Below are positions 1 to 64,000 of a stretch of DNA of 64,000 bases, piece by piece. A program made the position numbers and the translations under genes. This DNA is from Candidatus Bathyarchaeota archaeon (GTDB lineage: Archaea; Thermoproteota; Bathyarchaeia; Bathyarchaeales; Bathyarchaeaceae), in contig JASFHP010000005.1 in the NCBI GenBank assembly GCA_050123155.1, positions 16,551 through 80,550 on the forward strand, given 5' to 3'. Every line of letters begins with the position of its first letter. Positions within the stretch are counted from its first letter, which is position 1. Under the pieces are notes generated by a model, which saw nothing but the letters and a program-made list of their open reading frames with translations, was not told the DNA's origin and ran no database searches.

Positions 1-2564
1 GTCAAGTTGAAGTCGAAGTCTCCGTCGCCTCGGCGAGTTTCCTCCCAAAAAGAAATAGGGGCTTCGTCCACAATTTGGAATTCGCCCCGTTTGAAAAGGT
101 CGGAGGATGCAGCATCTACCGTCATTAGTACAAAATCTGAATTCTTAGAAGGCGATTGAAAATGTGGTAGTTCATAGAGAATGAAATCCTCGTTTTCAAA
201 CACCTTGAAAAGATAATCCTGAATGGATAGTAGATAACTTACCTCAGAGATGGGACTATATGGCAGAGTCAACGATTTAGCTCGATCCGATTTAGGGAGA
301 ACCAAGTATCTTATGTCAAAGCCTGAGGAAGTGTACATGTTTTCAGATATTAGGTCTAGAAAATGTTCAAGGTCCTCTGTAACTAGGAGAATCGGATGAT
401 AATTGCTTTCTACAAAGCCACGCCCAGAGAATGACTTAACACCCCATATAATGAGTTCTGGAGCCAAGACAGATTCGTTAGGAGTCGAGATGGATCTGAT
501 TGTTTGCATTAGTTCGAGATCACTTGCAGTATTAAAAGACGTGTTCGCAAATCTTTGCACACTTAAAAGGGTTGAAGAAAAACCGCCTATGAAAACTAGC
601 GCTAAGATAAACATTACTAGTATCCTCTTCAATACGTGAATTCGATTGGTTCTTGAATAAGAAAACATTTTGACAACCAAAAAAGAAGAAAGAATGGCAA
701 ATCCTATTCTTGCAAAGTTACTAATGCGTGCTTCATTGAATGGAAGATGAACAATATTAAAAGTCAATAACAAATTGGAGATTCGAGCTAACCCTAATGG
801 AACAATAGAAAGAATGAAACCAAAAATAAGTCCTTTAATTTGTTGGCTTTTGTAGAGAATATAAATCCCTAACACTCCAAGTATTAATGGAAATCCTAAA
901 CGAATCGGATAAAGATACCATGGAACACTTCCACCAGTTGAGTAGATACTCAAAGCAGATAATGTGTAGAACCAGACAATAATGCAGAAGCCCATAAAAT
1001 ATAACATGAGCAACAGTGTAAACTTGGAAAGAACAAATTTTTTTGCTAATGTGCGAAACAGCTGTAAGAGCTTTAATCGTTCGAGAATCGGAGAAAACAT
1101 AAAAGAGCCAAGCACAAGAAGTAAGATCAACAAAAACCTCATATTCATAAAAGCAAAAAGCGAACCAAGCGTTAGGGTGGGCACAAATGCCCAAATGAAA
1201 AAGAGAGAGAAAAACAATCCCATAAAAGTCGCTAAAGAGACTTTGTATGAACAAAACAGGTACTTTTTGTAGAAAAGGGTTATAAAAATAAAGAATGCCA
1301 TGAACATTACCATCTCAACAGTATGCCACAAGAACCCCTGCACGAACACTAGAAATATAATAGTGAGTCTGTTTTTCGGACTTAGATCAACATCTTTCTG
1401 TATCAAATATAAAAGAAGGAATAAACATGACAGCCCGATTATTTGCGGTTGATAAAGAAAGTCAAGAGCATTCATGCCACGTGTTATGTCAAAGGCTCTT
1501 TTTTGTGCCAAACTGATGGCCATATTGAAGTCTGTCCGCTCAAATAAAATTAGGGCTATTGTATACAAGCCGCCAAATCCTGAAAACAAGGTATATATCA
1601 TTGTGGCTGCTGTGCTCATTGTTTTTGATAAAAACTGATTGATTAATAGATAAAACGACAAGATAGGTAGAATTGACAAAAAAGTGAAAAACATATAAGC
1701 GTTGACAAAAGGAAAACCTGCCCCCACAAGAGACAATGCCGAATACAGATAACTATGTGGATAGTCAAGTTCGATGCTTATTAGTGAAATTGGAGCCCCG
1801 TCAATAGTCCGTAATGTGGCTCCGTAATGAACCCACTGGTCATAACCTTGAAAGAATTTATCAGGAAAATGCGTTGTCACAATCGCGAAGATAGCAAAGA
1901 GTAAGATGAGAGCAATAGGAATGAACAAACGAAAGTCAATACTAAAATTTCGTGGTCCCCTGTTACATGATTGAGACAACCCAAATTTAGGAGCAAAGAG
2001 TAGAAATAAAAAGAGAAGTACATTCACTGAAATCAATATATCGAACGCAGTTGCTGTAATGCTCCTCTCTAACAATTTTCCAAGCAACGCTATTAATGAT
2101 GAGAGAAATATGCTTAAATGCACAGAAATTAGTACCCTAGCTAAGAATCCAACAGTTTTTCCATACCCACTAATGAGTTTGAAAACAGCGTAGCCAGGAA
2201 AAAAAGTCGATAGGAGCATGGTCGCCAAAAGTCGTATGTAATTCATAAACGGAATTGTATTCCACTGCATGAAGAAATCAGGTTCTTCCAAAGATCTTAT
2301 GACCAAGACGGCAATAATTGAACATGACCAGATGGTGAACAATAATTTTTCTTCACTGAATCTGTAGTATATTTTTGCAACATAATGTGACCAATTTGGA
2401 GAAAAGATGTGTGTAAGCACGAAGAAAAGCGATGAAAGTGAAAACGAAAATAGAAATCTCATGAACCAAGATATGTTTTGTAGTAACCAAAAGCTCACAA
2501 AAAAAATGAGACCGGTTGTAATAACTGTGGCATATTCTACAACAAACTCGTTGAACCGGTTCAT
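1..2564 (-). CDS. Large polytopic integral membrane protein with hydrophilic C-terminal domain. The 3' end runs off the window (at least 854 codons). It is the terminal gene of glycan operon A.
   Basis: Hand translation of the minus strand from ATG at 2564 (in-frame TAA immediately upstream at 2567-2565) stays open to position 1. The frame was checked by modulo-3 at 836 and at the window edge. It is absent from the ORF track because it is edge-truncated. About 650 aa consist of successive hydrophobic helices, followed by about 200 aa of hydrophilic sequence (..NTSFNTASDLELMQTIRS..). Confidence 0.75.
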   Translation of the reverse strand, partial: MNRFNEFVVEYATVITTGLIFFVSFWLLQNISWFMRFLFSFSLSSLFFVLTHIFSPNWSHYVAKIYYRFSEEKLLFTIWSCSIIAVLVIRSLEEPDFFMQWNTIPFMNYIRLLATMLLSTFFPGYAVFKLISGYGKTVGFLARVLISVHLSIFLSSLIALLGKLLERSITATAFDILISVNVLLFLFLLFAPKFGLSQSCNRGPRNFSIDFRLFIPIALILLFAIFAIVTTHFPDKFFQGYDQWVHYGATLRTIDGAPISLISIELDYPHSYLYSALSLVGAGFPFVNAYMFFTFLSILPILSFYLLINQFLSKTMSTAATMIYTLFSGFGGLYTIALILFERTDFNMAISLAQKRAFDITRGMNALDFLYQPQIIGLSCLFLLLYLIQKDVDLSPKNRLTIIFLVFVQGFLWHTVEMVMFMAFFIFITLFYKKYLFCSYKVSLATFMGLFFSLFFIWAFVPTLTLGSLFAFMNMRFLLILLLVLGSFMFSPILERLKLLQLFRTLAKKFVLSKFTLLLMLYFMGFCIIVWFYTLSALSIYSTGGSVPWYLYPIRLGFPLILGVLGIYILYKSQQIKGLIFGFILSIVPLGLARISNLLLTFNIVHLPFNEARISNFARIGFAILSSFLVVKMFSYSRTNRIHVLKRILVMFILALVFIGGFSSTLLSVQRFANTSFNTASDLELMQTIRSISTPNESVLAPELIIWGVKSFSGRGFVESNYHPILLVTEDLEHFLDLISENMYTSSGFDIRYLVLPKSDRAKSLTLPYSPISEVSYLLSIQDYLFKVFENEDFILYELPHFQSPSKNSDFVLMTVDAASSDLFKRGEFQIVDEAPISFWEETRRGDGDFDFNL

Positions 2565-2625
2565 TTATTGCCCGCTTTTCCGTTTATCTTAAAAAGTGGT
2601 CATCAAGCACTTCGAGTGCCCATTA

Positions 2626-3333
2626 TCAGAGGATAATTTTGTCGTTCACAAATTGATGGGGTATATCTTCAAAGTGTATAACCGTATTATAATTGCTTTC
2701 TAAAACACCATCCGGATCGTAAAGGATCACCGGTGGTTCGTCTTCTCTTAGATCGGACAACTTGGACAAGTCGTCTAAAACATAGATATCCAAAGGGAAT
2801 CTTTTCAGAAATGCGATGCTCCTCTCGAAGAAAACAAATGTGCAAGATTTTAACCCATTGATGATTCCTTTCTTACGGATAACTCTTATGTCTAAATCTG
2901 AGGACTCGGTTATTTTTCCTCTCGAAAGGCTCCCAAAAGCACCGACAGCTAGAATACTCGTTTCTTGTTCGAAACGATTTTTTAATTTAACAATATACTT
3001 CAAGAATTGTGGGATACTCGTTTTCTTATATCCTATATCTTTAAGGAGAACAAACAGATGCCCATTGAAAACCCAATTGAACGTGTGTCCCATCAAGAAA
3101 GCTAAAAGCATCGAAAATTCCAATTTCACAAAGTTCACTAAAAAAGCAGTTATGAAGACGAAAACGATTAGTTCTAATGTTAAACAAAACATTTTCTCAC
3201 AAAAATCCATATGTAGCATACCATGAAATGTCCAATTAGTCCCAACAATTATGGTTTTTTTTGCAAAACTGGGCAAATATTTCATATCGAAAACTTTGCC
3301 ATAATAACTTTTTTTATCCATCCGATTCGCCAA
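2626..3333 (-). CDS. Membrane-anchored nucleotidyltransferase-domain protein (Pol-beta/MNT-like fold)
   Basis: The C-terminal half carries the minimal NTase signature GAFGSLSRGKITESSDLDIRV (GS..DxD). The N-terminal half has 2-3 hydrophobic helices (LELIVFVFITAFLVNFV, MLLAFLMGHTF). The TTG at 3333 abuts the upstream stop; ATG at 3321 is an alternative start. Confidence 0.6.
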   Translation of the reverse strand: MANRMDKKSYYGKVFDMKYLPSFAKKTIIVGTNWTFHGMLHMDFCEKMFCLTLELIVFVFITAFLVNFVKLEFSMLLAFLMGHTFNWVFNGHLFVLLKDIGYKKTSIPQFLKYIVKLKNRFEQETSILAVGAFGSLSRGKITESSDLDIRVIRKKGIINGLKSCTFVFFERSIAFLKRFPLDIYVLDDLSKLSDLREDEPPVILYDPDGVLESNYNTVIHFEDIPHQFVNDKIIL

Positions 3334-3816
3334 TCATACGTTCGCGATTTGTTTCAGAAACGCCGTGATTACACACTGAAGTATATGTCTTTCTTCATTA
3401 TTCACTTTTCCTATTTGTAGGTCTTTGTCCAATAGCAGTCGTTTGAGATTGTCTGTATCATTAGTAACATATATCAATTTTTCATTTTTCAATGCTTCAG
3501 CCAATTCGACGGATGCTTCATCAAGTTTTTCTCCGTATTTTTTAGACCTAGGGAACACAATTAGTGGTTTAGCAGCTACTAATGTATGTATTATGCTCCC
3601 AGCTCCACCATGAGATACGATAACTCTCGATGATTCTATTCGCTTCTTGAATTGTTTAATTGTTTCAAACCTAAACCATTCCCCATTCTTTGGAATGTAG
3701 GTGGTGAAACCGATTTGAAAAACTACACGTTCCGAGATCTCGCCGGCCACAATATCCATAATTCTTAACAATCGTGTGAACTGATATTTTCCGGTTCCCA
3801 CAGTAACAAAAATCAA
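3334..3816 (-). CDS. Alg13-like glycosyltransferase subunit (GT28 C-terminal domain; EpsF/PssE type)
   Basis: N-terminus MIFVTVGTG, then ..VSHGGAGSI..; size is 160 aa. There is a TTGA start/stop overlap with the Alg14-like gene upstream. Confidence 0.75.
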   Translation of the reverse strand: MIFVTVGTGKYQFTRLLRIMDIVAGEISERVVFQIGFTTYIPKNGEWFRFETIKQFKKRIESSRVIVSHGGAGSIIHTLVAAKPLIVFPRSKKYGEKLDEASVELAEALKNEKLIYVTNDTDNLKRLLLDKDLQIGKVNNEERHILQCVITAFLKQIANV

Positions 3817-4274
3817 ACTACTCTACCGCAATACAATGCTCGTTTACCATACTTGTCCAGCAAACTGCGCCATTGTACCAAAAACAAATCCGCTAACGGG
3901 TATGCAAATTTTCCTGTCATTGAAGGAGTTGACACCCTTGTAAATGACTCTATATAAACTATTTTTGCACCTAACAATTTTCCCAAATATAAGAAAGGTA
4001 ATGCTATCTCAGAGCCAGTGGATATTATTAAACGTGGTTTCTCTTTGATTAATATCAACAGTGCATCTAAAGTTGCCAATACAAGAGTTACAGACAAGTT
4101 TAATGGGCCTTCTCCATAATGTTTCAAGAGGTATGAGTTAGAATTATTCAACCAATCCGAACGGTATGTAACCCAGAAACAAGCATAGCGTTGAAAAATA
4201 CTTGAGAGAGACTGCAATTCTGTAAAATGACCACCTGCAGAACAAACCAAACAAATCTTCATACTATTTTTCAT
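3813..4274 (-). CDS. Alg14-like membrane-associated glycosyltransferase subunit (partner of Alg13-like)
   Basis: MKICLVCSAGGHFTELQSL motif (the GGH box typical of the Alg14/PssD/CpsF family). Size is 153 aa, and it lies directly upstream of and overlapping the Alg13-like gene. Confidence 0.75.
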   Translation of the reverse strand: MKNSMKICLVCSAGGHFTELQSLSSIFQRYACFWVTYRSDWLNNSNSYLLKHYGEGPLNLSVTLVLATLDALLILIKEKPRLIISTGSEIALPFLYLGKLLGAKIVYIESFTRVSTPSMTGKFAYPLADLFLVQWRSLLDKYGKRALYCGRVV

Positions 4275-4318
4275 TTTTTTCTTTAGTAAATACTCGGGTT
4301 AATTAGAGGAAATATATA

Positions 4319-5317
4319 CTATATGAAATGTGAAAACAGATCCCCAAAATTCTCAAGTATTTTATTTATTTTCTCATTTGCTTGACTTAAAAAAGGATGC
4401 GAAAAATTGGATACAAACAGACTTGTTACAAAGCGATCAGATTTTTTTCTTTTTTTCTGAATTAGTAATCGTTTTTTTCTGATGTAGGATTTCAATTTAA
4501 GTATGTCAGAATAGGCCCTAATTTTTTTGTGGAGTAGCCCTCGAGAAATACAAAAACAAATCGTTGAGATTTCAATAAGCAGAAGGTAAGGGAATAGCAG
4601 AATTAATGTTCTCTTTGAATAGTTCTTCAATAAAGTAATTATTCGATTTCTTTCTGAGAAAAAAATTTTTCTTGGCAAGTTCGAAGAAGACCCCCAGCGA
4701 TGATAGATGACAGCTGAGGGAACAAATAAACTTCTTAGCCCCATCAATCGTGCTCTCCACCCCCAATCTAAATCTTCTTTATACGCAAAATAAATAGGAT
4801 CAAGATAACCAACTTTCTCGATGGTTTTCCGTGGAAACATAACACATGCCCCAGAAGCATAACCAACACAGTCAACATTTTGATACAACGTTTCCGGTTC
4901 GTTTATACCTCTCATTACAGTGAATCCTCCAAAAGTAATCATATTCCCTGCTGAGTTCAGCAATTTTACGTTGTCATATAATAAAATCTTAGGTTGGTAG
5001 AATGCTGCTTTTTGCTTTTTTGCCACTTCAATTAACTTTCGTATACAAGTTTTTTCCATACAAGTGTCGTAATTCAGCAGTATTATGAAATCTCCTACAG
5101 AGTTGTAGATTCCTAGATTATTACCGATACTGAAACCCAAGTTTCTCTTGAGGGTTATGAGACGAATATCTGGAAATCGATTTTTAGCTAATTTAGCACT
5201 TCCATCTGATGAATTATTGTCCACCAATATCACTTCGAAAGGTTCATAATCTGAATCAAAAAGCGATTGTAGACAGTCTAGAATCACCTCTCTTCCATTG
5301 TAATTTAATACAACCAA
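4319..5317 (-). CDS. Glycosyltransferase family 2
   Basis: (VSL)VVLNYNGREV..EVILVDNNSSDGS..; GT-A fold motifs including a DxD-like YKEDLDW. The listed TTG start truncates the first beta-strand, and the frame is open upstream to 5389 (see finding on ATA at 5386). Confidence 0.8.
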   Translation of the reverse strand: MVVLNYNGREVILDCLQSLFDSDYEPFEVILVDNNSSDGSAKLAKNRFPDIRLITLKRNLGFSIGNNLGIYNSVGDFIILLNYDTCMEKTCIRKLIEVAKKQKAAFYQPKILLYDNVKLLNSAGNMITFGGFTVMRGINEPETLYQNVDCVGYASGACVMFPRKTIEKVGYLDPIYFAYKEDLDWGWRARLMGLRSLFVPSAVIYHRWGSSSNLPRKIFFSERNRIITLLKNYSKRTLILLFPYLLLIEISTICFCISRGLLHKKIRAYSDILKLKSYIRKKRLLIQKKRKKSDRFVTSLFVSNFSHPFLSQANEKINKILENFGDLFSHFI

Positions 5318-5382
5318 ACTTACTAGAGGATTCGATTTTCTATTTGACGTGTAGTTTGAAATTATTAAAATAGAGATCTCTT

Positions 5383-6414
5383 CTATTGTCTACTCTTATG
5401 GTCCAATTGGAGATTTTGAATTTGATGGCGGATCACGTCTTGTAAAATGATCTCATATTCTTCTTTTTTGGTTTTTTGATCTATTGTCAATTTTTTTGTT
5501 CGATAAAGTATTTCTTCTTGTAGAAGTCTCTGTCTAGTGAACATGTCTGCAAATAGGGCCAGTATACCTAGCATAAAACCAATAACCAACATTCCCACGG
5601 TTATTGGTATTAGAGAAGTGAATGGTGAAGTCCTTCCTGTTACGAACCAATTATAAGTAACAAATAGACCAGATGCAAGACCGATCAATAAGAATAGAAG
5701 ACTAATAGACCCAAAGAAGAGGAACGGTCTATAATCTCGTAGAGTTTTAATTATAATACTTAGAGCTTTTGATGTATAGTTATACCAACTTTTTACAACT
5801 CTAGATTTTCCATTATTTCTTTCATCCACTGTTATGGGGACCTCTTTTAATGTTAGCCCCTTAAAAACTAAATCCATAATTGCCTCTTGAGTGTAAGTAA
5901 ATCGCCCCACGGCAGTTAATTTTAAAGCAGCCTCTTTGGAATAAGCTCGGAATCCAGATTGGGAATCGGTGATCTTTTTTCCAATAATAATGCTTAGGAT
6001 CTTAGAAAAAACTCTATTTCCAAGGTTTTTGATCCAATTCATATTGGACTGTTTTGTCTCCTCTAAAAATCTGGAGCCAATAACAAAATCTGCTTCACCA
6101 TTTTCTATCGGTTCAACTAATTTTGGGATATCAATTGGGTCATGTTGTCCATCTGCATCTAATGTCACAATTATATCAGGGTTGTGTTCTAATGCTGCAT
6201 TTATGCCTACTTGAAAAGCTTTTCCTACACCTTTATTGGATTTCAACTTAACAACCTTATCTGCTCCACTATTCATAGCCTTCAAAACCGTACTGTCCCT
6301 CGAACCATCATCAATAACAATAAGAGTGTCAACTATGTTACGAGGAATTCTGACCATCACTTCACCTATAGACTCCTCTTCGTTGAAAGCGGGGATAAGA
6401 ACACAAATTCTCAT
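5383..6414 (-). CDS. DPM1-like GT2 (dolichyl/polyprenyl-phosphate hexose synthase type) with C-terminal transmembrane helices
   Basis: MRICVLIPAFNEEESIGEV..VIDDGSRDST..TLDADGQHDP. Two C-terminal hydrophobic helices (FLFFGSISLLFLLIGLASGLFV; IPITVGMLVIGFMLGILALF). Confidence 0.8.
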   Translation of the reverse strand: MRICVLIPAFNEEESIGEVMVRIPRNIVDTLIVIDDGSRDSTVLKAMNSGADKVVKLKSNKGVGKAFQVGINAALEHNPDIIVTLDADGQHDPIDIPKLVEPIENGEADFVIGSRFLEETKQSNMNWIKNLGNRVFSKILSIIIGKKITDSQSGFRAYSKEAALKLTAVGRFTYTQEAIMDLVFKGLTLKEVPITVDERNNGKSRVVKSWYNYTSKALSIIIKTLRDYRPFLFFGSISLLFLLIGLASGLFVTYNWFVTGRTSPFTSLIPITVGMLVIGFMLGILALFADMFTRQRLLQEEILYRTKKLTIDQKTKKEEYEIILQDVIRHQIQNLQLDHKSRQ

Positions 6415-6821
6415 TTCATATGATAGCCAGAGCTTATTTTTTCAAAAATATTTGACTTACACAGAATTCTACCAAAATGATAAGTGGAGAGTGCACGTAT
6501 CTCGTAAGTTCCAATCTTCAAGCTAAAAAACTTCAAAAACAGAGATTCTACCATCTTCGACAATAACAATCTCTTTCTTGGCTTCAAATAATCGGTCTTT
6601 GCAAGCACCTTGAAAAGCCGCCCCACAACCTTCACCTCATCCTTCGTAGAAACAACAATTGACAGTACAGGTAAGCTTTTCTGGCTACCACCAGAAAATT
6701 TCCTTTTTCGTTTGCCTAAGCTAAGGCTTCTAACCCCAGCAACAACAATAGGAATATTGCACAATGTCCAGGCATACAGCAGAGAGATGACAATAACAGC
6801 AACCAAATGCAGTGGATTCAT
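6411..6821 (-). pseudogene. Decayed 5' remnant of a processive-type GT2, paralogous to 24366-25631
   Basis: The first ~75 codons align with the N-terminus of the 421-aa GT2 (MNPL..YAWTL.NIPIVVAGVR..KRKFSGGSQKSLP..KVVGRL). A 1-nt deletion relative to copy B near 6570-6580 (ctctttcttg versus ctcttttttgt) breaks the frame. Homology then fades, and the catalytic domain and QxxRW motif are missing. Confidence 0.75.
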
Positions 6822-6855
6822 ATCAGCTAAAGCTCTTTGTAGTTACTAGTTGCAC

Positions 6856-7251
6856 CTAAGTCTTGAATGATGAGAGACGGCTAATCGTCAAATACTGGAT
6901 GAAGCCACGGTCTTTAGCCCAGGACTTGGCTGTCCTGTTGCCCCAAGCTTGGCCTGTTTTGGAGATGTTTTCTGCTAGGGTTCGCCCCTCGGTTCTCATG
7001 AGGCGAAATATCCTGCTCTCCATGGCTTCACACAATTTACCAACTATTCGGGAAACCAGTTTGGCTAAAAAGAAGCTGCGTATCCGCTGGACAACTCTGA
7101 TCGTCAAATCTAGAAGCTTTCGCTCACTATGCTTCAGATCTCTGAACCACACGCCTCTACGTCTAGCCTTTAACCTCAACTTAGCCAATGCTTCCCTAGT
7201 AAGAGGGACCGATCTGACGCCATTACTTGATCTTCCTGATTTGACACACAA
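6856..7251 (-). CDS. Uncharacterised Arg/Lys-rich, predicted all-helical protein (copy A); partner of the AbrB-like gene
   Basis: About 80% identical by eye over ~115 aa to 25666-26073. The TTG start is conserved in both copies and lies 29 nt inside the upstream AbrB-like ORF. I recognise no PIN, MazF or other toxin motifs. Confidence 0.65.
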   Translation of the reverse strand: MCVKSGRSSNGVRSVPLTREALAKLRLKARRRGVWFRDLKHSERKLLDLTIRVVQRIRSFFLAKLVSRIVGKLCEAMESRIFRLMRTEGRTLAENISKTGQAWGNRTAKSWAKDRGFIQYLTISRLSSFKT

Positions 7252-7417
7252 CCAAATCGCCCTCTTTCAAATCGTAAGCGTCCCTCAGCTCCTTCGGAAC
7301 AGTGACCCTACCCTCTCTTCTCATGTACACCGTGAAGATGTTCCCCTCTTTCCTGTCACGTGACATCATTTTGAACCCCAAGAAGTTACTCGTGCCTTTC
7401 AATGATATCTGAGACAT
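7223..7417 (-). CDS. AbrB/SpoVT-type small DNA-binding protein (copy A)
   Basis: C-terminal 48 aa MMSRDRKEGNIFTVYMRREGRVTVPKELRDAYDLKEGDLVVCQIRKIK fits the looped-hinge-helix (SpoVT-AbrB) pattern G.v.tvPkelR..l.l.eGD.v. Candidate starts are ATG 7417 (GGAGGG 4 nt upstream) or ATGATG at 7369. The 122-aa track ORF (to 7591) is probably over-extended. Confidence 0.7.
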   Translation of the reverse strand: MSQISLKGTSNFLGFKMMSRDRKEGNIFTVYMRREGRVTVPKELRDAYDLKEGDLVVCQIRKIK

Positions 7418-7886
7418 TTTTCCCTCCACAAATAAAAGATTTACGGTATATTGACGGTACTTAGACCTGAAATGAACGTTTCTCAGAAAAAGAGTGAAAA
7501 TAAAATGTAAAAACGTGTACTCGTAGTTAAGGACACTTCTGGAGTCAAAAATCACCGCACCATCTACGAAATTAACAGAGACAAAACTCAACGATCATAT
7601 TGGCATCGGACACAAAAAAAGGCTACAGCAATTTCTCAAAAGCATTCTAAATCACGGCTCCCATCCAAATCAACCGTATCCACAAAAATTGACAGCATTA
7701 GTTTAAAACGAGAAAAACATGATGTAACACGTATTTCATTCGTGAAGACGTTACTGCGTGTGCTACGCTGTTTAGAGATTAATCGTTTGTCACATGTTGA
7801 TTCTTTCTGTCAACTGCTTATATTTTCTGTTCTGATGATCACCCCAATCTGAAATAAAAATATTGGGAAATGGATTGTCTTAGATG

Positions 7887-8120
7887 TTATTTACTTTCAT
7901 TCGCATCTGATTTAAACTTGATGCGAATTACGCCTAGCATGATCAGAGCTCCGAAAATTCCAATTATAACTAATGCTGGCACCAGAAAAGTCGTTATGAA
8001 GTTTATTGGGGCTACTTCTCCTCCAACCGTTTCATAGCCATTTCCCCATACATTGCCTATGAGAGAAACTGCAACCACAAGAGCCATAACTGTAATCATT
8101 ATTTTAGATGTTCTTTGCAT
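7887..8120 (-). CDS. Small secreted/membrane protein (signal-like N-terminus, C-terminal TM helix and basic tail)
   Basis: 77 aa: N-terminal hydrophobic segment IMITVMALVVAVSLIGNVWG, C-terminal helix LVPALVIIGIFGALIMLGVI followed by RIKFK. Confidence 0.45.
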   Translation of the reverse strand: MQRTSKIMITVMALVVAVSLIGNVWGNGYETVGGEVAPINFITTFLVPALVIIGIFGALIMLGVIRIKFKSDANESK

Positions 8121-8231
8121 TTTTACCCCACCAGTACCCTTCCTATGCGGTAGTTATATATTAGTTTTTCTACTCTAAACCGTATCAATAAGAATTAAAC
8201 AAGCAGTCAGGAAAAATCGTGTGACACAAAA

Positions 8232-10097
8232 ATGCAAAACAAAAAACAAGTTCAGGTTTCACCTAAAATGCAGAAAGCTGTGAATAATTTCTATTTGTTT
8301 TTGGTTGCTTTGTACTTTCTGTTAGCTTCTGCACAGTTAATTAACATACTCGTCAATTTGACTGTTGGAAGCGATGTGGGCACATTTTTCGAATTCATAA
8401 ACGCCTCACTAGACCGCATTATAGTCTATGCTTTAAACTTTGTAACCATGCTCTACATAACAGCAAAGCTTCGGAAGATACTGCCTGTTTTCCTAGTTTT
8501 TGCATACATTCTCGCTAGCTACTTCGTCTTTATTCAAACAGTAGACATGCTTATAATACTGATCAGTTTCGTTGCTCTGGTATGGTTTCTAACAAACCCT
8601 AGGCCATTCTCCACAATGCCGCGGAAGAAAGCGATTTCCCTTCTTGTGGTTTACCTGCTCTTGATTTTAGTCATCATTGAAGTTTCAGCGTTAATCTGCT
8701 GGTTCATCTTTCCCTTCACTCCAAAACTAGGTCAAATGGGAGCCTGCAAATATTTAGTGGATCTGGAAACCAAAATGTTCCTCCTAACAGCTTCTCTTGC
8801 TCCAGTTTTCACACTTTTATTCCTGTTTTCATGGATAACTAAACCCTTCTTTCCCCGTTGCAACACTCTGAGGCGACTCCGCACCTTATTCACTCAAAGC
8901 AACAATCACCCAAAAAACATTTACATAAAAAAAGTCTTCTCTTTACTCCTACTTGCTTGCCCAATCATCCTTTCTTTTCTGATCGCACTTTATCCCTTCG
9001 CACCAAGATTAAACGTGAACATGAACCCAATAGGTGTTGACTTTCCACACTATGAAGAATGGTTAACGAAATCTGCAAATGACAATAACTTTTTCAGCGT
9101 CATTACAAGCTTCTTTTTTGAACATTCAAACCGTCCACTAAGCTTGTTCTTCATATACCTTGTAAAATCTGCCAGCGGTCTCACAGCTTCAACAGTTATC
9201 CAGTTTTCTCCCCTGATTCTATCACCTGCTTTGGTTTCCGCTGTGTACTTTTTTATGCGAGAAACAAAAACCTTGAGTAATGCTTCTTTGCTCGCCGCTT
9301 TCTTGGCAGTTTTCTCCTTTCACATTACTGTTGTAATGTACGGATTTTTGCTCTCGAATTGGATGGCACTCATCGAATTGTATCTGTTCATGGGCTTCTA
9401 CTTCAGCTCTACAAGGAAAAGATCATATAACAAAATGGTGATCACCCTCTTGCTTTCCATCAGCTTACTTTTCACCCATTCATGGACCTGGGAAATGTCA
9501 ATCGGAGTGCTTGCTGCATATTTGCTCCTCACCATAATTCACCATAGAAAAAACTTAACTGTCACTCGCTTCGAAATTCGGTTTCTAATCATCCTAATCT
9601 TGATTAATGTCTTAGTGTGCATTGCAAGAAATTATGTTGTAGGATTACCAGCTGGACACTTTAAGACTTTACAAGTTACCCAGAACACTGTTTCTGTAGG
9701 CGCTTTAGAATCTTTTGGATATGATTTATTCTACACTCTTTTCCATAGGATGTACGGGCTTTTTGTGAACCCAATGGCGTTGTTGCTAGCAGTTTTAGGG
9801 AGTTTCATCATAGTCTCCGATGACACTCCTGTAAATCGGTACTTAACTGCTTGGCTGCTAGGCTCTTGCATCTTTTTTGTCTTAAGCAGCGGATGGGTGA
9901 TAAAAAGTCGAATACTAGCCAATTTGCCTCTTCCCGTTTTGGAAGCAGTGGGCTTAGTTGGCATAACTAATCTGATTAAAAAATTTCTTGATCCTGACAA
10001 AACAGCATTAATCAACCTTTTGACGATATCGTTTATACTGCTGGTGGGCTTGAATTACGCTTTCAGATTCGCCTTTGAAATGGCACAACTAGCGTAA
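8232..10097 (+). CDS. Polytopic integral membrane protein (621 aa, at least 12 predicted helices), associated with the glycan cluster
   Basis: Long uninterrupted ORF that is hydrophobic throughout. Its location in the glycosylation island is the only functional clue; a polymerase, flippase or GT-C role is possible but unsupported by motifs. Confidence 0.7.
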   Translation: MQNKKQVQVSPKMQKAVNNFYLFLVALYFLLASAQLINILVNLTVGSDVGTFFEFINASLDRIIVYALNFVTMLYITAKLRKILPVFLVFAYILASYFVFIQTVDMLIILISFVALVWFLTNPRPFSTMPRKKAISLLVVYLLLILVIIEVSALICWFIFPFTPKLGQMGACKYLVDLETKMFLLTASLAPVFTLLFLFSWITKPFFPRCNTLRRLRTLFTQSNNHPKNIYIKKVFSLLLLACPIILSFLIALYPFAPRLNVNMNPIGVDFPHYEEWLTKSANDNNFFSVITSFFFEHSNRPLSLFFIYLVKSASGLTASTVIQFSPLILSPALVSAVYFFMRETKTLSNASLLAAFLAVFSFHITVVMYGFLLSNWMALIELYLFMGFYFSSTRKRSYNKMVITLLLSISLLFTHSWTWEMSIGVLAAYLLLTIIHHRKNLTVTRFEIRFLIILILINVLVCIARNYVVGLPAGHFKTLQVTQNTVSVGALESFGYDLFYTLFHRMYGLFVNPMALLLAVLGSFIIVSDDTPVNRYLTAWLLGSCIFFVLSSGWVIKSRILANLPLPVLEAVGLVGITNLIKKFLDPDKTALINLLTISFILLVGLNYAFRFAFEMAQLA

Positions 10098-10115
10098 GCG
10101 ATGCTCTCGCATAAT

Positions 10116-10961
10116 TTAAGGAGCATGATACTCCAAAACGACACCATGTTCTGGATCTGCACCTACCTGATTGTTGGTTATTTCAATCGCTTCTGCTACT
10201 GACAACTTTTCTAAATACAAGACTTCAGTAAGATGTAAAATTGCAGTGTCTGAATGAGAAATTAAAACAGGCCCATTCCAAGATATGTACCCAAACGCAC
10301 CTTGATTCATGAATTCTTCAATTATCAACTGATCAAGAGTTCCATCGCAACCCATAGCTATAACAAGCGTACCGTTGAATTTTCCTGTCATGCATCTCTT
10401 TACGAAGCCCCAATTCACGGCAAAGACAGGCTGCGATTCTTCTGTTGCATAAGCTTCTTTCACTAACTGAAACTGCTGTTCTTGCGTGTACTTCCCGACT
10501 GAGTACGGTTCTGCGGTGAAGAGGTAGAGTTGATCTTCATGTAATGCGCTATGCATACGCAAAATGACTAGTTTGTATCCGTTTGGCACGGTCTTCAAAA
10601 AATCCACGGTTACTTCTGTTCCTTGAAAAACATCAACTTCAAATCCTGCTTCCTGCAAAGTCTCTGTTAGCGATCTAGTGAACTCGTCGTTTGGAAGAGT
10701 AACGTATAGAGCGTCAATCAAAGCTGCCTTAAGCGAGCTGTCGCCAGAGTTTTCACCGTTTTCGTTGGTTGAAGAATCAGAGCCAACAAAAGAGGTTGCC
10801 AAGTAGTATGAAACTAGAACTATGATGGAAATAATTATCAGGAGAGTGATTATCGTGTAGATGCGCCGCATTCTTTTTTTATCTGCATAGATTTTGTGTC
10901 TGATTCCTCCGGGTTTTTTCTCAGCCATTATAAGTTTTGTGATGGAAAGCATTTCATTCAC
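10116..10961 (-). CDS. Exported/anchored protein of unknown function with a His/Cys dyad-like pattern
   Basis: N-terminal anchor IYTIITLLIIISIIVLVSYYLA, Ser/Asn-rich linker, then an alpha/beta-looking domain with KLVILRMHSAL and TLVIAMGCDGT. Confidence 0.6.
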   Translation of the reverse strand: MNEMLSITKLIMAEKKPGGIRHKIYADKKRMRRIYTIITLLIIISIIVLVSYYLATSFVGSDSSTNENGENSGDSSLKAALIDALYVTLPNDEFTRSLTETLQEAGFEVDVFQGTEVTVDFLKTVPNGYKLVILRMHSALHEDQLYLFTAEPYSVGKYTQEQQFQLVKEAYATEESQPVFAVNWGFVKRCMTGKFNGTLVIAMGCDGTLDQLIIEEFMNQGAFGYISWNGPVLISHSDTAILHLTEVLYLEKLSVAEAIEITNNQVGADPEHGVVLEYHAP

Positions 10962-11148
10962 TTCGCTAAAAGCTCTTTTTTACGGTCCTCTTGGGGCATA
11001 TTTGTTGTATTGAGCCTAAAAAATTTTGGGTTAAATTCTGAGACAAACGCTAAACCAGTCTTCCGCCAAAAACATCAGAACCTAGACTCTTTTTGTAGCA
11101 CACCTCAAACAAGAAACACAGTTGTGCGTTTGTGGTCAAGGTCCAAAG

Positions 11149-12237
11149 TTAGGCGTCACATAGTTCCTTCACAATTCTTCTTCCAGCATTACCGTCTCCA
11201 AAAGGATTCTTCCAGCTTTTGCTCTTACCAAGCATAAGCCTTGTCATCTTAACTATTTCGTCGGGTCTTGTCCCAGCTAAGACGTTTGATCCCACCTCCA
11301 GCGTTTCAGGCCTCTCAGTATTATCCCTCAAGGTTACGCAGGGAACACCGAGGATACAAGCCTCCTCCTGGATTCCACCCGAATCCGTCAGAATCAGCTT
11401 AGCCTTGTTCTCCAATCTTAGAAAGTGGAGGTACCCAACTGGTTCCATTAGGGTTACGCCTTCAGGGTTCAAGCCAAACTCGCTTATCCTTTTCTTGGCT
11501 CTGGGGTGTATGGGATAAATCACTGGAATCCCGAACTCATCATGGATGAGCCTCAAGCCGTCTAGAATTCCCTGAAACCGCTCTCTATCGTCAACGTTCT
11601 CTTGCCTATGGGCGGTGACAAGAAAGTAATCGTTGCCTTCAGCGTTCAGATCGTCCAAAGTGTCAGATGGATCATTTAGTAATCTAGAATTTTGGATAGC
11701 AACATCCACGATGGTGTTCCCGGTCACGAATATCTTGCTGTCAGGTATTCCCTCCCTGAGAAGGTTCCGTCTAGCCCCCTCTGTGGGAGCAAAAAGGAAG
11801 TCAGACATGTGATCCGTTAACACCCTGTTCGTCTCCTCGGGCATTTCCCTGTCGTAGCTTCTCAGACCAGCCTCAACGTGACCAACCTTAACGCCTAATT
11901 TCGCTGCTGCCAGTGCACCAGCGAGGACACTGTTTGTGTCCCCCTCAACCAAGACGATGTCTGGCTTCTCCTCAACCAGAACTGTTTCCACGCCGGTGAG
12001 CATCTTGGCTGTTTCCTCAGCGTGTGTTCCAGAGCCGACATCTAGGTTGTATTTAGGCTCAGGCATATTAAGCTCTTCAAAAAAAAGCCGGTCCATGCTA
12101 TACGAATAGTGCTGTCCTGTGTGGAGAATGAAGTGGTCTAGCTCTTGGCGTTCAAGCTCCCGGATAACAGGGGACATTTTTATTATCTCGGGTCTAGTTC
12201 CAAGGATGATTGCTGCTTTCACTTTACTCGCCTGCAC
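11149..12237 (-). CDS. wecB: UDP-N-acetylglucosamine 2-epimerase (non-hydrolysing)
   Basis: AAIILGTRPEIIKMSPVI..HTGQHYSYSMD..VEGDTNSVLAGALAAAKL..VGHVEAGLRS..TDSGGIQEEA are family-diagnostic motifs. Length is 362 aa. Confidence 0.9.
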   Translation of the reverse strand: MQASKVKAAIILGTRPEIIKMSPVIRELERQELDHFILHTGQHYSYSMDRLFFEELNMPEPKYNLDVGSGTHAEETAKMLTGVETVLVEEKPDIVLVEGDTNSVLAGALAAAKLGVKVGHVEAGLRSYDREMPEETNRVLTDHMSDFLFAPTEGARRNLLREGIPDSKIFVTGNTIVDVAIQNSRLLNDPSDTLDDLNAEGNDYFLVTAHRQENVDDRERFQGILDGLRLIHDEFGIPVIYPIHPRAKKRISEFGLNPEGVTLMEPVGYLHFLRLENKAKLILTDSGGIQEEACILGVPCVTLRDNTERPETLEVGSNVLAGTRPDEIVKMTRLMLGKSKSWKNPFGDGNAGRRIVKELCDA

Positions 12238-12512
12238 CTAAAGATTACGGTTCCGCCCTCAGTATATGGCTTCCAAGGGTCAAGACATTGTAGATAAGCG
12301 TGCTCTCTGTCCTCAGGCTTAGTCAATCCCAGCTTAACGGGGTCCGCTCCTTCATCTAAGGCTACAGCGTAGTGGAGTATGACGGGGAGGGCGTGCACGC
12401 AGAGCGCATCGGTTTCATTTAGAACTATTCTTGCCCCATCGATCAAGATTCTGTCTCCAGCCTTATGAACGGGGCAAGTTCCTCTGACCTCAACCACTTC
12501 TATCTCCAACAC
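12219..12512 (-). CDS. Small conserved Cys/His protein (resembles the TIGR04076-type family)
   Basis: 97 aa; RGTCPVHKAGDRILIDG motif; overlaps wecB by 19 nt. The family assignment is from memory of the C-P-x-H-x-x-GD signature only. Confidence 0.45.
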   Translation of the reverse strand: MLEIEVVEVRGTCPVHKAGDRILIDGARIVLNETDALCVHALPVILHYAVALDEGADPVKLGLTKPEDREHAYLQCLDPWKPYTEGGTVIFRCRRVK

Positions 12513-12561
12513 TCCGCCTACCTCCTTAACATATCACCAGTGCACAAAGATGCGAAAATGT

Positions 12562-13515
12562 TTATTTGTAGTTGCTGGTTTTTTCTATCGCCTCAATAGT
12601 TGTTTTATATGTTTGGTATATTGCTTCCGCTGCAGCAGCTACTTCTGTTTTCTCTTTTGCGGAAAGAAAGCTGTAAGTAGAGCTGCCAATTAAATTTCCC
12701 ACTCTGCGAGGAACACTAACAAAAACAGGTTCAGACAGTCCACCGAATTTCATGGGTGTAGCTACAGGCAAGACTTCATTTGTGTTTCTGACAATTGCCC
12801 TCACTATATCTCTGAAAGAAGCTGCTGGACCATATTCGGTGCCTCCAATATTGTCTACGATAACTTTGGAGACAGACTTCACGTAGGAGTCGACTTCGGC
12901 TTCGTTAACGGTCTTACATACTGATTTCAAGTATTCATTAAGAGGGACTCCGTTAACTTTCGCGGTTGACCACAGGATGGTTGTATCTTTTCCGTGTTCT
13001 CCCCCCACATATCCTTCAACCGTTGACACGGGTACTTTGAGGATTCTAGCTAATCCGGACCGAAACCTTAACGATTCGAGGTTAGTTCCAGTGCTAATCA
13101 CAAACTCGGCTTCAGAAAATTTTTTGCACACCATTGCCATGGCGTCAACCGGGTTCGTAATCACAACGTATTTTGCAGCCGGGTTGTTTGGCGCCGTTGT
13201 CTCCGCAACATGTTTCACTATTTGTCCGTTTTGAACCGCCAAGTCTCGTCTGCTCATCTTGACCCCCGGGGTTCTGGGCTTTCCAGCAGAAACAAGAATG
13301 ATGTCGGCTCCCTTTACATCTTCGCCCCTTTCGCATGAGATGATGTCAACATCTAAGCTTAGACTTGCGGTTACATGTCTGAGTTCTTCGGCGAAGGCTT
13401 TTGCTAGACCTTTTTTGGTGTCGCAAACGGTTATCGTGTCTGCCAGCTCGGCGCACATTATTGTGTAGGCTGTTGGGCGTCCTACTCGTCCTGCTCCTAT
13501 TTGTGCTATGTGCAA
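12562..13515 (-). CDS. mdh: LDH/MDH-family 2-hydroxyacid dehydrogenase (malate dehydrogenase-like)
   Basis: IAQIGAGRVGRPTAY (Rossmann), SAGKPRTPGVKMSRRDL (substrate loop with Arg), ITNPVDAM, GEHG. Length is 317 aa. Confidence 0.8.
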   Translation of the reverse strand: MHIAQIGAGRVGRPTAYTIMCAELADTITVCDTKKGLAKAFAEELRHVTASLSLDVDIISCERGEDVKGADIILVSAGKPRTPGVKMSRRDLAVQNGQIVKHVAETTAPNNPAAKYVVITNPVDAMAMVCKKFSEAEFVISTGTNLESLRFRSGLARILKVPVSTVEGYVGGEHGKDTTILWSTAKVNGVPLNEYLKSVCKTVNEAEVDSYVKSVSKVIVDNIGGTEYGPAASFRDIVRAIVRNTNEVLPVATPMKFGGLSEPVFVSVPRRVGNLIGSSTYSFLSAKEKTEVAAAAEAIYQTYKTTIEAIEKTSNYK

Positions 13516-13551
13516 TTTGGTTTCCTCTCAGGGTTGTCACGAAGAGGCTTT

Positions 13552-14406
13552 CTAGACGTGACCCTTTTCGATCAAGTATTCACGAAGAGCCTCTTGCCAT
13601 GTTGGCACTTCTATTCCATGTTTAGGCAGCTTTATGCTTTTGAGTGCAGAAAACCGTGGTCTTTTAGCTTTCATAGTTAGCTGTTCTGTCTTTGTTGGCG
13701 TTAAGTCGGGAGTTAAACCTGTGAATTGGAAGATTTGTTCGGCGAACTGATACCATGAGCAGTAGCCTTTGTTTGTAGCGTGATAAACTCCGTATGGAAG
13801 CTGCTTTTCGGCGATTTCTTTTATGATTGAAGAAGCATCTTTGGTGTATGTGGGGCTCATCCACATATCGTCGATGACGGTGATGGGCTCGTTTTTCTTT
13901 GCTTTGGCTATCATCGTTTCCACAAAATTTCCTCCCTTACCGCTTGCTCCTGCCTTGCCGAATACGCTTGCTATTCTGATGATGTAGTGTTTAGAGTTTT
14001 GTTGGATGAAGTGTTCGGCGGCTAGTTTGGAGATTCCGTAAGTGTTGATGGGAGCGGGAACATCGTCTTCGGTGTAGGGTTCCTTTTTTGAGCCATCGAA
14101 AACGTAGTCTGTGCTGATTAATACGGCTGTGGCGTCTATTTCTTTGGTTATCATTGCGACGTTTCTTGCGCCTAAAGCGTTTACGGAAAAAGTTTTCAGA
14201 GGTTCTTCTTCACATTGGTCGGTCTTGTGGAAAGCGGCGGTGTTTATGACCATGTCGGGTTGATGCTTCCTCAGGACAAGGCAGCTGTCGTAATCTGCCA
14301 CTTCAATACAATTATGGATTAAACCGACAACCTCATGTGCAACACCTAAAGTTTTTACCAAATCTGTGCCCAGTTGCCCAGTAGACCCTATAACAGCGAT
14401 TTTCAT
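13552..14406 (-). CDS. rmlD: dTDP-4-dehydrorhamnose reductase
   Basis: MKIAVIGSTGQLGTDL..; STDYVFDG; YGISKLAAE (YxxxK). The start is set at ATG 14406, which forms an ATGA overlap with the upstream gene; the track start at 14472 is an over-extension. Confidence 0.85.
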   Translation of the reverse strand: MKIAVIGSTGQLGTDLVKTLGVAHEVVGLIHNCIEVADYDSCLVLRKHQPDMVINTAAFHKTDQCEEEPLKTFSVNALGARNVAMITKEIDATAVLISTDYVFDGSKKEPYTEDDVPAPINTYGISKLAAEHFIQQNSKHYIIRIASVFGKAGASGKGGNFVETMIAKAKKNEPITVIDDMWMSPTYTKDASSIIKEIAEKQLPYGVYHATNKGYCSWYQFAEQIFQFTGLTPDLTPTKTEQLTMKAKRPRFSALKSIKLPKHGIEVPTWQEALREYLIEKGHV

Positions 14407-15419
14407 AAGATTACACCATTGATTTCCGTGTCTCGAAGAAACTTTTGCATCTCCAATAGATGCTTGTACCACTTGACAGTGATTGTCCGTGGATCATCAG
14501 GGTTTAATCGTTCTTCTTTAAGGGCATCGAACACATTTTTTGCTCCTTTCTTGATTGTGGTCTGTGGTTTGAAGTTTAGGGTTTCTTTGATTTTGCTGAA
14601 GCTTACTCTATAGCTTCGGGTGTCGGGATCGCCGTACCACTCATAGTTGAAGGGCAGATTGCATGCTTCTGCCACCAGTTTGGCTAGGTCGAAGATTTGT
14701 ATGTTCTGTTCGTTGCAACCTACGTTGAAGATTTGACCATTAACGACTTCAGGTTCTGCTTCTAAGACTTTGATAAATGCTTTTGAGGTGTCTTTTATGT
14801 TTACGAAGGGGCGCCACTGTTTCCCGTCTCTCATGATTGGGATTTTTCCGTTTCTGTAGTAGCCTAGAGTCATGCCGTTGATGGCTAAGTCAAACCTCAT
14901 TCTGTACGAAAACCCATAAACCGTAGCCTGCCGGAGAACTGTCGCCGAGAAAGTTTTGTCGGCAAGTGGCAAGACATCCTTTTCCGCCATCATGTTGGCT
15001 TTCGCGTAAGTTGTCAAAGGATTCAAACCCGATTCTTCGGTGATAATCCCCTCTTGAAAGCCGTACACGCTGCAGGTGCTGGCTAAAACGTACTTTTTGA
15101 TGCCGTATTTTTTGGCGAGGCTGGCTACTCTAACTCTTCCCTTGTAGTTTATGTCTAGCGTTTTTTGGGGTTCAAGTTCACCACTGGGGTCGTTAGAGAG
15201 GGCTGCTAGATCAAAGACTGCATCTACATCTTTCAGGATTTCCGGATTAAAAAATCGGATATCGTCTTTAACAAGGGTTATTTTATTAGCTATGTCTTTT
15301 ATCGAATCGGTTCCGAAGAAGAGGCGGTCTAGGCAGGTTACGTTGTAGCCCTTTTCCAGCAGGATTCTGGACAATACAGAGCCTATGTAGCCTGCTCCGC
15401 CAGTCACTAACACATTCAT
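14403..15419 (-). CDS. NAD-dependent epimerase/dehydratase-family SDR (atypical; not a recognisable RmlB)
   Basis: MNVLVTGGAGYIGSVL Rossmann motif. STCSVYG stands where 4,6-dehydratases carry TDEVYG. The active-site region reads TTYAKANMMAEK rather than a clean YxxxK. Confidence 0.75.
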   Translation of the reverse strand: MNVLVTGGAGYIGSVLSRILLEKGYNVTCLDRLFFGTDSIKDIANKITLVKDDIRFFNPEILKDVDAVFDLAALSNDPSGELEPQKTLDINYKGRVRVASLAKKYGIKKYVLASTCSVYGFQEGIITEESGLNPLTTYAKANMMAEKDVLPLADKTFSATVLRQATVYGFSYRMRFDLAINGMTLGYYRNGKIPIMRDGKQWRPFVNIKDTSKAFIKVLEAEPEVVNGQIFNVGCNEQNIQIFDLAKLVAEACNLPFNYEWYGDPDTRSYRVSFSKIKETLNFKPQTTIKKGAKNVFDALKEERLNPDDPRTITVKWYKHLLEMQKFLRDTEINGVIL

Positions 15420-15433
15420 CAGTTATTCTTTTC

Positions 15434-15949
15434 CTACTTGTAGGGTACTCTGAACCAGTCCCATGGTTTGCCCACGCGAGGATCGTTTTTGTTGCCGTTT
15501 ATTTCTGTGGGAATTACGGTCTGGTCGTTCCATGGTTTGCGATGTTCATCTGGATTCTTGTAGTCATAGAGTCTGTTAACGAAATACACCGTTAAAGACG
15601 GCTCGCTGCTGACGGTTTTTGTTCCATGCAAGTATTTGCCAGGTATTCTTACTACAGTTGGTTTTTCGCCGCTGGCTATTACTTCAGCCATTTTTCCGGT
15701 TTTTTCGTCGTATGCGCAGATTTTCATTGCTCCCTTTAGCACTAGAAAGTGGTCTACCTGTCCTCTCAAATGTTTGTGCCAGGCTCTGACCACGTTGGGG
15801 TAGCTGTAGCTCAGGTTTGCCTGTGTTATCTGTTCGTCTTCAAAGAATTCTTTCCAGTCTTGCCGGAAGGCTTCAGCAAAGAAGCCTCGTTCGTCAGGCA
15901 ACAAATTTATCTCGTATGTTTTTACTCCGTCTAGAGCATATTCTTTCAT
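15434..15949 (-). CDS. rmlC: RmlC-like cupin (dTDP-4-dehydrorhamnose 3,5-epimerase-related)
   Basis: DERGFFAEAFR..VVRAWHKHLRGQVDHFLVLKGAMKICAYD matches the RmlC cupin core. ATGA overlap with rmlA. Confidence 0.75.
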   Translation of the reverse strand: MKEYALDGVKTYEINLLPDERGFFAEAFRQDWKEFFEDEQITQANLSYSYPNVVRAWHKHLRGQVDHFLVLKGAMKICAYDEKTGKMAEVIASGEKPTVVRIPGKYLHGTKTVSSEPSLTVYFVNRLYDYKNPDEHRKPWNDQTVIPTEINGNKNDPRVGKPWDWFRVPYK

Positions 15950-17016
15950 ATTTCAACCTCCGAATAGTCACCTACATGAAGTTTTAAGCAGCCATTCCTA
16001 TTGCCTCTGGTTATTTTAGCGTTTTTCCCTATTAGACTCTCTTCCAGCCTATCAACGCCAGTTATCTCTGCGTTCTCTAAGATTACACTGTACTCAATAG
16101 AGCTGTCAACGATTTTTGTTCCGTCACCTATGCTTGTGTACGGTCCAATGAAAGAGTTTTCTATATCACAGCCGTCACCAATGAAGCACGGTCCCCTAAC
16201 AGTGGAGTTAACTACCTTTGCGTTTTCTTGGATAGTGACTCTTCCTTCAATTTTGCTTTCTTGGACTACGCCTTTGATTTCTCGTTTTGTGTATTCGTCT
16301 AGAGCTTTTGCGTTGGCTGTTAGTATGTCATCCTTTTTTCCTGTGTCCAGCCACCAAGTGTTTAGGATTTCTGCTTTTATTTTGAAGCCCATGTTTATCA
16401 TTTCTTGTATGGCGTCTGTGATTTCAAGTTCGCCTCTCCATGAGGGCTTTATCTTGTCTATGGCTTTGAAAATGTTTGTTGAAAAGATGTAGGTGCCGAC
16501 TATGGCGAGGTTTGATGGGGTGTCTTTTGGTTTTTCAACTAATTTTATAATGTTGGCTTTTTCATCCAAGGTTGCTACGCCAAACTTTGTCGGGTCATCT
16601 ACAGGCTTTAGGAGGATGAGGGCATCCATCTTTTCTTTTTTGAATTTTTGTACAAAAGCGGTTAATCCTTGTCCTTGCAGGTTATCGCCTAAGCACATGA
16701 TGAAGCTTTCTTCGCCTAAGAAGGGCTTGGCTGTTTTTACGGCGTGAGCTAGACCTAAGGGTTCTTGGGTGATGTAGGTGACGTCAAATGCCCATTCTGT
16801 TCCGTCTTTAACATATTCTTTTACGTAGTGTCCAGTTTCTGGAGCGATTATTATCCCGATTTGGGTGATGTCTGTTTCGGCTACTTGGTCGAGAACATAG
16901 CCTAGAACAGGTTTGTTGGCTAGAGGAATCAGTTGCTTAGCTAATGTGAAGGTTAATGGTCGAAGTCTGGTTCCTCTGCCACCACTCAATACTAAAGCTT
17001 TCAAGGTTGGCACCAA
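15946..17016 (-). CDS. rmlA: Glucose-1-phosphate thymidylyltransferase (long archaeal form with C-terminal left-handed beta-helix)
   Basis: KALVLSGGRGTRLRPLTFTLAKQLIPLANKPVL signature. The C-terminal hexapeptide-repeat region is (VRGPCFIGDGCDIENSFIGPYTSIGDG). Confidence 0.88.
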   Translation of the reverse strand: MVPTLKALVLSGGRGTRLRPLTFTLAKQLIPLANKPVLGYVLDQVAETDITQIGIIIAPETGHYVKEYVKDGTEWAFDVTYITQEPLGLAHAVKTAKPFLGEESFIMCLGDNLQGQGLTAFVQKFKKEKMDALILLKPVDDPTKFGVATLDEKANIIKLVEKPKDTPSNLAIVGTYIFSTNIFKAIDKIKPSWRGELEITDAIQEMINMGFKIKAEILNTWWLDTGKKDDILTANAKALDEYTKREIKGVVQESKIEGRVTIQENAKVVNSTVRGPCFIGDGCDIENSFIGPYTSIGDGTKIVDSSIEYSVILENAEITGVDRLEESLIGKNAKITRGNRNGCLKLHVGDYSEVEI

Positions 17017-17332
17017 GAGAATAATGCTATTCTTGTGGTTACGCTTTAAAGTTTTGTTGACGTTTCTTACTTGCAGAATTCTTAAAGGACTATAGGGGGA
17101 TTTGTGTTGGCAGAAATTGTGGAGAACTTTGAGGTTAGAAACAAAATTCAGGTTTTAGATGTCCGCTCCCATGCAGGGGAGATGCTAACTATTGGCATTT
17201 TGCTTCTAAGGTTTCTTTCAGATGTTTTGGTTCTTGGGTTATGAATCGATTTTTTGAAAAAATGAAATTTAATTACAATCTGGATGAGACTACAGTCATC
17301 ATCACAAACGTCGGACCGTAAAGCTTATAGAA

Positions 17333-18871
17333 ATGTTGAGAAGAAATCTGCCAAGTAGGCGAGAACATGTGAAAAAACGCTCATTGTCTCTGTTTAAAAA
17401 TACAAGTAGCTTGAAATTTGTCGCGGTTTTTGTTTTGGCTCTGGTTTTGAGAGCGTTGCCAGAGTTTTTAAGTGGAAAGTATCCGGTTGGTTTTGATGCT
17501 TTGGGGGGGTATGTTCCCGCTGTTTTGGCTTTGCCTGATGTTTCGCCGATGAGGTTGTTTGGTTGGGTTCATTCGCCTTTGGCGATTTATTTGCTTTGGT
17601 TTGTTCGTGCAGCGACATCTGTTGATGTTTATTTGTTGCTTAAGGTTGTGGGTCCGGTTTTTTTTGGTTTGTTTGGTGTTTCTTTTTGTTATTTGTTGTC
17701 TCGTGGATTGGGATGGGGTGATAAGAAGAGCTTCTTTGTTTCGGTGTTTCTTCTATTGCAGCCAGCGGTGATGAGGATGGGTTGGGATCAGCTTCGCGAG
17801 GAACTGGGGTTGATGTTTTTGTTTGTGTTGTTGGCTGTAACGAAGATGGATTTGGTGAAGGGGGCAAGGTGTAAGCCTTTCTTGGTTGTTGTTTTGTCTG
17901 TGTTGATTGTTTTTTCGCATCAGCTTGCAGCGATATTGTTTTTTGTTATCGTTATTTTCCAAGTGTTTGGTGTTATGATCAAGAAACGAAAAGAGTTCTG
18001 GTATGGCGTGGCAGCAGTTTTTCCTGCGGCATGTTTCTTTGTTTGGCAACTTTACATGTCGTATTTTGTTGACATTGATTTTAGCGCTCATTTTGTTCCG
18101 CTTCGTTTATCAGGCAATACGGGAAATTTTGTGTTTTCGAATTATTTTTTAAGTGACCCACGTTTTTTGGGTGGGGACTACTGGAGAATTTTGAGTTATG
18201 TTGGATGTTTGAGTTTATACGTTGTTGTTCCGTTGATTCCGCTTGCTGCGAAAGGATTTTTTAAAGACAAAGTTTTCATGCCTATGCTTGGCTGGCTGTG
18301 TGTAATGTCTTTCAGTATTCTTGTTTGCCCATGGTATGCATTCGCGGAGTATTGGTGGTGGATTTTGTTGTTGCCGATTCCGCTTACGGTTTTTGCTGGG
18401 GAGGGGTTGGGTAGGTTGAGGGTGTTTAGTGATTTTAGGCAGTTTAGAAAGGCTATTATTGGCGTTGCGTTGTTGGGGGTGGTGGCTTTTGGTTATGCTG
18501 CATCAGTGATTCCAGTAGGTTACCCTTATGCTTACTATTACATGCCTTCTGGGCTTGTGGAATCTTCAGTCCCACTCGAAGACATACCAGACATAAAATC
18601 TGCATTCCAATGGCTTAATGAGAATGCTCAATTAAACTCTTTTATTGTTGTTCCAGAAAAAATGCAGGGTCTGGCTTACACTGAAACACGTGATGATTTC
18701 TTGATTCGGGTTTTACCGCCGCTACTGACATTAACTGACGAATATCTGCCTGAAAACATTGACACGAAGAGCATTTATGCGGTGGAATACACAAAAAACA
18801 TTGATTCTGAAACATTTTCTGGATTACAGGTGGCAGAATCTGGAAAAATTTCTGTGTTCAAAATGCCATGA
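17333..18871 (+). CDS. Polytopic integral membrane protein (512 aa) with C-terminal soluble region; extreme G/T codon bias in its first ~385 codons
   Basis: Long ORF with at least 10 hydrophobic helices. The minus-strand ORFs overlapping it are low-complexity P/T/Q/K artefacts. Confidence 0.7.
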   Translation: MLRRNLPSRREHVKKRSLSLFKNTSSLKFVAVFVLALVLRALPEFLSGKYPVGFDALGGYVPAVLALPDVSPMRLFGWVHSPLAIYLLWFVRAATSVDVYLLLKVVGPVFFGLFGVSFCYLLSRGLGWGDKKSFFVSVFLLLQPAVMRMGWDQLREELGLMFLFVLLAVTKMDLVKGARCKPFLVVVLSVLIVFSHQLAAILFFVIVIFQVFGVMIKKRKEFWYGVAAVFPAACFFVWQLYMSYFVDIDFSAHFVPLRLSGNTGNFVFSNYFLSDPRFLGGDYWRILSYVGCLSLYVVVPLIPLAAKGFFKDKVFMPMLGWLCVMSFSILVCPWYAFAEYWWWILLLPIPLTVFAGEGLGRLRVFSDFRQFRKAIIGVALLGVVAFGYAASVIPVGYPYAYYYMPSGLVESSVPLEDIPDIKSAFQWLNENAQLNSFIVVPEKMQGLAYTETRDDFLIRVLPPLLTLTDEYLPENIDTKSIYAVEYTKNIDSETFSGLQVAESGKISVFKMP

Positions 18872-18882
18872 ATGAAAAAGGT

Positions 18883-21552
18883 CTACTTGCGACGCAACAC
18901 CTTTATGGTTTCAACGAAAAGCATAATGAAAGCAAACAAAAGAAGCAATATCATTTCAGTGATTACACTATCGGACAGATACATGGATAGAATAAAACCA
19001 TTTATAGGTATACTAGGACTCATCGCAGGATACATTTTAATCCAGTCCCCAGTGTATGACACGAGTAAGCCGTGCATCGCAAAAACTGAGGCGAATGTTA
19101 GTACACTCATCACAAAAAGTTTTGTTCGTCGATTGATTAGTTTATATGATGCAAACAAATACGCTAGTCCAAAAACAAGATAGCGTGCAGTAGTTTTAGT
19201 AAGAAACATTGTAGAAGCAAACATCATTACACTTAGTAATAATGCAGCGGTTCCAGGTGATTTTGCAGTCTTTTTTGTGGCAAGATACACTAATGTCAAA
19301 GAAATTATAATAAATATGATTTCTCCTGCAAGTAGATAAGAAACGCCAAAGACTGGGTCTTTGATGTAATCAGGAACCCACATTCGGTCTCTTGAACGTG
19401 TTCCCCCAAAATAAGTAATAAGTGGCCAGATATTGTATCCATCTGGGGATACTGCGGCGCTTCGTGGATATTGAAATGTTACAGTTCCAAATTGGAAAAC
19501 TCTGAAAAACGTTGAAGATATTAGCATTGACGGAGAAGCTCCAGAGGCGATAAATGGCAAGATAACAGCGATTCCTGATGTAAGACCCGTGATGACACCA
19601 TCAATCAGGTTACGGATTCCAAATTTTCGTATTAGCAAAAAGCCCATCAAAGCTGCGGGTGCAAAAGCGGTAGCTTTTACCATGATTGCAAGTGCGAGAC
19701 TGGAAAACGCAGTTTTCGGATGGTTAGATTCGTATGCCCAAAGTGCCAGAAATAGGAATAGAATCAGAAGGGAATCCTGATGACCCCAAACAGCTGCATC
19801 ATAGATTATAAGAGGATTTAGCAGAAAAGCGAGCATTGTAATAAATGATGTTCGCCAAGAACTGCGATATGTTCTCATTATTTTGAAAACAATGAAGCCA
19901 CACGCCAGAGTAGTTATTGTTTGGAACGATTTTACAACAACGGTAAGAAAAGGGTCGTAAACATTTGGATTTGAAGAAAACAAAAAGTAAATGTGCCCAA
20001 TAACGTAATAGTATAATCCTGCAAGGGGCGAGTAAGCAAAAATCGCATGTTGTGTCCCGGCACCAGCGAACATAGAGGCGGCAGAAGTGACGGCAGGACG
20101 CTGATATAGTGACAAAAGACCATATTTTGCCATATCGTAACTCCAAAGTTTTTGAGAAAACATATCAAATGCATGGTCGCCCAGACCAAACAAAAAGAAG
20201 TATATTATGAATATTCCTACAAAGGTCACAGCAAAAAGACATATCTTGGAATGCTCAAAAAGCTTGAGTTTACCGTAAACAGTTTTTATCAATTTAATTA
20301 AATCTGAAAAATAGAAATATACCACAAATCCCGTCACAACTACTAACGCCAAGAAAGCAATAAGGAACACTGGCGTTAATGGAGCATAAGCCAAAGAATG
20401 AGGCAGAATATTGATAGTTAAATCAGAAATATCAACATCTATTTCTCCTTTGGGACTATCAATATTACCTACAGCAAGTTCATTTAACTCCCAAGTTCCC
20501 ACCGAATTGGGAAAATCTACACCCATATGACTTACTGAACTGAAATTAATAGAACCAACAACATCATCAGGATTCAGTAGGTCTAAGAACACTCTTTTAA
20601 CACCAACAAAATCGTCTTTGAGATAAAAAAAGATTCTATTATCCCAATCAGTGTTTAACCACAATCTAAGAGACTTAGTTGTTCCAGAACCATTCAATAC
20701 CAAAAAGATAGAATCATATGACCCCAAGTCAACAGGGGATTCGAAAACATGTTCGATATAGTTTTGAGCATAACTTCCTTCAGCAATAGTGAACGTATCC
20801 TCAAGATGAATTAAAGTTGAATTTCCTTGCCCCTCCCCAAAATTTTTGGCAGTCCAAAAGTTATCTCCAGCCAAAACTAATGAATCAGAAGCCAATGTAC
20901 TTGCACCCGAAACTTCAACCGAAATCAATCGTGATTGGTCTCTGAGAAGACTCTGAACCTCCGATTGAAAGCTTGCAGTTACAGAATGTGTTCTATTATC
21001 AGCAGTTATTGATATCGATTCAACAGAAGATTGAACTGTACTGATTTCAATTAAAAACTCCACAGGTTGACCGATGGAGTACATGAGCATTTTTTCATTT
21101 CGCATTAAATGACCATTTGAATCATGAAGTTCCAAATGAACAAACTGGTCTGAAGAAGAAAAATGAAGTTGAAGTTGATTAGGATTTAGAGGAAATGAAA
21201 CAATTAGACGCACAGGATATGAGTGAAGAGATTGATTGTTAACAGTTACTTTAAAGGAAGCAGTGTAAGGAAGGTCTGAAAGTGCAAGATGTATGTCCTC
21301 GACACCAGGACCAACACTCTTCACGTTAATGTTGGTTGAATTTAACTGAACGTCAAAATTAGAATTTGACTCAATATACAAATTTGATGCGTCAAAACCA
21401 GAAAGAGTCCCATATGACTCAGAAGTAGGCCAAGGATAAATTATAATCCCAATAATAAGACAGACAAGAAGTATCTTCACCAAGTTGATTCTGTCAGTTG
21501 TTATTTGCTTCAAACTACTTATAACATCACAAACTTTTTCAATCATTTTCAA
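18883..21552 (-). CDS. Giant membrane protein: ~400 aa extracytoplasmic N-terminal domain plus a GT-C-like polytopic C-terminal half. It is the terminal gene of glycan operon B.
   Basis: 889 aa. N-terminal anchor, then a beta-rich domain. The C-terminal half has GLGDHAFDM in the first loop and NPLIIYDAAVWGHQDSLLILFLFLALWAY. These resemble loop motifs of GT-C / DUF2029 / PMT_2-type lipid-linked-sugar transferases, recognised by pattern only. Confidence 0.7.
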   Translation of the reverse strand: MKMIEKVCDVISSLKQITTDRINLVKILLVCLIIGIIIYPWPTSESYGTLSGFDASNLYIESNSNFDVQLNSTNINVKSVGPGVEDIHLALSDLPYTASFKVTVNNQSLHSYPVRLIVSFPLNPNQLQLHFSSSDQFVHLELHDSNGHLMRNEKMLMYSIGQPVEFLIEISTVQSSVESISITADNRTHSVTASFQSEVQSLLRDQSRLISVEVSGASTLASDSLVLAGDNFWTAKNFGEGQGNSTLIHLEDTFTIAEGSYAQNYIEHVFESPVDLGSYDSIFLVLNGSGTTKSLRLWLNTDWDNRIFFYLKDDFVGVKRVFLDLLNPDDVVGSINFSSVSHMGVDFPNSVGTWELNELAVGNIDSPKGEIDVDISDLTINILPHSLAYAPLTPVFLIAFLALVVVTGFVVYFYFSDLIKLIKTVYGKLKLFEHSKICLFAVTFVGIFIIYFFLFGLGDHAFDMFSQKLWSYDMAKYGLLSLYQRPAVTSAASMFAGAGTQHAIFAYSPLAGLYYYVIGHIYFLFSSNPNVYDPFLTVVVKSFQTITTLACGFIVFKIMRTYRSSWRTSFITMLAFLLNPLIIYDAAVWGHQDSLLILFLFLALWAYESNHPKTAFSSLALAIMVKATAFAPAALMGFLLIRKFGIRNLIDGVITGLTSGIAVILPFIASGASPSMLISSTFFRVFQFGTVTFQYPRSAAVSPDGYNIWPLITYFGGTRSRDRMWVPDYIKDPVFGVSYLLAGEIIFIIISLTLVYLATKKTAKSPGTAALLLSVMMFASTMFLTKTTARYLVFGLAYLFASYKLINRRTKLFVMSVLTFASVFAMHGLLVSYTGDWIKMYPAMSPSIPINGFILSMYLSDSVITEMILLLLFAFIMLFVETIKVLRRK

Positions 21553-21575
21553 GTCTTACATGAGTTATAAAATTC

Positions 21576-22322
21576 TTATTTGCGGGTCATTATTACTAGC
21601 GAAATTGTGCCGTGATTAGGTAATACTAGGTTAGCGAATCTTTCAAAAAGGTCAACAAGAACGACAGCGTTCTTTGAAAGGAACTTGTCTGCAAAGGGTT
21701 GCAAAACGTGATAACTTCTGCAAGTGATTGTTGATGAATCAAACTTTAGAAATTTTTGTTTAAGCTTCGAAATAGGAAAGATGTGAAAATGTCCCACAGT
21801 TCTATCAATACTAGCAAGTTTTTTAGGAAAAAGGAAGCCCCATATTCCTCTAAAAACTCCTTCGCATGGAGTAGTTATTACTACCAACCCTTTAGAAACA
21901 CGATGAAGCTCAGAAATAACCTTATCATACGCAGGTATGTGCTCAATAACATCTGCACAGATAACTATGTCAAAAAAGTTGGGTCTAAAAGGAAGCAAAT
22001 CAGAACTAGCACAGATTCGAGCATCAACTAAGCTTCGAACTCGTTTCAGATAAGATTTTGAGATATCCAAACTCACAACATTGCCATCTAAATTTTTTGC
22101 ATATACACTAAGTTCGCCAGAGCCACAACCAGCATCAAGCACAAGATTGTTCTGACGAAGCTCAGAATCCAGCAATTCAAAGACTAAGGACGCTTTCTTT
22201 TGATGATAGCGTCTCTCCCAAAAAGCACTAGAATTATATCGATTAGCATTGGACCCTTCTTGTTCATAGAAAGATCGAATATCAATGCATTGATTATCTT
22301 CAAGTTTGGTCTGCAGTATTAT
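21576..22322 (-). CDS. Class I SAM-dependent methyltransferase
   Basis: VLDAGCGSGELS (motif I) and ADVIEHI. The first canonical start (TTG 22175) leaves only 11 aa before motif I. The frame is open and protein-like for 49 more codons up to a TGA at 22328-22326, so the start is placed provisionally at ATA 22322 (see finding). Confidence 0.7.
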   Translation of the reverse strand: MILQTKLEDNQCIDIRSFYEQEGSNANRYNSSAFWERRYHQKKASLVFELLDSELRQNNLVLDAGCGSGELSVYAKNLDGNVVSLDISKSYLKRVRSLVDARICASSDLLPFRPNFFDIVICADVIEHIPAYDKVISELHRVSKGLVVITTPCEGVFRGIWGFLFPKKLASIDRTVGHFHIFPISKLKQKFLKFDSSTITCRSYHVLQPFADKFLSKNAVVLVDLFERFANLVLPNHGTISLVIMTRK

Positions 22323-23467
22323 GCCTCATTTAAAGATAGCGTATCATTAAGCAGGTGGTCAAATTTGAGGGCTGATTTTTCCCATGTGAAGTTTTGAGCC
22401 CACGAAAATGCGTTCTTTGATAGTTTAGTCCACAATTCTTTGTCGACAAACAGTTTTGTTAATGCATCCGAGAATGCTTCAATGTCGCCGTATGGATAAA
22501 CTAGTCCATTATGGCCGTTTATCACGACATCTCCTGGAACCCCATCACTAACAACAACAGGAGTGCCACACCGATTAGCTTCCATCACAACAATACTAAA
22601 ACCTTCCACAGGAGAAGGCTGAACCAAAACACTTGCTCGTTCCAACAAATCAAGCTTTTCGGCTTCTGAGATGTTAAATCTGAACTCCACGTTATCACTT
22701 ACATCCAAATTTTCAGCTAAACCACGAAGTTCATCAACATAATCAGCGTCAATTTCACTGACTTTACCTGCAATAACAAGCGTGTAGTTTTCGTTAGTTT
22801 TTTTAATGACCTCCGCAAGCGCCATAATCGCATGGTCAGGACGTTTATACCGTCGTATTTTTCCCAACCAAACGATAACATTTTCTCGCTCCTCACTCAT
22901 CTTCGCATTATCAAACAACCCTCCAACACCATCATAAATTACCCGTATGCTCTCGCGGTCAAATCCGAGAGTTGCAAGCTTTTCTCTAGCGCCTTTTGAC
23001 GGATTTATAATAGTGCGCTTCCTGTACAATCTCGCTTGAAAGAACTCAAAAAAAGAAAGAACAGCAGCCACAGGATAGGAGTACTGTTCATGAAAGATTT
23101 TATCATGCTTTTGATGCCAAACTGCAACTAATGGCTCCTTAACATACACTGTGCAAAAAAATGGAAAACGCTGACCGCCAATAGCTTCTTCTACAACAAC
23201 ATCAAAATTGCCTTTCAATCTTTTGATGTACATCTTCAAGATTTTAAAAGGCAAACTCCAAACACCTTTTAACCTAACAAACTCAACTCCATCAATTACT
23301 TCTCTCTTTTTAGAATCTGGAAAACTACTGCAAATAATGGTTACGTGATTGCCTAAGTTGGACAAACCTTTGGCTAATTCCCAGAGATAAAAATCTCCGC
23401 CCACTGCTGATGGATTCATAAAATCTCGGTAAACAATAAATAAAACTCGTAATTGAGGTCCATCCAT
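22319..23467 (-). CDS. GT4-family (GT-B fold) glycosyltransferase
   Basis: ..VGGDFYLWELAKGLSNLGHVT..; C-terminal EGFSIVVMEANRCGTPVVVSD (E-x7-E region). Length is 382 aa. Confidence 0.85.
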   Translation of the reverse strand: MDGPQLRVLFIVYRDFMNPSAVGGDFYLWELAKGLSNLGNHVTIICSSFPDSKKREVIDGVEFVRLKGVWSLPFKILKMYIKRLKGNFDVVVEEAIGGQRFPFFCTVYVKEPLVAVWHQKHDKIFHEQYSYPVAAVLSFFEFFQARLYRKRTIINPSKGAREKLATLGFDRESIRVIYDGVGGLFDNAKMSEERENVIVWLGKIRRYKRPDHAIMALAEVIKKTNENYTLVIAGKVSEIDADYVDELRGLAENLDVSDNVEFRFNISEAEKLDLLERASVLVQPSPVEGFSIVVMEANRCGTPVVVSDGVPGDVVINGHNGLVYPYGDIEAFSDALTKLFVDKELWTKLSKNAFSWAQNFTWEKSALKFDHLLNDTLSLNEA

Positions 23468-23473
23468 AAGAAA

Positions 23474-24268
23474 TCAGTGGAAGATTATGTCCCATAGCAT
23501 TTTTAGTCCCACTTTTAGTCCTAGTAGTTTGTTGCCTCCGGCGCCTTTAGAAACACCCACACGTTTCCGAAAAGTAACCGGAACCTGAACCACCTTCAAC
23601 CCTTTCTTCAAAGCCACCTTCAACATATGCGGAGAGAAATCATGACCACCTGCACTCAAATCGTCAATAATATCCATCAACGCATCTTTCCTGATCGCCC
23701 TCAAAGTACAACCAACATCAGTAAACCGCGCCTTACCCAAAAACTTGGAATTAAAAAACCTCAACTGCAACATCTTAGCCACAAACAAATTCCCCCAAAC
23801 ATAAAACCAATCCATCTGCGAATCAGAATCAACCAAAGCCATATGCGTTCGGCTGCCAACAACCAAATCCGCATCATCCAAAAAAGGAAGCAACTTCCAA
23901 ATATCCCTACCCCTAAAAGTCATATCACCCTCAGACAAAACAATAACATCCGCATCCACACCATACAAAGCCTCCTTCAGCCCCCGCATACAAGCAAAGC
24001 CATAACCCTGCTTATGTTCCTTAACAACCCGAGCCCCAGCATCCTTCGCAAACCTAGCGGTTGCATCTCTACTATTATTATCAACAACAATCACATTAAC
24101 AACATTAAACTGAGAAAGAAACTCATCAACGACATATGGAATAGAAACTTCATCATCATAAGCCGTCAACACAACACACACTCTTTTCTCAAAAAGCGAA
24201 CCCCTAAACGGAACAGCATTATCATCAAAAGCACGCCTAACAACGTCTAACTCGGTCATCACACACAC
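23474..24268 (-). CDS. DPM1-like GT2 (soluble form); extreme G/T codon bias
   Basis: VVLTAYDDEVSIPYVV..VVDNNSRDATARFA..KQGYGFA..LSEGDMTF. Length is 264 aa. Confidence 0.8.
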   Translation of the reverse strand: MCVMTELDVVRRAFDDNAVPFRGSLFEKRVCVVLTAYDDEVSIPYVVDEFLSQFNVVNVIVVDNNSRDATARFAKDAGARVVKEHKQGYGFACMRGLKEALYGVDADVIVLSEGDMTFRGRDIWKLLPFLDDADLVVGSRTHMALVDSDSQMDWFYVWGNLFVAKMLQLRFFNSKFLGKARFTDVGCTLRAIRKDALMDIIDDLSAGGHDFSPHMLKVALKKGLKVVQVPVTFRKRVGVSKGAGGNKLLGLKVGLKMLWDIIFH

Positions 24269-24365
24269 CTAAAACCGCTTTTACAGCCGTAGAATACCGG
24301 AAGCTGTTTCACCGAAAACAGAGTCACTCTGAACAACCACAAAACTAAGGTAAATAACTCACAAA

Positions 24366-25631
24366 TCAAAGCATACAGCCTTCAGATGTAGCCAAATGTT
24401 TTGTTGTTTTTCCCGTTTTTGTTGTCTTTTCCCATTTTCTGGGTCTTCTTAACAAAATCTGGAGAAAAGCATAGGAAGCCACAAAATTCTGGATAAACCA
24501 GTAACAATATATGAAAGGTAACCAAAGAAGGTTCGATACTTTCCGCGGCTTCTCAGCAAAAATCATGGCGATTCCAGCCAGAGCTAATAGAAGAAACGTA
24601 AACAATGTAGTGATGTTAGCCAATAAAATGAATGCTAGGTCGGGCTTCATTGGAATGAAAAGCGATGAGAAAGTAGCAAAGTAACCGATTAAGCAACAAA
24701 TCAAAACAAATGGTCCAGCCAAGGTAATCTCTGCATCTAATGATTTCTTAGTCGGACGTTCTAGTAGACTGCCATACCTAAGGCTTACCTCCATTGTCCC
24801 CCTGAACCACCTCGTTCTCTGCTTAAAGAATCCAGAAACCGTAGCCGGATATTCCTGCCAAGACTTCACATCCGAAGCATAACGGATCTTGTAACCATTT
24901 TTGGTTAGCCTAGCCGCCAACTCCATATCCTCAGATAGAACCTCGCCATTCCATCCTCCCACATTATCAAGAACAGATCTTCTGACAAAGTAACAACTGC
25001 CAGTCAAAGGAACGAAGAGCCCCAATACATCCTTGCCTCTCATATAAGCCTCACACCTCAAAGCCTCCTCTTGGGACACAAATTTGGTCAAAATATTTTC
25101 GTCCTCATTAACCGCAATCAGTCTCCCCTGCACAGCGGCCACTGAAGAGCCCTCAAAGTAACTTGCAGCTCTCAAAAGAAAGTCCGGTTCAGGAACATTG
25201 TCTGCATCAAGGACAGCCACAATCTCCCCACTAACATGCTTGAGAGCCTCCTTTAGAGCCGAGGGCTTCCCATCTGAAACAGAACGCCTCACCAGCTTCA
25301 CTTGACTCTGATGCTTCTCCGCGAATCTCCTGCAAATCTCACCAGTTCTGTCTATACTGCCATCTTCAACAATAACAATCTCTTTTTTGTCTTGAGGATA
25401 ATCGGCCTTCGCGAGCGCCTTGAGAAGCCGACCTACAACTTTCTCTTCATCCTTCACGGGAACAATAAGGGATATTGCGGGCAGGCTTTTCTGGCTGCCA
25501 CCAGAAAATTTCCTTTTTTGTTTGCCTGAGCGAAGGTTTCTGACCCCGGCAACAACAATGGGTATGTTGTACAAGGTCCAGACGTAAATTAGAGTGATAA
25601 CAAGAAAAGTGACAAAATATAGCGGATTCAT
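24366..25631 (-). CDS. Processive-type GT2 (NodC/IcaA/cellulose-synthase-like) with N- and C-terminal TM helices
   Basis: SLIVPVKDEEKVV..IVEDGSIDRT..VLDADNVPEPDF..VLSEDMELA..FKQRTRWFRG (the QxxRW processivity motif). Length is 421 aa. Confidence 0.85.
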   Translation of the reverse strand: MNPLYFVTFLVITLIYVWTLYNIPIVVAGVRNLRSGKQKRKFSGGSQKSLPAISLIVPVKDEEKVVGRLLKALAKADYPQDKKEIVIVEDGSIDRTGEICRRFAEKHQSQVKLVRRSVSDGKPSALKEALKHVSGEIVAVLDADNVPEPDFLLRAASYFEGSSVAAVQGRLIAVNEDENILTKFVSQEEALRCEAYMRGKDVLGLFVPLTGSCYFVRRSVLDNVGGWNGEVLSEDMELAARLTKNGYKIRYASDVKSWQEYPATVSGFFKQRTRWFRGTMEVSLRYGSLLERPTKKSLDAEITLAGPFVLICCLIGYFATFSSLFIPMKPDLAFILLANITTLFTFLLLALAGIAMIFAEKPRKVSNLLWLPFIYCYWFIQNFVASYAFLQILLRRPRKWEKTTKTGKTTKHLATSEGCML

Positions 25632-25665
25632 GTCAGTTGAAGCACTTTGTAGTTTCTAGTTGCAC

Positions 25666-26073
25666 CTAAGTTTTGAAAGCCGACAGGTTACTTACTGTCA
25701 AATATTGGATGAAACCATGATCATTCGCCCAGGACTTAGCTGCTCGGTTACCCCAAGCTTCTCCTATCCCAGCGATCTTCTCAGCTAGGCTTCGCCCCTC
25801 GGTTCTCATGAGGCGAAATATTCTGCTTTCTATGGCTTCACACAATTTACTAACTATTCGGGAAACAATTTTAGCCAAGAGAAAGCTGCGAACCGTTTCG
25901 ACAACGCTGATCGTCAAATTCAGAAGCTTTCTTTCACTATGCTTCAAATCTCTGAACCATGCTCCTCTTCGCAATGCCTTCAGCCTCAGCTTGACCAAAG
26001 CTTCCCTGGTGAGGGGGATAGGTGTTCGAGTGTTCACAGGAGTCTTATTTGATTTTCCTGATTTGACACTCAA
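25666..26073 (-). CDS. Uncharacterised Arg/Lys-rich helical protein (copy B); partner of the AbrB-like gene
   Basis: Paralog of 6856-7251, with the same 29-nt overlap with the upstream AbrB-like ORF. Confidence 0.65.
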   Translation of the reverse strand: MSVKSGKSNKTPVNTRTPIPLTREALVKLRLKALRRGAWFRDLKHSERKLLNLTISVVETVRSFLLAKIVSRIVSKLCEAIESRIFRLMRTEGRSLAEKIAGIGEAWGNRAAKSWANDHGFIQYLTVSNLSAFKT

Positions 26074-26191
26074 CCAAATCTCCCTCCTCGAGATCGTAAG
26101 CGTCCCTGAGTTCTTTCGGAACAGTGACCCTTCCCTCTTTTCTCATGTAAACCGTGAAGGTGATTCCCGCTTTGCTGTTATTTGACATCAT
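26045..26191 (-). CDS. AbrB/SpoVT-type small DNA-binding protein (copy B)
   Basis: Hand-translated and absent from the track because it is under 60 aa: MMSNNSKAGITFTVYMRKEGRVTVPKELRDAYDLEEGDLVECQIRKIK. GGAG lies 6 nt upstream of ATG 26191; the alternative in-frame ATG is at 26215. About 80% identical to copy A. Confidence 0.7.
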   Translation of the reverse strand: MMSNNSKAGITFTVYMRKEGRVTVPKELRDAYDLEEGDLVECQIRKIK

Positions 26192-26760
26192 TCTGAACTC
26201 CGAGGCGCTATCCATCGTTTTTCTATCTTTTTAATTATATTTCTACATTTTTTCTCGATAATTATTAAAGCAATATGAATTCCGGATAAGCAACAGCTGT
26301 TCTGGAAGCCCGCAAATCGTGTGCAACCGGTTGTCATCGCATTGTCCCACCTTTTCCAATTCTGCTGTTTTGCGATGTAGAGTCTTCAGTGGCTGCCGCA
26401 TTTAACAGGTATGAACCTGTAATCTGTATCGGTAATAACAATCCACATTCAGAATCCAAATAGCTAATCCATAAATGAAATGTAAGAACTTGAACAGATG
26501 CTGTTAACGTGCCTTTCAAACTCAAGCTGAACACCGAAAAACGACGTTTTTCTACGTTAACTTATATCAGATCAAATATAAAGATTGTGAATAAAAAAAC
26601 GACAATGTTATTCAGAATTTGAACGTGAACAGATGTTTCTAATCATTTAGAGATATATCAACATGTTATGCATGGTTCACTCAATCTACATGCAGAAGTA
26701 AAAGAGCTGAACGCATAATTTTTGAAATGAACACAACAGAGCAAACATGCAGTTTTTGCA

Positions 26761-27294
26761 TTAACCCGTTTTTCTGTCTCTACCTCGTCCAACATGCAAA
26801 AACTCTGAAACCCGATCAAAAAACGGCATTCTATTTGTATTCCACAGACCCAAAATCAAAATCAAAAAGCTGAAACCCCATAATCCATGCAACTTCCAGT
26901 TCCAAGTGCCAATGAGCCAATACTGCCACATCCACGTCCACTCTCCTGAATAAACTTGACCCCCACTATAAACTAAAAAGAACAGCCAGTCAATTAATCC
27001 TCCCAAATGCGCCAAAAAGAGAGTTAATCCTCGCTTCAGAGCAATATTCATAGATGCCGTGTCTTCATAACTTTGCCATGCAACAAGAACACAAATAGAG
27101 AAGATAGTCACCGAAAGCCCAACTTGATAAGGAATATACCAGGCATAACTGAAGACTAAACCATGGGAATAAAGGGCATGATTTACGACAAAATCAAGTC
27201 CCGTGATGCTCAAAAAGACTGCCAAAACGATTGTTAACCACGCCTTGGACGTACTCAAACGGGACTCTTTCATAGTCAATGCTATCTTGAGCAT
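26761..27294 (-). CDS. Integral membrane protein (4-5 helices, Trp-rich)
   Basis: 177 aa with hydrophobic segments. An isolated gene flanked by two ~0.6 kb non-coding stretches. Confidence 0.55.
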   Translation of the reverse strand: MLKIALTMKESRLSTSKAWLTIVLAVFLSITGLDFVVNHALYSHGLVFSYAWYIPYQVGLSVTIFSICVLVAWQSYEDTASMNIALKRGLTLFLAHLGGLIDWLFFLVYSGGQVYSGEWTWMWQYWLIGTWNWKLHGLWGFSFLILILGLWNTNRMPFFDRVSEFLHVGRGRDRKTG

Positions 27295-27433
27295 TTACAA
27301 AAACTGATTATATAAAGAAACTATCTTTATCCGAAAATAATTCTGTTTGAATAATACTCCGAGATTTGATAATTCACAATATGTGGCCTAAACATGAATC
27401 GTTACTCTTAGCACATACTTAGTTTTCACACAT

Positions 27434-27580
27434 TTATTTTCCGGTCAATGCTCTGGACATCTTGCCGTAAACATTGAGCATTTTGGCTTTTCTGACAGGG
27501 TTTGCTTCGGTGTCTATTCGCCTTCGGATGGTGCGCAATTCGTTTTCCATTCGTCTAATAACAATCAGTTTCTTCTCCAA
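27434..27580 (-). CDS. Possible small coiled-coil protein (38-48 aa)
   Basis: Hand-found ORF (L)EKKLIVIRRMENELRTIRRRIDTEANPVRKAKMLNVYGKMSRALTGK. Starts are TTG 27580 or ATG 27550. There is no homology support. Confidence 0.2.
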   Translation of the reverse strand: MEKKLIVIRRMENELRTIRRRIDTEANPVRKAKMLNVYGKMSRALTGK

Positions 27581-27928
27581 ATCTGCTACCCCAATTTATG
27601 TCATGCTTCATTTTGTCTTATAGGAAATCTGCAAGAATTGGTTTTAAGTCATATGAAGATGTACTATGAATCGATGTTAACTATGTGCACTTAGATTCCG
27701 AATGAAAAAACGCAATGGGTAACTGAGGTTTCTAACTAAAATTTCTTGCAAAACTTTGGGTTTTTTCCCTTGAGACATAACTCCGAGATTCATAAATAAA
27801 GATTGGTTATGTGAATGCTGTAGAACAGCCAGAAAAGAGAAAACAAGTTTTTGGATAGAGAAAAAGCTCTATAGAATGAAGCGGGACTGCTGAATGAACT
27901 GTTGGAGAGTTTTTTGGTGAGGGAAAGG

Positions 27929-28687
27929 TTACGCTTTGATTTTCTCTTTTTTGATCGCTTTTCTGAACGTTTTGTGGCAGTTTTCGCATTTGTATAGTCC
28001 TATTGTTAATTGGAGCCGTTCACCAGAATTGCTAGGTCTTCCAGCCATCTGCCACGTCTTCCCTGGGGTCGCTAGAGTTCCACATTCAGGGCACTCAGCT
28101 ACTTCAGGGTTACCTAAAGCATTTAACAACTCTAGCCTAAGAGCTTCCCCAGTGCTTGACATCCTTGAGATTCTCTCAGCCAACTGAGTTTCTTTGAAGA
28201 CATCGCGGATCCATCGGGCGAAGTCCCCTCTGTTTTGGTGAAAGTCTAGAGAAGCAACTGGAACTTTCGCCACTTTCTTCTTTAGGTCTTCCAGATTGAA
28301 TGCAGCCTCAAAGAGCGGTTTGTTGAAGGCTTCATAAAAGTAGAATCCCCATTCTGGAGTAACTTTTTCTCCCGGTTTTAATGGATTATTCAATTTTGGT
28401 ATGTCTCCACAATCTTGTTTATATTCGTCTAGAAACTTCTTAACTGTTTCTTCCCAGTTTGTGGTAACCATCCTTCGATAGTATACGGTTTCACGTTTGC
28501 GGGGGTCATCAGAAAAGTTTGTCTCAAGATAGCGATTGAAGGCTTGCCTAAGGTTGGAACTGCCGCCAACGTAGATCATCATTTGATTCTTGTCGTAAAA
28601 AGCGTAGACGCCCGTCTCTTCTGGAACGCCTTTTGCTCGCTCTCCCCATAGATACAGTTTACCTTGAATTGGCATCGTATTGACCAA
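27929..28687 (-). CDS. GIY-YIG nuclease-domain protein fused to an unknown central domain and a C-terminal CxxC..CxxC zinc ribbon
   Basis: GVYAFYDKNQMMIYVGGSSNLRQAFNRY matches GIY-(10-11 aa)-YIG followed by the conserved Arg. The C-terminus is CPECG...(34 aa)...CENCHKTF. Confidence 0.65.
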   Translation of the reverse strand: MVNTMPIQGKLYLWGERAKGVPEETGVYAFYDKNQMMIYVGGSSNLRQAFNRYLETNFSDDPRKRETVYYRRMVTTNWEETVKKFLDEYKQDCGDIPKLNNPLKPGEKVTPEWGFYFYEAFNKPLFEAAFNLEDLKKKVAKVPVASLDFHQNRGDFARWIRDVFKETQLAERISRMSSTGEALRLELLNALGNPEVAECPECGTLATPGKTWQMAGRPSNSGERLQLTIGLYKCENCHKTFRKAIKKEKIKA

Positions 28688-28776
28688 GATAAATAATATG
28701 GTAGCGCATATTTATGAAGGCTTTGGCTCTCTCTATCTGCAAACAGCTCAATGAACACAAAAAGAGACCTGATTCT

Positions 28777-29364
28777 TCACTCTTTTTCATATTTATTCCA
28801 TTGGACCATGTCTTTGAGGTCCCACTTGGGCACATGTAATATCCCGTTTTGGTCAAGCCAATAGTTTGTATCTCCATCCTTCACAGTATCTATTACAGGG
28901 TTTTCTGCTGGATACCCCAGAGCAACCACCAACTCGATAGCCAGACTTTCTGGCACATCCAATATTCTACGTAGTCTTTTCCTGTTCACTGACGCTAGAA
29001 TACACGAACCTAAACCTTCATCATACGCAACCATTGAGATGCTCATTGAAGCTATGCTTGCGTCGTGAACCGGAGTTCGACCGCTCTTGTCTAACAACAG
29101 GACAATGTAGGCTCTCGGCATCTCCTCTTCAGTGGGGAAGTAATCAGGCAAATCCACAGCCCAATTCAATGTAGTAAAGACTTGTTTTAGCAACTTTGGA
29201 TCATTAACGATAACATATCGTAGAGGTTGACGATTTCTTCCGGAAGGTGAAAGCCTTGCAGCGTCCACGCATTTTATCAGGGCTTTTTCTTGAACCGCTT
29301 TCTGAAGATACTTTCTGATGGTTCTCCGTTTTCTTATCTTCTCGTATGTATGATTTTTTCCCAA
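28777..29364 (-). CDS. Nitroreductase-family flavoprotein
   Basis: IRKRRTIRKYL..ARLSPSGRNRQPLRYVIV.. is a typical nitroreductase N-terminal signature. Length is 195 aa. Confidence 0.8.
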   Translation of the reverse strand: MGKNHTYEKIRKRRTIRKYLQKAVQEKALIKCVDAARLSPSGRNRQPLRYVIVNDPKLLKQVFTTLNWAVDLPDYFPTEEEMPRAYIVLLLDKSGRTPVHDASIASMSISMVAYDEGLGSCILASVNRKRLRRILDVPESLAIELVVALGYPAENPVIDTVKDGDTNYWLDQNGILHVPKWDLKDMVQWNKYEKE

Positions 29365-29401
29365 TTGATTCTTCCACCTTAAATGAACTGAAGTTTCGAT
29401 C

Positions 29402-29959
29402 CTATTTTGTCAAATATTCGCTTATCTTATTAGCGATTAGGTTGTGGAGGTTTTCTCGGTTCTTGTAGGTTACCTTAAGAATTTCTGTTTCTTCTCTCTT
29501 TTTGATGCTGTCGATTATGGGGTTCTTTAGTCCATAATGGATTGTTCCCATCAGGGGTTTGCTGCTGTCCACAGCTTTAACTAAGGCTTTGCTGAAGGCT
29601 GCTGAAGAAAACTCCATGGGACCTAACTCATCTATCGCCAGTACATCCGCATTTTGAAGTGCATCCAGAATTGCGCCTACGCCAACAACTTCAAGGTCAG
29701 TCGAGTTAACATGGTACTTGCCTATTTTGGGGCCTGTTGGCTGGTTCACGTGGGCTAACCATCCTCTCGTTTCTGTGGACAAATCCATAATTTCGAAGCC
29801 TACTCTTACTCCGCCCTCACGGACCTCACGACAAATCATGCCGCCGACCTCGTAGTTTCTGTTCTTGAGTTCCTTCACTGTTCGACGGAGTACACTTGTT
29901 TTGCCAATTCCCGGCTTTCCAGTCACGAGTATCAGAGGTTTCAACGTGAACACCTGCAT
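29402..29959 (-). CDS. THEP1-type nucleoside-triphosphatase
   Basis: ILVTGKPGIGKTSVL Walker A and VLAIDELGPME Walker B. At 185 aa, size and order match archaeal NTPase THEP1 homologs. Confidence 0.8.
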   Translation of the reverse strand: MQVFTLKPLILVTGKPGIGKTSVLRRTVKELKNRNYEVGGMICREVREGGVRVGFEIMDLSTETRGWLAHVNQPTGPKIGKYHVNSTDLEVVGVGAILDALQNADVLAIDELGPMEFSSAAFSKALVKAVDSSKPLMGTIHYGLKNPIIDSIKKREETEILKVTYKNRENLHNLIANKISEYLTK

Positions 29960-30029
29960 TCTTTAGACGAACCCTAATATCTAGTTTCGACAAATAAAAG
30001 CTTCAGTGTGTACGGAGGAGCTGTGAAGT

Positions 30030-31238
30030 TTGAGCTTCGATTTCCCTGCTGAAACCATAAAAGAGGGAGAAGTCAAAGTAGTGGTTCCCAAGCTTGCTGC
30101 TTACGTGAAAAAGCCTTGTGATTACGCTCCGTCTAAGGCTCCAGTGTTTTACAACCCCACAATGGAGCTGAACAGGGACCTGGCAGTTTTAGCGTTACAA
30201 GCGCATCAGAGGCTTTTGGGCAGAGAGGTTTCAGTTTGTGAGCCTTTGACTGGATGTGGACTTCGGGGTGTAAGATTTGCGGTGGAAGTCGAAGGTGTCC
30301 GCAGGGTTTTTCTGAATGACATTAAGCCAGAAGCGGCTAGGCTTGCAGGCTTCAACGCTGAACTGAACGGCGTAGCGGACTGTGTTGAGGTGTCTAACGA
30401 AGACGCTAACCTTTTTTTGAGCAGACATGCGGCGCCCAGAAAACGGTTTGATTATGTTGATGTTGACCCTTTTGGACCTCCTGTGCCCTACCTAGATTCT
30501 GCCATACGGGCTCTACGTAACAGCGGCTTGCTTGCTTTAACCGCCACGGACATGGCTCCATTATGTGGGGTTCATGCCCGAGCTTGTCTCAGAAAGTATG
30601 GTGGAAAGCCCTTACGCACAGAATATTGTCACGAGCTTGCGGTTCGCCTCTTGATCGGATGCTTAGCCATGATGGCTGCAAAACATGCGATAGGCGTTGA
30701 AGTCTTGTTCAGCCACAGCGTTGACCATTATGTTCGAGCGTATTCGGTTGTTCGTTATGGTGCTAGAGTAGCGGACAAGAGCGTTCAGCAGATGGGATAC
30801 ATTCTTCACTGCTTCTCATGTTTTCACAGAGAAACAGCTTCAGGGATAACCTCTCCACTAAAACGTGTCTGCCCCATTTGTGGAGCAAAGTTGAGTGCTG
30901 CTGGTCCCCTGTGGCTCGGCAGGATAGCGGACAAAAAGTTTTGTTCTCTGATGGAGAGGGAAGCGAAACTAAGAGACTTGAGACAGGAAAAGAGGATTCT
31001 CAAGATGCTGTCTTTGGTTCAGAATGAGGCTGAGGCACCAGTCACCTATTATACGGTGGACAAAATCTGCGACAAGCTGAATCTGCCCATTCCGGCCCTA
31101 AAAAAAGTGATTGACATGATAAGAAAGGCGGGTTTTCAAGTGGTTCCAACACACTTCAACAGTAGAGGCGTTAGAACAAATGCTCCAGCAGACACGGTGA
31201 AAGAAGCTATAGCAGACCTGGCAACCAAAAAAGGGTAG
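30030..31238 (+). CDS. trm1: tRNA (guanine(26)-N2)-dimethyltransferase
   Basis: FYNPTMELNRDLAV.., DPFG.P.PYLDSA.., and a C-terminal Cys cluster (CFSCFH..CPICG). Length is 402 aa. Confidence 0.9.
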   Translation: MSFDFPAETIKEGEVKVVVPKLAAYVKKPCDYAPSKAPVFYNPTMELNRDLAVLALQAHQRLLGREVSVCEPLTGCGLRGVRFAVEVEGVRRVFLNDIKPEAARLAGFNAELNGVADCVEVSNEDANLFLSRHAAPRKRFDYVDVDPFGPPVPYLDSAIRALRNSGLLALTATDMAPLCGVHARACLRKYGGKPLRTEYCHELAVRLLIGCLAMMAAKHAIGVEVLFSHSVDHYVRAYSVVRYGARVADKSVQQMGYILHCFSCFHRETASGITSPLKRVCPICGAKLSAAGPLWLGRIADKKFCSLMEREAKLRDLRQEKRILKMLSLVQNEAEAPVTYYTVDKICDKLNLPIPALKKVIDMIRKAGFQVVPTHFNSRGVRTNAPADTVKEAIADLATKKG

Positions 31239-31361
31239 ATTATACTTTCTGCTGCTGTCCCATCTGGTGGACGGCGACCGCTCATCGAACGTTTTATCTA
31301 CAATACAGTCTAACTTAAATATGCACACGCTATTGCGTAAGTCGGGAACTGAGACGCCAAA

Positions 31362-32351
31362 ATGACTGAGGAGCCAACTCTGGAAAAGAAGAGATACGAA
31401 CGCTTGGAAGACCTTGACATAGGGTCTGCCACCTCCAAAAAGCTGCGGGAACTCGGATTCCACACTGTAGAATCTATCGCCATGGCTACAGCTAAGGAAC
31501 TGGAGAAAGCGGGCATGAGCAAAAAAACCGCTGAACAACTGATCCGCAAAGCTCGATCAAACATACCTTTGCAGTTCATCAGAGGAGATGAACTGGTCAA
31601 GATGCGGCGGAATATTTTGCATTTGACTACAGGGAGCAGCATGCTAGATAACCTGTTGAAAGGCGGCATCGAATCCCAGTCAATCACAGAATTCTATGGA
31701 GAATATGGAAGTGGAAAAAGCCAGATTTGCCATCAACTGTGCGTAAACGTGCAATTGCCTCCTGAACGGGGTGGTTTGAGCAGCGCAGCTCTTTACATAG
31801 ATACAGAGAACACTTTCAGAACTGAACGAATTTTTCAGATGGCAGAAAATTTGGGTTTAGAGCCGGAAGAGGCAATCAAGAACATCATTTTTGCTGAGGC
31901 ATTCACATCTGACCATCAGATGTTTCTTTTAGAGAATGCAGATAAGGTGATTAAAGAAAACGGAGTCCGCTTGATAATCGTAGATTCGTTGACTTCTCAC
32001 TTCAGAAGCGAGTATCTGGGCAGGGAGATGCTGGCTGAGAGGCAACAGAAACTCAACAAACATATGCACAGGCTAATTCGGCTAGCCAGAGCATTCAATG
32101 CGGTAGCTGTTGTTACAAATCAGGTTATGTCCAAACCAGACGTTTTCTTCGGTGATGCCATACATCCGGTAGGCGGTCACATAGTCGCCCACACCAGCCA
32201 CACCCGTATTTTTCTTCGAAAATCTGCCCGAGGACCAGTGAGAATCGCACGTATTGTTTCAAGTCCAAAATTGCCAGAGGGGGAAGGTATATTCAGGATT
32301 TCCGAAAGAGGAATAGAGGACGTTAACGAAGATGGAGGTAGAGTTGATTAG
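31362..32351 (+). CDS. radA: DNA repair and recombination protein RadA
   Basis: N-terminal HhH region (LEDLDIGSATSKKLRELGF), Walker A EFYGEYGSGKSQICHQL, Walker B LIIVDSLTSHFR. Length is 329 aa. Confidence 0.95.
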   Translation: MTEEPTLEKKRYERLEDLDIGSATSKKLRELGFHTVESIAMATAKELEKAGMSKKTAEQLIRKARSNIPLQFIRGDELVKMRRNILHLTTGSSMLDNLLKGGIESQSITEFYGEYGSGKSQICHQLCVNVQLPPERGGLSSAALYIDTENTFRTERIFQMAENLGLEPEEAIKNIIFAEAFTSDHQMFLLENADKVIKENGVRLIIVDSLTSHFRSEYLGREMLAERQQKLNKHMHRLIRLARAFNAVAVVTNQVMSKPDVFFGDAIHPVGGHIVAHTSHTRIFLRKSARGPVRIARIVSSPKLPEGEGIFRISERGIEDVNEDGGRVD

Positions 32352-32732
32352 ATGCCGATTTCAAAGATTTTTGTAGTCAGATTCTTTCAGCTTGTGAAGA
32401 ATAGGCGGTTTGCCGAGGCAGAGCGTGTACTTGAACGGATAAGGTCGAAAACAAACGAGACAGAATGGAATAGTGGATACATCTACGCTCTAGACGGCAT
32501 ACTTTTAGCCCAGAAATCAGGTGACTCGTACTCGTTTATCAAAAACGTGAACTTTGAAGACGAAAACGAGCTGAAAAAATTTAGGAAAGAGTTTCTGAGG
32601 GAATACAAAAACAAGATTCACGCAGATTATGACCGCGGCTTCTTCGCTGCTTGGGCAGATTACATGCTTACATCCAAAAAAGAATTAGCGAACGCAGAAA
32701 AACCCAAGCAATCAGAGAAACTTAAGAAATAA
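32352..32732 (+). CDS. Hypothetical helical protein translationally abutting radA
   Basis: The ATG follows the radA TAG with no spacer (gattagATGccg). 126 aa with TPR-like/helical character. No family recognised. Confidence 0.5.
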   Translation: MPISKIFVVRFFQLVKNRRFAEAERVLERIRSKTNETEWNSGYIYALDGILLAQKSGDSYSFIKNVNFEDENELKKFRKEFLREYKNKIHADYDRGFFAAWADYMLTSKKELANAEKPKQSEKLKK

Positions 32733-32745
32733 TCAACAACTAAGT

Positions 32746-33519
32746 TCATTTAGATGAACTTTGCTTTTTTATTGCCTCGGCTACTGCGAGCTTTGTTGAG
32801 GCGCCAATTAATTCACCTATCTTTGTGTGTCCACCAGTGTATCGTATCTGTCTGCCCAGTTTTCCAGAAACGACTATCATGTTATCGGTTCCTGTGCCTG
32901 TTGCTTGGTTTTCTGGGGAAACCGAGCTTCGGGCATCCATATCCTGAAGGGCAGCGGTCTTTGCTTCCGTAGCCGTAATGATAGCCCGCGCCATAGCCCC
33001 ATCACTTAGATTGGCGTTGATCAAGAGAATTATGTTGATTGTTCCAAGCGTCTTCACAAAATTTCCATCCTGCTCCATCCAATCTGCCTTGTCAACCCCT
33101 GACCTGAGGGCGTTGCCTACTCCTCCGGTAGCCAGACAGGACACTATGAGGCTTCGATATGACTTCTCGCAGACTGCAACGTTTTCCATGTTGGCTATTG
33201 TGCTCAAGAAGCTGAGGTCGCTACGCGGAATTCCCAGCACAGCAGGAAATGTTTCTTCAAATTTCTGATAATTCATCATCGTGACCTCTGACAAGGCAGG
33301 AGGCTGATAGGTGTTGGCGACAAAACTCACCTCTCTGTATCCATCCCAAGTGGAAAGAATCCGACGCTTTTCTCCGAAGGAAACAAGCAGAGTGTTAACC
33401 TCAAAATTCTGAAACTTGTGGTAAAGTATCTCCGCTTTTACGTCTTCTAGTTTTAGTTTGATTCCCCTTTTTTTCATATCATCACCCAAGTTAGGTATTT
33501 TGGTCTCCTGCTTTTTCAA
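32746..33519 (-). CDS. cbiZ: Adenosylcobinamide amidohydrolase
   Basis: Size and motifs (..TLGTINIILLINANLSDGAMARAIITATEAKTAAL..ATGTGTDNMIVV) match my recollection of the CbiZ family. It is divergently paired with cbiB. Confidence 0.7.
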   Translation of the reverse strand: MKKQETKIPNLGDDMKKRGIKLKLEDVKAEILYHKFQNFEVNTLLVSFGEKRRILSTWDGYREVSFVANTYQPPALSEVTMMNYQKFEETFPAVLGIPRSDLSFLSTIANMENVAVCEKSYRSLIVSCLATGGVGNALRSGVDKADWMEQDGNFVKTLGTINIILLINANLSDGAMARAIITATEAKTAALQDMDARSSVSPENQATGTGTDNMIVVSGKLGRQIRYTGGHTKIGELIGASTKLAVAEAIKKQSSSK

Positions 33520-33668
33520 GTAATCCTTAAGTAGCTACTTTATTTTTTCTGTGTGAGCACATAAACTATGGATGGAGAATCCAGCCAAAAACTTATACTT
33601 TAGCAAACGCAACGGTAGAACAAAATTGCTTAGGCATTCACAGTTGTGGGGAATAACCCGTAGAAAGT

Positions 33669-34658
33669 TTGGAAGGAAAAATGTTCGCCATAGAAATTTC
33701 TTTTCTTTTTGATTCTTTGTTAATATTTGTTTTAGCTTTTTTGATTGACCTAGTTTTCGGAGAGCTTCCGGACAGAATTCATCCAACATTATGGATGGGA
33801 AAGATTACAGATTACCTCAAGCCGAAGCTCAAGAACGAAAAACCAAGTATTGAAAAGATTAACGGTGTCCTCCTATGTTTACTGCTTATCATCCTTTTTG
33901 CGGTTCCTGCCTATTTTGTGCTTTTCTGGGTTCGCGAATTCCTCGGTTGGTTACCCTACATTCTTGCATCAGCCATCATACTGAAAACCAGTTTTGCCAT
34001 CAAATGCATGAAACAGTATACTCTGCCGGTTGCAGATGCTGTAGAGAAAGGAGACTATGACAGAGCCAAACAGTTGCTGCCCTTTATTGTAAGACGGAGC
34101 CCAAAGGAGCTGACTGAACGGCACATAATTTCTGCGGCGGTTGAGACCATAGCTGAAGGAACCACAGACGGAATAACTTCACCCTTTTTCTACTTCGCTT
34201 TGTTCGGTGTTCCGGGTGCGGTTGCATTCAGGGTTGTTAACACTTTAGATTCGATGGTTGGATACAAGGATCGCGCTCACATCAACATCGGCTGGTTCTC
34301 AGCGAAAACGGATACAATAGCAAATTACCTTCCAGCCAGACTAACCGCAATTCTGATGATGCTGGCAGCGTTACTGCTGAGAGAAAATTGGAGGGAATCT
34401 TGGAGAATCCTGCAGAGAGACAGAGAAAACACGGCAAGCGTTAATGCGGGGTGGACCATATCAGCGATGGCTGGAGCATTAAACATTCAGTTAGAGAAAC
34501 CGGGCTTCTACAAAATAGGAGACAACAACGACCTGTCGCCGATACATGTCACAAAAGCCTTACGCATAATGACGCTAACAGCCATACTATTCGGTGTCTC
34601 CATAATTCTTCCCCTCCTAGCTTTGAAAACGTTGACAATAGCATGGATTCTTCGATAA
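33669..34658 (+). CDS. cbiB: Adenosylcobinamide-phosphate synthase (CbiB/CobD)
   Basis: DLVFGELPDRIHPTLWMGK.., TDGITSPFFYFALFG.PGA..R..NTLDSMVGY are CobD/CbiB hallmarks. It is a membrane protein of 329 aa (ATG at 33681 is an alternative start). Confidence 0.88.
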   Translation: MEGKMFAIEISFLFDSLLIFVLAFLIDLVFGELPDRIHPTLWMGKITDYLKPKLKNEKPSIEKINGVLLCLLLIILFAVPAYFVLFWVREFLGWLPYILASAIILKTSFAIKCMKQYTLPVADAVEKGDYDRAKQLLPFIVRRSPKELTERHIISAAVETIAEGTTDGITSPFFYFALFGVPGAVAFRVVNTLDSMVGYKDRAHINIGWFSAKTDTIANYLPARLTAILMMLAALLLRENWRESWRILQRDRENTASVNAGWTISAMAGALNIQLEKPGFYKIGDNNDLSPIHVTKALRIMTLTAILFGVSIILPLLALKTLTIAWILR

Positions 34659-34737
34659 CCAAAAAGGAAAAGTTATCGGGTGAACAGCGCGCAGATAAAC
34701 TAGCGGTCCAGAAAGAGTGGCGCCTTCTCTCTGGCTT

Positions 34738-34800
34738 CATATTAGGAGCCTAATAGAGGTACATTGTTGAAAACAGTCTTTTTTCAGAAAATGAAGAGAA
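34738..34800 (+). repeat. Dispersed intergenic repeat, copy 1 (palindromic core ATTAGGAGCCTAAT + ATTGTTGAAAACAG + T6)
   Basis: CATATTAGGAGCCTAATAGAGGTACATTGTTGAAAACAGTCTTTTTTCAGAAAATGAAGAG. It lies between the convergent cbiB and repeat-protein genes. Confidence 0.85.
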
Positions 34801-34829
34801 ACAAGTTGGCTATTGAAAAGATGAAAGTT

Positions 34830-36431
34830 TCAGCTGTTAGGTTTTTTGTTTTTTCTTATTCGGGTTAAACAGAACAGAATTGTTACGATTGCTATGGCGG
34901 CTATGCCTATTGCAGCAACGATCACATGCCAAGTCGAAGGGGTACCGGAGTCGGTGTCAGGAACTGAATCGGGACCATCATCAGAAGTTGAGTCGGTTAC
35001 ATTTACTGTAAAAAAGATAGGTTCTGACGTTCCAACGTTTTCAGAATCATCATTCGCATATACGATGAGAGAATGCGAGCCATCTGTTAACCCTGTCAAA
35101 GTTGTTGCAGTTTCTGTTATGGTCACGTTGTCTTGCCAATCTAAGCTATAACCCATCCACGAAACATCCTCATCAACAGTAAACGCCAAAGTAACATAAT
35201 CTGTGGTGTATGTCTGGTTAGACGGCGAATCAACAATTACAGTGGGAGAAAATATGTCTGGAAAATTGAACCCGATACCAACACCGTATTCGTCAGTCAT
35301 AATTGACCAAATACCATAGGTAGTAGTGGAATACATGGGACCAGCTATTACGTATCCGCTATCAGTATGCTCAACCAACAAACCAATATCATATGCATAG
35401 GTTTGGTTCCACTCCTCGTTTCCATCCGCATCAGTTTTAACCAAAAACCCGTCGTCGTCTGCTAGTACGTATCCGCCATCACTAGTCTCAACCAACAAAC
35501 GAGCCCCATCATAAACTCCAGATCTTCCGTATGTCTGGTTCCACTCCAATTTCCCAAACCTATTAGTTTTAACTAACCAGAAATCTTGTCCACTATCGTC
35601 AAGGGAACTTGTTTCACCAGCTATTGCATATCCGCCATCAGAAGTCTCAACCAGCGCGTAAGCATAATCATAATCAGACTGTCTATATGATTGATTCCAC
35701 TTGGCATTCCCAAACTCGTCAGTTTTAACCAACCAGAAACGATATGGAATAGGAAGGCTTCTATCACCATGATACGAATAACCTGCCAGTGCGTATCCGC
35801 CATCAGAAGTCACGACCAAAGAAGTAATACGACCAGCTATTTCTCTGCTGTATGTTCGGTTCCACTCTTGGTTTCCATCCGCATCAGTCTTAACCAACCA
35901 AAATTTCTCGCTATCATACGAGTCAATATCCCCAAAAGAACATGTGGAACCAGCAATCGCAAAACCGTCATCAGGAGTCACAACCAAAGAGAAGGCGTCT
36001 TCATTCAATCCTCCCCCAAATGTTTGGTTCCATTCAACATTCCCCGACGCATCAGTTTTAACCAACCAAAAATCAACGTTTCCAGCACCAAAAGAAGTTG
36101 TGGAGCCAGCAATTACGTAGCCTCCATCAGAAACCGCGACCACAGAACGAGCCCGTTCGTTACCTGGTCCCCCGTATGTTCTGCTCCACTCAATGGTTCC
36201 AGAAGCATCAAATTTGGTCAAAAAAGCATCATAACTGCGCGCCCAAGAGAAACTTGTCTCACCAGCTACAGCATATCCGCCATCAGAAGTCCCAATTAAC
36301 GAATTAACCAATCCCCCATCATATGTTTGAGCCCACACTGAAGAATCGGCTCCAAACAGAACAACAAAACCAGCACTCGTCAAAACAGAAATCAACAAAC
36401 ATGAAACAAACAGATTTCTACGCACCAACAT
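34830..36431 (-). CDS. Secreted, C-terminally anchored repeat protein (~8 tandem ~45-aa 'DGGY..AG.T...D.WLVKTD..G...WN.TYG' repeats)
   Basis: The start is set at ATG 36431, giving signal-like MLVRRNLFVSCLLISVLTSAGFVVLFG. Repeats are visible by eye. The C-terminus has a Ser/Thr/Asp-rich linker, a TM helix VIVAAIGIAAIAIVTILFCL and a basic tail. The track start at 36518 is probably an over-extension. Confidence 0.75.
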   Translation of the reverse strand: MLVRRNLFVSCLLISVLTSAGFVVLFGADSSVWAQTYDGGLVNSLIGTSDGGYAVAGETSFSWARSYDAFLTKFDASGTIEWSRTYGGPGNERARSVVAVSDGGYVIAGSTTSFGAGNVDFWLVKTDASGNVEWNQTFGGGLNEDAFSLVVTPDDGFAIAGSTCSFGDIDSYDSEKFWLVKTDADGNQEWNRTYSREIAGRITSLVVTSDGGYALAGYSYHGDRSLPIPYRFWLVKTDEFGNAKWNQSYRQSDYDYAYALVETSDGGYAIAGETSSLDDSGQDFWLVKTNRFGKLEWNQTYGRSGVYDGARLLVETSDGGYVLADDDGFLVKTDADGNEEWNQTYAYDIGLLVEHTDSGYVIAGPMYSTTTYGIWSIMTDEYGVGIGFNFPDIFSPTVIVDSPSNQTYTTDYVTLAFTVDEDVSWMGYSLDWQDNVTITETATTLTGLTDGSHSLIVYANDDSENVGTSEPIFFTVNVTDSTSDDGPDSVPDTDSGTPSTWHVIVAAIGIAAIAIVTILFCLTRIRKNKKPNS

Positions 36432-36515
36432 CTCTCCATTGAATATACACTTGCCGAAAACAAGAAAAGCTTTGCGATTAAACCCGCTTTCTCGAATACA
36501 CAGCAAAACATCAAT

Positions 36516-36578
36516 CATATTAGGAGACTAATAGAGGTAGATTGTTGAAAACAGTGTTTTTTCTGGAAATGTGAAGGC
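36516..36578 (+). repeat. Dispersed intergenic repeat, copy 2
   Basis: CATATTAGGAGACTAATAGAGGTAGATTGTTGAAAACAGTGTTTTTTCTGGAAATGTGAAGG. About 85% identical to copy 1 by eye, and it ends 10 nt from the tRNA-Glu 3' end. Confidence 0.85.
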
Positions 36579-36587
36579 AATAATTTT

Positions 36588-36665
36588 TGGTGCTCCGGCC
36601 GGGATTCGAACCCGGGTCTCCGGCTCGAAAGGCCGGAATACTTAGCCAGACTATACTACCGGAGC
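36588..36665 (-). tRNA. tRNA-Glu (anticodon UUC) with genomically encoded CCA
   Basis: Minus strand GCTCCGG-TA-GTATAGTCTGGCTAAGTAT-T-CCGGC-CTTTCGA-GCCGG-AGAC-CCGGG-TTCGAAT-CCCGG-CCGGAGC-A-CCA. It has a 7-bp acceptor stem, a 5-bp anticodon stem, the loop CU-UUC-GA, and a T-loop TTCGAAT. Confidence 0.92.
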
Positions 36666-36718
36666 CTAAGCCAGAGCATCAACCACATAAAACATACATA
36701 CGTTTTAACCTTTCTCCA

Positions 36719-37996
36719 TCAGAAAGATATCTTAGCCGAGGAAGGAGTTCCGCCTATAACCTTCGCCGAAGCAGCACTCACCTCATCCACGTACTTTTCG
36801 TCTGTGTACACCCTGAGGATGTTGATGAAGCCTTTGAGAACATCAAACACCGAAGATATGTCGCTCAGCCGCAGAGGAACCCTCTCTCCTGTCCGGGTCT
36901 TCTGGAAAACAGGAATCTCCATAGGCTCAAGCAATTCAGAGTGATGATACGGCACCGAGGGAACTGTGGGCACATCAATCACAATGGTTTCAGGCTCAAC
37001 TCCCGCCTCTGACGCAATCTTGTTTCTCATCTGCTCCCGAACCTCGTCGACGCTGAAGATGCTGGGCACCATCTTTTCTCGAGCGTAGAAAGTTCTGTCG
37101 TAGGCGCACTTGAGGAGCCTGCGCCTCTCCAAGTTCTCCATTATTCCTCTAGACTTTTCGCATTCTCTCAGTTTGGTCCAAACAGTGTAGTCATTCAAGG
37201 CCAAGTAATCCTGAGGAGAATCAAAGTCCACCAAACCCAGCTCATCCTTTGCTTTCTCCATGGCTGTGGCAAGCATTATCTGAGCGGCTCTTCCAACACG
37301 GTGAAAGTAGATGCTTCTGAACGATTCCAACCTCGCCAACACAAAAGATTCAAGCGCTGACAGGGCTCCCACGTCAACAGCAAGATTTTCGCCCAGAACA
37401 TCCAGCATGTTGATGAGACGAAAAACATCTACATACCCATATTCTGCCCCGGTGTGATGGGTGTCCCTCACCACGAAATCGAGCTTGTCAACGTCTACAG
37501 TGCTTTGAATGACCTGATCCAAGAATGCTTTCCCTTTTCTCCGTAGTTCTCCAACCGCAAGTTTTGCCACCGCATCTGGGTCGTATCCCAGTTCACTGAT
37601 GATGTCCCGTAACTCAGATTTTTGGATAAGCCAGCGGGTCATATCCTCATGGGTTTTGTTCAGGAACTTCACGAGAAGATGCTCAAAAACGTGGGAGAAT
37701 GGACCGTGACCCACATCGTGGAGAAGAGCGGCCATTCTGACTGTTTGAATTTCCTCTTCCGAAAGAAGCGGAGAAATATTCTGATTTTCCGTTAACTTGC
37801 CTGCGAGATACATGACTCCGATGGAGTGCTCGAAGCGAGTGTGGTTTGCTCCTGAATACACGAACTCTGACCCCGCCAACTGCCTTAGCCGGTGAAGCCG
37901 TTGAAAAGGGTAAGAGTCGATGAGCCGCTTCTCTGCTTCGGTGATGTAAACATAGCCGTGAACCGGGTCTTTGATTTCCCCCCAGTATCGCCGCAT
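36719..37996 (-). CDS. HD-domain phosphohydrolase (dGTPase/SAMHD1-like dNTP triphosphohydrolase family)
   Basis: FEHSIGVMYLA.., AALLHDVGHGPFSHVFE, DKLDFVVRD. Length is 425 aa. Confidence 0.8.
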   Translation of the reverse strand: MRRYWGEIKDPVHGYVYITEAEKRLIDSYPFQRLHRLRQLAGSEFVYSGANHTRFEHSIGVMYLAGKLTENQNISPLLSEEEIQTVRMAALLHDVGHGPFSHVFEHLLVKFLNKTHEDMTRWLIQKSELRDIISELGYDPDAVAKLAVGELRRKGKAFLDQVIQSTVDVDKLDFVVRDTHHTGAEYGYVDVFRLINMLDVLGENLAVDVGALSALESFVLARLESFRSIYFHRVGRAAQIMLATAMEKAKDELGLVDFDSPQDYLALNDYTVWTKLRECEKSRGIMENLERRRLLKCAYDRTFYAREKMVPSIFSVDEVREQMRNKIASEAGVEPETIVIDVPTVPSVPYHHSELLEPMEIPVFQKTRTGERVPLRLSDISSVFDVLKGFINILRVYTDEKYVDEVSAASAKVIGGTPSSAKISF

Positions 37997-38083
37997 AGGG
38001 AACGTTTCTCCTCAGCCTTGTCAATCTAGAGCATCATTATTTAAGTTCATCGATAATTAAAAGGGTAGAGGCTGAACCACACA

Positions 38084-38689
38084 GTGAAGAAGGGAATATT
38101 CGTCTGCATCGAAGGCTTGGATGGAAGCGGAAAAACCACCCACGCCTACCGGCTTGTGCAGAACCTGCAGAAAAGAGGATTCAACGCTGTCTACACCACT
38201 GAGCCTGGGCGGGGAGAACTGGGAAAATTTATTCGTGCATCGGTTTTGCAGGGGAAGAAGCGGGTGCCCAGAGTTGTGGAGGCGGTTCTTTTTGCGGTTG
38301 ACCGTGTTGAGCATCTGGAGAAGGATGTGAAGCCGGCGTTGATGGCGGGGAAGGTTGTGGTTTCGGACAGGTGCGTGTACTCGTCTCTTGCGTATCAGGG
38401 GGCGGCGGGGCTGGACCTGAAATGGATTGAGGAGATTAACAGGTTTGCTCTTCCACCTGATTTGGCGTTGTATATTGATGTGCCGCCTGAGGTTGTGGTG
38501 AAGAGGATACGGCGGAAGAAGTCTGTTATGGAGAGGCTGGAGACCCAACGGAGAGTAAAAGAGGTTTACATGAAGTTTGTGGACAACGGAAATCTCATTT
38601 CTATCGACGGGGACAGAAAGAAAAGCGAAGTAGAACAAAACATTCTGAAGGTAATCCTAGATTTTCTGGAGAATCATAAAACATCTTGA
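38084..38689 (+). CDS. tmk: Thymidylate kinase
   Basis: GIFVCIEGLDGSGKTT P-loop, SDRCVYSSLAYQG, and a LID-like RIRRKK. GTG start. The overlapping minus-strand 193-aa ORF is rejected. Confidence 0.88.
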   Translation: MKKGIFVCIEGLDGSGKTTHAYRLVQNLQKRGFNAVYTTEPGRGELGKFIRASVLQGKKRVPRVVEAVLFAVDRVEHLEKDVKPALMAGKVVVSDRCVYSSLAYQGAAGLDLKWIEEINRFALPPDLALYIDVPPEVVVKRIRRKKSVMERLETQRRVKEVYMKFVDNGNLISIDGDRKKSEVEQNILKVILDFLENHKTS

Positions 38690-38726
38690 CCAAACGGTTC
38701 GTTGTTGATGAAAAGTTCTGCGAAGT

Positions 38727-39305
38727 TTAGACGATGTATGGTTGGTTTGGTTTTTCTAGGTCTTTAATGAGTTCCATGGCTTGCTTAGACGCGGGCATGC
38801 CAGTTAATGGGATTCCCTTGAGGAGAGACCAGGGAGTGTTTTCAGCCAATGTTGTGGCTATGTGGTCTTCCCCGAAACATTGCTTTGATATATCATAAAC
38901 TAGGGAGCGGACCTCAGCCTCTGAGATGTGCCCCAACGCGTGAAGGTACTCGTGGGTTAAGATGCTGTAAACGAAAGCGTTAACAAGCTTCTTCGACTTT
39001 GTCACCGCCTCCACAATGTTGACCAGTCTCCTGTTCAGAACAATGTTGTTTGTGCCCAGCTGATGGTACGCACCCAAATGAAGAGGCAAATCATCCAAGA
39101 AAAGCAACATACCCCGTCTATGCTCGCCTAAACAAACTTGAACGGTTTCCTTAACTATCTCCCAAATTCCGCGGAAGCCCTCAGCATCGTCAATCCTTAA
39201 ACAGTAATTCTCAACCATAGGTAACTCTTTTTCGGTCTTCGACTCTTCGTCTCTCCTGAGACGATCTGGTTGAAAGCTTACGGAAGCCAATTTTATCGCG
39301 ATCAT
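38727..39305 (-). CDS. Putative zinc metallopeptidase-like protein (HExxH)
   Basis: SILTHEYLHALGHI contains HEYLH followed by G-H. The likely true start is ATG 39218 (MVENYCLRIDD..). Confidence 0.5.
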   Translation of the reverse strand: MIAIKLASVSFQPDRLRRDEESKTEKELPMVENYCLRIDDAEGFRGIWEIVKETVQVCLGEHRRGMLLFLDDLPLHLGAYHQLGTNNIVLNRRLVNIVEAVTKSKKLVNAFVYSILTHEYLHALGHISEAEVRSLVYDISKQCFGEDHIATTLAENTPWSLLKGIPLTGMPASKQAMELIKDLEKPNQPYIV

Positions 39306-39386
39306 TATTACCTTCTAGTAACTTCTCACTATTTATACATATCACTTCTTGGCGCCACATTATATCGCCGAAAGCATCCCAACCTA

Positions 39387-39920
39387 TTATAAGCTGACTT
39401 TCTTGAAATCCCCAAAAAACAGCGGCATCAACTGCCTCTGGGGCAACTCAACGTTTATTTGTTTAACCAAAAACTCTGTCAAGTCATCTAAGGGAACCCG
39501 CTGCGTTCCCTTCTCATGGCGAATCCTCAGTTCCAAGCTGCCTTCTTGGAATGAGAAACGGAGCACACAATAATCGAACTTCAATGGAACCCGTTTACCG
39601 CCATCCCTGACACTGTGATAACAGACAGCGAAGAAAAAATCTAAAGTCTCCAACTCTGTTTCGTCAACGCTCTTCAGGCACTGCTCAAGCTCCTTCTGGT
39701 CCAAAAAATTGAAGCCAGCGCCATCAGCCACGCCGAACTCGAAACGGACCTCGCAATTCTGTTTCAAATAGGGAGTTACGGCGCCCAAATCAAAGGTTTC
39801 CTGATTCAGACGATGAAAGGTGCAGAGAATAGCCTTCTGGACCTCTTTAGCTGAGTCATGATACTCAAAAAGGGTTATACCGTGAACGTTTTCGGGAAAA
39901 TTTTCGTAACGCCCAAGCAA
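39387..39920 (-). CDS. Conserved hypothetical protein
   Basis: 177-aa ORF with globular-looking composition, co-directional with its neighbours. No motif recognised. Confidence 0.5.
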   Translation of the reverse strand: MLGRYENFPENVHGITLFEYHDSAKEVQKAILCTFHRLNQETFDLGAVTPYLKQNCEVRFEFGVADGAGFNFLDQKELEQCLKSVDETELETLDFFFAVCYHSVRDGGKRVPLKFDYCVLRFSFQEGSLELRIRHEKGTQRVPLDDLTEFLVKQINVELPQRQLMPLFFGDFKKVSL

Positions 39921-39942
39921 CCCAAACGCCTTTTGTTCCGGA

Positions 39943-40293
39943 TTAGGATGACTTTTTCATCTTTCGTATCCTTTCAAGATTCTCCAGAAGAGTTGACAGG
40001 GTGGCTCCAAGGCTGTTAAGTTTCTCTGCATCCGTTTCTTCTGCAAGCTGTTTCTCTATCGCCTGAATCTTAACTAGGATTGTTGATTCCAGACTAGAGA
40101 ATTTATCACCCTCTGGTTCCGGCTCTCCCTCTCGGACAATCATGACCCGCTTTTGGCAGCTGGCGCACCACAGGTTTCCGCTTCTTAGTTTGAAGAGAGG
40201 TGAAGCACAGGCTGGACAGGAATGCTCGGTGAGGGTGGCTCCCTGCCTAAGCAAGTCCGCCATAGCTTTGATGTTTTTTGAATCTTTAGTCAC
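39943..40293 (-). CDS. UPF0148-type zinc-ribbon protein (autoantigen p27-like)
   Basis: CPACASPLFKLRSGNLWCASCQKRV zinc ribbon after a helical N-terminus, with a coiled-coil C-terminus. Length is 116 aa. Confidence 0.65.
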   Translation of the reverse strand: MTKDSKNIKAMADLLRQGATLTEHSCPACASPLFKLRSGNLWCASCQKRVMIVREGEPEPEGDKFSSLESTILVKIQAIEKQLAEETDAEKLNSLGATLSTLLENLERIRKMKKSS

Positions 40294-40491
40294 GTCAAAC
40301 CCTTCTGAACAAGCTTTACGGTTTAGAGAATATATTTTTGCCGTCAGTTAATTAACTATCTATTCCGTGTTTCATCTAGAAACTGATTATTGAATGATTT
40401 ATGCTCCGTAAACGGTATAAATCGCCGCCTATTTATAGGATAAGAATAAATAGGTTACATCTCGTTTAAGCATGTTAATGGAGGCTTCTAT

Positions 40492-40770
40492 ATGGTTAGA
40501 AAAAAGAAATTACAGGAATATGAGGAGAGAATAGGAGAAGCCATGAATGTTCTTGGCATGGTTTCCGAAGACACCACCACTCCAAGAAACATAAGAAGAG
40601 CCGCGAAACAAGCAATCTCAGCCCTACAGGTCTCCGAAAACACCCCCGCAGTCAGAGCAGCCAACGCCATATCCATTCTGGACGAGATTCTGCAGGACCC
40701 CAACATGCCCCCCTACACCAGAGTGAAGCTCTGGAATGTGATGAGCCTACTTGAAGCCATAAAAGACTGA
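40492..40770 (+). CDS. UPF0147-family small helical protein
   Basis: ..EDTTTPRNIRRAAKQAI..L........R.ANAISILDEI..DPNMP.YTR..LW is the signature as I recall it for archaeal UPF0147. GGAGG lies 8 nt upstream of the ATG. Confidence 0.65.
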   Translation: MVRKKKLQEYEERIGEAMNVLGMVSEDTTTPRNIRRAAKQAISALQVSENTPAVRAANAISILDEILQDPNMPPYTRVKLWNVMSLLEAIKD

Positions 40771-40968
40771 AACCCCGGCAGGACTATCCGTGCATGTTTT
40801 CTTTCACACCCAATTCCTTACAGGCACCATAACAGCGGAAGCTTCACCCGTTTTCATTCGAATCTTGTTTAGGTTTTTTGGAGTTTTGCATGCCTAAAAG
40901 CTTTTGACAGACTTACATCCACCTTATTAGCTGGATTGGGTATTGCAGAAATTCTGAAAGGATGAGAT

Positions 40969-41607
40969 ATGAACAAGTTCAACAGGGACATAGAGATTCT
41001 ATTGGCAAAGTTGAACAGTGACACAGACGAAGAAGCACAGAAAAAACTGGTTGCGCTAAGGGATAAGCTGATTCGCTTGCATGAAGAGAACGTTGTCAAG
41101 ATCAACCACTCAGTCATGGAGCTGGTATGCGCTAAGCACCTGATTCTTAAGGGTTACGAAGTGGACATTGAGCGCCCAATAGATGGACTGGTATGTGACC
41201 TGTACGGCGTGAAGGGGTTAGGATCCCACATCGTTGAGGTGGAGACCGGTTTCATTCCCCCAAGTCATGCTCTTGACCCCGCCAACTACCGCAAATCAAG
41301 GATATCCAGCAAAATAATCCGATATGGCAACCACTCAGACAAGTTTGCCTTAGGCGTGCCACCTTACTATCTGCTGCAGATTCCCGATATCTTGGTTAAA
41401 CCTCCCAGAGACAGAACCCCCAAAGATTTGAAGTATCTCAAAACCCTCTGTGACCTCTACTACAAGAATCCGCCCGTTAGCCTCGAAGAAATCAGAAACG
41501 CGCGCATCCACAACATCTACATAATAGACGTGGACGAAATAACCATAAAGGAAGCTGACCCTGCAACCTACCTGAAAAAACGGGACAGCTTTTCGCTGCC
41601 AACATAA
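40969..41607 (+). CDS. Hypothetical protein with a possible PD-(D/E)xK (Hjc/restriction-endonuclease-like) core
   Basis: ELVCAKHLILKGYEVDIERPIDGLVCDLYGVKGLGSHIVEVETG resembles the E...D...(E/D)xK nuclease fold order, but the final Lys is Thr. Confidence 0.45.
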   Translation: MNKFNRDIEILLAKLNSDTDEEAQKKLVALRDKLIRLHEENVVKINHSVMELVCAKHLILKGYEVDIERPIDGLVCDLYGVKGLGSHIVEVETGFIPPSHALDPANYRKSRISSKIIRYGNHSDKFALGVPPYYLLQIPDILVKPPRDRTPKDLKYLKTLCDLYYKNPPVSLEEIRNARIHNIYIIDVDEITIKEADPATYLKKRDSFSLPT

Positions 41608-41694
41608 AAAAGGAAAAGCAAAAAGTTTTCTCCGAGGCTTGTGCTGCTAAGCTTCTTATATGCTGTGCACCAAGTTTAGGTTGGTGAACTTGTA

Positions 41695-42477
41695 ATGGTG
41701 ACAGTTTCCTCGAATCTGATAAACGATCATCTGGATGAACCGAAGGTTGAGCAGATGTTTCGGTTGCTGGAAACCGATTTGGAGGTCCAGAATACTCTCC
41801 GCATGTCGAACGTGATGGCTGTTAAACGTTTGAAATATAATGACCACGGTCCGGTTCACTCCAAAATAGTTGCGGGAAGTGCCCTAGAAATTTTTGAACT
41901 CTTAATTCAAGAAGCCACACCTACAACGGTCCAAAACAAAGTTTGCTCTCTTGAAGACGCCAAAGTCGTTGTCTTATGTGGGTCATATCTGCACGACGTG
42001 GGGAACAGTGTTCATCGGATCGACCATCATTTCCACAGCTGTGTGATAGCCAACCCCATCTTGGACAGACTTCTGAAGAAGGTTTATCCCGAAGACCCGG
42101 CTTTGGCGGTGAGGCTGAAGTCTGAGATACTGAACTGCATCTTTTCTCATGAAGATGAAGTTGACTGTTTGAGCTTGGAGGCTGGAGTGGCGAAGATAGC
42201 TGATGGGACGGATATGGCTCGGGGAAGGACCAGAATTCCTTACAGAACAGGCAAAGTGGACATTCACTCGCTTTCCGCTTTATCCATAACCAAGGTGGAG
42301 ATTGAGAAGGGAAAACGGAAGCCTGTTCAAATCTTGGTTAACATGAACAATCCTGCGGGCGTCTTCCAGATAGAAGAGGTGCTGGAGAAGAAACTGAAAA
42401 CTTCAGGCATACAGGATTTGGTTGACGTTATAGCCGTAGAAAAAGGAGTGCAAATAAGAAGAAAAAAAGTTCACTAA
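41695..42477 (+). CDS. HD-domain metal-dependent phosphohydrolase
   Basis: HGPVHSKIVAG.. and GSYLHDVGNSVHRIDHH (H..HD motif). Length is 260 aa. Confidence 0.7.
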   Translation: MVTVSSNLINDHLDEPKVEQMFRLLETDLEVQNTLRMSNVMAVKRLKYNDHGPVHSKIVAGSALEIFELLIQEATPTTVQNKVCSLEDAKVVVLCGSYLHDVGNSVHRIDHHFHSCVIANPILDRLLKKVYPEDPALAVRLKSEILNCIFSHEDEVDCLSLEAGVAKIADGTDMARGRTRIPYRTGKVDIHSLSALSITKVEIEKGKRKPVQILVNMNNPAGVFQIEEVLEKKLKTSGIQDLVDVIAVEKGVQIRRKKVH

Positions 42478-42514
42478 AGCCCAATTTACGAAATTTTCTA
42501 ACAGTTTGTTGCCT

Positions 42515-42580
42515 CCTATTAGGAGCCTAATAACAGTGTATTGTTGAAAAACAGCTTTTTCTGCTATAGAAATTGAGAAA
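42515..42580 (+). repeat. Dispersed intergenic repeat, copy 3
   Basis: CCTATTAGGAGCCTAATAACAGTGTATTGTTGAAAAACAGCTTTTTCTGCTATAGAAATTGAG. It lies between the convergent HD and YegP genes. Confidence 0.8.
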
Positions 42581-42626
42581 AAAGGAGGAAGATAGGGTGA
42601 TGCCGGATAGTTGGAATTATCGCCTG

Positions 42627-43394
42627 TTAAGGTTTCTTTCTTAGGTAGAAGAGAACTCTGATTCTGTAAGTGTCGGTTTGTGATGGATTATACTTTTCGT
42701 TTCCTCCGAATCTGGCGAAAACCTCTACGGAGTCATCCCACCAGTCCTGCTGTTTCGCTTTCCAGTCTATACTGAAATCTCCATCTTTGTTTGTCATTCC
42801 AGAGACAAGCACATCGTTACCCATGAAAGATCTGTCTCTCTCGTAAATGTCGATTTTTGCGTCTCCTACCCCTTTACTGGCGTCGCTGGTCATCAGCTTT
42901 CCTTCGAAAGTTACTATCGAATTCAAATCTACGCTAGTGGGAGGACAAGACATCTTAAGAGTAGTGTCCACTGCACCAGCGGCTGGTTGCATCGGAGCTT
43001 CAGCCACTTCCTCCATAACCTGATCCACAGTCAAGTCGTCTATCTCTGCGTCGCAACTTTTTTGCACTGCCTCGATTCCATTCATGCAGCCCTGTTTGCT
43101 TTCATACGCTTCACTGGCTGCAATTATCTCTCCGTTAGGAGCACTCAAATTGAATCTGAACTTTGAAGCTACATCAGTGAAAACCACATATTTGGGGTGC
43201 GGCAGCGTCTCTGCTCCAATTGTCGTGTCTTCTATTTTGGAGTCACAATTCTTTTGTACAGATTTTACGCCGTTCATGCAACCTGCCTTGCTCTCATAGG
43301 CTTCACTAACAGCCACTATTTTGTTGTTTGCTGCGACAAGTCTGAATCTAAATTTGCCTGCGATGTCCTTGTATACCTGATATTTTGCTTTCAA
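42627..43394 (-). CDS. Tandem YegP (DUF1508) domain protein with a C-terminal beta-sandwich-like domain
   Basis: Two repeats, KFRFRLVAANNKIVAVSEAYESKAGCMNGVKSVQKN and KFRFNLSAPNGEIIAASEAYESKQGCMNGIEAVQKS. The C-terminal ~110 aa resembles a carboxypeptidase-regulatory/prealbumin-like domain. Confidence 0.7.
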   Translation of the reverse strand: MKAKYQVYKDIAGKFRFRLVAANNKIVAVSEAYESKAGCMNGVKSVQKNCDSKIEDTTIGAETLPHPKYVVFTDVASKFRFNLSAPNGEIIAASEAYESKQGCMNGIEAVQKSCDAEIDDLTVDQVMEEVAEAPMQPAAGAVDTTLKMSCPPTSVDLNSIVTFEGKLMTSDASKGVGDAKIDIYERDRSFMGNDVLVSGMTNKDGDFSIDWKAKQQDWWDDSVEVFARFGGNEKYNPSQTDTYRIRVLFYLRKKP

Positions 43395-43502
43395 AACATT
43401 TCCCCTGCATTAACTACTGTGCATTAGATTAATAAAAAAGGTTTTCTGCTGAGTTTTCCCTAATCTCTGCACTGTTGTTATCCGAAAATTCTGGGTTTAG
43501 GT

Positions 43503-44645
43503 TCAAAGTAACCAGCCGAAAAACAGCCTGTACAGCCGATGTTCCAAGATTGTTAGGGGTTTGGCTCTTCCGAATACGCGGAAATAGTCTTTTCCCATAG
43601 CCTCAATCATGTCTCCTATATCATATCTGGGAAACAGGCAAGACGAGATTATGAGCCTCCCCCACTCGCCCCGCTCCAACTCATGGAGCAGCTTGGTGCC
43701 TTTGCCTGTCTCCACCTCGAAATAGTAGGTGTCATAGTTCGGAGAAACGTAAGGCAGGTCATCAAGCTGCTGCATAAACGCTCCCTCGGTGGCGCTGTAC
43801 ATCTCCACTAGCGGAACCTCACCGAAAAGTTTCCTGAGAACAGGACCATACTTGAACTGAATCTTTCTCACGCTGGTGCAGACGAGCAGCTTAAAATTCC
43901 ACAGGTCTTTGGGCGGTTTTCCATGTTTCCGCTTAACGTATCTGGCAAAAGAAAGAATCACAGGCGTTACTCCAATAACGGCAACCACAGGCTGATTCAA
44001 GGCTCTCTGGTAAACCAGCTCGAATCGTTTCTCCCAGTCAGGTCTGCTTATGCCGGAGCCCAGCGCATCTATTTCCTCCTGTCTGGGCAATAGACTGACC
44101 TGATTCAGCATGGGATTGAGTTTCGCGTAGGTTCCTGAGCTGTACCCATAAGTGATCTGCTGTCCACCCGCATCTATGGTGGTCACTGATGAAGGAAAAT
44201 TGAGATTCAGTATCTTTCCCGCCAACACATCCATGCTGTTCTTTCTGAGGGCATAGTTTGTTATGCCTCGTGCTCCGCACATGAAAATCTGTTCAATGTG
44301 GGTCTTTGTAACTGGCAAAACTTTGGACTCGCCTGTGGAGCCTCTGGTCATAACCCAGCATACAGGCTGCTCAGACAGGATGATGGAGTAGTTGCCGGCT
44401 TTAACTTCCTCAAGATATAGACGAAGACCAGCATAGTTGATTGTCGGAAAGTTGGTTCGAAATGCAGCTGCATCCTTCACTTCGTGAACCGAGCGCCTTT
44501 TCCCATAAACTGTTTTCGCGTATCCTTCAAGCAGTTTCTCTAGGACCTGCTGCTGCGCCTCCGCGGGATTCTTCAATGATTCATGCCAAGGAGATACAAT
44601 GTGCTTCAGGATGTCTACGCCAATCATTGCTGACCCAACAACCAA
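43503..44645 (-). CDS. GH3-like / adenylate-forming-superfamily protein (short form)
   Basis: MTRGSTGESKVLPVT resembles the SSGTT-x-GK-x-K-x-IP nucleotide-binding motif of GH3-type amido synthetases. Length is 380 aa. Confidence 0.4.
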   Translation of the reverse strand: MVVGSAMIGVDILKHIVSPWHESLKNPAEAQQQVLEKLLEGYAKTVYGKRRSVHEVKDAAAFRTNFPTINYAGLRLYLEEVKAGNYSIILSEQPVCWVMTRGSTGESKVLPVTKTHIEQIFMCGARGITNYALRKNSMDVLAGKILNLNFPSSVTTIDAGGQQITYGYSSGTYAKLNPMLNQVSLLPRQEEIDALGSGISRPDWEKRFELVYQRALNQPVVAVIGVTPVILSFARYVKRKHGKPPKDLWNFKLLVCTSVRKIQFKYGPVLRKLFGEVPLVEMYSATEGAFMQQLDDLPYVSPNYDTYYFEVETGKGTKLLHELERGEWGRLIISSCLFPRYDIGDMIEAMGKDYFRVFGRAKPLTILEHRLYRLFFGWLL

Positions 44646-44695
44646 CAGGGAACAAAGTTGCAGTTTCTTTTAACGGAAATATGTTGCATATGCAT

Positions 44696-45094
44696 CTATG
44701 GTCTCGGATGCTTTCCCTTAGCCCTCATTGCGCCTATTAGTACTCCCAGTATCACGACTGCGCCAACTATGATTAAGAAGACAGGAAAGACGGAACGCAA
44801 AGTAATAGCACCCGTTACTGTGAGATAGAAAATAATGCCCAAACATATCAAGACGAAACCACCAAATAATGAGCCGAAAACGCTGTACTCTTGCTTCTCA
44901 TACTTCTCCGCATGCTCTCCTTTCTCCATCTTCTCCTCTTTTTCATGGCTCTCATATTTTTCCTCTTTCTCAGCCTTCTCGCTTCTGTAACGTTCAGCCG
45001 GTCTAGCTGCTGTAACTTTCAAAGTGGCGCCGCACTTGGGACAAAAAGCCATTTCCTCTTTGACTTCTGAGCCACACTTCTGACAATAAGGCAT
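44696..45094 (-). CDS. Zinc-ribbon membrane protein with Glu/Lys-rich linker
   Basis: MPYCQKCGSEVKEEMAFCPKCGATL, an EKEEKYESHEKEEKMEKGEHAEKYEK low-complexity segment, then two TM helices. Confidence 0.6.
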   Translation of the reverse strand: MPYCQKCGSEVKEEMAFCPKCGATLKVTAARPAERYRSEKAEKEEKYESHEKEEKMEKGEHAEKYEKQEYSVFGSLFGGFVLICLGIIFYLTVTGAITLRSVFPVFLIIVGAVVILGVLIGAMRAKGKHPRP

Positions 45095-45206
45095 AAAATT
45101 TCACCTTTACACAATTCTACTGCTCTATTATTTGAATGATGAGTATTTAAAACATATAGTCAGCCATTCATAGAGAAGTATTATAAGCTCTTAACGCGAA
45201 AAGAAA

Positions 45207-45716
45207 ATGACTGAAGTGAATTACTTGAGCAAAAGCAAGGAGACACCCCGCCGATATCAAGAGGAACTCTTCACCGCCATTTCTATCGGATTTTTCCTTC
45301 TTCTTGCGGGAACCCTCTTTGTCATCAACACTGACCTGTTCGGCAGCATTCTTGACTTCTTTAAAGACTTCAAGTTAGTTGATGTCCCACACACAAACAT
45401 GATATTCCCTGCCCCAGAGTCTCCGCAACTACACTTGACAGTCTATCAGGCTGCTAGACAATTCAGCATCGCTTTAGGCGTATTCCAAATAGTCATCCTG
45501 GCACTACGATTCTTTATTCCTTCATCATGGAGAAAAAGATCAGAAACAGTAGGTAGTTTTGTTTACTGGGTAGGAGCAAGTTTTCTCATTCAATACTTCC
45601 TTATCGACTCCACGCTCGACTACACGCAATGGTTCGCATTCTGGTCCACAATACTGATTCTCGGCGGCGTTTCCATAATCGCAAGAGCAGCTGTTATGGC
45701 AGCTACGCGAATCTAA
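45207..45716 (+). CDS. Integral membrane protein (4 helices)
   Basis: 169-aa ORF with hydrophobic segments. Confidence 0.55.
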   Translation: MTEVNYLSKSKETPRRYQEELFTAISIGFFLLLAGTLFVINTDLFGSILDFFKDFKLVDVPHTNMIFPAPESPQLHLTVYQAARQFSIALGVFQIVILALRFFIPSSWRKRSETVGSFVYWVGASFLIQYFLIDSTLDYTQWFAFWSTILILGGVSIIARAAVMAATRI

Positions 45717-45847
45717 TGGTGTCGTCTGAATGTGAATCTTCCAAACAACCCACAATTTCTATTCACAACATTGCAGATTATTATGAAAAATCAATAACTT
45801 TATCTTGTCCCATAAAATTTGATACTATATACAAAGGAAGCTGTGGA

Positions 45848-46351
45848 ATGGTTTCGCGCTTAAGGAACCTCTACTTCTGGGCTACAGTTGTAATACTTCT
45901 TATCACAGTTTATCTATCGTTTGGCACATACGTTGGTTGGTTTCAGTTAGGCTCTTTTGTTGGTTCATACCGTCTTAATCATTGGTTGGGTTGGATAGGC
46001 GTCGCTTTTGTTGCAATATGCACTCCACTGTATCACTTTCTGAAACGACGTTACCCTAAAAGAGCGAAAACACTTTTGGGCACCCACGTCATAGGCAACC
46101 TGCTTTCCTTCATGTTAATCTCAGTTCATTTTGCTTCACAGTTAGGTAGACCCGCACAATTCTTTCCCGATCTAGGAACTGGAATCGTCTTGTATCCCAT
46201 AATGATAATACTGGTTATAACAGGGTTCACTCAAAGATTCCAAATCGGAAGCAGTTTTTTAAGAAAATGGCGATTTCTACACACCAGCATGGCAACAACA
46301 TTCTATCTGGTAATCATAGTTCACATACTGCAGGGATTAGGCTTTCTGTAA
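45848..46351 (+). CDS. Integral membrane protein with conserved-looking His in helices
   Basis: The start is set at ATG 45848 (AGGAAG upstream), giving MVSRLRNLYFWATVVILL... The track's 45629 start overlaps the previous gene and looks non-coding. Confidence 0.5.
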   Translation: MVSRLRNLYFWATVVILLITVYLSFGTYVGWFQLGSFVGSYRLNHWLGWIGVAFVAICTPLYHFLKRRYPKRAKTLLGTHVIGNLLSFMLISVHFASQLGRPAQFFPDLGTGIVLYPIMIILVITGFTQRFQIGSSFLRKWRFLHTSMATTFYLVIIVHILQGLGFL

Positions 46352-46432
46352 TCTATGTAACCATCAGAATTTCCGATTTTAGACTAGAAGGCTTAAGAAA
46401 AGCCATCAACCACTGAAACTGATCAGCAGTTT

Positions 46433-48544
46433 TCAGAAGGGATAGGAGCAAGTTGGGCAACCGCCTGAGTACTCGGAGTCTGCGCTTACATGTTTTTCAG
46501 TGGCAAGTTCTTTGGTTAAAAGCGGGCCCACATACAGAACCTGCTCCTTTTTGCTTCCGTAACGATAAACTGTTATCCCCTTACACTTCAGCTTGTAAGC
46601 CAGCAGATACACCCTCCTAACGTCCTCCACGGTAGCGTCGGGCGGAAGATTCACTGTCTTCGACACAGCATTGTCAACGTACTTCTGGAAAGCCGCCTGC
46701 ATCCGCACATGCCACTCCGGGTCGATGTCCAAGGACGTCACAAAGACTCTTCGCACATCCTCTGGAACCGCCTCCATTTCTTGTATAGAACCCGTCTTCG
46801 CAATCTCAAGCATCAACTCCCTGCTGTAAAAGCCCCTCTCCCTAGCTATCTGCTCGAATGTGGGCTGTGTCTCCAGCAGCCGTGTGCCCTCCATGACGTT
46901 TCGAACAAAAGCCACCGCAAAGATGGGCTCTATTCCCCCTGAGCAACCGCCGATTATGCTTATTGTTCCTGTGGGCGCAACCGTGGTGACCGTAGAGTTG
47001 CGAATTGTCTTGTAGCCCCGCTTTTCCCAGATGCTGCCCCTGAAGTTGGGGAAAGCTCCCCTTTTCTCTCCTATCTCAACAGATTTCTTCGTAGCCTCGT
47101 CACTGACAAACTTCATCACCTTTTCTCCCATCTCCAAGGCTTCCTCCGAATCATAGGCAATACTTAACATAATCAGCATGTCCGCGAAGCCCATGACTCC
47201 CAAACCAATTTTTCTGTTAGCCCGTGTGACTTCGCCGATTTCCTTGATGGGATACTTGTTCACGTCGATTACGTTGTCCAAGAAGTGAACGGCTGTTCTA
47301 ACGGTTCTTCTCAGTTTCTCCCAGTCCACTTCTCTGTCCTTAATCATTTTAGCCAAGTTGATGGAGCCCAGATTGCATGACTCGAAAGGCAGCAGCGGCT
47401 GTTCTCCACACGGGTTTGTGCTCCGAATCTTTCCCACCTCAGGAGTTGGATTATGCCTGTTTATTTCATCAATAAAGATGAGGCCAGGGTCACCTGTTCT
47501 CCAAGCGTTGGATGCTATCAGGTCGAAAACGTGGCGAGCCCGCAGTTTCGATTCAGCCTTTCCGCTTCTAGGATTCATCAAATCATACTCAGCATCTTTC
47601 TTCACTGCATCCATAAACTGGTCCGTAACCGCCACTGAAATGTTGAAGTTAGTCAAAATTCCTTCTCGCGACTTCACTTCAATGAACTTCAGAATATCCG
47701 GGTGATTCACATCCAGTATTGCCATGTTGGCTCCTCTTCTTCGCCCCCCCTGCTTAATCACGTTGGTGGCGGCGTCATAGATGGTCATAAAAGAGACTGG
47801 CCCAGAGGCTACTCCCTTGGTTGAGCCCACTATGTCTCCTGCGGGTCTCAGCTTCGAGAAGGAGAATCCTGTTCCCCCGCCAGACTGATGAATCAGAGCC
47901 ATGTGCTTTAGTGTGGTGAATATTCCATCTATCGAGTCTTCCACGGGCAAAACGAAACAGGCGGAGAGTTGACCAAGTCTGGTGCCCGCATTCATGAGGG
48001 TCGGAGAGTTAGGTAGAAACTCGCGGGCTGCCATAACTTGATAAAACATTTCTTCTGTTCTTTCAACATCAGATTTCTTGTCGTAGATGAGGTCAGCCTT
48101 AGCCACTGCTTTGGCGACTCTGCGGAACATTTGGCTGGGGGTCTCGATGACTTTGCCCTCATAGTCTTTCATGAGGTACCTGTTTTTCAGCACTTTAATG
48201 GCGTTGACTCCCAGCTTCAGGTCATCAGTGACGCCGAAAAACTTTTTCTGCTCTCTGATTTCTGTTCGTTTTTGGCGGTACAGGATGTATGCTTTAGCCA
48301 CGTCAGCGTAACCGTTTCTGATGAGAACTTCCTCAACGAGGTCCTGAACGTTTTCCACGCTGGGTATCTTATTTTCGAAGCGTTCGTTAAGGAGCCGCAC
48401 AACCTCTTCTGAAAGTTTTCTTGCAAGTTTCTCATCCTCTCTCTTGACAGCCTTTAATGCCTTAAGAATGGCGTCAGCTATCTTGTTTTCATCAAAATCT
48501 ACTATCCGTCCGTCCCTTTTTTTAATCTTAGAAACTCTAACCAA
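46433..48544 (-). CDS. nrdJ: Class II (adenosylcobalamin-dependent) ribonucleotide reductase with N-terminal ATP-cone
   Basis: ATP-cone VSKIKKRDGRIVDFDENKI, active-site NPCGEQPL, SCNLGSINL, and a C-terminal Cys pair (GGCPTCSY). Length is 703 aa. Confidence 0.9.
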   Translation of the reverse strand: MVRVSKIKKRDGRIVDFDENKIADAILKALKAVKREDEKLARKLSEEVVRLLNERFENKIPSVENVQDLVEEVLIRNGYADVAKAYILYRQKRTEIREQKKFFGVTDDLKLGVNAIKVLKNRYLMKDYEGKVIETPSQMFRRVAKAVAKADLIYDKKSDVERTEEMFYQVMAAREFLPNSPTLMNAGTRLGQLSACFVLPVEDSIDGIFTTLKHMALIHQSGGGTGFSFSKLRPAGDIVGSTKGVASGPVSFMTIYDAATNVIKQGGRRRGANMAILDVNHPDILKFIEVKSREGILTNFNISVAVTDQFMDAVKKDAEYDLMNPRSGKAESKLRARHVFDLIASNAWRTGDPGLIFIDEINRHNPTPEVGKIRSTNPCGEQPLLPFESCNLGSINLAKMIKDREVDWEKLRRTVRTAVHFLDNVIDVNKYPIKEIGEVTRANRKIGLGVMGFADMLIMLSIAYDSEEALEMGEKVMKFVSDEATKKSVEIGEKRGAFPNFRGSIWEKRGYKTIRNSTVTTVAPTGTISIIGGCSGGIEPIFAVAFVRNVMEGTRLLETQPTFEQIARERGFYSRELMLEIAKTGSIQEMEAVPEDVRRVFVTSLDIDPEWHVRMQAAFQKYVDNAVSKTVNLPPDATVEDVRRVYLLAYKLKCKGITVYRYGSKKEQVLYVGPLLTKELATEKHVSADSEYSGGCPTCSYPF

Positions 48545-48722
48545 CGTTGGCCCCCAAAATACTAATGTTCACAGCTACTTTAAGGTATAACCCTCAATTT
48601 GCGAAAAAATGCGATGATGCAATCTGAAACTTGATTCTTTTTTAGAAAAAATGAAAAAAGGGAAGGGGAGATTTTCGGGGTTTCAGTGCCCTGATGGATT
48701 CTTGTGCCCGTCATCCGCGGGA

Positions 48723-50108
48723 TTAGTAAGGAAGGGTTTCCAGCCAAGGATAAAGAGACCTTATTTTGTTTACAGCCTGTTGCACTTTTTCCTGTGGGTA
48801 ATCGTATGGTAGTAGTTTGCCGTGGTTGTAGTCGTCGTATGCTTGCATGTCAAAGTAGCCGTGACCGCACAGCAGAAAGAGCAGGGTCTTCTCTTCTCCA
48901 GTCTCCTTGCATCTTAAAGCCTCATCGATGACAGCTTTAATGGCATGGTTTGGCTCGGGAGCAGGCACTATAACCTCGCTTTTTATGAAAGTTTTTGCGG
49001 CGTCGAATACCTCTACCTGATTATAGGCTGCAGTTTTCAACATACCTGCCTCATTTAAGGCGCTTAATGTGGGGGCTATACCGTGGTAGCGTAGACCTCC
49101 AGCATGAATTGGTGGGGGTATAAAATCGTGACCCAAAGTATGCATCTTAACTAGAGGTGTTATCTTCGCTGTGTCGCCGTGATCATACATATATTCGCCT
49201 TTGGTAATTGACGGGCAGGCTGTGGCTTCAGTGGCTATGAACTTGGTATCTTTTGGTGCTTTTCCTGAAACTTTGTCGTAGTAGAATGGCCAGAATAGAC
49301 CTGAGAAGCTGCTGCCTCCGCCTATGCATCCATAGATTTCGTCTGGATAATCGTCTACCAATGCAAGCTGTTTCTTAGCTTCCTGTCCCACCACTGTTTG
49401 ATGCAAAAGAACATGATTGAAGACGCTGCCTATACCATAATTCGTTGTTGGATTATTCAATGCATCTTCTACAGCTTCACTGATTGCAATCCCTAGGCTT
49501 CCAGTGCTGTCAGGGTCTTCAGCCAAAATTTTTCTGCCAGACTCTGTTTGGTTGCTTGGACTGGCGTAAACCTCGGCGTCATAAGTTTCCATCAGAACCC
49601 TTCGGTAAGGCTTTTGGTCGTAGCTGGCTCTGACCATGTATACTGTGCAATCGAGACCAAAAGTCATGCAGCCAAAAGCGAAAGCTGAACCCCACTGACC
49701 GGCTCCGGTTTCGGTGGACATCCGTTCTTTGCCTGCTTTCATGTTGTAGTAAGCTTGTGGAACAGCAGTGTTGGGTTTGTGGCTTCCTGAGGGGCTGACT
49801 CCCTCATACTTGTAATAGATTTTGGCTGGGGTTTTAAGTGCCTTTTCTAGTCGAGTGGCTCTGAACATTGGTGTGGGTCTCCACAGGCTGTAGATTTCCC
49901 GCACTTCGTCGGGGATGTCTATCCATCGTTCCTTGCTCAGTTCTTGTCCGATGATTTCTTTGGGGAAAATTTTGGGAACGATGCCGGGTCCAGGTTCATG
50001 CGTCTCTGTTTCTATAAAGGGCGGCATCGGTTTAGGCAGGTCAGGTAGTATGCAGTACCATTGTTTGGGTATTTCTTCTTCGTCTAGCACTATTTTTTTG
50101 CGTACCAT
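48723..50108 (-). CDS. trpB2: TrpB2-type tryptophan synthase beta-like PLP enzyme
   Basis: [17 protein letters not shown] (PLP lysine), [10 protein letters not shown], and the long N-terminal extension typical of TrpB2. Length is 461 aa. There is no trpA nearby. Confidence 0.85.
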
Positions 50109-50199
50109 TAATGTTCACTTCTTTTCTGTTTTGAGGAATTAACCTTTTTTACCATGAAGCATTTATATAAGCTTTGCCGTACAAAAGCATACCTTAAGG

Positions 50200-50712
50200 T
50201 TGATATATGTGTGGAGCCAAATCAAAGAATTCTTCAAAGAATTGCCAGCACAACAACGCGTTGCGCAACTTTTGTTTGAGCGGGGCTTCCAAGTCCATGA
50301 AGACGGCAAAGTAGTAAGCGGTGGAATAGAGATACCTCACACCCAGATTGCAAAGGAAGTGGGTGTTGAGCGCCGAGCCGTTGACAGCACAGTTCAAACG
50401 ATACTCTTGAAGAGTGAACTGAAGAGGATTTACATGAATCTTAGGCAAGTGTGCTCGCTGCAGGAGGTTGCTCGCGAGTTTAATCTGAGTGTGATTGTTT
50501 TTGTTCCTGAAAACGCTAGCCAGACAGGCATTATAGCCGATGTTACGAAGATCGTGTCAGAGAGTGGGCTCAGTATACGGCAGGCTCTGGCTGAAGACCA
50601 CAGCACAAGTGAGCACCCCAAATTAACTCTGATTCTTGAGGGCGACATTCCTTCAGATTTGATTGGTGAGATAAGGAGACTGCCTGGAACCAGAAGCATC
50701 ACAGTGTATTAG
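50200..50712 (+). CDS. ACT-domain regulator-like protein (archaeal 'regulator of amino acid metabolism' type)
   Basis: N-terminal wHTH-like QRVAQLLFERGF..HTQIAKEVGVERRAVDSTVQ. The C-terminal ACT-like region is (VIVFVPENASQTGIIADVTKIVSESGLSIRQ). Confidence 0.6.
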   Translation: MIYVWSQIKEFFKELPAQQRVAQLLFERGFQVHEDGKVVSGGIEIPHTQIAKEVGVERRAVDSTVQTILLKSELKRIYMNLRQVCSLQEVAREFNLSVIVFVPENASQTGIIADVTKIVSESGLSIRQALAEDHSTSEHPKLTLILEGDIPSDLIGEIRRLPGTRSITVY

Positions 50713-51262
50713 ATTCTCTGTCAAGATAGAGGTTGATGGCGGAGTACATTATCCATGCGAGAACAAGTTTTGACACTGTTTCTGGAACCGCAATGCCAAT
50801 GCTGAATATGTTCAATGCGTAAAGTAACCATGAGAACATAACTATAATGAAGGTGAGAAGTGCCACAGCTGACCTTTTTTCCACAGTATATACAATGGAA
50901 GTGAAGCTCAGCATCACGAAGTGCGGCACCGCCGCAGCATAATGAAGAGAACCGTACACCTCATTAAAAGTTGCCAGCAACTGAACTAGAAAGGTTGAAA
51001 CCAAAAGGCAGAGGCTACTGTATTTGGCGTGTTTTTTGAAAACAGTTAACGAGTAGATCATGATAAGAAAACCTGCAAGCAGCATTCCGAGGTTAAATAT
51101 GGATGCGGCGTCGCTGGTGACTGCATGCCCGAGGTCGCTTAGCATGTTGCTTTCCCAGCTGAACCATGGCGAAAGAACCAAAGACAATGCGATGGAACCG
51201 TAGACCATTAAGGGTCCAAAAACGCCGAACAATGCGTAGGCTCGTTCCTCCATGATCTGCAA
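50699..51262 (-). CDS. Integral membrane protein (DUF998-like)
   Basis: 187 aa, 6 helices; SPWFSWESNMLSDLGH near the N-terminus resembles DUF998. Confidence 0.5.
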   Translation of the reverse strand: MQIMEERAYALFGVFGPLMVYGSIALSLVLSPWFSWESNMLSDLGHAVTSDAASIFNLGMLLAGFLIMIYSLTVFKKHAKYSSLCLLVSTFLVQLLATFNEVYGSLHYAAAVPHFVMLSFTSIVYTVEKRSAVALLTFIIVMFSWLLYALNIFSIGIAVPETVSKLVLAWIMYSAINLYLDRESNTL

Positions 51263-51312
51263 CTCCGCTGAAAAGTAACTTTGTTGATTGGATGCTTATA
51301 ACAGAATTCCTT

Positions 51313-51720
51313 TCAGGTATAACTCGTGGACTTCACTTCCTTCGCCGCTCCGCCCTCGATTATCTGCTGTTCAAGTTCCTCCAGCTTGCATTTGCATCTT
51401 GAAACGTCGGCAACCACAACCCATTCAGCCGATTTTCCTCTACGAAGAGTCCTCGATTCGCTGGAAAGAAGATCAACCCCCATACTTGCCAGAATGTTCG
51501 CCGCTTTTGCGAGGGCACCGGGCATATCCGAGAAGGCGATGCGGAATTCAACCAGTTTTGCTTCCGGGTCAGCGAAGGGAACGATCCGAACCTCTTTCTC
51601 ATCTAAATCAGCTACCAGCATGACATACATTCCCTCGGAGAGTCTCACGGCTTCGCGGAGATGGGAGGGCATGGTTATTCTTCCCCTGGAGTCGATTCGA
51701 ACTATTTCTGTCATTCGCAT
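51313..51720 (-). CDS. AbrB/SpoVT-domain plus ACT-domain fusion regulator
   Basis: N-terminus VRIDSRGRITMPSHLREAVRLSEGMYV (AbrB type). The C-terminus FRIAFSDMPGALAKAANILASMGVDLLSSES is an ACT beta-alpha-beta unit. It is divergent from the his operon. Confidence 0.7.
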   Translation of the reverse strand: MRMTEIVRIDSRGRITMPSHLREAVRLSEGMYVMLVADLDEKEVRIVPFADPEAKLVEFRIAFSDMPGALAKAANILASMGVDLLSSESRTLRRGKSAEWVVVADVSRCKCKLEELEQQIIEGGAAKEVKSTSYT

Positions 51721-51754
51721 GTTGTTTTGTCTCCCTTATTTTCTTGCAGAAACC

Positions 51755-51763
51755 TTTATATAA
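51755..51763 (+). promoter_or_regulatory. Candidate archaeal TATA box (TTTATATAA) with purine-rich BRE-like AGAAAC upstream, for the his operon
   Basis: Consensus-like TTTATATA in the 95-bp divergent intergenic region, about 53 nt upstream of ATG 51816 and 66 nt upstream of the hisZ frame. Confidence 0.4.
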
Positions 51764-51828
51764 GATGTGCGGAATATGGGTTTCAACCCACAAATTACCC
51801 ATTGGAGGACAAACGATGACAAGGAGGA

Positions 51829-53106
51829 ATAACATTCACCAGACTACACACCCCAAAAGGAACAAGAGACTACCTGCCTAACGAAGTCAAAAAATACCGC
51901 TACATCGAGAACCAGCTGAGAAAAACTTTTGAACTATGGAACTACAGCGAAGTCCGCTCCCCCACCATCGAATTCGTCGAAACCCTATCCACAGGCGTGG
52001 GGTCCGAGCTCGTAGACACCATGTTCAAGTTCCAAGACTTCGACGGAAAGCTTCTGGCATTAAGAGCAGAAATGACGGCGCCAGTCGCCAGAATCGTGAC
52101 AACCAGAATGTCGTCTGCGCCAGAGCCGATTCGCCTATTTTACGTCAACAATGTTTTCAGGTACAGCCAATCTTACCTCAAGAGAGAACGAGAGTTCTGT
52201 CAGGCAGGAGTTGAACTTGTAGGCTGCAACACGCCAGAGGCTGACGGGGAGATACTGTCTCTGTTTATATCATCCCTCAAGCAGGTGGGCTTACAGGAAG
52301 TGAGAATTGACTTAGGTCACGCCAGCCTACTTAAAGACCTATTGAATGCGGCGGGATTGGATGAGCAGCAGAAAGTTTCTGTTTATGGTCTCCTAGCGTG
52401 CCGAGACTTGGTGGGACTAAAGAAGTTCATGGATCAGAACAGTTTTCCCTCAAACTTAAGAGATGCTTTTCTTCAGCTTTCTCGCTGCAGAAGATTAGGT
52501 GAAGTTTCGTCAATTTCTCTCAACGGCTCAAAATACGATGAACTGAACAAGCAGATAGAAAGTCTCTTGGAGCTTCAGGAAATCCTGTCGAACTATGAGA
52601 TAGATGACTTTGTGTTCTTCGACTTTTCTTTGACAAAAAAGATTGAATACTACACTGGGATGGTGTTCGAGGCTTCTGTTCCAAACTTGGGTCTGCCCCT
52701 CGGCGGCGGAGGCAGATACGACAACTTTATCGAAAAATTTGGAAAACTGAGGCTGCCCGCAACAGGCTTCGCTCTGGAAATAGGGAAAATCCTCCAAGCC
52801 CTCACCTCACAGGGTTTCGAAATTCCAGAATCCTCGAAAGCTAAGGTTGTTGTGGCATCCAAATTCAGGGACGCGGCAGTAGAGGCGGTTAAGGCTCTTC
52901 GTGAATCCGGAGTCATCGCCTCACTGGAAATAACAAAGAGATGCCTAGAGAAAACGATGGAATATGGAAAGCTTACGGAGACGGATTACGTGGTTTCGGT
53001 TGGTTCATCCCTTAAATCTCCATTAACAGTTTACGACGTGAAATCAAACGTTTCAAGAGACGTAATGCTCGAAACTTTCTTGGAAGAAGTCGGAGGTCAA
53101 TGTTGA
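51829..53106 (+). CDS. hisZ: ATP phosphoribosyltransferase regulatory subunit (HisRS-like)
   Basis: (I)TFTRLHTPKGTRDYLPNEVKKYRYIENQL.. is the HisS/HisZ N-terminal motif, and it lies upstream of the first canonical in-frame start (GTG 51997). There is no anticodon-binding domain, and a short hisG follows. The start codon is unresolved (ATA 51829, or a frameshift from ATG 51816). Confidence 0.8.
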   Translation: MTFTRLHTPKGTRDYLPNEVKKYRYIENQLRKTFELWNYSEVRSPTIEFVETLSTGVGSELVDTMFKFQDFDGKLLALRAEMTAPVARIVTTRMSSAPEPIRLFYVNNVFRYSQSYLKREREFCQAGVELVGCNTPEADGEILSLFISSLKQVGLQEVRIDLGHASLLKDLLNAAGLDEQQKVSVYGLLACRDLVGLKKFMDQNSFPSNLRDAFLQLSRCRRLGEVSSISLNGSKYDELNKQIESLLELQEILSNYEIDDFVFFDFSLTKKIEYYTGMVFEASVPNLGLPLGGGGRYDNFIEKFGKLRLPATGFALEIGKILQALTSQGFEIPESSKAKVVVASKFRDAAVEAVKALRESGVIASLEITKRCLEKTMEYGKLTETDYVVSVGSSLKSPLTVYDVKSNVSRDVMLETFLEEVGGQC

Positions 53107-53107
53107 A

Positions 53108-53749
53108 ATGAATAAGAAGATTCGCATCGCGATACCCAACAAGGGTCGCCTGAAGGAACCGGCGATTGAGGCGCTGGGGCGGGCAGGAATAGAAGTCTTG
53201 GAAGAGGATAGAGCTTACGTTTCCAAGACCTCTGACCCAAAATTCGAGGCAATCTTCGCCAGAGCCAACGACATACCAGTCTATGTACACTATGGTGCAG
53301 TAGACTTGGGCATCACCGGTCGCGACCTGATTCTGGAAAGAGACGCAGATGTTCTCGAGTTACTGGACCTAGAATTCGGAAAGTGCACTCTCGTTGCTGC
53401 AGTTCCAGAAGATTCAACCATAAATTCTGTGGGTGAGGTTCCTGCTCTGGCAAGGGTTGCAACTGGATTCCCGAACATAACCAGAAAGTTTTTCGAAAAA
53501 ACTGGAAAACAGGTGGAAGTTTTGGAGGTCAGCGGAACAGCAGAACTTGCGCCTAAACTGGGTTTGGCTCAGATAATCGTAGACCTCACATCAACTGGCG
53601 AAACTCTGAGAAAAAACAAGCTCAGAATAATTGGAACAATTCTTGAATCAACCAGCAGACTAGCCTGCAACAAAATCGCGTACAGAACCTTCGAGAAGCA
53701 AATCAGCGAGCTTCTAGCCAGAATGCGAGGAGGGACAGAAGAAGAATGA
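53108..53749 (+). CDS. hisG: ATP phosphoribosyltransferase, short form
   Basis: IRIAIPNKGRL.., DIPVYV..G..DLGITG.D, DLTSTGETLR. At 213 aa it is the short form, consistent with dependence on HisZ. Confidence 0.92.
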   Translation: MNKKIRIAIPNKGRLKEPAIEALGRAGIEVLEEDRAYVSKTSDPKFEAIFARANDIPVYVHYGAVDLGITGRDLILERDADVLELLDLEFGKCTLVAAVPEDSTINSVGEVPALARVATGFPNITRKFFEKTGKQVEVLEVSGTAELAPKLGLAQIIVDLTSTGETLRKNKLRIIGTILESTSRLACNKIAYRTFEKQISELLARMRGGTEEE

Positions 53750-55047
53750 GAATTCTATCATCTCAGGAATTCAAAGAGCAAACGCTCAACCAAGTGCTGA
53801 ACAGAGGAAAATCGGACATATCCTCAATTGAATCCTCAGTTAGAAAGATAGTAGCTGATGTCAGAGAACAGGGCGACAAAGCCCTTCTGAGGTATACAGA
53901 AAAGTTTGACAATGTGCGTCTCCCCGAATCCAAACTGAAGGTTGACGAGAGGGAAATCAAGGAAGCATACAAAAGGCTGAAACAAAGCCAAACTATCGCC
54001 TTACGGAAAGCAGCAGACAACATCGCCAGCTTCCACAAGAAACAGCTCAGAGCCAAGTGGACCATGCAAACCGCGGAGGGAGTAACCCTTGGGCAGGTCA
54101 CCAGACCCCTAGCATCTGTTGGCGTCTACGTTCCTGGAGGAAAAGCAGCCTATCCGTCTTCGGTGCTGATGTGCGCCATGCCCGCTAAGGTGGCTGGAGT
54201 AGAAAAGATCATTGTGTGTTCGCCGCCCGGAAAGGGTGGAGACGTTAATCCGTCGCTTTTGGTTGCAGCCGACATAGCGGGAGTGAGTGAGGTGTATCGG
54301 GTTGGAGGAGCACAAGCCATAGCTGCCATGGCATACGGCACAGAAACGGTGCCAAAAGTAGACAAGATCGTGGGTCCGGGAAACGTTTTCGTGACAACAG
54401 CCAAACTGGAAGTAAGCCGGGACGTGGCTATAGATGTTCCAGCTGGACCAAGCGAGGTTCTGATAATCGCAGACGAATCTGGCAACGCCTCCTTCATAGC
54501 CGCTGACCTTCTTGCCCAAGCGGAACACGACCCCCAAGCATGGGCGATTCTTCTAACCACATCCGAAGCTTTAGCGTCAGCGGTTAAGGAGGAACTTTAC
54601 AGGCAGATGAAGAATCTCTCCAGAACAGAAATCATCAACTCTTCCATACAACAGAGAGGGCTAATAGTGACTGTTAGGAACATCGAAGAGGCGATAGAAT
54701 ACTCGAACCTGATTGCCCCTGAGCACCTGCAGATACAAACAGATAATCCCAATGATGTCCTCCGTAAGATTCGGAACGCTGGAGCAGTATTCTTGGGCAG
54801 ATATTCACCAGTAGCTTTCGGCGATTACTCTTCAGGGTTGAATCATGTTCTTCCCACGGCAGGCTACGCAAAAATTTACTCCGGTCTCTCAAGCCTAGAT
54901 TTTGTTAAGACAATGAACTTTCTCCAGTGCAGCAAGGAAGGCTGTCGGAGCCTGAAAGAAACAACTGTTGCTATCGCAGAGATGGAGGGTTTTGATGCAC
55001 ACGCAAAATCTGTCACCATCAGGGAGGAGAAAAAAAGTGAAGATTAA
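53746..55047 (+). CDS. hisD: Histidinol dehydrogenase
   Basis: [45 protein letters not shown] overlap with hisG. Confidence 0.93.
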
Positions 55048-56128
55048 AGACTTGGTTCAAAAGGAAGTCAGAGACCTTTCCTGCTACGAAGTCAAAACCA
55101 TACTTGGGCAAAAGAAACAAGAAGAACTCGTGAAGATGAACCTGAATGAAAATTTTGCCATGTCAACTGAGACTATACAAGAACTGTTGCTTGAAGCTTG
55201 CCGAAGCATCGATGTTCGTGCGTATCCGCCTCCACGCGGCAGCCTAGCCATCAAAGCTATCTCCCGCTTCCTCGGCGTCAGCGAATCTGAGGTCTCTGTG
55301 GCGAACGGTGCAGATGAGGTCATGGACTTGTTAATGAAAGTGTTTGTTCGTAAGGGTTCGAAGGTTATGGTGGTTGAGCCGTCGTTTCCGATGTATACGT
55401 TCTTTGCGCAGCTGTATGGCGGCAGTGCGGTTCATGTGTTGCTCAGACCAGACTTCAGTTTGGATGTTGACGCCATATTGAATAAGGCGGACAATGATAC
55501 TCGACTGCTTTTCGTTTGTTCACCAAACAACCCAACAGGCAACCAGTTCCGAGAAGCGAACATCAAAAGGCTATTGCAGGAATTCAAGGGTGTCGTCGTT
55601 GTGGATGAAGCCTACGTTGACTTCGCTCAAGGTTCGGTCATAGACTGGGTGAAAGAATATGAAAATCTTGCTGTTTTACGAAGCTTTTCGAAGGCGTTCG
55701 GCTTGGCTGGGCTCCGTCTCGGCTACCTTGTTTCAAGCGCTTCAATCGTAGAGTATGTTCAGAGGGTTGTGGGACCCTTCAACGTGAATTCAGTAACCCA
55801 ACAAACCATAGCATTGGCTCTAGAGAAATGGAGCTACTTTGAACAGCAAATCAAATATGTAGTCAATGAACGGGAATGGCTGATGAAAAAGCTAAGACAA
55901 ATCGATGGAGTAAACCCGTATCCTTCAAGCGCAAACTTCATCCTATTCAAAGTAACCAAACCAAACCTCACCTCTGCAGCCGTAGCTGAGAGAATGGAAA
56001 GCAGAAACGTGCTGGTGAAAGATAGGGGGCACCTACCGCTCCTGGAGAATTGCATACGCGTCACGGTTGGAAGCCGAAACATGAACCAAGCATTCCTTTC
56101 AGCCCTGAAGGAGAGTCTGGAGGAGTAG
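55037..56128 (+). CDS. hisC: Histidinol-phosphate aminotransferase
   Basis: LNENF...YPPP, NPNNPTGN, VVDEAY.DF, RSFSKAFGLAGLRLGY (PLP lysine). The start is set at GTG 55037 (VKIKDLV..), which overlaps hisD by 11 nt. Confidence 0.9.
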   Translation: MKIKDLVQKEVRDLSCYEVKTILGQKKQEELVKMNLNENFAMSTETIQELLLEACRSIDVRAYPPPRGSLAIKAISRFLGVSESEVSVANGADEVMDLLMKVFVRKGSKVMVVEPSFPMYTFFAQLYGGSAVHVLLRPDFSLDVDAILNKADNDTRLLFVCSPNNPTGNQFREANIKRLLQEFKGVVVVDEAYVDFAQGSVIDWVKEYENLAVLRSFSKAFGLAGLRLGYLVSSASIVEYVQRVVGPFNVNSVTQQTIALALEKWSYFEQQIKYVVNEREWLMKKLRQIDGVNPYPSSANFILFKVTKPNLTSAAVAERMESRNVLVKDRGHLPLLENCIRVTVGSRNMNQAFLSALKESLEE

Positions 56129-56133
56129 AAGGA

Positions 56134-57330
56134 ATGGTTTACCAACTGTTGAACGAGGAAAGGCGGATATACGTGAGGGAAGACTCCGAAGAGCCTCTTC
56201 GTGGGATAGAAAAGATAATCTTCGACTTCGATGGGGTGCTTGTTCAAACCAGCCAGTCTTACCGCCAGACAGTGAGAAAGGTTGTTGACTACTACTTCCT
56301 AGAACTATTGGGTCTCGAAGGCGAAGAAGGAAAGCTGGCTACCCTACGGGACATCCAGAAGTTCAAGGACACGGGACTATACAACAACGATTGGAACCTC
56401 TCCTACACCTTCATAACCTACTACCTAACCCTCATAATGAGAGAGCTGGAACAAAAAGGCGCCCTCAAAGAATTCACAAAACAATTCTACATCCTCCAGT
56501 TCTTGGACATCAAAAGCTTCACTCAGTCGCTCCTAAACGTTAGTGACTTCCTTAAGCGCTACGAAATCACCGCCGCAGACCTTGCCAACCTGAAAGACAA
56601 CGGCATCATAAATTTGGATTTGTTCTTGGCGCAAGCCAAACTTGAAAAACCTAAACCCATCGAAACATCGCTTGTGGGAGTCGATCCAGAAGTTGCAGAG
56701 GATGAACAGCTTCTTGTCAGAAAGCTGGTGCCCTATGACCTTGAGAAGCCTGATCTGCTGAAGCGACTGTTTGAGGAAACCTATCTGGGCAAAGAATTGT
56801 TCACCAAAATTTATGCTGCCCAATCATTCTTCAAATTTGACGGAAGCTTCATAGACAAAGAAACGTTCATTCCCACCAAGCAGACCATGGAACTGCTTCG
56901 CAGACAGTTTGGCACGTTCGGAATCTACTCGGGAAGACCCAGACCCCAAGGTATGTACATCCTAGAAAAATACGGTTACACTGGATACTTTGACGAAAAA
57001 GAATCCGTGTTTCTCGGAGACCTCCTCAAGTCCGAGGATAAAATGGAAAAGCTTGGGAAACCAGACCCCACCCTCTTCATCGAGTTGATAGAGAAACTTG
57101 TTGACCGAGAAACTGGAGTGGCGTATGTGGGAGACGGAATCGCCGACGCCCTGCTGGTTGAAAATGCAAGGTCTGAGGGTGCCGAGAATTTGTTGTTTCT
57201 GGGTGTTATGTCCTCATCGGAGGATTCAAATAAGCTTTTTACTGAATACGGCAAACATGGGGCTGACGTAATTATGACCGATGCAAATGACATTCCATTC
57301 ATGCTCAAAAGTTTGGGAGGAAGTGTTTGA
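56134..57330 (+). CDS. HAD-superfamily hydrolase with an unusually large cap insertion; candidate histidinol-phosphatase
   Basis: HAD motifs I FDFDGVL, II GIYSGRPR, III GKPDP, IV VGDGIADA. About 240 aa lie between motifs I and II. It is the only non-his-annotatable gene in the operon, sitting between hisC and hisB. The start is ATG 56134. Confidence 0.7.
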   Translation: MVYQLLNEERRIYVREDSEEPLRGIEKIIFDFDGVLVQTSQSYRQTVRKVVDYYFLELLGLEGEEGKLATLRDIQKFKDTGLYNNDWNLSYTFITYYLTLIMRELEQKGALKEFTKQFYILQFLDIKSFTQSLLNVSDFLKRYEITAADLANLKDNGIINLDLFLAQAKLEKPKPIETSLVGVDPEVAEDEQLLVRKLVPYDLEKPDLLKRLFEETYLGKELFTKIYAAQSFFKFDGSFIDKETFIPTKQTMELLRRQFGTFGIYSGRPRPQGMYILEKYGYTGYFDEKESVFLGDLLKSEDKMEKLGKPDPTLFIELIEKLVDRETGVAYVGDGIADALLVENARSEGAENLLFLGVMSSSEDSNKLFTEYGKHGADVIMTDANDIPFMLKSLGGSV

Positions 57331-57331
57331 A

Positions 57332-57910
57332 ATGAGAAAAGTGAAGGTTGAAAGAAAAACCAAAGAAGTAGAAATAGCCGTGGAGTTAAACGTTGACGGA
57401 AAAGGAAACGCAGATGTGGAGACGGGAATCAAGTTTCTGGACCACATGCTGGTCACTCTAGCGAAGCATGGGCTATTCGACCTGAAAGTCAAAGCAGACG
57501 GAGACCTACCACACCACGTCAGCGAGGATGTAGCATTGGTTCTAGGCGAAGCGCTACGTAAAGTGGTGGCTGAAGGGAAGGGCATCAAACGGTTCGGCTC
57601 AGCCTACGTTCCCATGGACGAATCATTGGCAAGAGCGGCTGTGGACTTGGGCGGAAGAGCCTACTCGATTCGAAACCTCAGACTGATGCAAGCGCAGGTC
57701 GAAGACATGAAAACCGAGGACATGGAACACTTCTTCGACTCCTTAGCCCAAGCCTCGAAAGCAAACATTCACGTAACAGTCATCTACGGCAGCAACGAAC
57801 ACCACAAAGTAGAGGCGGCTGTGAAAGCCTTAGCCTTGGCATTAAGACAAGCATTAACCATTGAGCCGAGAATCGGAGACCAGGTTCCAAGCGCAAAGGG
57901 GGTTCTGTAA
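57332..57910 (+). CDS. hisB: Imidazoleglycerol-phosphate dehydratase
   Basis: RKTKEVEI.V.L..DG.G, GI.FLDHML, DLPHHVSEDVALVLG, NEHHKVEA. ATG 57332 is preceded by GGGAGG. Confidence 0.92.
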   Translation: MRKVKVERKTKEVEIAVELNVDGKGNADVETGIKFLDHMLVTLAKHGLFDLKVKADGDLPHHVSEDVALVLGEALRKVVAEGKGIKRFGSAYVPMDESLARAAVDLGGRAYSIRNLRLMQAQVEDMKTEDMEHFFDSLAQASKANIHVTVIYGSNEHHKVEAAVKALALALRQALTIEPRIGDQVPSAKGVL

Positions 57911-58521
57911 CGGCACCGCAAGTTGCAGTTGTGAACTATGGCGTGGGAAACCTGAGAAGCATCACGAGAGGACTCGAAAAATCGGGAGCAACCGTAGAGA
58001 TAACCCACAACCCAACAAATCTGCGCCGCTCTGATGCCATAGTTCTTCCAGGCGTCGGCGCCTTTGCCCCCGCAGTCAAAAACATGGCACCAATAACTGA
58101 TGTTGTAGCTGAGACAATGAAGAACGGCAAACCTATCCTTGGAGTGTGTTTAGGTCTTCAGCTCCTGTTCACGCGTAGCAGCGAAGGCGGATCAGTCAAT
58201 GGACTGGACTTTATTTCAGGAGACATCGTCAAGTTGCCTGAAACTGTGAAGACTCCCCAGATGGGATGGAACACCCTTAACATGGTGCAGTCGCATCCGC
58301 TGCTTGAGGGCGTTAAAGACGGCTCTTACGTCTATTTCGTTCACTCATACTATCCGCAGCCCACAGACCCACAGGTAATCGTAGCAACCACAGAATACGG
58401 GGTCAGGTTTCCTTCAATGGTTGCAAAAAAGAACCTGTTTGCTACACAGTTTCACCCAGAAAAAAGCAGCAAAACAGGATTAACCATGCTGAAGAACTTC
58501 GTGAGGATCGTGAAGAGGTAA
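57907..58521 (+). CDS. hisH: Imidazole glycerol phosphate synthase, glutamine amidotransferase subunit
   Basis: (QVAVV)NYGVGNLRSI, LPGVGAF, GVCLGLQLL (nucleophile Cys), FHPEKS. The first canonical start (GTG 57931) removes the conserved first beta-strand. The provisional start is GTA 57907, which overlaps the hisB TAA (see finding). Confidence 0.85.
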   Translation, partial: VTAPQVAVVNYGVGNLRSITRGLEKSGATVEITHNPTNLRRSDAIVLPGVGAFAPAVKNMAPITDVVAETMKNGKPILGVCLGLQLLFTRSSEGGSVNGLDFISGDIVKLPETVKTPQMGWNTLNMVQSHPLLEGVKDGSYVYFVHSYYPQPTDPQVIVATTEYGVRFPSMVAKKNLFATQFHPEKSSKTGLTMLKNFVRIVKR

Positions 58522-58526
58522 CCGAG

Positions 58527-59246
58527 ATGATAGTTATCCCCGCAGTCGACATTCTGGACGGAAAATGTGTTCGGCTTGTCCGAGGAGACCCTAGCAGAAG
58601 CAAGATCTACTACGATAATCCGGTGGAGGCGGCTCAACTGCTGGAAGAGCAAGGGGCAGAATTCCTTCATCTGATTGACTTGGATGCCGCGTTAGGTTCT
58701 GGACAAAACTTGGAAACAATCAAAAACGTGTTAGAGAATATCAGTGTGAAGGTGCAGATTGGCGGAGGAATCAGAACCTTGGAAAAGGCTGATGCTCTGC
58801 TGAAACTTGGCGCCTATCGAGTGATCTTCGGAACAACCGCAGTCAACAATCCCCCATTGGTTCAAGAGGCGGTTAGACAGCACGGGCCAGAAAGCGTTGC
58901 CGTAGCCATAGACGAGAAAGACGGGAAAGTGGCAGTTCACGGCTGGAAGAACAGGTCCGAAATAGATTGCTTGAGCCTCGCCCGCACATTCGAAGGGATG
59001 GGAGTCGGCGCCTTAATCTTCACGCCAATCAGCGTGGACGGAACCTTGAAGGGACCAGTAATAGAAAAAACCGTGAAGCTGGTGGAAGCGGTGAAGACTC
59101 CTGTTATCGCGTCTGGTGGCGTAGCCAGCCTTGAAGACTTGGTTGCGCTAACTGGAACTGGCGTGGAGGGTGTGGTGGTTGGCACTGCACTTTACGAGAA
59201 AAGGTTTACATTAAGGGAGGCTTTGGAGGCGGTGAAAGGATGTTAG
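58527..59246 (+). CDS. hisA: ProFAR isomerase
   Basis: [31 protein letters not shown], and a SGGV region. Length is 239 aa. Confidence 0.92.
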
Positions 59247-60049
59247 CTAAGAGAATCGTGCCCTGCTTGGACGTCAAGGATGGAAAGGTTGTGAAGGGCG
59301 TTCAGTTCGTGAACCTGAAAGTTGAGGGAGACCCGCCTGAGCTTGCTGCAGCTTATGAGGAGCAGGGAGCGGATGAGCTGGTTTTCCTTGACATAACTGC
59401 TTCCTACGAGAAGAGGGACACTACATTGAAGGTGGTGAAAAAAACCTCGGATATGATTTCTATTCCCTTCACTGTGGGCGGGGGCATCCGAAACATCAAT
59501 GACATACAGAATGCTCTCTCCAGCGGGGCAGACAAGGTTTCCGTGAACACTGCGGCGGTGAGAGCACCCAATCTTGTGAAGGAATCGGCTGAAGTTTTCG
59601 GCAGCCAATGTATTGTTGTTGCCATAGACGCGAAAAGAGTTTACGTGGACAAAAGTTTGCCTGACAGGACGGTTGTAGATACTCCTAAAGGAAAATGCTG
59701 GTGGGAAGTCTACGTTGAGGGAGGAAGAGTGCCCACTGGAGTAGATGCGATTGCTTGGGCTAAAAACGTGAAGGAGTTGGGTGCAGGGGAACTGCTGCCA
59801 ACAAGCATGGACTGCGACGGAGTACAAACGGGTTATGACATTGAGTTGACGCGAACCATGAGCAAGGTAACCAATCTGCCGATAATTGCCAGCGGAGGCG
59901 CCGGAAACCTTGAACACATCTACGAGGTTTTGACGGAGGGAGACGCTGACGCCGCCCTAGCTGCTTCGATTTTTCATAGGGGTCAGTATTCTGTGGGAGA
60001 AGTTAAGAGCTACCTTTCAGAAAAAGGAGTGCCCATGCGGCTAGTATAA
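59240..60049 (+). CDS. hisF: Imidazole glycerol phosphate synthase, cyclase subunit
   Basis: [40 protein letters not shown]. Length is 269 aa. Confidence 0.93.
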
Positions 60050-60055
60050 CTGAGG

Positions 60056-60751
60056 TTGAGAAAATTGGTGTTACAACTTGATGAAAACGAGATTAACGAG
60101 TTCGTGAAAAAGGTCGACTTTGAGAAGGGTAAAGGTCTTGTTCCCGCTGTGGTTCAGGACGCATCAGACGGTCGGGTGCTGATGCAGGCTTACATGAATG
60201 AGGAAGCAGTACGGTTGACTTTGGCGAGTGGCAAGACACATTTCTGGAGCAGAACCAAGAACAGACTGTGGATGAAAGGCGAAGAGTCTGGGCACTATTC
60301 ACTAGTGCAGAATGCGGTTTTGGACTGTGATGATGATGCGATTCTGTTCAAGGTTCAGCAGATAGGGCCAGTGTGCCACACAGGCGAAGAAACGTGCTTC
60401 TACAAGCCCATAAAGCCCGAAGAAGCGGTGGCGGTTGATGCGAAGATGCTTGAGAGGCTTTTCGAAGTCGTAAAAGAGCGGATTCGAAACCCCACTGAGA
60501 AATCGTATGTTTCCCGCCTGACTGCAGAAGGAGAGGATGCTGTCCTCCAGAAGATAGGGGAAGAAGCAACAGAAATAGTGCTTGCAGCAAAAGCGAACAA
60601 CGCCAAAGATGTTACGCATGAAGCCGCAGACGTGATCTTCCACATCATGGTGATGTTCGCCCAAAAGGGCATCCCACTTAATAGCATCTTCGAAGAGCTG
60701 GAGCGCCGACACAAAAACAAAACAGAAAAATCACAGAAGCAAAGTAAATAA
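60056..60751 (+). CDS. hisIE: Bifunctional phosphoribosyl-AMP cyclohydrolase / phosphoribosyl-ATP pyrophosphatase
   Basis: The HisI part is LVPAVVQD...VLMQAYMN.EA...T...G...FWSR.....W.KGE.SG (with CDDDAILFKV, CHTG). The HisE part is SYVS.L...G.D.V.QKIGEEA.E. Length is 231 aa. Confidence 0.9.
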   Translation: MRKLVLQLDENEINEFVKKVDFEKGKGLVPAVVQDASDGRVLMQAYMNEEAVRLTLASGKTHFWSRTKNRLWMKGEESGHYSLVQNAVLDCDDDAILFKVQQIGPVCHTGEETCFYKPIKPEEAVAVDAKMLERLFEVVKERIRNPTEKSYVSRLTAEGEDAVLQKIGEEATEIVLAAKANNAKDVTHEAADVIFHIMVMFAQKGIPLNSIFEELERRHKNKTEKSQKQSK

Positions 60752-60781
60752 CGGCTTTTTCTAGGACATTATGTTCACTGT

Positions 60782-61852
60782 TTGGTTGGGCAAGAAATGA
60801 GTTGGGAAAAAACGTTAGACCGTTATGGTGCAGTTATCGAGGAGCGCCTCAGAACGTTTCTGGACAAAGCCGTAGAAGAGGCGGCGGATTATCATCCCTT
60901 CATTGGGAAGGTTTACGGTGACGTTGAAGAGTTTGTGCTCCGGAAAGGCAAACGGCTGGCTTCCTGCAGCACGCTCCTCACGTACAAGGGCTACAGCGGA
61001 AAGGTTGACAGCAGAATCTTGGATGTCTGCGTTGGAATTGAGCTGTACCGCCACGCAATTCTGGTCCACGACGACATAGTTGACATGGACAATCAGCGAA
61101 GAGGCGGAAAAACGTTGCACAAAGAATTCACGGACAGCTACAGCCCCTACAACAGCCGATTCGGAGAAGCAGCCGCCATCTTCGCCGGCAACATCGTATA
61201 CGCCCTTGCGGTACGCGCCATAATGGACTCGGGTTTTCCAGAAGAGACCGTTAACAGGGTGCTGCTTCTGCTTTCTGAGGGCTACCGGGCGGTTAACGAG
61301 AGCCAAATCCTCGACCTACAGTTCGAGCACAAGGATGTAGATGTTGAGGAGTGGCGTGTTATGGCAGGCAAAAGAGCCGCCTCGCTCTTCAAGGTTACGC
61401 TGCTTGCGGGCGCAATTCTAGGAGACGCTTCAGAGAAGGACAGATCCTTGTTAGGAGAAGCAGCCGAGAACATGGGCTACTCGTTTGACATCCAAGACGA
61501 CATCATCGACAGCTTCGCTCCCAAAGACGAGTATGGCAGATCACCGTGCCTGGACATCTCCAAAAACAAGAAGCCCCTCCACATAATCTATGCACTAAAC
61601 TCGGAGGACCAAACAAAATCTGAGGCTTTGAAATGTCTTCTCGGCAAAGAATTCCTCAACATAGGGGAGGTAGAGTTGGCTAGGAAGTTGCTGCGGGAAA
61701 GTGGAGGACTGGACGCAGCAAAACAGGAGTCAAAGAAACACGCTGAACAGGCTAAAGCGCTCATAACCCAAACAAGCCTAGCTGAGGACGTTAAAGAATT
61801 CTTCAGCAGCTTCATCGGATACATAGAAGAAAGCCTAAACTGGTACAAATAG
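60782..61852 (+). CDS. Polyprenyl diphosphate synthase (trans-IPPS; GGPP/GFPP synthase type)
   Basis: First Asp-rich motif ILVHDDIVDMDNQRRG, second FDIQDDIID. Length is 356 aa (ATG 60797 is an alternative start). Confidence 0.88.
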   Translation: MVGQEMSWEKTLDRYGAVIEERLRTFLDKAVEEAADYHPFIGKVYGDVEEFVLRKGKRLASCSTLLTYKGYSGKVDSRILDVCVGIELYRHAILVHDDIVDMDNQRRGGKTLHKEFTDSYSPYNSRFGEAAAIFAGNIVYALAVRAIMDSGFPEETVNRVLLLLSEGYRAVNESQILDLQFEHKDVDVEEWRVMAGKRAASLFKVTLLAGAILGDASEKDRSLLGEAAENMGYSFDIQDDIIDSFAPKDEYGRSPCLDISKNKKPLHIIYALNSEDQTKSEALKCLLGKEFLNIGEVELARKLLRESGGLDAAKQESKKHAEQAKALITQTSLAEDVKEFFSSFIGYIEESLNWYK

Positions 61853-61859
61853 AAGCAAG

Positions 61860-61915
61860 CATATTAGGAGCCTAACAAGGGTATACTTGTAAGAAAATGC
61901 TTTTAGCTTTTTTAC
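61860..61915 (+). repeat. Dispersed intergenic repeat, copy 4 (most diverged)
   Basis: CATATTAGGAGCCTAACAAGGGTATACTTGTAAGAAAATGCTTTTAGCTTTTTTAC. It lies between the convergent prenyl synthase and SBP genes. Confidence 0.7.
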
Positions 61916-61989
61916 TATTACACTAGACATGCTGTTTACCTCAAGAGATTACATGACCATGCGCGCGCATAGTAAGATTAGATACTTGA

Positions 61990-63369
61990 TTAACTAATGT
62001 TATCCCATGGTCCAGGCCAATCAGGAAAAGTGATGGTTGCTCCTGCTTCTTCCATGATCTTTCTGGGATCAACAGGCACTTGGACTCCATCTTGCCACTG
62101 AAAACCCATAACAATGGGATAATCTGCGTTTGGATCGTTAGCGTCCTTTCCCATCATTAAAGCATGTGATTCAGTGAAAACAAAATTCCTTGCATTAGAG
62201 GTTTCAACACTAGTCTCCTCCAAAGCCTCAATAACAGCATCAGTATCAATGGTCCCAGCTCGCTCAATGGCATCAGCCAAAACGAATTTAATTCCATCAT
62301 AATAATTAGCTCCACCCCAAGTAATAGTCTCACCCCACCTATTCATGTACGCATCTCTGGTCTGCAAAGTTTTGCTAGTAAACGGATAACCGGCAGTAGT
62401 TGGAACAGTACCAAAATCCATATGATTACACTTTCCCTCCGTCCACTCCCAACCATTAGGATTAGAAGCCAACGAATTCACTCCCCCAAAAACAAGCATT
62501 GGAGATTGGCGATCATAATACTCCTTACAGAAAGGTATCCCCCCATCTAATGCAATCAGTGGGAGCAACACTTCTACTCCTGCAGATTCAGCAGCAGAAA
62601 AATAACTTGAAAAATCGACAGTTCCTAATGGAAAAGTTCCTTTGTATACCAGCTCAAAACCATTTTCTGGAAGAAAAACATCAAATGCTTCTCTAGTTTC
62701 CTTATTCCATTCTAAATCTTCAGCCAAATAACCAATCTTGTTAAATCCCGTCAGTTCTCTGATATGTATCATGCTGTCTGTCATCCCTAACTTCCCACTA
62801 GTAGCATTGAACTGGATGCTGAAATAATACTTGAATGTGTCATAGTCATCCAGAACCCTCTGGGTTATTTCGTCAGGATTAGTAGCTCCTGCAATACAGA
62901 TAATTTTGTGTTGGGCAATGATGTCCTGGACTGAAGTTTCTGCCTGACCACCAACGCCTCCCACAATAAAATCTACCTTATGAACTGTTATTAGTCTGGT
63001 TAAGGCATTAGTCAGAACAACTGGATCTCCCCCGCCATCATCATCCTCACCGATCAATTCTACTTGCCTGCCCAGTATTCCTCCTTCTGCGTTGATTTCC
63101 TCGACAGCCAGTATTGCACCTTGCCAATAGGGTCTACCCAATACGCCATCCAAATCACCTAAGAAACCAATCTTGATTGGTTCAGAAGTCTGGTTTTCTC
63201 CACTTAACAATACATAAGCAGTTCCTCCTCCTACTGCAGCAACAGCAATTATGGCAATCAGAATAATTGATTGAATCTTTGTTAATGCTTTGGAATCTAA
63301 CAATGTTCTCCCTTTGTACCTTGGTATTCTTGTATAAATATTAAAATATTTTCTATTGCCTGAAGTCAC
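61990..63369 (-). CDS. ABC transporter substrate-binding protein (type I periplasmic-binding fold, LivJ/K-like) with N-terminal anchor
   Basis: N-terminal helix IILIAIIAVAAVGGGTAYVLL, then IKIGFLGDLDGVLGRPYWQGAILAVEEINAEGGILGRQVEL, typical of the branched-chain amino-acid-binding family. Confidence 0.75.
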   Translation of the reverse strand: MTSGNRKYFNIYTRIPRYKGRTLLDSKALTKIQSIILIAIIAVAAVGGGTAYVLLSGENQTSEPIKIGFLGDLDGVLGRPYWQGAILAVEEINAEGGILGRQVELIGEDDDGGGDPVVLTNALTRLITVHKVDFIVGGVGGQAETSVQDIIAQHKIICIAGATNPDEITQRVLDDYDTFKYYFSIQFNATSGKLGMTDSMIHIRELTGFNKIGYLAEDLEWNKETREAFDVFLPENGFELVYKGTFPLGTVDFSSYFSAAESAGVEVLLPLIALDGGIPFCKEYYDRQSPMLVFGGVNSLASNPNGWEWTEGKCNHMDFGTVPTTAGYPFTSKTLQTRDAYMNRWGETITWGGANYYDGIKFVLADAIERAGTIDTDAVIEALEETSVETSNARNFVFTESHALMMGKDANDPNADYPIVMGFQWQDGVQVPVDPRKIMEEAGATITFPDWPGPWDNIS

Positions 63370-63405
63370 AACAAATTATTTCAATACTAACAAAGTAGTA
63401 ATGGG

Positions 63406-64000
63406 TTGTTGATAGCTTTGAATAACGCTAGCTTGGAGTCCCTTTTGGATAAAGCAAAAGATTGCGAAAATAAATATGAATGGCTCCAGGCTATAGAGTA
63501 TTATAACAAAATTCTGGATTTAATCTCAAAAGAAAACAATCTTTCTGAAGCTATTGTATTTTATGAGAGAATAGGTTTTTGTTATTTTAGATCAAGTCTT
63601 CAAGCTAAAAAAATTGAACTGAATAAGGATAGAATGAATCTGGCTGTAAAAGCCCATGAAAAGGCTGTGAGAATAGCTGAAACATTAAACGAAAAAAACA
63701 ATCAATCTATAATAAATCATAACTTGGGATGGATTACTTTCCTAAAAGCTTGGATTGAAACTAATTTATTCAAAAAGAAAGTCTTATTGGATGAATGGTG
63801 GAAACTTTGGAAAAAGAATTTGCAAATTTTCAATGAAGTAGATGATCAAAAGTCAGTTGGAATAGTCTACAACAATCTTCTTGAATTTTGCAGAGTAGAT
63901 AGATTCTTTGTTGTAGCTGATCATTCAGAAAATGAGAAAATTGCAGAAGAATGTATTCAAATGGGCGAGAAAGCTATTAAAATATTTTCAAAAGAAAACA
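63406..64000 (+). CDS. TPR-like helical repeat protein, N-terminal fragment (runs off the window)
   Basis: Hand translation from TTG 63406/63409/63418 stays open to 64000: ..LESLLDKAKDCENKYEWLQAIEYYNKILDL..AIVFYERIGFCYF... It is not in the track because it is edge-truncated. Confidence 0.55.
   Translation, partial: MLIALNNASLESLLDKAKDCENKYEWLQAIEYYNKILDLISKENNLSEAIVFYERIGFCYFRSSLQAKKIELNKDRMNLAVKAHEKAVRIAETLNEKNNQSIINHNLGWITFLKAWIETNLFKKKVLLDEWWKLWKKNLQIFNEVDDQKSVGIVYNNLLEFCRVDRFFVVADHSENEKIAEECIQMGEKAIKIFSKEN

Follow-up and report, generated by a model that had tools for sequence, protein, structure and literature searches.

Results

Layout of the hisB-hisH junction

The 64,000-nt stretch of Bathyarchaeota DNA analysed here (the window) carries a his operon in which hisB, encoding imidazoleglycerol-phosphate dehydratase, is followed by hisH (Table 1). 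The HisB product matches the equivalog profile NF002111 from end to end (242.7 bits in a profile search, residues 1-192 on positions 3-194 of 194). The surrounding operon appears intact. The hisA gene lies at 58527 (NCBIfam equivalog NF010112), and ORF 59240 corresponds in position and in its length of 269 aa to the gene found after hisA at orthologous loci, which is labelled PF00977 His_biosynth. Compared by synteny with junction contigs L161, L166 and L167, whose genes carry Pfam labels, ORFs 53108, 53746, 55037 and 56134, upstream, fit hisG, hisD, hisC and a HAD hydrolase gene, and ORF 60065, downstream, fits hisIE. An operon context with hisA and hisF is present for this HisH. Neither the window's own HisH nor its own HisA was found in the contig index.

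A TGA at 57862-64 closes the hisH frame upstream. The frame is open from 57865, where its translation begins AENRRPGSKRKGGSVTAPQVAVVNYGVGN, and it reads into the gene as AENRRPGSKRKGGS-V-T-A-P-Q-V-A-V-V-N-Y-G-V-G-N. No ATG, GTG or TTG occurs in this frame from 57865 until GTG 57931, which lies 20 nt past the hisB stop, and GTA 57907-09 overlaps the hisB TAA as GTAA. Both features had been pointed out in a preliminary description of this DNA, and both are true of the sequence. A run of 22 codons free of starts has a probability of about 0.35 by chance and is not rare; the significance of the missing start comes from homology and from its recurrence in relatives rather than from the length of the run.

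Table 1. Features of the hisB-hisH junction, with one further gene of the window
Feature	Position	Strand	Gap after SD motif (nt)	Detail or basis
hisB, imidazoleglycerol-phosphate dehydratase	57332..57910	+		starts at ATG 57332, ends ...PSAKGVL-TAA
Near-frozen synonymous block, hisB 3' end	57871..57906	+		last 36 nt of hisB
Candidate stem, 57881-94/57941-54 plus 57901-05/57933-37	57881..57954	+		encloses the SD motif and all candidate starts
Shine-Dalgarno-like AGGGGGT	57897..57903	+		complementary to archaeal 16S 3' end, one G.U pair
GTA, candidate hisH start	57907..57909	+	4	-4 overlap geometry (GTAA)
hisB stop TAA	57908..57910	+		sequence
ACG, candidate hisH start	57910..57912	+	7	-1 overlap geometry (TAACG)
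GCA, aligned with ancestral ATG of M-P-Q/K	57913..57915	+	10	ortholog alignment
HisH strand 1 codons (QVAVV)	57919..57933	+		structure model, PDB and HMM alignments
GTT, Val codon, GTG in most relatives	57922..57924	+	19	gene callers' start for the 199-aa form
GTG, first canonical hisH start	57931..57933	+	28	sequence; gives a 196-aa product, MNYGVGN...
hisH remainder	57934..58521	+		Cys81, His183, Glu185 intact (204-aa numbering)
Methyltransferase gene	21576-22325	-		homologs' start codons align with CTG 22316-14, right after ATA ATA

HisH is conserved and its first strand lies upstream of GTG 57931

The translation from 57865 matches the equivalog profile TIGR01855, which represents HisH as the glutaminase subunit of imidazole glycerol phosphate synthase, with 231.4 bits (cutoff 105.4) over profile positions 1-197 of 198. 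The match covers residues 20-214 of the translation, with the V encoded at 57922 aligned to the first position of the profile. The solved HisH chains of Thermotoga maritima (1gpw_B), Thermus thermophilus (1ka9_H) and Vibrio cholerae (4gud_A) are, like the window protein, class I glutamine amidotransferases with a Cys-His-Glu triad, at about 30-35% identity as estimated from printed alignments. Strand 1 begins in them 2-3 residues past the initiator Met, and they have 2-3 residues ahead of the one aligned to Q/V 57919-24; compared with these proteins, the start codon is the sole anomaly of the window's HisH. A structure model likewise puts strand 1 on the QVAVV residues (DSSP strand E5-9), with a pLDDT of 87 over residues 1-10. 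The overall pLDDT of the model is low (55) because the alignment was shallow, and its N-terminal part alone was used. That a start at GTG 57931 would delete this strand, as had been claimed, is therefore borne out by profile, PDB alignments and model, all of which place the strand upstream; a protein begun there would be without its first core strand. Inclusion of the strand in the product would depend on initiation at a non-canonical codon.

The gene itself is under purifying selection, with a dN/dS of 0.10-0.24 against its nearest relatives, and the catalytic residues Cys81, His183 and Glu185 occupy invariant columns of the HisH alignment. Judged from these sequence data, hisH is most likely functional, with canonical start codons that have decayed.

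Canonical starts have been lost repeatedly in related genomes

Junction DNA was collected from species-representative genomes, metagenome contigs and contig look-ups, giving 63 Bathyarchaeia hisB-hisH junctions, 51 of which are distinct over 690 nt and form the aligned set used for substitution counts. The closest HisH proteins come from Bathyarchaeota/Bathyarchaeum and share 85-95% identity. They have been called at lengths of 204 aa (beginning V/M-T-A/I-P-Q-V-A-V-V), 202 aa (M-P-Q-V), 199 aa (V/M-A-V-V), 196 aa (V-N-Y-G) and 192 aa (V-G-N-L). Called length was dropped as evidence for the start codon, since protein P0093 (JGI, 22,132-nt contig) was called at 196 aa despite a GTG at the position of 57922 in its junction, L091.

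Among the 63 junctions, the codon at 57907 is GTA in 38, ATA in 13, GTG in 5, TTG in 1 and TTA in 1, and is out of frame in the remaining 5, which share a 1-nt deletion (the L005 type). Position 57913 holds ATA in 42, ATT in 4, GCA in 15 and GCG in 2; position 57922 holds GTG in 40, GTT in 9, GTA in 9, ATT in 3, ATA in 1 and GCG in 1. At 57931, GTG is found in 54 junctions, GTA in 4, GTC in 3 and GTT in 2. About a third of the junctions (20 of 63) have no canonical start at either 57907 or 57922; within the clade, canonical starts have disappeared repeatedly. Five of these 20 (L012, L113, L165, L116 and L015) are without GTG 57931 too, which makes a non-canonical start unavoidable in them if their HisH is functional. 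ATA or ATT stands at 57913 in 18 of the 20. Alone among the 63, the window and L162, which reads GTA ACG GCA CCG CAA GCG, combine the absence of a canonical start at 57907 and 57922 with the absence of ATA/ATT at 57913.

Recurrence in 20 of 63 junctions excludes an assembly artefact as the cause of the pattern. That the window's own missing start is an assembly or sequencing error, for instance G to T at 57924 or G to A at 57909, is very unlikely. Each such change would indeed be a single-base difference from relatives (L001, L002, L163), but the same states recur in independent assemblies (GTT 57922 in 9 junctions, GTA 57907 in 38), and L162, with GCG at 57922, independently has none of the starts.

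All 17 junctions with GCA or GCG at 57913 have ACG as the preceding codon, at 57910. In this allele GTG occupies 57922 in 15 of 17 cases, versus 25 of 46 junctions with ATA/ATT (Fisher p=0.018, uncorrected for phylogeny). The association hints that 57922 may be a working start in the GCA/GCG allele, one that the window would have lost.

More distant Bathyarchaeia, at about 50% identity, suggest what preceded these states. There, hisB ends in ...K-G-V-I-TAA and overlaps the hisH ATG as TAATG, and HisH begins M-P-Q/K-A-V-I-F-D-Y-G. In the protein alignment the ancestral Met falls at 57913, where most of the clade has ATA and the window GCA; by distance from the hisB stop, the ancestral TAATG corresponds to TAACG in the window (ACG 57910-12). 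In the NCBI proteins P0033 (contig of L006) and P0041 (L095) the initial M has been placed at the ATA aligned to 57913, and non-canonical initiation of hisH is in this respect already partly reflected in the annotation of orthologs.

The preliminary description had proposed that related junctions be inspected for a canonical start overlapping the stop. Such starts do exist: position 57907 is canonical and overlaps a TGA in 6 of the 63, as GTGA in five (L013, L115, L117, L163 and L164) and as TTGA in one (L007). Within the junction stretch, L163 differs from the window solely by having GTG for GTA. In L015, which is sister to the GTGA group, the junction reads GTAA and canonical starts are absent from the vicinity.

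Substitution patterns place the clade-wide start upstream of GTG 57931

Parsimony (Fitch) changes were counted per column for the 51 orthologs on a neighbour-joining tree built from the 570 nt downstream. Substitutions keep a three-base periodicity upstream of GTG 57931. Changes at codon positions 1, 2 and 3 number 0, 0 and 5 at Val 57931, 1, 0 and 9 at Val 57928, 4, 1 and 5 at Gln 57919, and 1, 1 and 11 at both Val 57922 and Pro 57916; at the last of these, all four synonymous codons are used among the orthologs. The drift of third positions at 57922 and 57931 implies that GTG, where present, serves there as a sense Val codon and not as a conserved start, and the coding-type substitutions at Pro 57916 imply that this codon and everything downstream of it are translated. 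The pattern places the clade-wide hisH start at or before 57913.

These counts bear on the idea that the window starts HisH at GTT 57922, a mutated descendant of the relatives' GTG, to give a 199-aa protein (MAVVNYG...) at low efficiency. The frequency of GTG at this position, in 40 of the 63 orthologs and in nearly all of those with the same allele, speaks for it, as does the alignment of the first TIGR01855 position to this codon. Yet GTT 57922 lies 11 nt past the hisB stop and 19 nt from the SD motif, its third position shows 11 changes on the tree, giving GTT, GTA, ATT or GCG, in the manner of a sense codon, and the Pro codon upstream is conserved in coding style through four synonymous codons. 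We regard a start at this codon as improbable.

A ribosome-binding motif within a nearly frozen 3' end of hisB

The 16S rRNA of archaea generally ends in ACCUCCU, and it is to this general anti-SD, rather than to one read from the present genome, that the motif AGGGGGT was compared. The motif lies inside the 3' end of the upstream gene and is nearly unchanged among the 51 aligned sequences: positions 57899-57904 are invariant and 57898 changes once. The whole end of hisB is similarly static. Its third positions undergo 0-4 Fitch changes in 57871-57906 (mean about 1.9), against 4-21 in 57814-57868 (mean about 12), in the same 51 sequences. A candidate stem (57881-94/57941-54) could explain the frozen synonymous sites. 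In 48 sequences, 96.9% of cells are paired in its outer helix, no covariation rises above that of shuffles, and the single-sequence z-score is -1.2. Another stem of 5 bp (57870-74/57883-87), suggested by an alignment fold, was set aside, two of its pairs being broken in L013.

Where a gene of the window has both a strong SD and a clear start, 6-13 nt, typically about 10, separate the start from the last G of GGAGG, and by this measure AGGGGGT would position the ribosome on 57910-57916. The spacing suits the relatives' ATA at 57913 very well; it is acceptable for ACG 57910, marginal for GTA 57907 and does not fit GTG 57931 at all.

The invariant sequence also contains a heptamer, A_AAG_GGG (57895-57901), on which -1 frameshifting might produce a HisB-HisH fusion that needs no start codon. 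Both tRNAs could re-pair after such a slip, the heptamer is all but invariant (57898 changes once in the 51 sequences), and no ortholog has a hisH-frame stop between the heptamer and hisH. However, the five junctions with the 1-nt deletion (L005, L006, L102, L106 and L107) put hisH in the +1 frame relative to hisB and would need a +1 shift, which rules out -1 frameshifting as a general mechanism. The invariance of the heptamer is explained by the K-G codons together with the SD motif, no stimulatory structure shows a covariation signal, and there is no HisB-HisH fusion among the homologs listed. For the window, too, we consider this mechanism highly unlikely.

Other genes of the window

Two further genes of the window, one hisZ-like and one encoding a methyltransferase, encode a conserved N-terminus ahead of the first canonical start codon. 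In the hisZ-like gene the Pfam tRNA-synt_His domain starts 46 residues ahead of GTG 51997, and substitutions past ATA 51829 are all synonymous in the hisZ frame in four relatives; the sole well-spaced SD with an ATG/TTG (51816) belongs to another frame. The GT2 gene at 4319-5389 was considered as a further case of an ATA joined to a stop; it proved ambiguous, TTG 5317 already giving MVVLNYNG.

Discussion

The canonical start missing from hisH is a real and recurrent feature, and the mechanism that would explain it, non-canonical initiation within a coupled operon, is of a known kind. From the comparisons above, the most likely place for translation of the window's hisH to begin is an unusual codon next to the hisB stop. 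We put at about 0.55-0.65 the probability of a functional start at some non-canonical codon ahead of strand 1, and at about 0.55 that of the fuller reading, in which a functional HisH arises by low-efficiency initiation at GTA 57907 or ACG 57910 or, less plausibly, at GTT 57922. The invariant AGGGGGT inside the 3' end of hisB would drive initiation, which would be coupled to ribosomes terminating on that gene; the mechanism, its coupling and the choice of codon are what we infer from the arrangement.

Studies of overlapping stop/start pairs (ATGA/GTGA and TAATG/TGATG; Huber et al. 2019, PMC6728339; 2023, PMC10666635) describe an organisation similar in several respects to that of the window. 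The genes are serial and belong to one pathway, the SD lies in the 3' end of the upstream gene, and the window's candidates adopt the same -4 (GTAA) and -1 (TAACG) geometries, with the canonical GTGA and TAATG found in its relatives. Unlike in those pairs, the overlapping codons of the window are non-canonical, and coupling is here putative. In both Haloferax volcanii and Escherichia coli, termination-reinitiation requires an overlap of the -4 or -1 type and is all but lost at a distance of about 20 nt (PMC10666635; PMC6728339).

The coupling data (PMC10666635) disfavour GTG 57931, which stands at +20 nt from the hisB stop and would be the start if the window made a 196-aa HisH without strand 1, either adequate as it is or crippled by a recent loss of GTG 57922. 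This codon is the sole ATG, GTG or TTG available in the window, GTG intrinsically outperforms GUA and ACG by far in E. coli (10.1101/063800), and gene callers do output the 196-aa form (P0002, P0014). The prevalence of GTG 57922 in the same allele would also suit a recent loss through the window's GTT. Against this, the whole first strand would be removed from a gene under purifying selection, no SD lies within 28 nt of the codon, and 9 of 63 orthologs have GTA, GTC or GTT in its place. We consider a start at GTG 57931 unlikely, though it deserves to be kept in mind.

With respect to initiation beside the hisB stop, the preliminary description had favoured GTA 57907. The canonical GTG or TTG that overlaps TGA at the same place in six relatives, including the near-identical L163, lends this choice support. 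GTA is not singled out, however. Its SD gap of 4 nt falls short of the 6-13 nt seen elsewhere in the window, and it has two mismatches to AUG, if one to the GTG of L163. It is rivalled by ACG 57910, which overlaps the stop by 1 nt, has a 7-nt gap and mismatches AUG at one position. Moreover, the ancestral ATG aligns with 57913, which has become ATA in most relatives and GCA here. On sequence, GTA and ACG would be roughly equal candidates between which the data do not choose, and GTT 57922 a minor alternative. The broader proposal of a pattern in which an NTA codon is joined to a stop did not hold: the best candidate in most orthologs is an ATA lying clear of the stop, and in the window's methyltransferase gene (22325) homolog starts align with the CTG rather than with the stop-overlapping ATA.

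Near-cognate initiation is known in prokaryotes, the AUU of infC being an example. The hisH case resembles it in that a conserved, selected gene is without AUG, GUG or UUG at the homologous start, and in that orthologs of the window's hisH have ATA or ATT at the position of the ancestral ATG. It differs in that the window has GCA there, and that its GUA and ACG candidates belong to the weakest class in E. coli. The mismatch of ACG to AUG is at the second position. Relative to AUG, initiation in E. coli reaches 1-2% at AUA, AUU, AUC and CUG, and about 0.1-1% at codons other than these and AUG, GUG and UUG (bioRxiv 10.1101/063800). A review of archaeal initiation gives AUG, GUG and UUG as the only start codons (PMC7531240), and our literature search found neither archaeal measurements of this kind nor anything specific on archaeal AUA, GUA or ACG starts.

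Turnover of start codons at a tightly coupled junction is the most likely account of the window, as judged from its relatives. The ancestral ATG at 57913 would have decayed to ATA/ATT or been replaced by GCA. A GTG would have arisen at 57907, overlapping TGA, and then decayed to GTA once TGA became TAA. A GTG at 57922 is found in many genomes but not conserved. All of these starts have been lost in the window and in L162.

One could envision that start-codon use is relaxed more widely in this lineage, as the hisZ-like gene and the methyltransferase gene hint. AUA, AUU, CUG and perhaps GUA/ACG might then be real initiation codons in several genes of the Bathyarchaeum-like lineage, helped by strong SD motifs and by stop-start coupling. 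The candidates are hisH throughout the clade, the methyltransferase gene at 22316-22322 and the hisZ-like gene at 51829. We hold this view tentatively and think it possible rather than probable. If it is true, gene callers would systematically truncate such proteins, and start codons would turn over freely.

The findings at hisH carry consequences of their own. Gene callers cut this HisH to 196 or 192 aa, with loss of a core strand, and truncated calls of this kind corrupt both protein families and the reconstruction of metabolism in Bathyarchaeia. The clade at the same time offers natural variation at each of three alternative starts, in the series ATG, ATA/ATT, GCA at one, GTG, GTA at another and GTG, GTT/GTA, GCG at the third. 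Set against reviews of archaeal initiation that recognise AUG, GUG and UUG only (PMC7531240), this series could be used to test how much the identity of the start codon weighs in archaea when an SD motif and coupling position the ribosome.

Allelic variation and conservation at the hisB-hisH junction

Across the loci of related genomes L001-L165, positions 57910-57915 carry two alleles, ACG-GCA (encoding T-A) and GCN-ATA (A-I), together with ACN-ATN (T-I); the A-A combination was not seen among them. The alleles are intermixed over the hisH tree, with about eight switches in which four linked bases take part. This scatter suggests that the junction has undergone recombination or has kept a polymorphism over a long time. 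In 51 orthologs, synonymous sites are nearly frozen over the final 36 nt of hisB (57871-57906, + strand), and the first 10 hisH codons past strand 1 (57934-57963) are likewise unusually conserved. Such conservation would fit either of two unproven features, an extended initiation region or a candidate SD-sequestering stem.

Initiation sites of other genes in the window

Genes considered, with window coordinates
Feature	Position	Strand	Remarks
HAD-family hydrolase	56134-57330	+	~398 aa; weak TIGR01548 match
hisZ-like gene (PF13393), start region	51753-51997	+	compared with related loci L166, L167 and L169
GT2 glycosyltransferase	4319-5389	-	downstream of AglJ-like gene
Methyltransferase	21576-22325	-	family matches PF08241/PF13489

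The hisZ-like gene has no canonical start ahead of its domain, which begins 46 residues upstream of the first canonical codon, GTG 51997. Its frame is open from 51820, behind TGA 51817-19, and contains an ATA (51829-31) immediately preceded by AAGGAGGA; downstream of this ATA, substitutions among the compared loci are 100% synonymous in the hisZ frame. A TATA-like TTTATATA lies upstream at 51755-62. GGAGG (51804-08) is well spaced from ATG 51816 (TTG in L166), but this codon is in a different frame: its 21-codon ORF ends at TAA 51879-81, and entry into hisZ would require a +1 shift. Three readings are candidates: the ATA may serve as the start, a programmed +1 shift may occur, or the upstream ORF may be regulatory.

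The AglJ-like gene upstream of the GT2 gene terminates at TAG 5385-83, which an ATA (5386-84) in the GT2 frame overlaps as ATAG. The open stretch ahead of TTG 5317 encodes EEISILIISNY, while initiation at that TTG would give a product beginning MVVLNYNG; family profiles start 2-7 residues upstream of it, and the true start is ambiguous. The earliest canonical start of the methyltransferase, TTG 22175, is preceded by ~47 conserved residues. Here the GT4 gene upstream ends in TAA (22321-19), a stop that ATA 22322-20 overlaps as ATAA, and CTG 22316-14 aligns with the start codons (M or L) of homologs. A truncated call of 199 aa identical to this one is on record as P0121, from a 156-kb JGI contig.

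Gene callers also vary in the starts they assign to hisB (192 vs 207 aa) and to the HAD-family hydrolase. The latter, which every relative has between its hisC and hisB genes, is probably the histidinol-phosphate phosphatase of the his operon.
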